From IMG/VR virus record IMGVR_UViG_3300027764_000018, positions 1 through 32,896 of that record: a DNA stretch of 32,896 bases. One strand, 5' to 3'. Under the pieces are notes generated by a model. That model saw only the letters and a list, made by a program, of their open reading frames with translations. It did not search any database and was not told the origin of the DNA. How positions within the stretch are numbered: the stretch's first letter is position 1; the number at the start of each line of letters is the position of its first letter. Position numbers and translations under genes: made by a program. Of the stretch, positions 1 through 32,896 are shown piece after piece. Source of the DNA: a virus. Its lineage: Duplodnaviria > Caudoviricetes.

Positions 1-122
1 GCCGACAAGGTGATGGCGGTCTTGCCAGCCCCCACAGGCGCAAGGATCATGGCGCGGTCGCGCTCGTACAGAAACGTCGCCGCCGCCTGCTGGTACGGTC
101 TTAGCTGAAGCGTTTGAGCCAT
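1..122 (-). CDS. SF2/SNF2-like DNA helicase, N-terminal part (truncated by window edge)
   Basis: Manual translation from ATG at 122: MAQTLQLRPYQQAAATFLYERDRAMILAPVGAGKTAITLS. Contains the Q-motif LRPYQ and Walker A GAGKT. Overlaps the end of the VRR-NUC gene, a common phage pairing. Confidence 0.88.
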   Translation of the reverse strand, partial: MAQTLQLRPYQQAAATFLYERDRAMILAPVGAGKTAITLS

Positions 123-376
123 GCGTCCACATCCTCTACTGACCACAGGCAGGCGTAGTGCTGCTTGGTGTGCGTCATCTCATCGGCAAAGATACGCTGC
201 AACGCAGACAGACGCCCGCCAGCTTTCTTTAGTTCAATGAACCAAGCCTCACCGTTGGGCATACAAGCGATGCGGTCGGCAACGCCAACTTGCGTGACGC
301 TGCGGAACTTGTAGGCAAAACCGCCCAGCGCCCGCACGCGTTTGCAGAAATACCGCTCTATCTCTTTTTCAGTCAT
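101..376 (-). CDS. VRR-NUC domain nuclease (PD-(D/E)xK; probable junction resolvase)
   Basis: 91 aa with EKEIE...GVADRI...FIELKK...GRLSALQ, the VRR-NUC pattern. Adjacent to the SF2 helicase. Confidence 0.9.
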   Translation of the reverse strand: MTEKEIERYFCKRVRALGGFAYKFRSVTQVGVADRIACMPNGEAWFIELKKAGGRLSALQRIFADEMTHTKQHYACLWSVEDVDAWLKRFS

Positions 377-382
377 GCAAGA

Positions 383-411
383 AGGCTACTACAAAATTTT
401 TTGCATTTCAA
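383..411 (-). promoter_or_regulatory. sigma70-type promoter, probably leaderless, for VRR-NUC/helicase
   Basis: Minus strand reads TTGAAA-17 nt-TAGCCT-6 nt-ATG(376). No SD upstream of the ATG. Confidence 0.55.
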
Positions 412-414
412 GCA

Positions 415-442
415 TTGCATCAAATTTTGTTGTGTGTATACT
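415..442 (+). promoter_or_regulatory. sigma70-type promoter for the rightward replication operon
   Basis: TTGCAT(415-420)-16 nt-TATACT(437-442), back-to-back with the leftward promoter. Confidence 0.55.
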
Positions 443-472
443 GGCCGCTCAAACAATAGAGTGAGGTACAAT

Positions 473-1594
473 ATGCAACATAGTAAGATAGTCGGCGGTT
501 CGACCGCCAAACGCGTCATAGCCTGCCCCGGCAGCGTGGCGCTGGTAGACACCGTACCACCAAAGCCCAGCAGCAGCTACGCCGACGAAGGCACGCTCCT
601 GCATGATACTATAGCAACCATATTAGAGCGCGACCTTGACCCGTACAGCATGGTCGGCACGACCTATGAGAAGACCGTGCTGACTGAAGCGTTGGTCGAT
701 GACAAGCTGATACCGGCGCTGCGTGCGCTGGACGAGATAGACCCCAAGGGGGAGATGGAATATGCGGTTGAAAGCAGGGTTGGTTTTGGTGATTTTCTGC
801 CTGACGTTTTTGGTTCTACCGATCTTCTTGGCCGCCTTGGTGATCGAGCGATTGTTCTGGATTGGAAGTTTGGTGATGGCGTGGCTGTCGAAGTCGAGGA
901 AAACAGCCAGCTACTCTTCTACGCTGCGGCGGCTAAACGCACGGCGGATACGGCTTGGGCTTTTAAAGGCGCAAAAGAAGTCGAACTAATCATTGTCCAG
1001 CCACCTTACGTCAAGCGTTGGGTGACAGACCTTGCCCGCGTTGACGCGTTTGAGAAAGAACTTGCCGCAGCCGTCAAGATTGCTTCGCGGCCAGACGCGC
1101 CGTTGGCGTCGGGCGACCATTGCAAGTGGTGTGCGGCAAAGCCTGTCTGTCCTATCATGACGGGTGCTGTAGACCGCGCTCTGAAAGTCAAGCTGGACGC
1201 GCTGCCGATTGACCAGATCGCACACTATCTGGAGCAGGCTCCGCTTATTGAAGGGTTTATCAAGGACTTGCAGCAGATGGCGCACGGACTTCTGGAAGAG
1301 GGACGCAAAGTCCCCGGCTGGAAGCTGGTCAACAAGCGCGCCACAAGACAGTGGACAAATGAAGATAAGGCTGTAGCCTTCCTGACGGGCGTTGGTGTAG
1401 AAGCATGGGGTGACCCCAAGCCGCTGTCGCCAGCCCAAGCGGAAAAGGCTTTGAAGAAAGCCAAGATAGAATTGCCGGCGGACTTAGTTGTCGCCGTCTC
1501 AACAGGCTCTACCCTTGCGCCGGAGAGTGATCCTCGGCCAGCGGTTTTGCAAATCGGACAGACGCTTACCAAAGCTATGTCTAAAATCCAGTAA
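473..1594 (+). CDS. Cas4-like / DUF2800-type PD-(D/E)xK exonuclease
   Basis: Start reassigned to ATG 473 (GAGG RBS at 463-466). Motifs: HS..GGSTAKR..ACPGS, EGTLLH, FGSTD, VLDWKFG, QLLFYA and the C-terminal cluster GDHCKWCAAKPVCP (4 Cys in total, Fe-S-like). Confidence 0.85.
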   Translation: MQHSKIVGGSTAKRVIACPGSVALVDTVPPKPSSSYADEGTLLHDTIATILERDLDPYSMVGTTYEKTVLTEALVDDKLIPALRALDEIDPKGEMEYAVESRVGFGDFLPDVFGSTDLLGRLGDRAIVLDWKFGDGVAVEVEENSQLLFYAAAAKRTADTAWAFKGAKEVELIIVQPPYVKRWVTDLARVDAFEKELAAAVKIASRPDAPLASGDHCKWCAAKPVCPIMTGAVDRALKVKLDALPIDQIAHYLEQAPLIEGFIKDLQQMAHGLLEEGRKVPGWKLVNKRATRQWTNEDKAVAFLTGVGVEAWGDPKPLSPAQAEKALKKAKIELPADLVVAVSTGSTLAPESDPRPAVLQIGQTLTKAMSKIQ

Positions 1595-1605
1595 CAGAAA
1601 AGGTA
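1587..1605 (+). repeat. 19-bp direct repeat, copy 1 (TCCAGTAACAGAAAAGGTA)
   Basis: Exact match to 1882-1900. Contains the upstream gene's stop codon and the next RBS. Confidence 0.95.
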
Positions 1606-1610
1606 AAGTA

Positions 1611-1889
1611 ATGAAATTTGATCCAGAACCAGACAATGCAACTTACGACCGCTTAGGAAAGTTGGTTGACGATTTAGATAGCGTAATCTTGAGCCATATA
1701 CGCAAGCACGGCGACAAAGAAGGCGCAAGCGACGCATTTAACGCCGTGTGTGCCGTGTTGGCAGGTGTGGTGCAAGGGGTAGCTGATTTTGACCGCGACG
1801 TGTTTAACAAACTGCCCGGCGCAATAAACTACCACATATACTGCCAAGCAAGCCAATCGGGTGAGCGCGGCGAATATACAGTCCAGTAA
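1611..1889 (+). CDS. hypothetical protein (92 aa) flanked by direct repeats
   Basis: ATG 1611 after an AAAAGG RBS; MKFDPEPDNATYDRL...EYTVQ; fills the gap in the operon. Confidence 0.75.
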   Translation: MKFDPEPDNATYDRLGKLVDDLDSVILSHIRKHGDKEGASDAFNAVCAVLAGVVQGVADFDRDVFNKLPGAINYHIYCQASQSGERGEYTVQ

Positions 1890-1900
1890 CAGAAAAGGTA
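1882..1900 (+). repeat. 19-bp direct repeat, copy 2
   Basis: Exact match to 1587-1605. Confidence 0.95.
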
Positions 1901-1907
1901 CAATACA

Positions 1908-2570
1908 ATGTCGAATATCACTACTTTTGGCGGCGCTAACTTGCCGTCCGTTCAGTCCCTCTCCGGCGCGCTGCGCTCCATCCAATCGGAAGTCGCCCTC
2001 GGCGGCACAGTAATTCTGAAGATGGACAAGACAGGCCATTGGGTTTTCGGTGCAGGCCAGACCGAAGTTGAGGATGGCAGCCTGTGGGCCGCTAACCCGT
2101 TCTCGTTCGTGCATGGCTACATCGCATGGGGCAACGGCGAAGTGCTGGCTGAAAAGCTGGTTCCTGTGTCAGAGCCGCTACCAGAGTTGGACCCTGCACC
2201 GTCAGGCGCAACCCGCGGCTGGGAAATGCAGGTCGGCATGATGCTGGTCTGCACTAACGGCGAAGACAAGGATATGCAGGCGCGCTTCACAGCTACATCA
2301 GTCGGCGGCAAGCGCGCAGTGCAGGCTTTGGCGGTTGCCATCGCCGATCAGGTCGAGAAAGACCAGACTAAGCCTGTGCCATTGCTTTTGCTGAAGTCGG
2401 AGCATTACCAGCACAAGACCTACGGTCGTATCTTTACGCCAATTTTTGATATTACTGACTGGGTGTCAATGGACACCGATTCGGTTAATCCATCAGATGA
2501 CGCAGAGTTGGAAGTCGCTGCTGAACCTGAAGCCGCTGAAGGTGCGCGTCGTCGTCGTCGCGTAGTTTAA
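1908..2570 (+). CDS. putative single-stranded DNA-binding protein
   Basis: Lies between the DUF2800-like nuclease and Pol A, the usual SSB position. Beta-rich aromatic core (GHWVFG, HGYIAW, YQHKTYGRIFTP) and an acidic C-terminal tail. Confidence 0.6.
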   Translation: MSNITTFGGANLPSVQSLSGALRSIQSEVALGGTVILKMDKTGHWVFGAGQTEVEDGSLWAANPFSFVHGYIAWGNGEVLAEKLVPVSEPLPELDPAPSGATRGWEMQVGMMLVCTNGEDKDMQARFTATSVGGKRAVQALAVAIADQVEKDQTKPVPLLLLKSEHYQHKTYGRIFTPIFDITDWVSMDTDSVNPSDDAELEVAAEPEAAEGARRRRRVV

Positions 2571-2634
2571 GTGGTGCGAAAGCCGGGGCGACATCCACCC
2601 CGCCCCGGCGAGTAGCGGAAGAGTGAGAACTTCT

Positions 2635-4590
2635 ATGTCTAAATTATGGATTGACTTTGAAACGCGCAGCCGGTGCGACTTACGTAGCCGCGGCGTTTAC
2701 AATTACGCGCAGGACGCCAGCACCGACGTGTTGTGTATGTCCTACGCATTTGATGACGAAGACGTGCGGACGTGGCTCCCCGGTGAGCCTTTCCCGCAAG
2801 CCGTCAAAGACCACAAGGGGCTGGTGTACGCGCACAACGCAGCGTTCGAGCGCCTGATATTCTGGTATGTCCTTCAGGTGGATTTCAAGCTGGAGCAGTT
2901 CTACTGCACCGCAGCGCAAGCCCGCGCCAACTGCGCGCCGGGTAGCCTAGAGGATGTCGGGCGCTTTGCTGGCGCGACCATGAAGAAAGACCATCGCGGC
3001 AGTCAACTGATCCGCCTTCTGTCCATCCCGCAAGCTGACGGCACGTTTCGTGAGGATGCAGGCTTGATGCAGGAAATGGTTGACTATTGCGAACAGGACG
3101 TGCGGGCCATGCGCGCCATCGCGCAGGCGCAGCGTCCGCTGTCGGCTGATGAGTTGGCCGACTATCACGTCAACGAGCGCATCAACGACCGCGGCGTGCT
3201 GCTGGACCGGCCATTGGCGCAGGCAGCGGTGCGCTACGCTGAGACTGAATTGACTGAGATACAGTCCATTGTCGCAGAGGTGACGCACGGCGAGATTAAG
3301 TCCGTCCGCAGCCCGAAGATGAAGGATTGGGTGTTAGCTAGGGTAGGGCCGCAGGCTGTAGCCGTGGCGACCGTGATGAAGGACGGCGTCGAGAAGCTGT
3401 CCATTGACAAGAACGTGCGCGCCAACTTACTTGTGTTGGCAGAGGAGAACCCAGATGAAGTCCCAGCGGAAGTTGCAGAAGTCATCCAGTGCGCGGACGA
3501 TCTGTGGGCATCGTCCGTTGCGAAGTTCCAACGCGCAGCGGCGCTCGCTGATGAGGAAGATTTTCGCGTTAGAGGAGCGTTCGTATTTGCAGGAGGTAGC
3601 GCTACTGGCCGCGCTTCATCATATGGGCTTCAGGTCCATAACTTCCCAAGAAAGTGCGCCGCAGACCCTGCATTAGTGCGGCAGGCTATGGTGCGGGGTC
3701 ACCAGATTGTCCCTGAGTATGGCCGCCGCGTAACCGACGTGCTGAAAGGTATGCTGCGCCCTGCGCTGATGGCCGACAAAGGCAAGCGGCTCATCGTCGC
3801 TGATTGGGCCGCCATCGAAGCGCGGGTGACGCCGTGGGCGTCCAACAGCGTCTTTGGTGCGAACAAGCTGGACATCTTTGCCAAGGGTGAGGATGTCTAC
3901 AAGCACAACGCTATGGCGACCTTCCATGTCGGCTATACCGATGTCAACAACGACCAGCGCCAAATTGGTAAGGTTCAAGAGTTGGCCTGTGGCTTTGCCG
4001 GCGGTGTCGGTGCGTTTGCCAGCATGGGGCGCATCTACGGCCTGATGATGTCAGAGAGCGACGCGAAGCGCATGGTGGACGCATGGCGCAGGGCTAACAA
4101 GTGGGCCGTGCCTTACTGGGCTGGCATTGAAGAAACCTATCTGCGCGCCATGCGGAACAAGGGCCGCGAGTTTAGCGTTGGCCGCATTACATATTTATTT
4201 GACGGACTGCATCTTTGGTATGCCCTTCCGTCTGGCCGTGTGTTATGTTATCCTTTCGCCCGTTTCGACGAGGAAGGCAATCTGACCTACGCGAAGGCTT
4301 CTTGGAAGCCAGCCGCCGACGCGAAAGAATGGCCGAGGGCGCGGCTATGGCGCGGTCTGGCGTGTGAAAACATCACGCAGGCTGTCGCCAACGACTTGCT
4401 GCGTCACGCCTTGCGTCGGTTGGACAACGTAGTGCTGCACATCCACGATGAAATCGTCTTGGAAGTGCCAGAAGATGAAGCCGAAACCGCAGCAGAGCGG
4501 CTGGTGCAGATTATGTGTGAGCCGCCAGCTTGGGCCGAAGGGTTACCCCTAAACGCTGAAGTGGCAATTATGGAACGTTATGGCAAATAA
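2635..4590 (+). CDS. polA: family A DNA polymerase with 3'-5' exonuclease domain
   Basis: ExoI IDFET, ExoII AHNAAFER, ExoIII YCEQDV; TGR motif; motif A ADWAAIEAR; motif B RQIGKVQELACGF; motif C HIHDEIV. Start set to ATG 2635. Confidence 0.96.
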   Translation: MSKLWIDFETRSRCDLRSRGVYNYAQDASTDVLCMSYAFDDEDVRTWLPGEPFPQAVKDHKGLVYAHNAAFERLIFWYVLQVDFKLEQFYCTAAQARANCAPGSLEDVGRFAGATMKKDHRGSQLIRLLSIPQADGTFREDAGLMQEMVDYCEQDVRAMRAIAQAQRPLSADELADYHVNERINDRGVLLDRPLAQAAVRYAETELTEIQSIVAEVTHGEIKSVRSPKMKDWVLARVGPQAVAVATVMKDGVEKLSIDKNVRANLLVLAEENPDEVPAEVAEVIQCADDLWASSVAKFQRAAALADEEDFRVRGAFVFAGGSATGRASSYGLQVHNFPRKCAADPALVRQAMVRGHQIVPEYGRRVTDVLKGMLRPALMADKGKRLIVADWAAIEARVTPWASNSVFGANKLDIFAKGEDVYKHNAMATFHVGYTDVNNDQRQIGKVQELACGFAGGVGAFASMGRIYGLMMSESDAKRMVDAWRRANKWAVPYWAGIEETYLRAMRNKGREFSVGRITYLFDGLHLWYALPSGRVLCYPFARFDEEGNLTYAKASWKPAADAKEWPRARLWRGLACENITQAVANDLLRHALRRLDNVVLHIHDEIVLEVPEDEAETAAERLVQIMCEPPAWAEGLPLNAEVAIMERYGK

Positions 4591-4600
4591 GGAGCAAGCG

Positions 4601-6946
4601 ATGAGTGAGGATCGCATCAAGTTTATCGAATACGTCACTGGTCTAGCCACAGAGAACGGCGAGACGGCGCTATTGCTACGTCAGAAGCCTAAGTATGACC
4701 CTGATGGTAACATCATCTACCATGCTGACGGCGTGCCATCGGCTACCTTCCCTGCGTTCATGCCTGACAAGGCGCGCATAAAGGAAGGCGAGTCTTGGTA
4801 TGTCAACACAGGCGCGTTCATCGTTGACCGCTTTGTTGACGGCAAGCCAGCAGCCAAGAGCAGCAACGTCGAATACGTTCTGTTCATGATGCTGGACGAC
4901 GTTGGCACGAAGTCTAAGACGCCGCCGCTTGAGCCGACATGGGTGCTGGAAACCAGCGAAGGTTCGTTCCAGTGGGGCTACGCGTTCAGCGAACAGCCAC
5001 GCAAGGGCGACTTCTGCGCTGCCATCAAAGCCATCGCGGATGCAGGCTACACCGATCCGGGCGCGACTAACGCTGTCCGCAACTGTCGTATCCCCGGCAG
5101 CATCAACATGAAGCGTGGCCGCGGCAACTTCCCTGCACGGCTGGTCGAGTTTCACCCAGAGCGTGAATACACACTGGATGAGATATGCAATGCGCTAGGC
5201 GTCACGCCGGAAGAAGGCGACACAGCCGACTATAAGGCGGTGCTGCTGCGCGACACAGGACAGGACAACGTCCTTGCATGGCTTAACGAAAACAGCCTTG
5301 TTCTTAGCGCGCCTAACGCTGACGGCTGGTGCGCTATCGTGTGCCCTAACCACGCGGAACACAGCGACGGCATGATTGAGGCGCGCTACAAGCCGCTGGA
5401 TCGTTCGTTCTGCTGCTACCACGGCCATTGCCAAGTCTTAGATAGCCGCACGTTTCTTGATTGGGTAGCCAATGAAGGTGGCCCGAAGGTGACGCCTGGA
5501 TTGCGTGACGAACTAATCGCTGAACGCATGGCGTCGATGATGGACAAAATATTGCCTACCGAAGCGTTTCCCGATGAGGCCGCAGCGCGTGTGCGTGAGG
5601 TCGAAAAGAAAGAAGCAGGACGGCTGGAACAAAACGAATGGTTCGAGCGTTTCGCTTATATCCAGTCCGATGACTGCTACTTTGACATGGTCACACGTCA
5701 AGAGATAGCCCGCAACGTCTTTAACGCGTTGTTCCGTCACGTTGACTGCCGTTCTATCCACAAGAAAACGCAGCGCGTGCAGTCATCCATCTATTTCGAC
5801 GAGCGCCGTCAGGATCGCGGCGCACCTGCGCTGTCGGCTGTGACGTTCGCCGCTGGCGATGACGTGCTGGTGACGCGTGACGGGCTGGTCTACGGCAACC
5901 GCTGGACAAACGCGCGCCCTGACGTGTCGGGCAGCGACGCAATTGCCGACCATGACGTTGAGCCTTGGCTAGAGCATTGCCGCAATCTGGTCGCGGATGA
6001 CGCCGAATTAGACCACATCCTTAACGCTATGGCGTTCAAGATACAGAACCCACACATTAAGATTAACCATGCCATCCTGATCGGCGGCGATGAAGGCGCA
6101 GGCAAGGATAGTATGTTCCAGCCGTTCCTGTGGGCGCTGGGTGGTAAGCACTGGCGCAATCGGTCAGTCATTGAGGCCGGCGGCTTGGACAGCCAGTGGG
6201 GCTACGCGCTTGAGGCTGAAGTTGTCATCCTGAACGAATTGAAGGAGCCAGAGGCACGCGAACGTCGCGCTATGGCTAACAAGCTGAAGCCGCTCATCGC
6301 TGCGCCACCTGAAACGCTGTCGGTCAACCGCAAGGGGATGCACCCTTATGAGTTGGTCAACCGCCTGATGGTTGTTGCTTACACTAACGATCCGCTGCCT
6401 ATCACGCTACCTACGCAAGACCGCCGCTGGTTCTGCGTATGGACGCGCGCGCCGCGTATGACAGCACCAGCAGCTAAGGCGCTGTGGGGCTGGTATGAGA
6501 ATGGCGGCTATGAGAAGTGCGCCGCTTGGCTGCACCAGCGCGACGTGTCGGCGTTCAACCCTGCCGCTGCACCACCAGTGACCGAATGGAAGCTGAACAT
6601 GGTCGAACATGGCATGAGCGTAGCAGAAAGCTATTTGGTAGACTTGATGCGCGCGAAGTCGGGCGTGTTTGCCGATGGTGTCATTGGTGGGCCGTTCCAT
6701 CGTATCTGCGATGCGTTGGCGATCAACGTCCCTGCTGGCGTGAAGATACCGCAGGCGGCGCTGCTTCATGCGTTGAAGGAAGCTGGTTGGGTTGACATGG
6801 GGCGCATAGGTTCAACTGAACTGCCAACCAAAAAGCACATCTTTGTCGCGCCTGATATTGTTAAGATGCACAGCAAGTCTGACTTGCGCCGCATGGCGGA
6901 CGAACTGCCTAAGCCAAACACAATGTCAAATTTAGGTAAGAATTGA
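4601..6946 (+). CDS. RepB-like primase fused to a Zn finger and SF3 (DUF5906/NrS-1-like) helicase
   Basis: MLDDV, LETSEGSFQWGY and RIPGSINMK (RepB'-type AEP); CPNHAEH...CYHGHC; Walker A GDEGAGKD, Walker B ILNEL, sensor YTN and DRRW. Start ATG 4601 after TAAGGAG. Confidence 0.88.
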   Translation: MSEDRIKFIEYVTGLATENGETALLLRQKPKYDPDGNIIYHADGVPSATFPAFMPDKARIKEGESWYVNTGAFIVDRFVDGKPAAKSSNVEYVLFMMLDDVGTKSKTPPLEPTWVLETSEGSFQWGYAFSEQPRKGDFCAAIKAIADAGYTDPGATNAVRNCRIPGSINMKRGRGNFPARLVEFHPEREYTLDEICNALGVTPEEGDTADYKAVLLRDTGQDNVLAWLNENSLVLSAPNADGWCAIVCPNHAEHSDGMIEARYKPLDRSFCCYHGHCQVLDSRTFLDWVANEGGPKVTPGLRDELIAERMASMMDKILPTEAFPDEAAARVREVEKKEAGRLEQNEWFERFAYIQSDDCYFDMVTRQEIARNVFNALFRHVDCRSIHKKTQRVQSSIYFDERRQDRGAPALSAVTFAAGDDVLVTRDGLVYGNRWTNARPDVSGSDAIADHDVEPWLEHCRNLVADDAELDHILNAMAFKIQNPHIKINHAILIGGDEGAGKDSMFQPFLWALGGKHWRNRSVIEAGGLDSQWGYALEAEVVILNELKEPEARERRAMANKLKPLIAAPPETLSVNRKGMHPYELVNRLMVVAYTNDPLPITLPTQDRRWFCVWTRAPRMTAPAAKALWGWYENGGYEKCAAWLHQRDVSAFNPAAAPPVTEWKLNMVEHGMSVAESYLVDLMRAKSGVFADGVIGGPFHRICDALAINVPAGVKIPQAALLHALKEAGWVDMGRIGSTELPTKKHIFVAPDIVKMHSKSDLRRMADELPKPNTMSNLGKN

Positions 6947-6972
6947 CAACTGATATCAGGTGATGATATACT
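6943..6972 (+). promoter_or_regulatory. strong sigma70 promoter with extended -10
   Basis: TTGACA(6943-6948)-18 nt-TATACT(6967-6972), with TG at 6964-6965 (TGnTATACT). No ORF follows before the terminator. Confidence 0.75.
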
Positions 6973-6976
6973 TTTC

Positions 6977-7062
6977 GGGTCGGTGACATTCTGCTAGCCC
7001 CTCTGGCAATGCTCTGCTGACCCTCTAAGCCCCCTGCGTCCTCACTCCGCAGGGGGCTTTTT
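6977..7062 (+). ncRNA. candidate two-hairpin small regulatory RNA (~86 nt)
   Basis: Bounded by a promoter and an intrinsic terminator. Hairpin 1: GGGTCGG(6977-83)/CTGACCC(7017-23) with inner TGCTAG/CTGGCA and loop CCCCT. Hairpin 2: 12-bp stem with loop TCCTCACTC. Confidence 0.65.
7027..7062 (+). terminator. rho-independent terminator at the convergence of the replication and early operons
   Basis: Perfect 12-bp stem AAGCCCCCTGCG/CGCAGGGGGCTT ending in a T5 run. Confidence 0.85.
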
Positions 7063-7070
7063 AATATCTG

Positions 7071-7271
7071 CTACCGCAGTCGGGTAACTATCAGCGTGTC
7101 GCCTTTGGATCGCGTCATGTAGTGCCTGTCCGTCCGCTCGTTTTGGTTGTGTGCTGAACGGCGCAGGATGTTTTTGTCCCGCTCCGTTGGCGTATCGAAC
7201 ACGCGAACTTCACCGACAGCCATTGCGTTGATGCCGTGCTTAGATTTGCGTGTGTCAGAACCGAATGTCAT
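7071..7271 (-). CDS. small basic protein, putative DNA-binding (DUF7303-like), paralog A
   Basis: Likely start MTFGS at 7271. Contains the M.VGE motif and C-terminal TRLR; similar to 7624-7809. Confidence 0.65.
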   Translation of the reverse strand: MTFGSDTRKSKHGINAMAVGEVRVFDTPTERDKNILRRSAHNQNERTDRHYMTRSKGDTLIVTRLR

Positions 7272-7449
7272 CAATATTCCAATCGTCAGGATAGGGGACT
7301 GTCTTGGCGGTGGTTTTGTAAAGCCGCCCATTTTCGTCATAGTGTTCTGTCACTGTCGAGCCGTCATCGTTCAAGACAACGGCATGGTTAGGGTATATTT
7401 TCCACGGCTTACCCGTCTGGGCGTCCATGCGGTAATTTATCTTAGCCAT
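7255..7449 (-). CDS. hypothetical protein (64 aa)
   Basis: Tightly packed with both neighbours in the leftward operon. Confidence 0.7.
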   Translation of the reverse strand: MAKINYRMDAQTGKPWKIYPNHAVVLNDDGSTVTEHYDENGRLYKTTAKTVPYPDDWNIDDIRF

Positions 7450-7624
7450 TTTTTTCTTCGATCCAAAAGTGATGCATCATGTAATGCGTAGCGGTTTCAT
7501 CTGTCACCCTTTCGCCTATCCCGCCGCTTGCGGTGGTCAGGTGATTGGTGAAGGTGTTTGGGTCTTTAGCTGAACGCACTACTGGAATGCGTGTCAGTTT
7601 CATGTAGCCGTTTTGGTCTGTCAT
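7442..7624 (-). CDS. hypothetical protein (60 aa)
   Basis: TAATG coupling to the upstream gene; 8-nt overlap with the downstream gene. Confidence 0.7.
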   Translation of the reverse strand: MTDQNGYMKLTRIPVVRSAKDPNTFTNHLTTASGGIGERVTDETATHYMMHHFWIEEKNG

Positions 7625-7809
7625 TATCTTAACCTTGTGATGAACGTGACGCCCTTAACAGTGCGGCACTTGAATGCCTTCCCGTTGCGGATGCCATATT
7701 GTGAGGCGTTGCGGCTGGTGCGCTTGGCATCGCCGCGTTTGGCGGCTGGCATGGTGGCGACTTCACCAACCTCTAGCGTTCCCATTGGGTAAATCATAGG
7801 TCTAGCCAT
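7624..7809 (-). CDS. small basic protein, putative DNA-binding (DUF7303-like), paralog B
   Basis: Start MARPMIYP at 7809, TAATG-coupled. YP..TLEVGE and C-terminal TRLR. Confidence 0.7.
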   Translation of the reverse strand: MARPMIYPMGTLEVGEVATMPAAKRGDAKRTSRNASQYGIRNGKAFKCRTVKGVTFITRLR

Positions 7810-8342
7810 TATTCGCAACTCCAAACTTTCGTTGATGTTAGGATGTCAGTCGGCCAGCCTGTGTCTTCAGTGAAGCTGCGCTCCTCAAATAGAACCATGT
7901 TGGTTGGCCTGATCAACAACCTATCGCCTGTGGTTCGCATAAACATAAATTCCTTTGATTGTTCGGGCGCTGCGCTGAACCCGTCACCATGTGGGCAAGC
8001 GGTAAACAGACAGGTTGCGCGGCTTTCGGTGCCATCATAACGCGCTGTCAGGTCTGCCAAGTATACATATTTGATAACATCAAAGTCAGTGCCGTAGCAG
8101 TCCCAGACCTGCGCTTGCTGTAGTGTCCAATAGGGCCACGGTTCGGCACTAAACGCTAGCGCATGAGGCGGCACGTTGCGGTAGACAGCGCCGCATTCCA
8201 GCATCACATGGCAACCCCATGCGCGGTTGGGTGTCGAGCGTAACGCAAACCAAACGGCTGGCTCAAAGCCTTTGCCATCCTTGCGGATAAATGCGCTGTC
8301 AACGTGAACGTAGAGGTGGTTCGGTAGGTTGCGACTGCTCAT
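7809..8342 (-). CDS. hypothetical phage protein (177 aa, Cys/Trp-rich)
   Basis: ATGA-coupled start; longest ORF of the leftward operon. Confidence 0.8.
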   Translation of the reverse strand: MSSRNLPNHLYVHVDSAFIRKDGKGFEPAVWFALRSTPNRAWGCHVMLECGAVYRNVPPHALAFSAEPWPYWTLQQAQVWDCYGTDFDVIKYVYLADLTARYDGTESRATCLFTACPHGDGFSAAPEQSKEFMFMRTTGDRLLIRPTNMVLFEERSFTEDTGWPTDILTSTKVWSCE

Positions 8343-8584
8343 TTTAGCAGCCCCCGTGCGATGCAGGCTTGGCGCAGATGCTCAGGCCTAAACCCCCACA
8401 CGCGGTAGTGGCTGCCGTAGGTCTGGCAGACGCGCGACAAATGCTGCTCATGCTGCCGCAATTCAGCCTTCAGGCGTTCGTGCTTTTGTATGGCCTTTGC
8501 GCCTACGCGCAGCAGGTCTAGTTCGGGGTCAATGTCCTTTTCATCATCATCGACAGACGGATCTATAACTTTAATCTCAAACAT
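8339..8584 (-). CDS. hypothetical protein (81 aa)
   Basis: AAGGA RBS; ATGA overlap with the next gene. Confidence 0.75.
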   Translation of the reverse strand: MFEIKVIDPSVDDDEKDIDPELDLLRVGAKAIQKHERLKAELRQHEQHLSRVCQTYGSHYRVWGFRPEHLRQACIARGLLK

Positions 8585-8597
8585 GGTTTAGTTTTCC

Positions 8598-8930
8598 TTA
8601 TAGTTCTATTGTTGTGGTAGGCTTGGGGCGTCGGTCGTTTAGCCGCGCTATCCAGTAGGCGCGGTCACGCCCTTCTGTCCGCTTGGCGTGGTAGTTGAAC
8701 AGCGCAAGGGCCAAGTCATCATATCCCTTGCGTTTGTGCGTCACGATTAGTGGTGACGGTGCCATTGGCGTCAGGTTGGGGCGATATTCCCTAATCTCTA
8801 TGCAAGCATCTTCAATGTCGCGCAGCGTTAGGTTTAGGTTACGTTCGCGGTTGATATATTGCATCACCGCCGTTTTGTCGGTGATATATCCGGCCAAATG
8901 GCGAATTTTAGTGCGTAGGTTCCTATCCAT
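8598..8930 (-). CDS. hypothetical basic protein (110 aa)
   Basis: TAATG-coupled to the upstream gene. Confidence 0.75.
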   Translation of the reverse strand: MDRNLRTKIRHLAGYITDKTAVMQYINRERNLNLTLRDIEDACIEIREYRPNLTPMAPSPLIVTHKRKGYDDLALALFNYHAKRTEGRDRAYWIARLNDRRPKPTTTIEL

Positions 8931-9130
8931 TAGATACCACCCTTGCGCTTATAGCGTCCCGTCGCAGGATCGCGCATTAGGCCATAGCGTTTCCATTGCA
9001 GCAATTCGGTAGCGTCGCGCAGCCATGCCTTGCGCCATGCGTCACAGTCCTTTTTTGTGAGCCATAGCAGGGCAATCGTAAAGGTTTGCGCGGCTAACAG
9101 TCCCGCGATCGCTAATTCATATTGTGTCAT
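8930..9130 (-). CDS. small protein with N-terminal transmembrane segment
   Basis: Hydrophobic stretch LAIAGLLAAQTFTIALLWL; GAGG RBS. Confidence 0.75.
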   Translation of the reverse strand: MTQYELAIAGLLAAQTFTIALLWLTKKDCDAWRKAWLRDATELLQWKRYGLMRDPATGRYKRKGGI

Positions 9131-9131
9131 T

Positions 9132-9191
9132 TTAATCCTCTAATATTAAAGTTAATAGGAATAGGGCAGCGCCAGCGATAACCGCTATCAT
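9132..9191 (-). CDS. 19-aa hydrophobic peptide (MIAVIAGAALFLLTLILED)
   Basis: Found manually. ATGA overlap with the upstream stop; fills the gap exactly. Confidence 0.6.
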   Translation of the reverse strand: MIAVIAGAALFLLTLILED

Positions 9192-9439
9192 TTGGCATCC
9201 AACATCTCTTGCATAGCTTCTATTTCATCCAGCGACCAAATTGCTTGATCAACACAACTGGTGAGCCGTAGGTTTAGGTCTTCGATCTCGCGCTTGGCTT
9301 CGTCAAGCTGCGCTTCGACGGTCAACAAGTCGCGTAGGCGTTCGCCTAACACTAGGGCTAAGTCATTGTCGCAATAGCGTGCAGCTTCAGCCAGTGCGCT
9401 ATCAGATAGCATTCGAAAGTATGTGCGGTCTTGTGTCAT
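9188..9439 (-). CDS. hypothetical acidic coiled-coil protein (83 aa)
   Basis: GGAG RBS; heptad-like Leu pattern. Confidence 0.75.
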   Translation of the reverse strand: MTQDRTYFRMLSDSALAEAARYCDNDLALVLGERLRDLLTVEAQLDEAKREIEDLNLRLTSCVDQAIWSLDEIEAMQEMLDAK

Positions 9440-9528
9440 TGTGGTGCTCCAAAGATTAATGCGTCGAGGGTTAGCGCCGCGATGATATACACCGCGAACG
9501 CTAGGTTATGGATTGCAGCGCGGCTCAT
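9436..9528 (-). CDS. 30-aa hydrophobic peptide (MSRAAIHNLAFAVYIIAALTLDALIFGAPQ)
   Basis: Found manually. ATGA overlaps at both ends. Confidence 0.65.
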   Translation of the reverse strand: MSRAAIHNLAFAVYIIAALTLDALIFGAPQ

Positions 9529-9803
9529 GCGTCTACTTCTGCTGGCTGGTGGTGAGACGCTAGGGCGTCCCAATCGACGCTGTTCAGGTCAAGCATATCC
9601 CATATGAAACCTGCTGTTGTGCTATCGCGTCCGATTAGGTCGTAAACATATTCTTCCACCATATCGCGGCAAAAGTCGGCAGTAATGATTGGGTTATATG
9701 GATTGCGCGAATCTTCAGCCATCTCTGCCCATATATCGTTGAACCAAAGGCCGACTGTCCAAGTGGCGGGATTGCGCCATCCGTTGCAAGTATTGTCTAT
9801 CAT
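9525..9803 (-). CDS. acidic early protein (DUF7249-like, NGW.N..TW motif)
   Basis: CNGWRNPATWTVGLW N-terminus and VDWDALA C-terminus; AGGAG RBS. Confidence 0.75.
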   Translation of the reverse strand: MIDNTCNGWRNPATWTVGLWFNDIWAEMAEDSRNPYNPIITADFCRDMVEEYVYDLIGRDSTTAGFIWDMLDLNSVDWDALASHHQPAEVDA

Positions 9804-9870
9804 AGTATCTCACTCCTGTTGTTGGCACTAGCGCCAGCCTCGCGGCGGATTGCTCCGCCGTCCGGTGGTG

Positions 9871-10188
9871 TTAGTCGGCAGTTAGGCTGTCGATATTTTG
9901 GCGGGCTAATTCGATTGCAGTGTCGACCATATCGTCGAAATATCCACCCTCATCCATAAAATCAGCATAAGTTGCGTAGCAACACGCACCAAGATATTCG
10001 TCTGCCAGTTCTATGCCGTTTTTGCTGGCAGTGACGTTAGCGATGAACCATTCATAATCGCCTGCGTCGATTGCCCGTGCAGTCTCGCCATCATCGTCGA
10101 AATGGTCATTAGGATGCGTCAATTCTGGGATGACTGCGAAACGAATGTCGAAACCATCTTTGGTGAATGTGTGAATTGTTTGTGCCAT
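9871..10188 (-). CDS. highly acidic protein (105 aa), first gene of the leftward operon
   Basis: GGAG RBS; about 23 D/E versus 5 K/R by manual count. Confidence 0.8.
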   Translation of the reverse strand: MAQTIHTFTKDGFDIRFAVIPELTHPNDHFDDDGETARAIDAGDYEWFIANVTASKNGIELADEYLGACCYATYADFMDEGGYFDDMVDTAIELARQNIDSLTAD

Positions 10189-10220
10189 TTTATGTTACTC
10201 CATTTCATTGTTGATACCCT

Positions 10221-10249
10221 CTTATCTACCCTCAAACATAGCCTGTCAA
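10221..10249 (-). promoter_or_regulatory. probable leftward early promoter
   Basis: Perfect TTGACA on the minus strand (10249-10244). The -10 is weak (GATAAG at 17 nt). Confidence 0.4.
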
Positions 10250-10298
10250 CAACAAAATGTGTTGCAGATAAAAAAAGTTGTGTTGGTGAAAATAAATC

Positions 10299-10307
10299 TG
10301 TGGATAA
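10299..10307 (-). promoter_or_regulatory. perfect DnaA box (TTATCCACA)
   Basis: TGTGGATAA on the + strand, next to the repeat cluster. Confidence 0.5.
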
Positions 10308-10329
10308 CTATTTATGGGGCGATTGGCGA

Positions 10330-10646
10330 GTTAGGCTATTTGTTAGGCTATTAAATAAGGCCAAATGACTATTTTTAAACGGCAGATTTCCGCGGCTTTG
10401 AGAGGGGGTTAGGCGGTTTAGGCTATTGGTTGTTAAGTTAGTGATGAAATGATATAATTAACCTATATGGTTATGATATAGTGTTACAAATGTTTTCACG
10501 GCAACTGAAAACCGATAGCCTAAATAGCCTAAATGACCTAACTTGCCCTCTAACTTTACGCTAACGTAAAGCCACCACTCGCCCATGCAAATCGCTACGC
10601 AATCATTTCATCAGCGACTTGTTATCTCATAGCCTAGATAGCCTAA
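10330..10646. repeat. inverted clusters of ATAGCCTAA repeats (iteron-like; putative origin)
   Basis: TTAGGCTAT at 10331, 10343 and 10418. ATAGCCTAA at 10515, 10524 and 10638, with variants at 10533 and 10629. AT-rich centre between the two clusters. Confidence 0.75.
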
Positions 10647-10944
10647 CTAATAATGGTTCGCATTAAGCCAGCCAGCCAGCAATATGTTTTTTCCAATTCG
10701 CGCGATCGCGCAAAGGGAAAGGCCATTTCTATTCCAGCAGGAACAAAAGCAGAACGCTAATCTCTACGCTGCACTGCACAAAGCTGCGCTGCTGCCAGCC
10801 AGTTGCTGAATGCAAATTCCGACAAATTTCCGAGGCCGCCCCCTAGGGCCGACGGTCGGGCCGTTGTCAGTGACAGGGATCGCAAACAATTTTTATTTTT
10901 TTTATTATTTGTAGATGCAAAAAAGCCACCCGCATCAAAGCCTG

Positions 10945-10973
10945 TTGCGTATCTGCATCCTTTGGATTATTGT
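10945..10973 (+). promoter_or_regulatory. probable leaderless promoter for the terS/late operon
   Basis: TTGCGT-17 nt-TATTGT-7 nt-ATG(10981); no SD. Confidence 0.5.
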
Positions 10974-10980
10974 ACGCCCA

Positions 10981-11490
10981 ATGACTTTCTACTCACTGCC
11001 ATTTACACCAGAGCGGACGCAGGCCACCGAGGCGCGGCTAGAGTCTATTTATGAAGCTGCGCGCTACGGCCTGAAAGGTGACAGCCTCGCTATGGCCGCT
11101 GGATTAACCCCGCGGCAGTTCCGCGTGCTAGCGGATGCGGACCCGCTGGTGGAGATGGCAGAGATCAAAGGTCGTGCCGACGGCGAAATGACCGCGGCCA
11201 AGACTATGTACGAAGCGGCACGCGATGGCGACAGCAAGGCTGCGCTGGAAATACTCAAGCATCAGCACGGCTGGGTAGCCAAGCAGCAGATCGACGTAAA
11301 CATCGACCAACAGATAAGCATCACAGGCGCACTGGAAAAAGCACAGTCGCGCGTCATCGAAGGGCTGTACACGGACGTGACGCCCCCAGCGCAGCTAGAG
11401 GATAACACATACCATGCAGCAGCCGATATACTCAGCCCAAGACGAGATGGAGTTGATGGCAAGGTTGTGGTCACCCAGCCTGAAGGATGA
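10981..11490 (+). CDS. terS: terminase small subunit
   Basis: Immediately upstream of terL. HTH-like N-terminus, then GDSKAALEILKHQHGW. Start reassigned to MTFYSLPF. Confidence 0.75.
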   Translation: MTFYSLPFTPERTQATEARLESIYEAARYGLKGDSLAMAAGLTPRQFRVLADADPLVEMAEIKGRADGEMTAAKTMYEAARDGDSKAALEILKHQHGWVAKQQIDVNIDQQISITGALEKAQSRVIEGLYTDVTPPAQLEDNTYHAAADILSPRRDGVDGKVVVTQPEG

Positions 11491-12949
11491 CCCACTAGCT
11501 TTCGTATTATATACATTCCCGTGGGGACAGCAGGGCACACCGCTGGAACATTTTTCCGGACCGCGCAAATGGCAGCGTCAGATACTTGGTGACCTGCGCG
11601 ACCACATCAAGGCGAACAACGGCAAGGTTGATTTCGACACTGCGCGGCTGGCGATTGCGTCAGGACGCGGTATCGGCAAGTCGGCGCTAGTGTCATGGCT
11701 GACAATATGGATGCTATCGTCACGCATCGGCTCTACTACAATCGTGTCGGCCAACTCTGAGGCGCAGTTGCGCTCCGTAACATGGGCAGAAATTACTAAG
11801 TGGCTGGCGATGAGCCTGAACAGCCATTGGTTCGAGATAGCCGCCACACGCATCATGCCAGCCAAGTGGCTGACGGAACTGGTCGAACGCGACCTGAAGA
11901 AAGGCACGCGCTACTGGTCAGTCGAAGGGCGGCTGTGGTCAGAAGAGAACCCTGACGCATACGCTGGTGTCCACAACTTCGACGGTGTGATGCTGATATT
12001 TGACGAAGCCAGCGGTATTCCAGACAGCATATGGTCGGTGAGTGATGGTTTCTTCACAGAGAATACACCGCATCGCTTTCATCTGGCCTTCTCCAACCCG
12101 CGGCGGAACACTGGCTATTTCTACGAGACGTTCCACAGCAAGCGGGCGTTCTGGCAGACACGCGTCATCGACGCGCGGGATGTCGAGGGTACAGATAAAA
12201 ACCTGTATCAGCGCATCATCGACGAATATGGGCCTGACAGCTACCAAGCCAGCGTCGAAGTGTACGGTAACTTCCCCTCAGAAGGTGACGATCAGTTCAT
12301 CGGCAGCAATCTGGTCGATGATGCCATGAAGCGCACACCGGCTAAAGATGCCACAGCGCCCATCGTCATAGGTGTTGACCCTGCACGCTTCGGGGCTGAC
12401 GCCACCGTCATCGCTGTGCGCCAAGGGCGTGACATCTTAGAACTGCGGAGACACCGCGGCGCAGACACTATGGAAGTGGCTGGACACGTCATCGACGCCA
12501 TAGAGCAGTACAAGCCTGCGCTGGTCTGCATCGACGAAGGCGGCCTAGGCGCAGGCGTCGTAGACCGGCTAAAGGAACAGCGGTACAAGATACGCGGCGT
12601 AAACTTCGGCAATAAGGCTAAGAACCAGACCATGTGGGGCAACAAGCGCGCAGAGATGTGGGGCGCCATGCGAGATTGGCTCAAGACGGGCCACATACCG
12701 AGTGACCGCTTCCTGAAGACCGACCTCATCAGCCCGCGCACCAAGCCTGACAGCAAGGGGACTCTGTTCCTTGAGAGCAAGAAAGATATGAAGGCGCGGG
12801 GGCTGGCATCGCCTGACGCAGCGGACGCCATAGCGGTTACGTTTGCATTTCCTGTGGCATCTACTGATCCGCGTCTGTCTCGCGTTGACAACCGCCGCGT
12901 AAGCGCGTATTCTTCCGCTGGAATATCTACATCGTGGATGGGCAGTTAA
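11414..12949 (+). CDS. terL: terminase large subunit
   Basis: Walker A SGRGIGKS, Walker B LIFDEAS, coupling motif SNP, RNase H-like nuclease IGVDPAR..D and SPDAADA. Confidence 0.96.
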   Translation: MQQPIYSAQDEMELMARLWSPSLKDDPLAFVLYTFPWGQQGTPLEHFSGPRKWQRQILGDLRDHIKANNGKVDFDTARLAIASGRGIGKSALVSWLTIWMLSSRIGSTTIVSANSEAQLRSVTWAEITKWLAMSLNSHWFEIAATRIMPAKWLTELVERDLKKGTRYWSVEGRLWSEENPDAYAGVHNFDGVMLIFDEASGIPDSIWSVSDGFFTENTPHRFHLAFSNPRRNTGYFYETFHSKRAFWQTRVIDARDVEGTDKNLYQRIIDEYGPDSYQASVEVYGNFPSEGDDQFIGSNLVDDAMKRTPAKDATAPIVIGVDPARFGADATVIAVRQGRDILELRRHRGADTMEVAGHVIDAIEQYKPALVCIDEGGLGAGVVDRLKEQRYKIRGVNFGNKAKNQTMWGNKRAEMWGAMRDWLKTGHIPSDRFLKTDLISPRTKPDSKGTLFLESKKDMKARGLASPDAADAIAVTFAFPVASTDPRLSRVDNRRVSAYSSAGISTSWMGS

Positions 12950-13215
12950 TGGCGGACAAGAAAAAATCGGTGTCGCTATCCGTTGGCAGGGGTGAGAAGT
13001 TGCCTGTGTCAAAGGGCGCGGGATTGACAGCCGCTGGCAGAGCCAAATATAATGCTGCGACAGGCAGCAAGTTAAAGGCGCCTGCACCCAACCCGAAGAC
13101 AAAAGCAGATGCGGGACGCAAAGCGTCATTCTGCGCGCGCATGGGTGCAGTAGCTGCTAAGGCAAAAGACGGCGAACGCGCCAAAGCTAGTTTGAAAAGG
13201 TGGAAATGCCCATGA
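12949..13215 (+). CDS. small basic protein (DUF6321-like)
   Basis: TAATG-coupled; GAGLTAAGR..YN, RKASFCARM, SLKRWKC. Confidence 0.75.
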   Translation: MADKKKSVSLSVGRGEKLPVSKGAGLTAAGRAKYNAATGSKLKAPAPNPKTKADAGRKASFCARMGAVAAKAKDGERAKASLKRWKCP

Positions 13216-13361
13216 AACCCGGACTGTACGCAAATATCCATGCTAAAAAAGCCCGCATTGCCGCCGGATCAGGCGAAAAAATGCGTAAGCCGGGCGCTAA
13301 AGGCGCACCAACTGCCAAGGCGTTTAAGGACAGCGCCAAAACCGCTAAGAAAGGTAAGTAA
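13212..13361 (+). CDS. 49-aa basic protein (MKPGLYANIHAKKARIAAGSGEKMRKPG...)
   Basis: Found manually. ATGA overlap; stop abuts the next ATG. Confidence 0.8.
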   Translation: MKPGLYANIHAKKARIAAGSGEKMRKPGAKGAPTAKAFKDSAKTAKKGK

Positions 13362-13664
13362 ATGCCATCAGGTAGAAAAGATATTTACGGTAGACCAAGC
13401 CGCCGCCTCGCTGACCCAAAAGTCATAAAAGCTGAAATGGGCGCGGAAAGAAACGCTGCTGCTGCCGCTCGTTTGGCAGGCCGCAAGCCTGACGCAGCCA
13501 AGATTCTGGCCCGCGAAGGCACGACAAGCCCAGCCGGCGGACGTGCAGTTAAGATGCCTGCTAAAGCCGCGCCTGCTAAAATGCCGAAACCTGTACAGAA
13601 ACCTGTACAGGTCACACGCACAACGACCGCTTACCGGCCAACGCCAATGGGCAAAAAGAAATAA
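13362..13664 (+). CDS. Lys/Ala/Pro-rich basic protein (100 aa)
   Basis: AAGG RBS; low-complexity, histone-tail-like composition. Confidence 0.75.
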   Translation: MPSGRKDIYGRPSRRLADPKVIKAEMGAERNAAAAARLAGRKPDAAKILAREGTTSPAGGRAVKMPAKAAPAKMPKPVQKPVQVTRTTTAYRPTPMGKKK

Positions 13665-13666
13665 TC

Positions 13667-13807
13667 ATGCCTCTCATTAAATCGACAGGCAAAGCCGCGT
13701 TCCGCAAGAACATCAAGGCTGAAGTAAACGCTGGCAAGCCTGTCAAGCAGGCTGTAGCTATTGCCTACAGCGTCAAGCGCGAAGCCGCCAAGAAGGGCAA
13801 GAAATAG
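13667..13807 (+). CDS. 46-aa basic protein (MPLIKSTGKAAFRKNIKAEVNAGKPVKQAVAIAYSVKR...)
   Basis: Found manually. The KQAVAIAY motif is common in small phage proteins near portals. Confidence 0.8.
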   Translation: MPLIKSTGKAAFRKNIKAEVNAGKPVKQAVAIAYSVKREAAKKGKK

Positions 13808-13810
13808 GTT

Positions 13811-16039
13811 ATGGCCGACCCCACAGGCATCAACACGGCAGGCAAAGTTGCCAACGTAGGCTCTAACGGGCCTAAAACTACTGGCGATGACCATGACAAG
13901 ATGGCTACCATGCGTAGCCGCCTCACAATGGCGCAAGCAGCGTATTCGGACAGCCGTGAAGACGAGTTGGACGATCTACGCTTCATGGCCGGCAGCCCTG
14001 ACAACCAGTGGCAATGGCCTGCTGACGTGTTGTCAACACGCGGAAGCGTGCAAGGACAGGCAATTAACGCACGTCCATGCTTGACAATCAACAAATTACC
14101 TCAACACGTCCGTCAGGTGACGAACGAACAGCGTCAAAACCGTCCAAACGGTAAGGTTATACCTGCCGATGACAACGCTGACGTACAGGTAGCAGAGGTT
14201 TTCAACGGTGTGGTACGCCACATTGAGTATATGTCGGACGCCGACGTTGCGTATGACACCGCCTGCGACAACCAAGTCACCTATGGCGAAGGTTATATCC
14301 GCCTGCTGACTGAGTATTGCAACGACGATACGTTCGATCAGGACGTTAAGATTGGCCGTGTTCGTAACGCATTCAGCGTTTACATGGACCCAACGATCCA
14401 AGACCCATGCGGCGCTGACGCTGAGTGGTGTTTCATCACTGAAGACATCCTGAAGACCGAATATGAGCGTCTGTTCCCTGACGCGACGCCAATCAGCACG
14501 CTGTATAGTCAAGGCGTCGGCGACCAAGGCATTTCGTCATGGTTACAAGAAGATACGATCCGCATCGCGGAGTATTTTTACAACGATTACAAGCGCGAAA
14601 CGCTGCATCTGTACCCAAATAACCAGACTGCAAAGGCTAATTCGCCAGAAGATAAGCAGCTTAAAGAAATGTACGGTAAACCGCTCCGCACACGCGAAGT
14701 AAACCGTAAAAAAGTCATGTGGATGAAGACCAATGGCTTCGACATCCTCGACGAACGCGAATGGCCGGGCAAATGGATACCTGTCGTGCGCGTAATCGGC
14801 AACGAATGGGAAGTTGACGGTCAAATTTACATTTCTGGGCTTGTGCGTAACGCCAAAGACGCCCAGCGTATGTACAACTACTGGACCAGCCAAGAGGCAG
14901 AAATGCTTGCATTGGCACCTAAAGCGCCATTTATCGGCTATGGCGGCCAATTTGAAGGTTACGAAAACCAGTGGAAGACTGCCAACACGACCAACTGGCC
15001 GTATTTGGAAGTCAACCCAGACGTTACAGACGGCGCTGGAGGCGTTCTACCGCTCCCGCAACGCGCACAGCCACCTTTGCCCCAAACAGGTCTGATACAG
15101 GCTAAAATGGGCGCTGGAGAGGATATTAAGGCCACTACAGGCCAGTATGATGCGTCGCTGGGTCAGCAAGGCAACGAACGGTCTGCAAAAGCTATCATTG
15201 CACGCGAAAAGCAGGGCGATGTTGGCACGTATCACTACGTGGACAACCTTGCGCGGGCAATTCGCCACATCACGCGTCAAATCGTCGATCTTATCCCTAA
15301 AATCTACGACACACAGCGCATCGCACGCATTATTGGTGCTGATGGCGAAGTCAGCATGGTCAAGATGGACCCGATGCAGGAAGAGCCTGTACGTGAAGTG
15401 CGCGATGCTGAAACCGGCGGTTTGATCGAGAAGATTTACAACCCCGGCGTTGGTACATACGACGTTATGGTCACTACTGGCCCCGGCTACATGACCAAGC
15501 GCCAAGAAGCACTCGACGCTATGAGCCAGATTCTGCAATCCAACCCACAGCTTTGGGCTGTTGCAGGCGATTTGTTCATCAAGAACATGGATTGGCCCGG
15601 CGCGCAGGAAATGGCGAACCGCTTCAAGAAGATTCTTGATCCCAAGGTGCTGTCTGAAGGCGACGAATCGCCTGAAATGGCTGCTGCACAGCAGCAAATG
15701 GAAGTCATGGCGCAAGAACTGAACCGCATGGTCGATATTATCGAAGGCGTTCAGGCAGACGTTGCGAAGCGCGAAGTAGACATCAAGGAGTACAAGGCTC
15801 AGGTAGATGCTTACGATGCGGAAACAAAACGTATCAGCGCGATGCAAGCAGGGATGACAGAAGAGCAAATTCAGGATATTGTCATGGGGACGATTGCAGG
15901 CGCACTGGATACCGGCGATTTAATCAGCGGATCACCAGAAATGCGTCAGCAACCTGAAATGACCGAAGAAATGCCTGAACAGCAACCAATGCCAGATATG
16001 GGCGCCATGCCTGAGATGCCGCCTGAAGGAATGATGTAA
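13811..16039 (+). CDS. portal protein, P22 gp1-like
   Basis: 742 aa. DLRF..G..QW, RPCLTINK, GLVRNAKDAQRMYNY, YDTQRIARIIG and GTYDVMVTTGP, with a C-terminal coiled-coil barrel. Confidence 0.93.
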   Translation: MADPTGINTAGKVANVGSNGPKTTGDDHDKMATMRSRLTMAQAAYSDSREDELDDLRFMAGSPDNQWQWPADVLSTRGSVQGQAINARPCLTINKLPQHVRQVTNEQRQNRPNGKVIPADDNADVQVAEVFNGVVRHIEYMSDADVAYDTACDNQVTYGEGYIRLLTEYCNDDTFDQDVKIGRVRNAFSVYMDPTIQDPCGADAEWCFITEDILKTEYERLFPDATPISTLYSQGVGDQGISSWLQEDTIRIAEYFYNDYKRETLHLYPNNQTAKANSPEDKQLKEMYGKPLRTREVNRKKVMWMKTNGFDILDEREWPGKWIPVVRVIGNEWEVDGQIYISGLVRNAKDAQRMYNYWTSQEAEMLALAPKAPFIGYGGQFEGYENQWKTANTTNWPYLEVNPDVTDGAGGVLPLPQRAQPPLPQTGLIQAKMGAGEDIKATTGQYDASLGQQGNERSAKAIIAREKQGDVGTYHYVDNLARAIRHITRQIVDLIPKIYDTQRIARIIGADGEVSMVKMDPMQEEPVREVRDAETGGLIEKIYNPGVGTYDVMVTTGPGYMTKRQEALDAMSQILQSNPQLWAVAGDLFIKNMDWPGAQEMANRFKKILDPKVLSEGDESPEMAAAQQQMEVMAQELNRMVDIIEGVQADVAKREVDIKEYKAQVDAYDAETKRISAMQAGMTEEQIQDIVMGTIAGALDTGDLISGSPEMRQQPEMTEEMPEQQPMPDMGAMPEMPPEGMM

Positions 16040-17832
16040 TGACCGTAAGCCTCAAACATACCTTTCAGTCAGCCAAAACTGACAGCACCGACGCAACGCT
16101 TATCCAGCCATCCAACTGGAACCAAGAGCACGTATTGACCGCGGCTGCCGGTAAAGTACTTGGCCGCGATACGTCTGGCGCAGGCGCGGTGCAGGAATTG
16201 CCAATTTCCGTTACGTCTGCGGGCAATGTTACTATACCGAACAACTTTGCCGTTACAGGCACGCTCGGTGTTACAGGAACTACGACGCTTACAGACCTTA
16301 ACGCTACAGGGACTGTAGGGTTTACCAACGCACTTGGCGTTACATCGGGCGGCACAGGCGCTGCGACGCTGGCGGCTAACAACGTGCTACTTGGCAACGG
16401 AACTTCGGCTGTTCAGACTGTTGCGCCGGGCACATCTGGTAACGTCCTGACTAGCAACGGAACAACGTGGGCGTCTTCGCCTACATCAGCCGGTGTGTCT
16501 TTTCCGCAAAATATTCAATCTGCCAACTACACATTGGTAATTGGCGATGCAGGCAAGCAGATATTTCACCCTGCGTCTGATACCGCAGTTCGTACATACA
16601 CTATTCCAGCTAACTCCAGTGTTGCATTCCCAATCGGTACGGTTGTGTTGTTTACAGTTGAAAACAATGGGCGCTCAGTAAGTGTAGCTATTACTAGTGA
16701 CACGCTTGTTTTTGGCGAAGGAACAACAGGAACTATAAATGTTTTTGGAAATAATACATTAATGGCCATTAAAGTTACCGCGACCAAGTGGATGGCAAAC
16801 TATTTGTATCAGACCGGCTCTGCGGCGCCATCATCATCTATTGCAATAGCACACAGCACAACACCCTTTATTTCCGTTTTTCCGTGGAACGCCAGCACTG
16901 GCTTCGGCACTAAATTTAGCAACCCTTCTACACTACCTACTGGCACTGGCTCCGAGGTAACATTCAACCCTGCAGGTAACACCATAGCTGTAGCGCACGG
17001 CATAACACCTTTTATTAGTGTATACCAGTGGCTTGGCATTGGCTTTGGCGCTAAATATGCCGACCCAGCTACACTGCCCGCTGCAACTGGCAACGGCGTT
17101 GCGTTTAACCCTGCGGGCACCTCTATCGCGGTAGCGCACGCCAGCGGCTCGTATGTTTCAGCGTACCCTTGGAGCGGTTCGGGTTTTGGCACTAAATATA
17201 CCAACCCAGCTACACTACCTTCTGGCACTGGCAACGGCGTTGCATTTAACCCCGCTGGTACCTCTATTGCCGTAGCGTCTAGCGCAACACCTTATGTCTT
17301 AGCCTACCCGTGGAACGCCGGCACTGGCTTCGGCACTAAATATACCGACCCAGCTACGCTGCCCGGTGGCGCCGGCGTCGCCGTTGCCTTTAACCCCGCT
17401 GGTGACGCTATCGCGGTAGCGCATGACGCATCACCCTACATTACGGCCTACCCGTGGAACGCTGGTACTGGCTTTGGCACTAAATATACTGACCCTGCTA
17501 CACTACCTGCGGGCAATGGCCGCGGCGTTGCGTTTAACCCTGCGGGCACCTCTATCGCGGTAGCGCATGACACATCACCCTACATTACGGCCTACCCGTG
17601 GAGCGGGGCCGGTTTTGGTACCAAATACACCAATCCTGCTACGTTGCCTACGAATGTAGGTCTAGGCGTAGCTTTCAGTGCTGCCGGTGATGCTATTGCT
17701 GTATCGCACGCCGTAACGCCCTACGTTTCAGTTTACCCGTGGAACGCCGGCACTGGCTTCGGCACTAAATATACCGACCCAACTACACTGCTCCCCGGCA
17801 ATGGTAATGGCGTAGCGTTTAGCCCAGCTTAA
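16039..17832 (+). CDS. fibre / receptor-binding protein with a C-terminal 7-bladed beta-propeller
   Basis: Gly/Thr-rich fibre N-half (GGTGA, GNVLTSNGTTW) and seven 47-49 aa repeats. A fibre chaperone gene follows. Confidence 0.75.
   Translation: MTVSLKHTFQSAKTDSTDATLIQPSNWNQEHVLTAAAGKVLGRDTSGAGAVQELPISVTSAGNVTIPNNFAVTGTLGVTGTTTLTDLNATGTVGFTNALGVTSGGTGAATLAANNVLLGNGTSAVQTVAPGTSGNVLTSNGTTWASSPTSAGVSFPQNIQSANYTLVIGDAGKQIFHPASDTAVRTYTIPANSSVAFPIGTVVLFTVENNGRSVSVAITSDTLVFGEGTTGTINVFGNNTLMAIKVTATKWMANYLYQTGSAAPSSSIAIAHSTTPFISVFPWNASTGFGTKFSNPSTLPTGTGSEVTFNPAGNTIAVAHGITPFISVYQWLGIGFGAKYADPATLPAATGNGVAFNPAGTSIAVAHASGSYVSAYPWSGSGFGTKYTNPATLPSGTGNGVAFNPAGTSIAVASSATPYVLAYPWNAGTGFGTKYTDPATLPGGAGVAVAFNPAGDAIAVAHDASPYITAYPWNAGTGFGTKYTDPATLPAGNGRGVAFNPAGTSIAVAHDTSPYITAYPWSGAGFGTKYTNPATLPTNVGLGVAFSAAGDAIAVSHAVTPYVSVYPWNAGTGFGTKYTDPTTLLPGNGNGVAFSPA
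16831..17829 (+). repeat. seven tandem ~141-147 bp blade repeats
   Basis: Consensus IAVAH...PYI.AYPW..G.GFGTKY.DPATLP...G.GVAFNPAG. Exact 48-nt match between 17305-17352 and 17734-17781. Confidence 0.95.
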
Positions 17833-17848
17833 TAAAGAAAGATATTAC

Positions 17849-18151
17849 ATGATCTACACACAACTGAGCGACGATTACAAATACGACACCTTAGCGGATG
17901 CTGTGTACGCACGCGAGATTGAATATTTTCATTACGACTTTGACCGCAAGAACTTTGAGCATCTGTTGGCAAACGCGACAGATAATGAGTTTGCAGCCAG
18001 CGTAGCGGAAAGACTAAACGACACCCGCAAACAAATGGGTAATGTAGAGGCCATTATGTCGGCGCTGAAAGAACAAATTGAAGACCAAGCAGCCTACGAT
18101 GCGGCTGTTGTACGTGTAACCGCCAAGCGGGAAGCAAAGGAAGCAGAATAA
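17849..18151 (+). CDS. hypothetical helical acidic protein (100 aa) in the fibre module
   Basis: Between the fibre and chaperone genes; TAATG-coupled to the next gene. Confidence 0.8.
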   Translation: MIYTQLSDDYKYDTLADAVYAREIEYFHYDFDRKNFEHLLANATDNEFAASVAERLNDTRKQMGNVEAIMSALKEQIEDQAAYDAAVVRVTAKREAKEAE

Positions 18152-18609
18152 TGTGGTATGTCCAAGCCCAAGGCGACACCTTCATACGGCACATCTTTGA
18201 TGTCGAGCCGACGCAGTGGGATGCGGACAACTATTGCTACGCCCGACGCTTGACTGACGAGCAAGTAACGCACTTTGGCGTTTACAAGAAGCAGATCGTC
18301 ACGCCGCCATATCACGATGCGGCCACACAACACCTTGAAGAAGGCCCAGCCCTGCTGATCGACGGTGTTTGGACACAGAACTACATCGTGACGGACCTGA
18401 GCGCAGATGAGTCAGCCGCAAAGGTTGGCGCACAATGGCCTGTTATTCGCGCGGAACGTAACAAGCTGTTGGTCGAATCCGATTGGACGCAGCTACCTGA
18501 CGCGCCCGTAGACGCTGCTGCGTGGGCAACATATCGTCAAGCCTTACGCGATGTAACAACCCAAGCTAACCCGTTTGCTATCGTCTGGCCTGAAAGTCCA
18601 TCATTATGA
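18151..18609 (+). CDS. tail-fibre assembly chaperone
   Basis: C-terminal IRAERNKLL.ESDWTQLPDAP...WATYRQALRDVT.Q..P..IVWP signature. Confidence 0.85.
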   Translation: MWYVQAQGDTFIRHIFDVEPTQWDADNYCYARRLTDEQVTHFGVYKKQIVTPPYHDAATQHLEEGPALLIDGVWTQNYIVTDLSADESAAKVGAQWPVIRAERNKLLVESDWTQLPDAPVDAAAWATYRQALRDVTTQANPFAIVWPESPSL

Positions 18610-18968
18610 AATGCGCTGATTTTGTAGGCACACTGTTTCTCGCGCGCGATGTAGCCCATTCGACGCACCTGAACACACGCAGCTTTGCCAAGCACTCTGC
18701 TTTGAACACTTTTTATGATGAAGTGATCGAACTGGCGGACAAATTTGCTGAAGCCTATCAGGGCAAATATGGCCTAATTGGCCCTATCTCACTTATGTCG
18801 GCTAAGAAGACAAACAACATTGTCGAGTTTCTTGAAGGTCAAGTAGACGAACTGATGGAAATGCGGTATAAAGTCGTTGATAAGGAGTGTACCCCACTCC
18901 AAAACATTATCGACGAGATTTTTGGGTTGTATTATTCAACCTTGTACAAATTGAAATTTTTGGCTTAG
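18606..18968 (+). CDS. ferritin/Dps-like four-helix protein (DUF5856-like)
   Basis: AH..HL.T.SFAKH.AL..FYD......DKFAEAYQG and LQNIIDEI.....STLYKL. Confidence 0.75.
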   Translation: MKCADFVGTLFLARDVAHSTHLNTRSFAKHSALNTFYDEVIELADKFAEAYQGKYGLIGPISLMSAKKTNNIVEFLEGQVDELMEMRYKVVDKECTPLQNIIDEIFGLYYSTLYKLKFLA

Positions 18969-18978
18969 GATAATATGT

Positions 18979-19257
18979 ATGGCTGCAACATTTAGAAACT
19001 TAACCGCAACTGCACAGGTAAAAATTGGACTAGGCAAACTGAAAGGTATTTTTGTATCTTCAGGGACCGTGCCAACTGTCGCTGTTTATGACAGCGCGAC
19101 GGCGTCCACCAGCGATCCAATTATCCTAAACACTTTTACTGGCGCTACTCCCGGTAGCTATACGTTTACCGGCGACGATGGCGGCATAGGTTTTAGCCGG
19201 GGGTTGTACGTCGTTGTCGGCGGTACATCACCTGTCATATCTGTTTTTTACGAGTAA
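18979..19257 (+). CDS. small beta-rich virion-associated protein (92 aa)
   Basis: AGGA RBS; position before the scaffold gene. Confidence 0.75.
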   Translation: MAATFRNLTATAQVKIGLGKLKGIFVSSGTVPTVAVYDSATASTSDPIILNTFTGATPGSYTFTGDDGGIGFSRGLYVVVGGTSPVISVFYE

Positions 19258-19313
19258 CCTTACTCAAAAAACCGTACTGGTGCGGCACATCAGGAACTCC
19301 ATAGGAGTTAAAC

Positions 19314-20099
19314 ATGGACGAAACAGTCCCCAACGTAGCGGATGCCTCCGCGCCAGAACTCGAAGCCACGGCAGCAATCGAGCCTGTAGAAAACACGACG
19401 CCGGAAACGCCTGCTGAACAGGAAGCTAATAAGTCCTTCACACAAGAAGAACTTGACGCGATTGTCGGCAAGCGCCTCGCAAGAGAACAGCGCAAATGGG
19501 AGCGCGAACAGGCTCAAAAAGCAGAGGAAATGCAGGCCCGCCAACAAGTAGGCTATGATATTACCCCTGAACAATTTGAGACTTATGAGGATTACGCAGA
19601 GGTTTTGGCCGAACGTAAAGCCGAAGAATTGTTGGCGAGGCGGGAAACCGCACGGCAGCAAGCTGAATTGCAGGATGCCTACCATGACCGTGAAGAGGCT
19701 GCACGGGACAAGTATGATGACTTTGAACAAGTCGCATACAACCCCAACCTCCCGATTACGGATTTCATGGCGCAAAGCATCCAAGCGTCAGACGCAGGCC
19801 CAGACGTTCTATACTACCTCGGTTCTAATCCGAAAGAAGCTGATCGTATCGCCCGCCTAGCGCCAATTTTGCAGGCAAAAGAAATTGGAAAACTTGAGGC
19901 TTCATTGTCCTCAAATCCGCCGGTTAAAAGAACTTCAAACGCCCCGGCTCCGATTGCGCCTGTCACAGCACGTTCTACTGGGTCAAACCAGTACGATACA
20001 ACCGACCCTCGTTCGACTAAGTCGATGAGTACGTCGGAATGGATCGAAGCAGAGCGTATGCGGCAGATCAAGAAGTACGAGGCACAACGCAACAGATAA
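19314..20099 (+). CDS. capsid scaffolding protein
   Basis: Acidic and helical; FTQEELDAIVGKRLARE motif; directly upstream of the coat gene. Confidence 0.85.
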   Translation: MDETVPNVADASAPELEATAAIEPVENTTPETPAEQEANKSFTQEELDAIVGKRLAREQRKWEREQAQKAEEMQARQQVGYDITPEQFETYEDYAEVLAERKAEELLARRETARQQAELQDAYHDREEAARDKYDDFEQVAYNPNLPITDFMAQSIQASDAGPDVLYYLGSNPKEADRIARLAPILQAKEIGKLEASLSSNPPVKRTSNAPAPIAPVTARSTGSNQYDTTDPRSTKSMSTSEWIEAERMRQIKKYEAQRNR

Positions 20100-20114
20100 T
20101 TTGGGATTATTACC

Positions 20115-21323
20115 ATGTCTAACTCGATTTTAACAATTGACATGATCACACGGAAGGCTCTCGAAATTCTTGAGAACAACCTTGTGCTCACACGTAACGT
20201 AAACCGCCAGTACGACGACAGCTTTGCTGTTGAAGGTGCTAAAATTGGCTCAACCCTGCGTATCCGTCTTCCAGACCGTGCGCTTGTAACTGACGGCGCA
20301 GCCCTTCAGGTACAGGATGACAACGAGCAGTTCACAACACTGCAAGTTTCCACCCAGAAGCACATCGGCGTCAACTTCACGACTGCTGAATTGACGATGC
20401 AGCTTGACGATTTCGCAGACCGCGTTCTCAAGCCACGTATCTCGCAGCTTGCTGCCAGCATCGACGCTGACGTTGCTAACTCGTTCTTGACCATCGGTAA
20501 CACTGTTGGCACGCCCGGCACTACGCCAGCTACTTCGGCTGTTCTTCTTGCTGCACAGCAGAAGCTGAACGAAAACGCTGCTGTAATGTCGCCACGCTAT
20601 GCAACTGTTAACCCAGCCGCTAACGCTGGTTTGGTCGAAGGTCTGAAGGGTCTATTCAACCCAACCGACACGATCAGCAAGCAGTTCAAGAACGGCATGA
20701 TGGGTACAGGCGTACTTGGCTACGACGAAATCAATATGTCGCAGTCCATCAAGCAGTTCACCACTGGTTCGCGTACTGCAACCGGCGGCACGACTTCGGC
20801 TGCAATCACTACTGAAGGTGCAACCACCATCGCCATCACTGGTGCTGGTAACGCCGGCGTAGTCAAGGCAGGCGACGTTTTCACTGTAGCTGACTGCTTC
20901 CAAGTTAACCCACAGACCCGTGAAAGCACAGGTTCGTTGTTCCAGTTCGTTGCTCTGGCTGATGTCACGCTCAACGCTTCTGGCGCAGGCAGCATCACTG
21001 TTGCACCGATCTATTCGGCTACACAAGCACTTGCTACCGTTAACTCGCTGCCCGGTAACTCGAAGGCCGTCGTATTCGTTGGTACGGCTTCTACGCAATA
21101 CGCGCAGAACCTTGTATACCACAAGGACGCTATCACCTTCGCAACCGCCGACCTTCTGCTCCCACAGGGCGTAGATATGGCTTCGCGTCAGGTACACAAC
21201 GGCATCTCGCTTCGCGTTGTTCGTCAGTACGACATCAACAACGACCGTCTGCCTTGCCGTATTGACGTTCTGTACGGTTACAGCACGATCCGTCCGCAGA
21301 TGGCTGTTCGGATGTGGGGTTAA
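20115..21323 (+). CDS. major capsid protein, P22 gp5-like
   Basis: 402 aa. NRQYDDSFA..GAKIGSTLRIRLP N-terminus and CRIDVLYG...RP C-terminus. Confidence 0.93.
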   Translation: MSNSILTIDMITRKALEILENNLVLTRNVNRQYDDSFAVEGAKIGSTLRIRLPDRALVTDGAALQVQDDNEQFTTLQVSTQKHIGVNFTTAELTMQLDDFADRVLKPRISQLAASIDADVANSFLTIGNTVGTPGTTPATSAVLLAAQQKLNENAAVMSPRYATVNPAANAGLVEGLKGLFNPTDTISKQFKNGMMGTGVLGYDEINMSQSIKQFTTGSRTATGGTTSAAITTEGATTIAITGAGNAGVVKAGDVFTVADCFQVNPQTRESTGSLFQFVALADVTLNASGAGSITVAPIYSATQALATVNSLPGNSKAVVFVGTASTQYAQNLVYHKDAITFATADLLLPQGVDMASRQVHNGISLRVVRQYDINNDRLPCRIDVLYGYSTIRPQMAVRMWG

Positions 21324-21332
21324 TCTAATACC

Positions 21333-21354
21333 GGCCCTCGGTTCGCCGGGGGCC
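21333..21354 (+). other. GC-rich TTCG-loop hairpin after the coat gene (no U-tract)
   Basis: GGCCCTCGG-TTCG-CCGGGGGCC. Could be an mRNA stabiliser or a weak terminator. Confidence 0.6.
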
Positions 21355-21377
21355 AACTATTCTAAAGGATTTTTACT

Positions 21378-21776
21378 ATGCCTACTTTACCTAATGGCGC
21401 TGGCGGTTACCAAGTTGGTGACGGCAATCTCGGCGAAATCACTTTTGGTGTTTCATCTATCCCGACTGCACTTACCGCAGCAGCTACTCTGACCACTGCC
21501 GAATTGGCTGGCGGTCTGGTTGTTTATACTTCAGCCAGCACGGCAGACCTTACGCTTCCAACGGTTGCACTTGTCAACGCCGACTTCAGCAGTGCAAAAG
21601 TCAACTCGTCTTTTGACATTTCTTTGGTCGCTACCAGCACCGGCGTACCTACTATCGTAGTAGGCACCGGCTGGACCTTGGTTGGTTCAGGCGCAGGCGT
21701 TGCTTCTAAGAGCGTATTGTTCCGCGCTGTTAAAACTGGCGAAACAACGTACAACCTGTACCGCATCGCTGGCTAA
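21378..21776 (+). CDS. putative capsid decoration protein (132 aa)
   Basis: AAGGA RBS; Thr/Gly/Ala-rich and beta-prone; follows the coat gene. Confidence 0.65.
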   Translation: MPTLPNGAGGYQVGDGNLGEITFGVSSIPTALTAAATLTTAELAGGLVVYTSASTADLTLPTVALVNADFSSAKVNSSFDISLVATSTGVPTIVVGTGWTLVGSGAGVASKSVLFRAVKTGETTYNLYRIAG

Positions 21777-21782
21777 TAGGTT

Positions 21783-21812
21783 TGCCCCGGCTTTAAGTCG
21801 GGGCATCCTTTT
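21783..21812 (+). terminator. hairpin / probable partial terminator
   Basis: TGCCCCGGC-TTTAA-GTCGGGGCA followed by TCCTTTT. Confidence 0.55.
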
Positions 21813-21825
21813 CAGGAGAAAATCA

Positions 21826-22239
21826 ATGCCTAACAATAAACCTATTGGCGTTGCTTACCTCGACCAAGACATTATTGGCGCACAATATCTCTTGGCCGAC
21901 GAGCAAATCGGCTACACCGCCGCAGCACAAGGCACAGTTACGCAGGCGACAGACAAGTCTACTGCGGTTACGCTGAACAAGCCTGCTGGCCGCATCACGA
22001 TGAACAACGCGTCTTTGGCTACTGCCACTAACGCTACGTTCACGTTGAACAACAGCTTCATTTCTGCAAATGACACTGTTATTCTGACTATTTCTGGCGG
22101 TCAAGCGACCCCCGGATCGTACAACGTGTTTGCAAACAATTTGGGCACTGGCTCTGTCAGCATCAGCCTACGCAACATTTCTGGCGGCTCGCTGTCAGAA
22201 GCTGTAGTGATTAACTTTGCAATCATCCACTGCGTATAA
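21826..22239 (+). CDS. virion structural protein, head-fibre/decoration-like (137 aa)
   Basis: Start reassigned to ATG 21826 (AGGAG RBS). GTVTQATDKSTAVTLN...G.ITMNNA.LA motif. Confidence 0.75.
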   Translation: MPNNKPIGVAYLDQDIIGAQYLLADEQIGYTAAAQGTVTQATDKSTAVTLNKPAGRITMNNASLATATNATFTLNNSFISANDTVILTISGGQATPGSYNVFANNLGTGSVSISLRNISGGSLSEAVVINFAIIHCV

Positions 22240-22245
22240 CTAATC

Positions 22246-22272
22246 TGGACGGCTTTCGGGCCGTCCATTTTT
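22246..22272 (+). terminator. rho-independent terminator between the head and tail genes
   Basis: TGGACGGCT-TTCG-GGCCGTCCA-TTTTT. Confidence 0.85.
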
Positions 22273-22295
22273 AATAATTTTATGGGGATTTTGGC

Positions 22296-23006
22296 ATGGC
22301 TACGGCTGGTGAAATAATCAACGGTTCGCTTAGACTTCTAGGTGTTCTAGCAGAAGGCGAAACTCCATCGGCTGAAACGTCGCAGGACGCACTGCGCGCC
22401 ATGAACCAGATGATTGATAGCTGGAACACTGAGCGCCTCGCTGTCTTCTCGACACAAGACCAAGTCTTCACATGGCCTTCTGGCGTACTTAGCCGCACGC
22501 TTGGGCCAACCGGCAACTTCGTTGGCAACCGCCCTATCTTGCTGGATGACGCTACATATTTCAAAGACCCTAGCACTGGCGTTAGCTACGGCATCAAAAT
22601 GATTAACCAGCAGCAGTATGATGGCATCGCGGTCAAGACCGTGTCCTCTACGTTCCCGCAGGTTATCTTTACCAACATGACGTATCCTGACATTGAAATG
22701 TTTATCTACCCGCGCCCGACGCGCGATCTAGAATGGCATTTCATTTCGGTTGAAGAACTGACACAGCCAGCAACGCTTGACACAGTCCTTTCGTTCCCGC
22801 CCGGCTATCTGCGTGCGTTCCGCTATAACCTAGCGTGCGAACTAGCGCCTGAGTTTGGCGAAGAACCGTCGCCACAAGTTCAGCGCATAGCTATGTATTC
22901 CAAGCGCAACCTGAAGCGCATCAACAATCCTGATGACATCATGTCGATGCCATACAGCCTTATTGCATCGCGCCAGCGGTATAACATTTTTGCAGGAAAC
23001 TACTAA
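22296..23006 (+). CDS. head-to-tail adaptor, P22 gp4-like
   Basis: TAGEII..SLRLLGVLAEGE.PS...AL..MN.MIDSW and FPPGY..A.RYNLA.ELAPE. Confidence 0.8.
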   Translation: MATAGEIINGSLRLLGVLAEGETPSAETSQDALRAMNQMIDSWNTERLAVFSTQDQVFTWPSGVLSRTLGPTGNFVGNRPILLDDATYFKDPSTGVSYGIKMINQQQYDGIAVKTVSSTFPQVIFTNMTYPDIEMFIYPRPTRDLEWHFISVEELTQPATLDTVLSFPPGYLRAFRYNLACELAPEFGEEPSPQVQRIAMYSKRNLKRINNPDDIMSMPYSLIASRQRYNIFAGNY

Positions 23007-24538
23007 TGAAGACGCCCATACTGGGCAGCGCGTATGTGGCCCGTTCAGTAAACGCTGCCAACGCACGCATGGTAAACTTGTTTCCAGAAGCGGTGCCAGA
23101 AGGCGGCATAGAACCTGCGTTCATTCAGCGTTGCCCCGGCTTGCAGCTTCAGCAGACCATTGGTGATGGCCCGATCCGCGGGCTGTGGGCGCACCAGACA
23201 CGCGGCGATGACTTTTACGTCGTATCAGGCTTTGAAGTTTACAAGCTGTCTAGCCTTACTGGAACACCCACTAAGCTAGGCGACGTAACCGGCACTGGCC
23301 CTGTGTCCATCGCCGACAACGGCACACAGATATTCTTTGCCTGCAATCCTGACGCGTTTATTTATGACGAATCAACCAATACGTTTGGGCAAATCACCGA
23401 CCCTGACTTTCCGGGCGCCGTTACTGTCGGCTATCTGGACGGTTATTTTGTGTTCAACGAGCCTAATAGCCAGAAACTTTGGGTGACGCAGCTTTTTGAC
23501 GGTTTTCAGATTGACCCGCTAGAGTTTGCCAGCGCCGAAGGTAGCCCTGACGGCGTCGTTGGCATACTAGTAGACCACCGCGAATGTTGGGTGTTTGGTA
23601 CTGACTCGACCGAAGTGTGGTACAACTCTGGCGGTCTAGACTTTCCGCTATCACCGATCCAAGGCGCGTTCAACGAAATCGGTTGCGCTGCGCCGCACTC
23701 CATCGCCAAAATGGACAACACCGTGTTCTGGCTGGGTGCGGATGCACGCGGCCAAGGCGTCATTTACAGGGCCGCTGGCTATAGCGCACAGCGCATATCA
23801 ACGCACGCAATTGAATGGCAAATCCAAAACTATCTAGATATGAGCGACGCTGTAGGTTACACCTACCAGCAGGACGGCCATGCGTTCTACGTCCTGTCGT
23901 TCCCGTCCGCAGATGAAACTTGGGTTTACGATGCTGCCACTGGCGCGTGGCATCAGCGGTCATCTTATTCCGCTATCGCGCCGGGTGAAGGCGCGTTTGA
24001 GGCCGAATCGTTTTTTTCCGGCGCATTTTACATTGTGCAGCCGCTTACGCCTTCCGGCGTCAGCGGTAGGTTCTCACGTCACCGCAGCAATTGCCAGTGT
24101 AACTTCCAAGGCAATATCATCGTCGGTGACTACGCCAACGGCAACATCTACACGTTTGAATTAAATGTTTTTGAAGACAACGGAATAGCGCAGCGTTGGT
24201 TGCGGTCGTGGCGCGCGCTGCCGACAGGCCAGAACAATCTCACGCGTACAGCAAACCATAGCTTGCAGCTTGAGTGTGAGACAGGCGTTGGCTTGAACGA
24301 CGGCCAAGGAAGCGACCCGCAGGCCATGCTCCGCTGGTCCGACGATGGCGGTCATACATGGTCTAACGAACACTGGGCGTCTATGGGCAAGATAGGCGCA
24401 ACTGGCACCCGCGTCATTTGGCGCCGGCTTGGCATGACGCTCAAGCTGCGCGACCGCGTCTACGAAGTGTCTGGCAGTGACCCTGTCCGTATTTACTTGA
24501 CCGGCGCTGAATTGCAACTGAGCGGCACAAATGCCTAA
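23006..24538 (+). CDS. tail hub / DNA stabilization protein, P22 gp10-like
   Basis: VNLFPE, FASAEGSPD, YQQDGHAFYVL.FP...TWVYD, LRWSDDGGHTWSNE and WRRLG...DRVYE. Confidence 0.9.
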   Translation: MKTPILGSAYVARSVNAANARMVNLFPEAVPEGGIEPAFIQRCPGLQLQQTIGDGPIRGLWAHQTRGDDFYVVSGFEVYKLSSLTGTPTKLGDVTGTGPVSIADNGTQIFFACNPDAFIYDESTNTFGQITDPDFPGAVTVGYLDGYFVFNEPNSQKLWVTQLFDGFQIDPLEFASAEGSPDGVVGILVDHRECWVFGTDSTEVWYNSGGLDFPLSPIQGAFNEIGCAAPHSIAKMDNTVFWLGADARGQGVIYRAAGYSAQRISTHAIEWQIQNYLDMSDAVGYTYQQDGHAFYVLSFPSADETWVYDAATGAWHQRSSYSAIAPGEGAFEAESFFSGAFYIVQPLTPSGVSGRFSRHRSNCQCNFQGNIIVGDYANGNIYTFELNVFEDNGIAQRWLRSWRALPTGQNNLTRTANHSLQLECETGVGLNDGQGSDPQAMLRWSDDGGHTWSNEHWASMGKIGATGTRVIWRRLGMTLKLRDRVYEVSGSDPVRIYLTGAELQLSGTNA

Positions 24539-25178
24539 CGACCAACTTACCCGCATCCCCGCGTCGCGCGTCCCAATTACGGACGCGTCTGACGGCACGG
24601 TTACGCGTGAGTGGTACAGGTATCTGTTTAACTTATTTACATTGACGGGCGGTGGTCAAGCTAACTCGGCTGCAAGTTCGTCTTTTGGGCAAGACTTGGC
24701 CCCGCTGTACACACCGCAGAACGTAGTTAAGCGTAACGGCGCGTTCTTTGACACGACTACGCAAACAGCAGCCGTCATCAACACAGCGTATCCAATTACG
24801 CTTAACTCTACATCTGCGACACAAGGCGTCTACATCGGCGGAACTACATCGCAAGTGTTTGTGGATCGGGTAGGCAGCTATAACTTTCAGTTTTCTATCC
24901 AACTTAGCAAAACGACTGCCGGTGCAGGCAACGTCTTTATCTGGTACAGAGTAAACGGCGTTAACGCGGCAAGTTCTGCATCCAGCGTAACATTGGCCGG
25001 AAGCGGTTCAACAGTTGTCGCTGCATGGAACTTTGTGGTAAAGCTAAACGCAGGAGATTATTTTGAACTGGTTTGGTCTACTGATAACACAGGCTGCCAA
25101 ATTCTTGCAGCGGCGGCGAGCGCCCCTGTACCCGCAATTCCGTCCGTCATCCTGACGGTCACTGATAACATTAACTAG
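24531..25178 (+). CDS. tail protein (needle/fibre-like, C-terminal beta-sandwich)
   Basis: TREWYRYL N-terminus; GSYNFQFSIQL...LNAGDYFELVW. Confidence 0.7.
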   Translation: MPNDQLTRIPASRVPITDASDGTVTREWYRYLFNLFTLTGGGQANSAASSSFGQDLAPLYTPQNVVKRNGAFFDTTTQTAAVINTAYPITLNSTSATQGVYIGGTTSQVFVDRVGSYNFQFSIQLSKTTAGAGNVFIWYRVNGVNAASSASSVTLAGSGSTVVAAWNFVVKLNAGDYFELVWSTDNTGCQILAAAASAPVPAIPSVILTVTDNIN

Positions 25179-25187
25179 GGTTTAGAT

Positions 25188-25979
25188 ATGACTGTTCTTG
25201 CTCAACAACCTAAAGCACAATTCTTCGATGCTAACGGTAGCCCGTTGGTCGGCGGCAAGGTCTATACCTATGCAGCCGGTACGACAACGCCGTTGGCTAC
25301 ATATACGGATGCGTCGGGGGCTACACCTAACACCAACCCAGTTATTCTGGACTCCCGCGGCGAATGTAACCTGTGGTTCTCTACAGCTACTAGCTACAAG
25401 GTAGTCTTGGAAAGCGCGACTAACGTGCTGCAATGGTCCGTTGATAACATTGCAACCTACGGCACTATCACCAGCCAGAACTCCAACAACGTGGCGATCA
25501 CCGGCGGCACAATCGCCGGCGTCACAATCACAACATCCACCATCACCGGCGACATATCCGGCAACGCTGGCACCGTCACCAACGGTGTTTATCTGACAGC
25601 CACCCAGACGCTGACAAACAAGACCATCACAGGTCTGGCGTCGGCATCAACGGTCAAAGACAGCCTCGGTACGGATTACACTATCGGCTACCGCAGCATC
25701 CCGCAAAGCCTTAACACGACCGCCGCCGCTTCCGACATCGGAAAGCATCTGTATGTGTCGGCTACCACCACAATCCCGTCGGGCGTGTTTGTCGCGGGTA
25801 ACGAGTTTCTTGTTGTCAACAGCAGCGCCAGCACCGTCACATTGACGCAGGGGGCGGGCACGACGCTACGGCTCGGCGGCACTGCGACCACCGGCAGCCG
25901 CACCATCGCGGCTTACGGTGTGGCTAACGTGCTGTGCGTCGGCACTGAAACATTCTACGTCACCGGCAACGTAACCTGA
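25188..25979 (+). CDS. tail fibre/spike protein with virion-binding N-terminal domain
   Basis: QFFDANGSPLVGGKVYTYAAGTTTP..TY.D.....NTNPVILDSRGE, which resembles the P22 tailspike head-binding domain. Confidence 0.8.
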   Translation: MTVLAQQPKAQFFDANGSPLVGGKVYTYAAGTTTPLATYTDASGATPNTNPVILDSRGECNLWFSTATSYKVVLESATNVLQWSVDNIATYGTITSQNSNNVAITGGTIAGVTITTSTITGDISGNAGTVTNGVYLTATQTLTNKTITGLASASTVKDSLGTDYTIGYRSIPQSLNTTAAASDIGKHLYVSATTTIPSGVFVAGNEFLVVNSSASTVTLTQGAGTTLRLGGTATTGSRTIAAYGVANVLCVGTETFYVTGNVT

Positions 25980-25991
25980 TAGGACCGGCTC

Positions 25992-26330
25992 ATGCCAATT
26001 ATCGCAGCAAACATCATTCCGGCTAAGAACATGGAAAACGCCCAGACAGTGCAGTATGTGTCGCCAAGCAGCACCACGACTATCATTGACAAGTTCACCG
26101 CGACTAACTTCAGCAGCGGCATGGTCAACGTGAGCGTCAACTTAGGCGCGGTCGGTGCGGCCACAGGGAACGACAACCTGATCGTCAAGACGCGGACGCT
26201 GCAACCCGGCGAGACGTACACCTTTCCAGAAATCGTAGGCCACATCCTGCCGTCCGGCGGGTATGTATCGACGCTTGCGTCGGCAGCCGCCGCAGTCAAC
26301 CTGCGCGCGTCTGGCCGCGAAATTAGCTAA
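25992..26330 (+). CDS. small tail-associated protein (112 aa)
   Basis: AGGA RBS; beta-rich; ends ASGREIS. Confidence 0.75.
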   Translation: MPIIAANIIPAKNMENAQTVQYVSPSSTTTIIDKFTATNFSSGMVNVSVNLGAVGAATGNDNLIVKTRTLQPGETYTFPEIVGHILPSGGYVSTLASAAAAVNLRASGREIS

Positions 26331-26872
26331 TGAAGAATTTTCTACGCATTGCTGAAGGATTAAATACGGCTTCTGTTTTGCGGGAGTTGGTTACGCAACC
26401 AGAGTTGTGGGACCAGAACACACTTCGCACCGTCCACCCTGATACCGCTCATGCAGATGTTAGCGACATTTGGCTATGGTTTAACGAAATCCCTGAAGAC
26501 CCTAACGGCGTTGTCAATGACATTCAGACTGTAGAATATCCAGCATGGACGCGCCTACCATCGCTGCGTCGCATGGTGCTAGACCTAATCCACCGCGTCA
26601 ACGGCGTTCAGCTTGGCCGTTGCATCATCACTAAGCTGCCGCCGGGCGGTGAGATTACGCCGCACGTTGACGGCGGCGCTCCAGCCGAGTTTTACATCCG
26701 CTACCAGATCGCACTTCAGTCGCTCCCCGGTGCGCTGTTCCATAGCGGCGACGAAACGGTTAGTTTCCGTGGCGGCGAAATCTGGTGGGTCAATAATCGC
26801 GTAACACATTCTGTTGTAAATAACAGCGCAGATGATAGGATAGTCTGCATTGTAGACATCAGGAGCGCGTAA
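26330..26872 (+). CDS. 2OG-Fe(II) dioxygenase, aspartyl/asparaginyl beta-hydroxylase-like
   Basis: L.PGG.I.PHVD (HxD), RYQIAL, GEIWWVNN...HSVVN....DR (distal His and 2OG-binding Arg). Confidence 0.85.
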   Translation: MKNFLRIAEGLNTASVLRELVTQPELWDQNTLRTVHPDTAHADVSDIWLWFNEIPEDPNGVVNDIQTVEYPAWTRLPSLRRMVLDLIHRVNGVQLGRCIITKLPPGGEITPHVDGGAPAEFYIRYQIALQSLPGALFHSGDETVSFRGGEIWWVNNRVTHSVVNNSADDRIVCIVDIRSA

Positions 26873-27327
26873 TGATAACGGCACAAGTCGAGCCTTACAA
26901 GGATTGCCTACCAGAGTTGATGGCGTGTTACGGCGCTCACTGGGAAGAGTTGGCGCTAAACAAAGACAAAGTACCGCTTGATCCGCAGTACGACATCTAC
27001 GAAGCGCGCGACGACGCAGGACAACTGTTGCTGGTAACGCTACGCGAAACTGGCCGTTTAGTGGGATATTTTATAGGTTTTATCGCGCCGGGGCTACATT
27101 ATCAAACGTGCCTAACGCTGACGATGGACATCTTTTGGACGCACCCAGATGTGCGTGGTGGATTTAGTGGCGTAAAACTCTTTCGTTTAGTCGAAAAAGA
27201 AGCTAAAAGGCGAGGCGTACATCGTATCTTTTACGGCTCCAAACTTCACAAAGACGCCTCACGGCTGTTTGAGTTTTTAAAAATGGAACCTGTAGAAACA
27301 TACTACAGCAAGTGGATCGGGGAATAA
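26872..27327 (+). CDS. GNAT-fold N-acyltransferase
   Basis: GRLVGY, DIFWTHPDVRGG..GVKLF..VEKEAKRRG (motif A). Confidence 0.82.
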   Translation: MITAQVEPYKDCLPELMACYGAHWEELALNKDKVPLDPQYDIYEARDDAGQLLLVTLRETGRLVGYFIGFIAPGLHYQTCLTLTMDIFWTHPDVRGGFSGVKLFRLVEKEAKRRGVHRIFYGSKLHKDASRLFEFLKMEPVETYYSKWIGE

Positions 27328-27328
27328 C

Positions 27329-28885
27329 ATGGTCGCAGCAGCAGTAATTGGATCGGCAGTTGTCGGCGCCGCGGTGTCCTCTAAGGCGTCTAGCAAATCC
27401 GCTAAGGCACAAATAAGCGCGTCTAACACTGCGGCAGCAGCGCAGAAAGAAGCATCTAACACTGCGGCAGCAGCGCAAGAACGTGCAGCGGCGCTGGCGT
27501 TAGAAGCACAACGCACCGCGTCGGCTGAGTCCATCGCCGCGGCAAAAGAAGCAGCCGCGATAGCGCAGCAGGCGCAGAATGAAGCAAACTTCCAAGCGCA
27601 GAATTTAGAACGCCTGCGCTACAATGAAGCGCGTATAGCGGACGAAAAAGCGTTTACTGGCGCGGAAGCAGCTTTGGGTAAGGGTTACGACACCGCTCTA
27701 GATGCGTACCGATCTTCATACGCGGCGGCGCAGGCTGCTAGCGATGCGGGGTTTGGCACCGCTTTGGGCGATGTCAACAGGGGTTTTGATACCGCGCTAA
27801 CCGACGTTAACCGGGGTTATGACGAAGCGCAGGCCGCCGCGGAACTGGGGTACACTACCGCGCGCGGTGATTTTGAGCAGGCGTACCAGCGGCAGGGCGA
27901 ATTCCAGCAGCCATATATAAGAAGCGGCCTTACTGCCCAAGAGCAGATTATGCAGCTTATGGGCCTTGGCGGCGACACAACCGCTGCCAATTACGGCGAG
28001 TACGCGCGGCCTTTTGGTACAGACCAGTTCCAGCAAGACCCCGGTTATGCCTTCCGTCAAGCAGAAGGTTTAAAGGGGTTAGAGCGATCAGCATCTGCGC
28101 GCGGCGGCATATTGTCTGGCGGTGCGCTAAAGAACATCCAGCGGTTTGGTCAAGACTTAGCCAGCCAAGAATATCAAAACGCATTTAACCGCGCTCAAGC
28201 TGAACGCGCAGCGCGCCTTAACACGCTTGGTGGTTTGTCAGCTTCGGGTCAGGCAGCGTCAAATGTTATGACGGGTGCTGCGGGAACGCTTGGGTCAAAC
28301 AATGCGGCTAACGCTTTGGCGCGGGCGCAGGCGACATCCGCAAACTCTATAGGTCGCGGGGTTACAACAGGCAATCTTGCTACGAGTCGCGGTGCGGCTA
28401 CGAGCGATATTGCTATGCGACGCGGTGCAACAACATCAGCAAATGCATTAAACCTTGGCGAAGCAACCGCGGGGATTGGTTTGGCCCGCGGTAACACAAG
28501 CGCCCAAAACTTTTTGAACCAAGGCGCGATGACCAAAGCAAACGATGAGGCGTATTACGGCAGAGTAGGGGGTCTTACGCTGGACCGAGGCACGAACATT
28601 GCAAATAACGCCTTCTATGTTTCAGACGCGGCGCAACGCGGCGCGCAGAACATAGGAAACGCTGCAACAACAGGCGCGTACAATGTTGGCAACGCGGCTT
28701 CTCGGAGCGCGTATGATGTCGGCAACGCTAACGCTAACGCCGCGATAAACGCAGGCAACGCCCGCACGTCTGGTTACGCAGGGACAGCTAACGCGTTTAC
28801 CAACGCTCTGGGCCAAATAACGGGTTACGCCATTAACGCGCCTATGGATAAAGCCATAATGGGCTACTACGCGCGTAAAACTTAA
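27329..28885 (+). CDS. DNA ejection / internal virion protein 1 (P22 gp7-like), extended by 11-residue repeats
   Basis: Gly/Ala-rich N-terminus; core QPY...G, DPGYAFR..EG, SA.ARGG.LSG..LK....GQ.LASQEY. Confidence 0.8.
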   Translation: MVAAAVIGSAVVGAAVSSKASSKSAKAQISASNTAAAAQKEASNTAAAAQERAAALALEAQRTASAESIAAAKEAAAIAQQAQNEANFQAQNLERLRYNEARIADEKAFTGAEAALGKGYDTALDAYRSSYAAAQAASDAGFGTALGDVNRGFDTALTDVNRGYDEAQAAAELGYTTARGDFEQAYQRQGEFQQPYIRSGLTAQEQIMQLMGLGGDTTAANYGEYARPFGTDQFQQDPGYAFRQAEGLKGLERSASARGGILSGGALKNIQRFGQDLASQEYQNAFNRAQAERAARLNTLGGLSASGQAASNVMTGAAGTLGSNNAANALARAQATSANSIGRGVTTGNLATSRGAATSDIAMRRGATTSANALNLGEATAGIGLARGNTSAQNFLNQGAMTKANDEAYYGRVGGLTLDRGTNIANNAFYVSDAAQRGAQNIGNAATTGAYNVGNAASRSAYDVGNANANAAINAGNARTSGYAGTANAFTNALGQITGYAINAPMDKAIMGYYARKT

Positions 28886-28908
28886 TTAATCGCCAAAGGT
28901 TTATTGAT

Positions 28909-30624
28909 ATGCAAAACCAAATGATGCCCAAGATAAACTTGCTTCAGATGCCAGACCCGGCTGCGCGGACCGCGAAGTACGTCAACATGATGAACGCGGC
29001 GAAGCAGTTAGAGGCGGATCAGCGTCAAGCCGACATAGCGCAACGAACGTTGACGCTGCGGGAAAAAGAAGACACCCGCGAAGAGGCGTTGCAAGCCCCA
29101 AGACTAAATAAAGCGCAGCAAGAAAATATACTTGATGCGCTAAAGATATTCCGCGAAGGCGTCGCCGACATAGCGGAGGGCGACGTTGCCGCCGCTGAAG
29201 CGGTACGTGCTGACTTAGTGGCGCGGATACCGGGGTGGGATAAGGTCATACCTCCTGCAACTACGTGGGACCGCGATACGCGGTACAGGCTTATGGTTGA
29301 AGCCGACAAAGAGTATGATAAAACTTTTGCAACGCCCGTTGCCAGTGTGGGCGTTAATGACCTCACAGGGCAAACGACCAGCATCACCGCGGGCGGCGTA
29401 GACCCGCGGGCAGAAGTTATTGGCGAAGTCGCGCCTAGAACGCCGATGGCACCGGCACCGCGGGCAACACCTCCCGCGCCGACAGCAGCGCCAGCTAATC
29501 CTTTTGCGCCCGGCTACACACCCAACACCGCGGCGGCACCCCCCAATTCGCTTTCGCTGGTTGTAGACTCCGCGCTGGAAACGGGCGTTATGGCAAAGGC
29601 CGACTTTGACAAGCTGGTTAGTATTGCCCAACCCGGAAGCGGACCAAAACTTGAGGCTTGGGCACGCCAAAATAATATAACTATTGCGCCAAACGTCCCC
29701 GGCGTTACCGACAATCAGATGCGCGGGGCGCCAGCAGATTTTCAAGCGTCGCCCATGTCGTATGACGGCCAGACACCTGAGTCGCAGTTTGCCGTCTACC
29801 GCGGCCAACCGATGCAATCGCAAACGGCTGGCTTAGATAGCGCGCCGCAAATGCAGAATGTGATGGCCCAGTCGCAGGGCCGCACACCGTTTATAATGCG
29901 CCGCGAATCGCCGGCCCCCGGCGTGTACGGCGTACCTACCGGACAGGTAGCAGCAACATCGCAGGCACAACGCCCATCAAAGCAAGAAGTATATGAAACG
30001 GAACTAGCAAAAATTAGAGCGGCGCGTGATGCTGGGCCTGCGCCAGTAACGGCGCAGCAGAAAATTGCACGTAAGAGTGAAGTAGCACAGGCGTACAGCA
30101 AAGCGCAGACGCTTATAGACAAAGCGTACAACCCGAAAGAAGGCATTATCTCGATAGCCAATAAAATCAAAATGCTTTCCCCCGACCAGAAGGAAGCTAT
30201 TACTGGCTACAGCGGGTACGTTCCTTCGTTCCGCGAATCCAGTAGAGAAGCGGACACGCTTTTTGGTAACTTAAAAGGTGTTGTTACGTCGCTGGGTAAA
30301 GATGCTGCCGCTGCTTCCGGCGCAGTCGGAAACATGGCGGTGCAAGAATGGAAGATTGCTGCCGACATGATTGCCAATCTTGATCTTGCAAATATGACAC
30401 CCCGCGCGCTTGACGCGCAGATGGACCGTATCATCGAACAAGTTCGCAACGCAACCAATCTTGCTGAACGAGTGTACGATATTCAGTACGGCGATGATGT
30501 TAAACAATACCCTGCGTTTAAGCTGAGAGGAACTCCGCCCGCCAGAACAAAAACGCCGGTAGCTAAAGGTGGGTCTAGGATTTCGCCTGACATTGACAAG
30601 ATATTGAAAAGCCGCGGCATATGA
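28909..30624 (+). CDS. DNA ejection / internal virion protein 2
   Basis: Synteny; Gln/Ala/Pro-rich, predicted helical or disordered. Confidence 0.65.
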   Translation: MQNQMMPKINLLQMPDPAARTAKYVNMMNAAKQLEADQRQADIAQRTLTLREKEDTREEALQAPRLNKAQQENILDALKIFREGVADIAEGDVAAAEAVRADLVARIPGWDKVIPPATTWDRDTRYRLMVEADKEYDKTFATPVASVGVNDLTGQTTSITAGGVDPRAEVIGEVAPRTPMAPAPRATPPAPTAAPANPFAPGYTPNTAAAPPNSLSLVVDSALETGVMAKADFDKLVSIAQPGSGPKLEAWARQNNITIAPNVPGVTDNQMRGAPADFQASPMSYDGQTPESQFAVYRGQPMQSQTAGLDSAPQMQNVMAQSQGRTPFIMRRESPAPGVYGVPTGQVAATSQAQRPSKQEVYETELAKIRAARDAGPAPVTAQQKIARKSEVAQAYSKAQTLIDKAYNPKEGIISIANKIKMLSPDQKEAITGYSGYVPSFRESSREADTLFGNLKGVVTSLGKDAAAASGAVGNMAVQEWKIAADMIANLDLANMTPRALDAQMDRIIEQVRNATNLAERVYDIQYGDDVKQYPAFKLRGTPPARTKTPVAKGGSRISPDIDKILKSRGI

Positions 30625-32627
30625 GCGCGCGTGATTTACAGCGTCTGGAAACAGGCATCCGCCAAGCGCACAAGCAAGGCGACACCAAAACGGTTGACGT
30701 TCTTGGTGCAGAACTGCGGCGCGTCCAAAAAATGCAGCCGCCAAAGAAAGCGCCGCCTAAGCGTTCGTTGTTTGGCGCCGCTGTTGAAGCCATACCTAAT
30801 ATCCCATCCAGTGCTGCTGAATTTGCAACAGGGTTTTACACCGCCGTCACTAACCCCATTCAGACGGCTAGCAGTATGATGGATATTGCGGCAGGCGGCT
30901 TAAAGGCGGGCGCGGAACAAGTGCTGCCGAAGAACGTGTACAATTTTATCAATGATATGGACCGCGACCCCAAATCGGCGGAACGAGCCATGCGTGCGGC
31001 TCGGCAATTTGGCGGCCAGATGGCTGACCGCTACGGTACATATGACGCCTTTAAAAATACGCTGGCAACTGATCCGGTAGGTTTCGCGGCTGATATGTCA
31101 ACGCTGCTGTCGAGCGGGTCCAGCGTTGCTGCGCGCGCAGGTAAAACTGGTACCGCTGGCGTACTAAATAAAATGGCGCAAGCCACAAACCCAGTAAATG
31201 TGCTGCGGCCTGCTGGCCGTGCTGTTGCCAAAGCCGCAGAACGCGCACCACTTAAAATCTCTAACGCTTTGGCGCCTAAGTCGGCGGCGTATATGGAAGC
31301 CGCTGAAGGCCGCGCTCCAGAACTTATCGCCCAGCTTCGCGCGCCCGGTGAGATTGTGCCGGGCAGCAAACCAACCGCCGCGCAGCAAGCGTCGCCTTTG
31401 GGCCTGACTAAATTTTCTGCGATGGGCGAAGCCAGCGCCAAAGCAAAGCCATCTGAGTATCTGGCCCGCGCAAACGAAGCCGAAGCGGCGCGGCTTGCCA
31501 GCCTTCGGACAGTTGGTAAGACACCTGCCGACCGCACGGCGGCGGTCAACGCGCGCAAGGCAGCTACAGACCCGCTATACGCTGCTGCTGAAGCACAGAA
31601 GTTCCGCGCTGATCCGAAACTTATGCAGTTGGCTGACGATCCGTACATCAAGCAGGCGATGCCAGATGCGGAACGACTTTCTGCCTCGCAGGGCGTGACG
31701 TTTGATAACAACCCAACGCGGTATATCCACAACGTTAAAATTTCGTTGGACAAGATGCTTACGAAAACCGGCGAGACTGCATTGGCGTCTACTGAACGCG
31801 CGCAAGTTGCAAAGGTAAAGACGCAACTGGTTAATTGGCTGGAGTCTAAAGCGCCTGATTACAAAACCGCGCGCACGACATTTGCCGAAAAGTCTAAGCC
31901 GATCAACCAAATGGAAGTCGGCCAATATCTTGAAAGTAAACTTACTGCACCGCTAGAAGGCGGCACCGAGCGCGCCGGCGCGTTTGCGACCGCCGTAAGG
32001 GACGCGCCGGGGACGTTGAAGCGCGCGACTACTGGCGAAGCGCGGTATAAGGAACTGACTGATGTGCTTACGCCTGAGCAGGCGGGTGTTGTTAATGCTA
32101 TACGCGACGATTTAAATCGCGTTCAGACTACCAAAACGCAAGCCCAGAAGGGTGCTTCCGCTGCGCCGCGCATTTCTCAGTTGGCGTCGCAGATTGGAGA
32201 TGCACCCGCAGTTCTGAACCGTGTTGTGACCATTGCAAACACGATTTTCAACCGTCTTCAAGGCCAAATCGACCGTAAATTAGCTATCGAAATTGCCACA
32301 GAAATGCTTGACCCGAAAGTAGCGGCTGCGGCTATAGAAAAAGCAGCGACGCGGGAGAGACGAGCAACCAAAACAGGCCGCGTTACGGGTGCCACCGCCC
32401 GTGGTACAGGCAAAGTCTTGGGTTCGACGGCGGCTAAGGTTGGCGCGCAGACGCAGAACATCATGACGCAGGCGCAAAACCAAAACGCCATGAACAACAT
32501 ATACGGCATCACTGAATTCCCTGATTTCGATCCTGAAACTGGTGAGCCGCTGATAGATATTGATTACTCCGAAGGGTATCCTGTACCGATATACGGCACG
32601 GTATCCCGCAACATGATGAGGCGCTAA
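30621..32627 (+). CDS. DNA ejection / internal virion protein 3
   Basis: Synteny; 668 aa Ala-rich helical protein; ATGA-coupled. Confidence 0.65.
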   Translation: MSARDLQRLETGIRQAHKQGDTKTVDVLGAELRRVQKMQPPKKAPPKRSLFGAAVEAIPNIPSSAAEFATGFYTAVTNPIQTASSMMDIAAGGLKAGAEQVLPKNVYNFINDMDRDPKSAERAMRAARQFGGQMADRYGTYDAFKNTLATDPVGFAADMSTLLSSGSSVAARAGKTGTAGVLNKMAQATNPVNVLRPAGRAVAKAAERAPLKISNALAPKSAAYMEAAEGRAPELIAQLRAPGEIVPGSKPTAAQQASPLGLTKFSAMGEASAKAKPSEYLARANEAEAARLASLRTVGKTPADRTAAVNARKAATDPLYAAAEAQKFRADPKLMQLADDPYIKQAMPDAERLSASQGVTFDNNPTRYIHNVKISLDKMLTKTGETALASTERAQVAKVKTQLVNWLESKAPDYKTARTTFAEKSKPINQMEVGQYLESKLTAPLEGGTERAGAFATAVRDAPGTLKRATTGEARYKELTDVLTPEQAGVVNAIRDDLNRVQTTKTQAQKGASAAPRISQLASQIGDAPAVLNRVVTIANTIFNRLQGQIDRKLAIEIATEMLDPKVAAAAIEKAATRERRATKTGRVTGATARGTGKVLGSTAAKVGAQTQNIMTQAQNQNAMNNIYGITEFPDFDPETGEPLIDIDYSEGYPVPIYGTVSRNMMRR

Positions 32628-32629
32628 CA

Positions 32630-32812
32630 ATGACAACTATCGACCAGACCCAAGCGCAGCTTAACACGCACGAACAAGTTTGCGCGTTCCGGTACGAAAG
32701 TATCTGCGCGCGTCTAAAGCGTCTGGAAAGCATTGGTATTGGTGCTTGCGGAACCATCATTGTACTGCTCGTTGGGATACTAGTAAGCCTGTTACAAAAA
32801 GGCGCTGTATGA
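32630..32812 (+). CDS. putative holin (single C-terminal TM, HE.VC..RY motif)
   Basis: Hydrophobic stretch IGIGACGTIIVLLVGILVSLL; directly upstream of the endolysin. Confidence 0.65.
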   Translation: MTTIDQTQAQLNTHEQVCAFRYESICARLKRLESIGIGACGTIIVLLVGILVSLLQKGAV

Positions 32813-32896
32813 CCATAGTCTTAGGCCAGCGCAGTTTGTCACGGCTTGAGGGCGTACATCCTGATTTGGTGCGCGTCGTCAAGAAAGCCGCCGCGC
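32809..32896 (+). CDS. endolysin, M15 L-Ala-D-Glu peptidase-like, N-terminus (truncated)
   Basis: Manual translation MTIVLGQRSLSRLEGVHPDLVRVVKKAAA; RS...L.GVHPDLV.VV is typical of T5-like endolysins. Confidence 0.8.
   Translation, partial: MTIVLGQRSLSRLEGVHPDLVRVVKKAAA

Follow-up and report, generated by a model that had tools for sequence, protein, structure and literature searches.

The stretch just downstream of a phage primase-helicase gene raises the question of whether it encodes a small RNA aimed at the phage's own replication genes. The window, a stretch of 32,896 nucleotides from virus record IMGVR_UViG_3300027764_000018, holds most of a phage genome (the record is 88% complete), with P22-like portal and head genes present. 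Its + strand replication operon runs from a DUF2800 nuclease (473) through a small ORF, a putative ssb (1908; named from its position, not from a family match) and polA (2635) to the primase-helicase, and is followed by a convergent cluster of small minus-strand genes, with the sRNA locus between both clusters; a segment carrying helicase and lysis-type genes in relative G001 is absent from the window. We consider it probable that this locus encodes an sRNA whose terminator loop kisses a hairpin at the primase start, pairs with sites at polA and the nuclease, and blocks ribosome loading on the phage's own replication genes (Table 1).

Table 1 Features of the predicted sRNA locus and its candidate targets, in window positions.
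Feature	Position	Strand	Remarks
Third candidate target, DUF2800 nuclease RBS	459..475	+	Without conserved hairpin
Second candidate target, polA start	2617..2637	+	Hairpin presents seed complement 7 nt before ATG; first gene after ssb
Primary candidate target, primase start	4588..4615	+	SD 4588-4594; hairpin loop with seed complement over codons 1-4
Primase-helicase gene	4601..6946	+	RepB_primase and DUF5906 domains; both target and upstream neighbour of the sRNA locus
Sigma70-type promoter	6943..6972	+	-35 overlaps primase stop codon; 18-nt spacer; extended -10
Predicted sRNA, ~86-nt long form	6977..7064	+	5' and 3' ends inferred
Hairpin 1	6977..7023	+	C-rich loop in the window's long form
Hairpin 2, intrinsic-terminator-like stem and U-run	7027..7062	+	12-bp stem spans 7027-7059
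Seed loop of hairpin 2	7039..7047	+	Holds YUNR motif
Fourth candidate site, RBS of DUF7249-like early gene	9801..9816	-	Site class limited to closest clade

The original prediction described a near-consensus promoter, two hairpins and the seed loop, and every coordinate was confirmed in the sequence. The promoter (TTGACA at 6943-6948 and TATACT at 6967-6972, with a TG extension) agrees with consensus at 11 of 12 positions, and the predicted transcript folds at -45.9 kcal/mol (z = -7.46), with 0 of 200 shuffles equally stable. Rfam returned nothing at gathering level, giving sub-threshold scores only for STnc180 and ar14, and blastn of the sRNA region against cultured and GenBank phages yielded a single weak unrelated match; the best primase relative among those phages is 53% identical and lacks the sRNA element.

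The loop complement had also been placed in four translation-initiation regions, and these coordinates hold. GAGTGAG lies at 459, 2621 and 4603 on the + strand and, on the minus strand, at 9815-9809 and in the loop itself. Five copies in total do not exceed chance expectation (2.43 on average after shuffling, with 11 of 100 shuffled sequences reaching 5), so the proposed enrichment failed for the count and stood for placement: all four copies outside the loop sit at gene starts, and among the 7,474 7-mers that occur at least four times in the window only two have at least four start copies, the other one containing ATG. When 43 candidate starts are ordered by their duplex energy with the loop, these sites take the first four places (-15.0 to -10.7; next, -7.7). 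Late-gene starts carry none of them, as had been noticed by eye, and with 16 of 40 starts being early, chance would confine all four to that class with a probability of 0.02. Placement of the motif, not its count, is the non-random feature.

A search of viral, metagenome and genome collections for similar primases gave 436 loci, which with the window made up the starting set. Of these, 296 had the whole gene and both flanks; the other, incomplete loci were excluded from counts. These 296 reduced to 202 distinct coding sequences and to 131 representatives at 95% protein identity, comprising an in-group of 69 (67-98% primase identity to the window, one clade) and an outgroup of 62 (53-64%); because the in-group is one clade, presence in it and absence from the outgroup count as one evolutionary event. 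The phage group as a whole has hundreds of stored sequences. For each representative, a script blind to loop sequence chose the strongest U-tailed hairpin past the primase stop. The original prediction had anticipated a conserved loop and joint change of loop and target, and alignment across related phages bore this out: the loop was kept in 69 of 69 in-group members, pairing with the primase start region through 6-9 Watson-Crick pairs, whereas 28 of the 62 outgroup members had no such hairpin and in the remaining 34 the pairing came to 2-6 pairs, largely AT-rich and without a fixed position. In hairpin 2, 9 of the 12 pairs had changed on both sides among 42 sequences, a result reached in 0 of 500 shuffles and with slid controls lower, although relatedness of the sequences inflates these pair-change counts, and the loop stayed invariant while the stem covaried. 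YUNR was present in 69 of 69 in-group loops, which as a four-letter degenerate motif is weak alone. A covariance model, R1, built without the window matched it at 7004-7063 with 56.1 bits; it found no convincing outgroup member (best, 23.4 bits), while 9 of 10 in-group sources scored 30.6-56.1 and L359 scored 18.9.

The promoter pattern TTG-N18-TG.TA occurred in 61 of 69 in-group representatives against 0 of 62 in the outgroup. As in the window, members of the closest clade have a -35 that overlaps the primase stop, and in the clades at 67-75% identity a promoter of the same build (TTG, 18-nt spacer, extended -10) lies within the last primase codons, at a similar distance from hairpin 1. The strict pattern was missing in 8 of 69, and L106 and L220 had no clear promoter at all. 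A DNA-pattern scan for further in-CDS promoters was set aside as returning mostly chance matches; taken together with a scan for non-AGT start variants, which recovered the L220/L590 lineage only, just 20 of 163 loci encoded the primase. The last -10 position was T in only 14 of 66 sequences. Alphaproteobacterial promoters carry T there in 30-43% of cases, compared with 90-99% elsewhere, according to the promoter figures given in PMC7703639, and the resemblance offers a hint about the host, not an identification.

These promoter data bear on the main rival, in which the operon mRNA, once complete, folds back in cis onto its own starts through the terminator loop at its 3' end and the promoter is secondary. 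A read-through nuclease-ssb-polA-primase mRNA would share the terminator and is predicted by folding to retain both hairpins, the L220/L590 lineage has no clear promoter, primase is the sole start with a site in two complete L220-type genomes, and all the covariation evidence fits cis pairing equally. We nevertheless regard exclusive cis action as unlikely, given that the promoter pattern keeps its fixed distance from hairpin 1 in those 61 representatives even under coding constraint and that some sites, on the minus strand, cannot be reached in cis at all; cis and trans modes can coexist.

Comparison target by target shows that the four sites are unequal, with primase as the universal and probably the primary one. 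Primase codons 2-4 each used a single codon in every sequence with the conserved residue (67/67, 69/69 and 67/67), whereas only 3 of 390 other conserved primase columns reached at least 98% single codon. Of 44 distinct primase sites, 41 lie within a hairpin whose stem has 4 bp or more, against 8% for shuffled flanks; in the window this hairpin has 5 bp (4598-4602 with 4611-4615) around a loop at 4603-4610 and also covers the start codon. At the start after ssb, where polA stands in the window, 47 of 49 in-group loci had the motif (exceptions: L363, mismatched, and L220, with none) as against 0 of 36 in the outgroup, a gene inserted after ssb inheriting the site. Of 31 distinct post-ssb sequences, 28 placed it in a hairpin with a stem of 4 bp or more (20% for shuffled flanks), with stem sequences varying between clades; these stems were counted by script, alignment A5 being out of register between clades. 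The nuclease site was present in 21 of 32 in-group and 0 of 21 outgroup starts, leaving 11 of 32 in-group starts without it, and it formed no stable hairpin (a stem of at least 4 bp in 1 of 20).

Minus-strand early-gene sites, those beyond the reach of a cis-acting loop, numbered 41 in 22 of 29 close genomes; none of the 17 distant in-group genomes had one, and 1 of the 36 in the outgroup did. On this distribution they are taken as a later or partly SD-driven addition. Elsewhere in the in-group, an ATG followed AGTGAG at a distance of 3-12 nt in 94 of 161 and 26 of 68 occurrences; the outgroup figure was 4 of 86. The resemblance of the motif to an SD could explain part of the nuclease and minus-strand start copies. 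A further rival would make the locus an ordinary terminator between convergent operons and the motif an SD variant, with the complementarity a functionless relic of an inverted duplication. The motif count at chance level is compatible with that account, and the top of hairpin 2 approximates the reverse complement of the primase-start hairpin, which fits an origin by duplication. A relic without function would hardly keep an invariant loop on a covarying stem, freeze synonymous positions in the primase coding sequence or change in concert with its partner, and outgroup starts, at the post-ssb and nuclease positions alike, lack the motif, so we give this explanation almost no credence.

Loop and target have also changed in concert. 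The primase site is ATTGAG instead of AGTGAG in L220 (also L590) and in L389, exchanging Ser for Ile, and the loop has changed to match; in L389, and in this lineage only, the polA site is altered likewise, inside its hairpin. On a primase tree of 60 sequences, with the close clade thinned by half, the ATTGAG lineages are successive sister branches of the window's clade, which requires two concerted changes. In L112, where the start codon occupies a new position, a further edge change is common to loop and site. The cognate loop/target pair was the best or joint-best duplex for all four loops tested. The loops of L106, L205 and L357 mismatch the target at the edge, leaving 6 bp. Compensatory events are few, only two or three; still, because the loop changes in step with the primase and polA starts, the RNA likely pairs with those messages.

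Concerted change by itself would look alike whether the loops pair or a protein recognises one and the same loop displayed on opposite strands. On the latter account, a repressor would bind the AGUGAG hairpin loops at gene starts and the convergent minus-strand transcript would serve as its decoy, the alternative already raised in the original prediction. Its targets would be small hairpins with a conserved loop, much like protein operators, and a change in protein specificity would also shift all sites together. The strand on which the stems are maintained favours RNA pairing instead. Counted on the + strand, the ratio of G-T to A-C pairs was 7:1 for hairpin 2 (48 distinct sequences), 35:0 for hairpin 1 (40 distinct sequences of the short form) and 3:0 for the primase hairpin. 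In 61 of 78 cases the fold was more stable on the + strand, whose U-run was also longer (6.8 versus 3.1 of 8). Because the stem wobbles favour the + strand, complementary loops would be displayed on same-sense molecules, as pairing requires, and this in turn disfavours both the decoy and a role in priming single-stranded DNA. The promoter, like the U-run, is on the + strand, the loop change in L379 keeps pairing through G-U where it would break a same-sense copy, and scans with Pfam and PHROGs gave no candidate RNA-binding repressor, many small genes being unannotated. We therefore judge the protein and decoy account very unlikely.

The priming account holds that the motifs are single-stranded DNA signals for a RepB'-like primase and not RNA elements. 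The ssiA and ssiB sites of RSF1010 are single-stranded DNA priming signals for the RepB' primase, and a GTG triplet is a primase recognition site; here the primase has a RepB_primase domain, the motif contains GTG, and its copies lie on opposite strands on either side of the primase gene. The sites, however, follow translation starts, including those of inserted genes that inherit the post-ssb site, the ATTGAG lineages lose the GTG, the strand asymmetry yields complementary and not identical loops on one strand, and a priming site has no need of a promoter. On this balance, priming is a highly improbable explanation of the conserved motifs.

Hairpin 1 may add to the trans pairing favoured here. 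In most relatives, where the predicted sRNA measures 61-76 nt, this hairpin is short and its UGCUC(C) loop complements the primase SD region; the UGCUC motif forms loop 1 in the short-form relatives but is paired in the window's long form. Loop 1 and the SD differ jointly in L358, L359 and L363, and their mean pairing was 5.3 bp against 4.9 bp, a value reached in 1.6% of permutations, in which related genomes are not independent. A strict two-loop model for all members was rejected, since loop 1 mismatches the primase SD in L081, L088, L101, L106, L112, L220 and L388. The pattern is weakly suggestive of a possible second contact at the primase SD through loop 1, whether UGCUCC or C-rich.

On the reading we prefer, an RNA of 60-90 nt would be transcribed on the + strand from its own promoter, and its terminator loop, aided by the YUNR motif, would kiss the loop of the primase-start hairpin, with similar pairing at the sites before polA and the nuclease. 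Kissing may extend into the stems: the extended loop-stem duplex is predicted at -22.1 kcal/mol against -5.3 to open the target, a figure that does not count opening of the sRNA's own stem. Either the start codon or the SD would be occluded and ribosome loading thereby blocked. We infer that the RNA is made, that it pairs in the cell and that the outcome is repression, with the sign of regulation assumed from the position of the sites. Fragments of relatives occur in assembled contigs of 4 of 13 RNA runs (all 13 with a small share of words), material that does not show ends, strand or level. The proposal of a multi-target RNA switch on the replisome thus survives in its core, a + strand RNA pairing with replication-gene starts; its four targets are not equals.

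The purpose is most likely negative feedback on replication proteins in a phage without a recognisable repressor. A host-type promoter would supply RNA in proportion to genome copies, so that primase synthesis would fall as genomes accumulate, constituting an early-to-late brake. A domain search of five complete relatives for integrase (PF00589) and HTH_3 (PF01381) found neither, which favours such a brake in lytic growth over the repressor-independent immunity also suggested originally, and no close relative lay within a long bacterial chromosome contig. Close GTDB matches were short contigs binned with unrelated phyla. A more tentative and less likely version is plasmid-style copy control, in which one trans-encoded RNA would count genomes and throttle the replisome of a repressor-less, integrase-less clade, its single terminator loop kissing hairpins built for that purpose at primase, polymerase and other early-gene starts; AGUGAG and AUUGAG seeds might then define incompatibility or exclusion groups among co-infecting phages, and a carrier state without a protein repressor would be possible.

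The element itself is real, and the comparative evidence supports the proposed trans-antisense reading well. In the accessible text of a review (PMC12197685), phage sRNAs mostly act on lysis-lysogeny regulators or on host, structural or lysis genes; the group studied here seems to have wired its replication genes firmly to a single sRNA, and the cost of keeping the match is visible in frozen codons, a Ser/Ile change and a promoter embedded in coding sequence. The arrangement suggests how repressor-less phages may shut down or meter DNA replication. Two orthogonal seed/target pairs exist naturally, which opens the idea to direct reporter tests, and terminator loops behind primase genes merit a systematic look. 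In the literature searched, we did not find this sRNA family described; 'primase' occurs 0 times in the accessible text of that review, and six motifs went unmatched in three supplementary files of Fremin et al. 2023 (PMC10690425), whose other files may list the hairpin.

Among known systems, the closest mechanical precedent for the predicted terminator-loop kissing is OxyS on the E. coli fhlA mRNA, where, as outlined in PMC11979758, the terminator loop kisses the target's initiation region, with another contact supplied by a second loop. OxyS is an sRNA of the host's stress response, whereas the predicted sRNA is phage-encoded, lies behind its main target and is aimed at the phage's own replication genes; with no Rfam match, it shows no sequence relation to OxyS. 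The c4 RNA of P1 and P7 (RF01695; PMC2864571) likewise uses short, loop-borne complementarity near an RBS to block translation, as summarised in PMC12197685, a likeness that here is in silico only. As described there, c4 targets an antirepressor mRNA and maintains lysogeny, whereas the sites here are at primase, polA and the nuclease; the predicted sRNA, unlike c4, has its own promoter and terminator, and its relatives lack integrase and HTH_3 domains. Searched with RF01695, the window gave no match at E <= 1, and six loci, its own record among them, gave none at E <= 5. The P4 CI RNA resembles the proposed system in that an RNA controls replication genes of its own phage by way of short pairing sites, although, in the account of PMC4825925, it is processed from the target transcript and causes premature termination via the flanking seqA and seqC. 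The predicted sRNA has its own promoter pattern and sits 2.4 kb downstream of its main site, unlike the flanking P4 CI sites, with the nearest sites 2.4 and 2.8 kb away and covering start codons or RBSs.

In plasmid copy-number control, the antisense RNA is encoded in cis and is complementary to its target throughout. The predicted sRNA, unlike such RNAs, lies on the same strand as primase and downstream of it, with a 6-9-nt seed and several targets. It shares with R1 CopA and the RNAs of pIP501 and pMV158, as presented in PMC4485353, a likely loop-loop kissing with a YUNR motif, a predicted repression of a replication-initiation protein and loop variants that would define specificity groups. 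Tandem hairpins with pyrimidine-rich, anti-SD-like loops recall the alpha-r14/cuckoo/NfeR1 family (RF02344), in which the posted account (bioRxiv 2025.11.14.688489) describes a CCUCCUCCC loop repeated in each hairpin; four relatives scored 22.6-33.1 bits against RF02344, sub-threshold to its gathering score of 58.8. Unlike in that family as so described, CCUCCUCCC is absent here, loop 1 differs from loop 2, and the latter is specific to a phage motif. The predicted sRNA is a member neither of c4, P4 CI and the copy-control RNAs nor of alpha-r14/cuckoo, and the features assigned to it computationally, its own promoter, an intrinsic terminator, a short seed and separate target loci, fit the class of trans-encoded base-pairing sRNAs.

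Two side features concern the region around the primase start. An in-frame ATG at 4580 in the window (feature 4580-4603), which lies upstream of 4601 and overlaps the end of polA, is the start chosen by gene callers (protein record P0001); we favour 4601 as the true primase start because of the position of the Shine–Dalgarno (SD) sequence and the arrangement in relatives. Three relative loci (L212, L221 and L357) carry a second complement to the sRNA seed loop, 14-18 nt upstream of the primase ATG, where it overlaps the SD and the upstream stop codon.

Within the sRNA itself, the long form of hairpin 1 (6977-7023 in the window) resembles the short hairpin duplicated in tandem, and two branches of the close clade have it. 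Some relatives, such as locus L001, could switch hairpin 1 between the short and the long fold.

The sRNA promoter spacer holds one of three short inverted repeats with the pattern CA(A/T)C-N6-8-G(T/G)TG that lie near promoters or gene clusters in the window. These repeats are possible operators; similar matches also occur within coding regions.

Short inverted repeats in the window
Feature	Position	Location
Inverted repeat	418-432	In or near the nuclease promoter
Inverted repeat	10250-10264	Upstream of the minus-strand cluster
Inverted repeat	6947-6962	Spacer of the sRNA promoter; in many relatives the repeat is perfect

A stretch of about 700 nt (10189-10914) that separates the minus-strand cluster from the terminase genes has no long ORF. 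It carries short repeats as well as a promoter-like site (10430-10458) and is a candidate origin or packaging region.

The early genes show further local features. A GC-rich hairpin without a U-run (2582-2609) separates the putative ssb from the polA target hairpin; relatives retain it with altered sequence, and it is possibly a processing or stabilising element. An 18-nt leader with an RBS is present twice (1588-1605 and 1883-1900), preceding a small ORF at 1611 and the putative ssb, respectively; the small ORF is absent from most relatives and appears as if inserted together with its leader copy. In relative locus L389, an insertion resembling an intein or HNH element interrupts polA at about 1226-2050.

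Finally, a similar terminator occurs in the sister clade of the in-group (L132:8344-8413 and L263:7303-7388). The promoter pattern was not found with this terminator in either locus, and its covariance-model score was weak (18.8 bits). With two G-U pairs included, its loop could pair with the primase start of the same clade, and the element is possibly a diverged member of the sRNA family.
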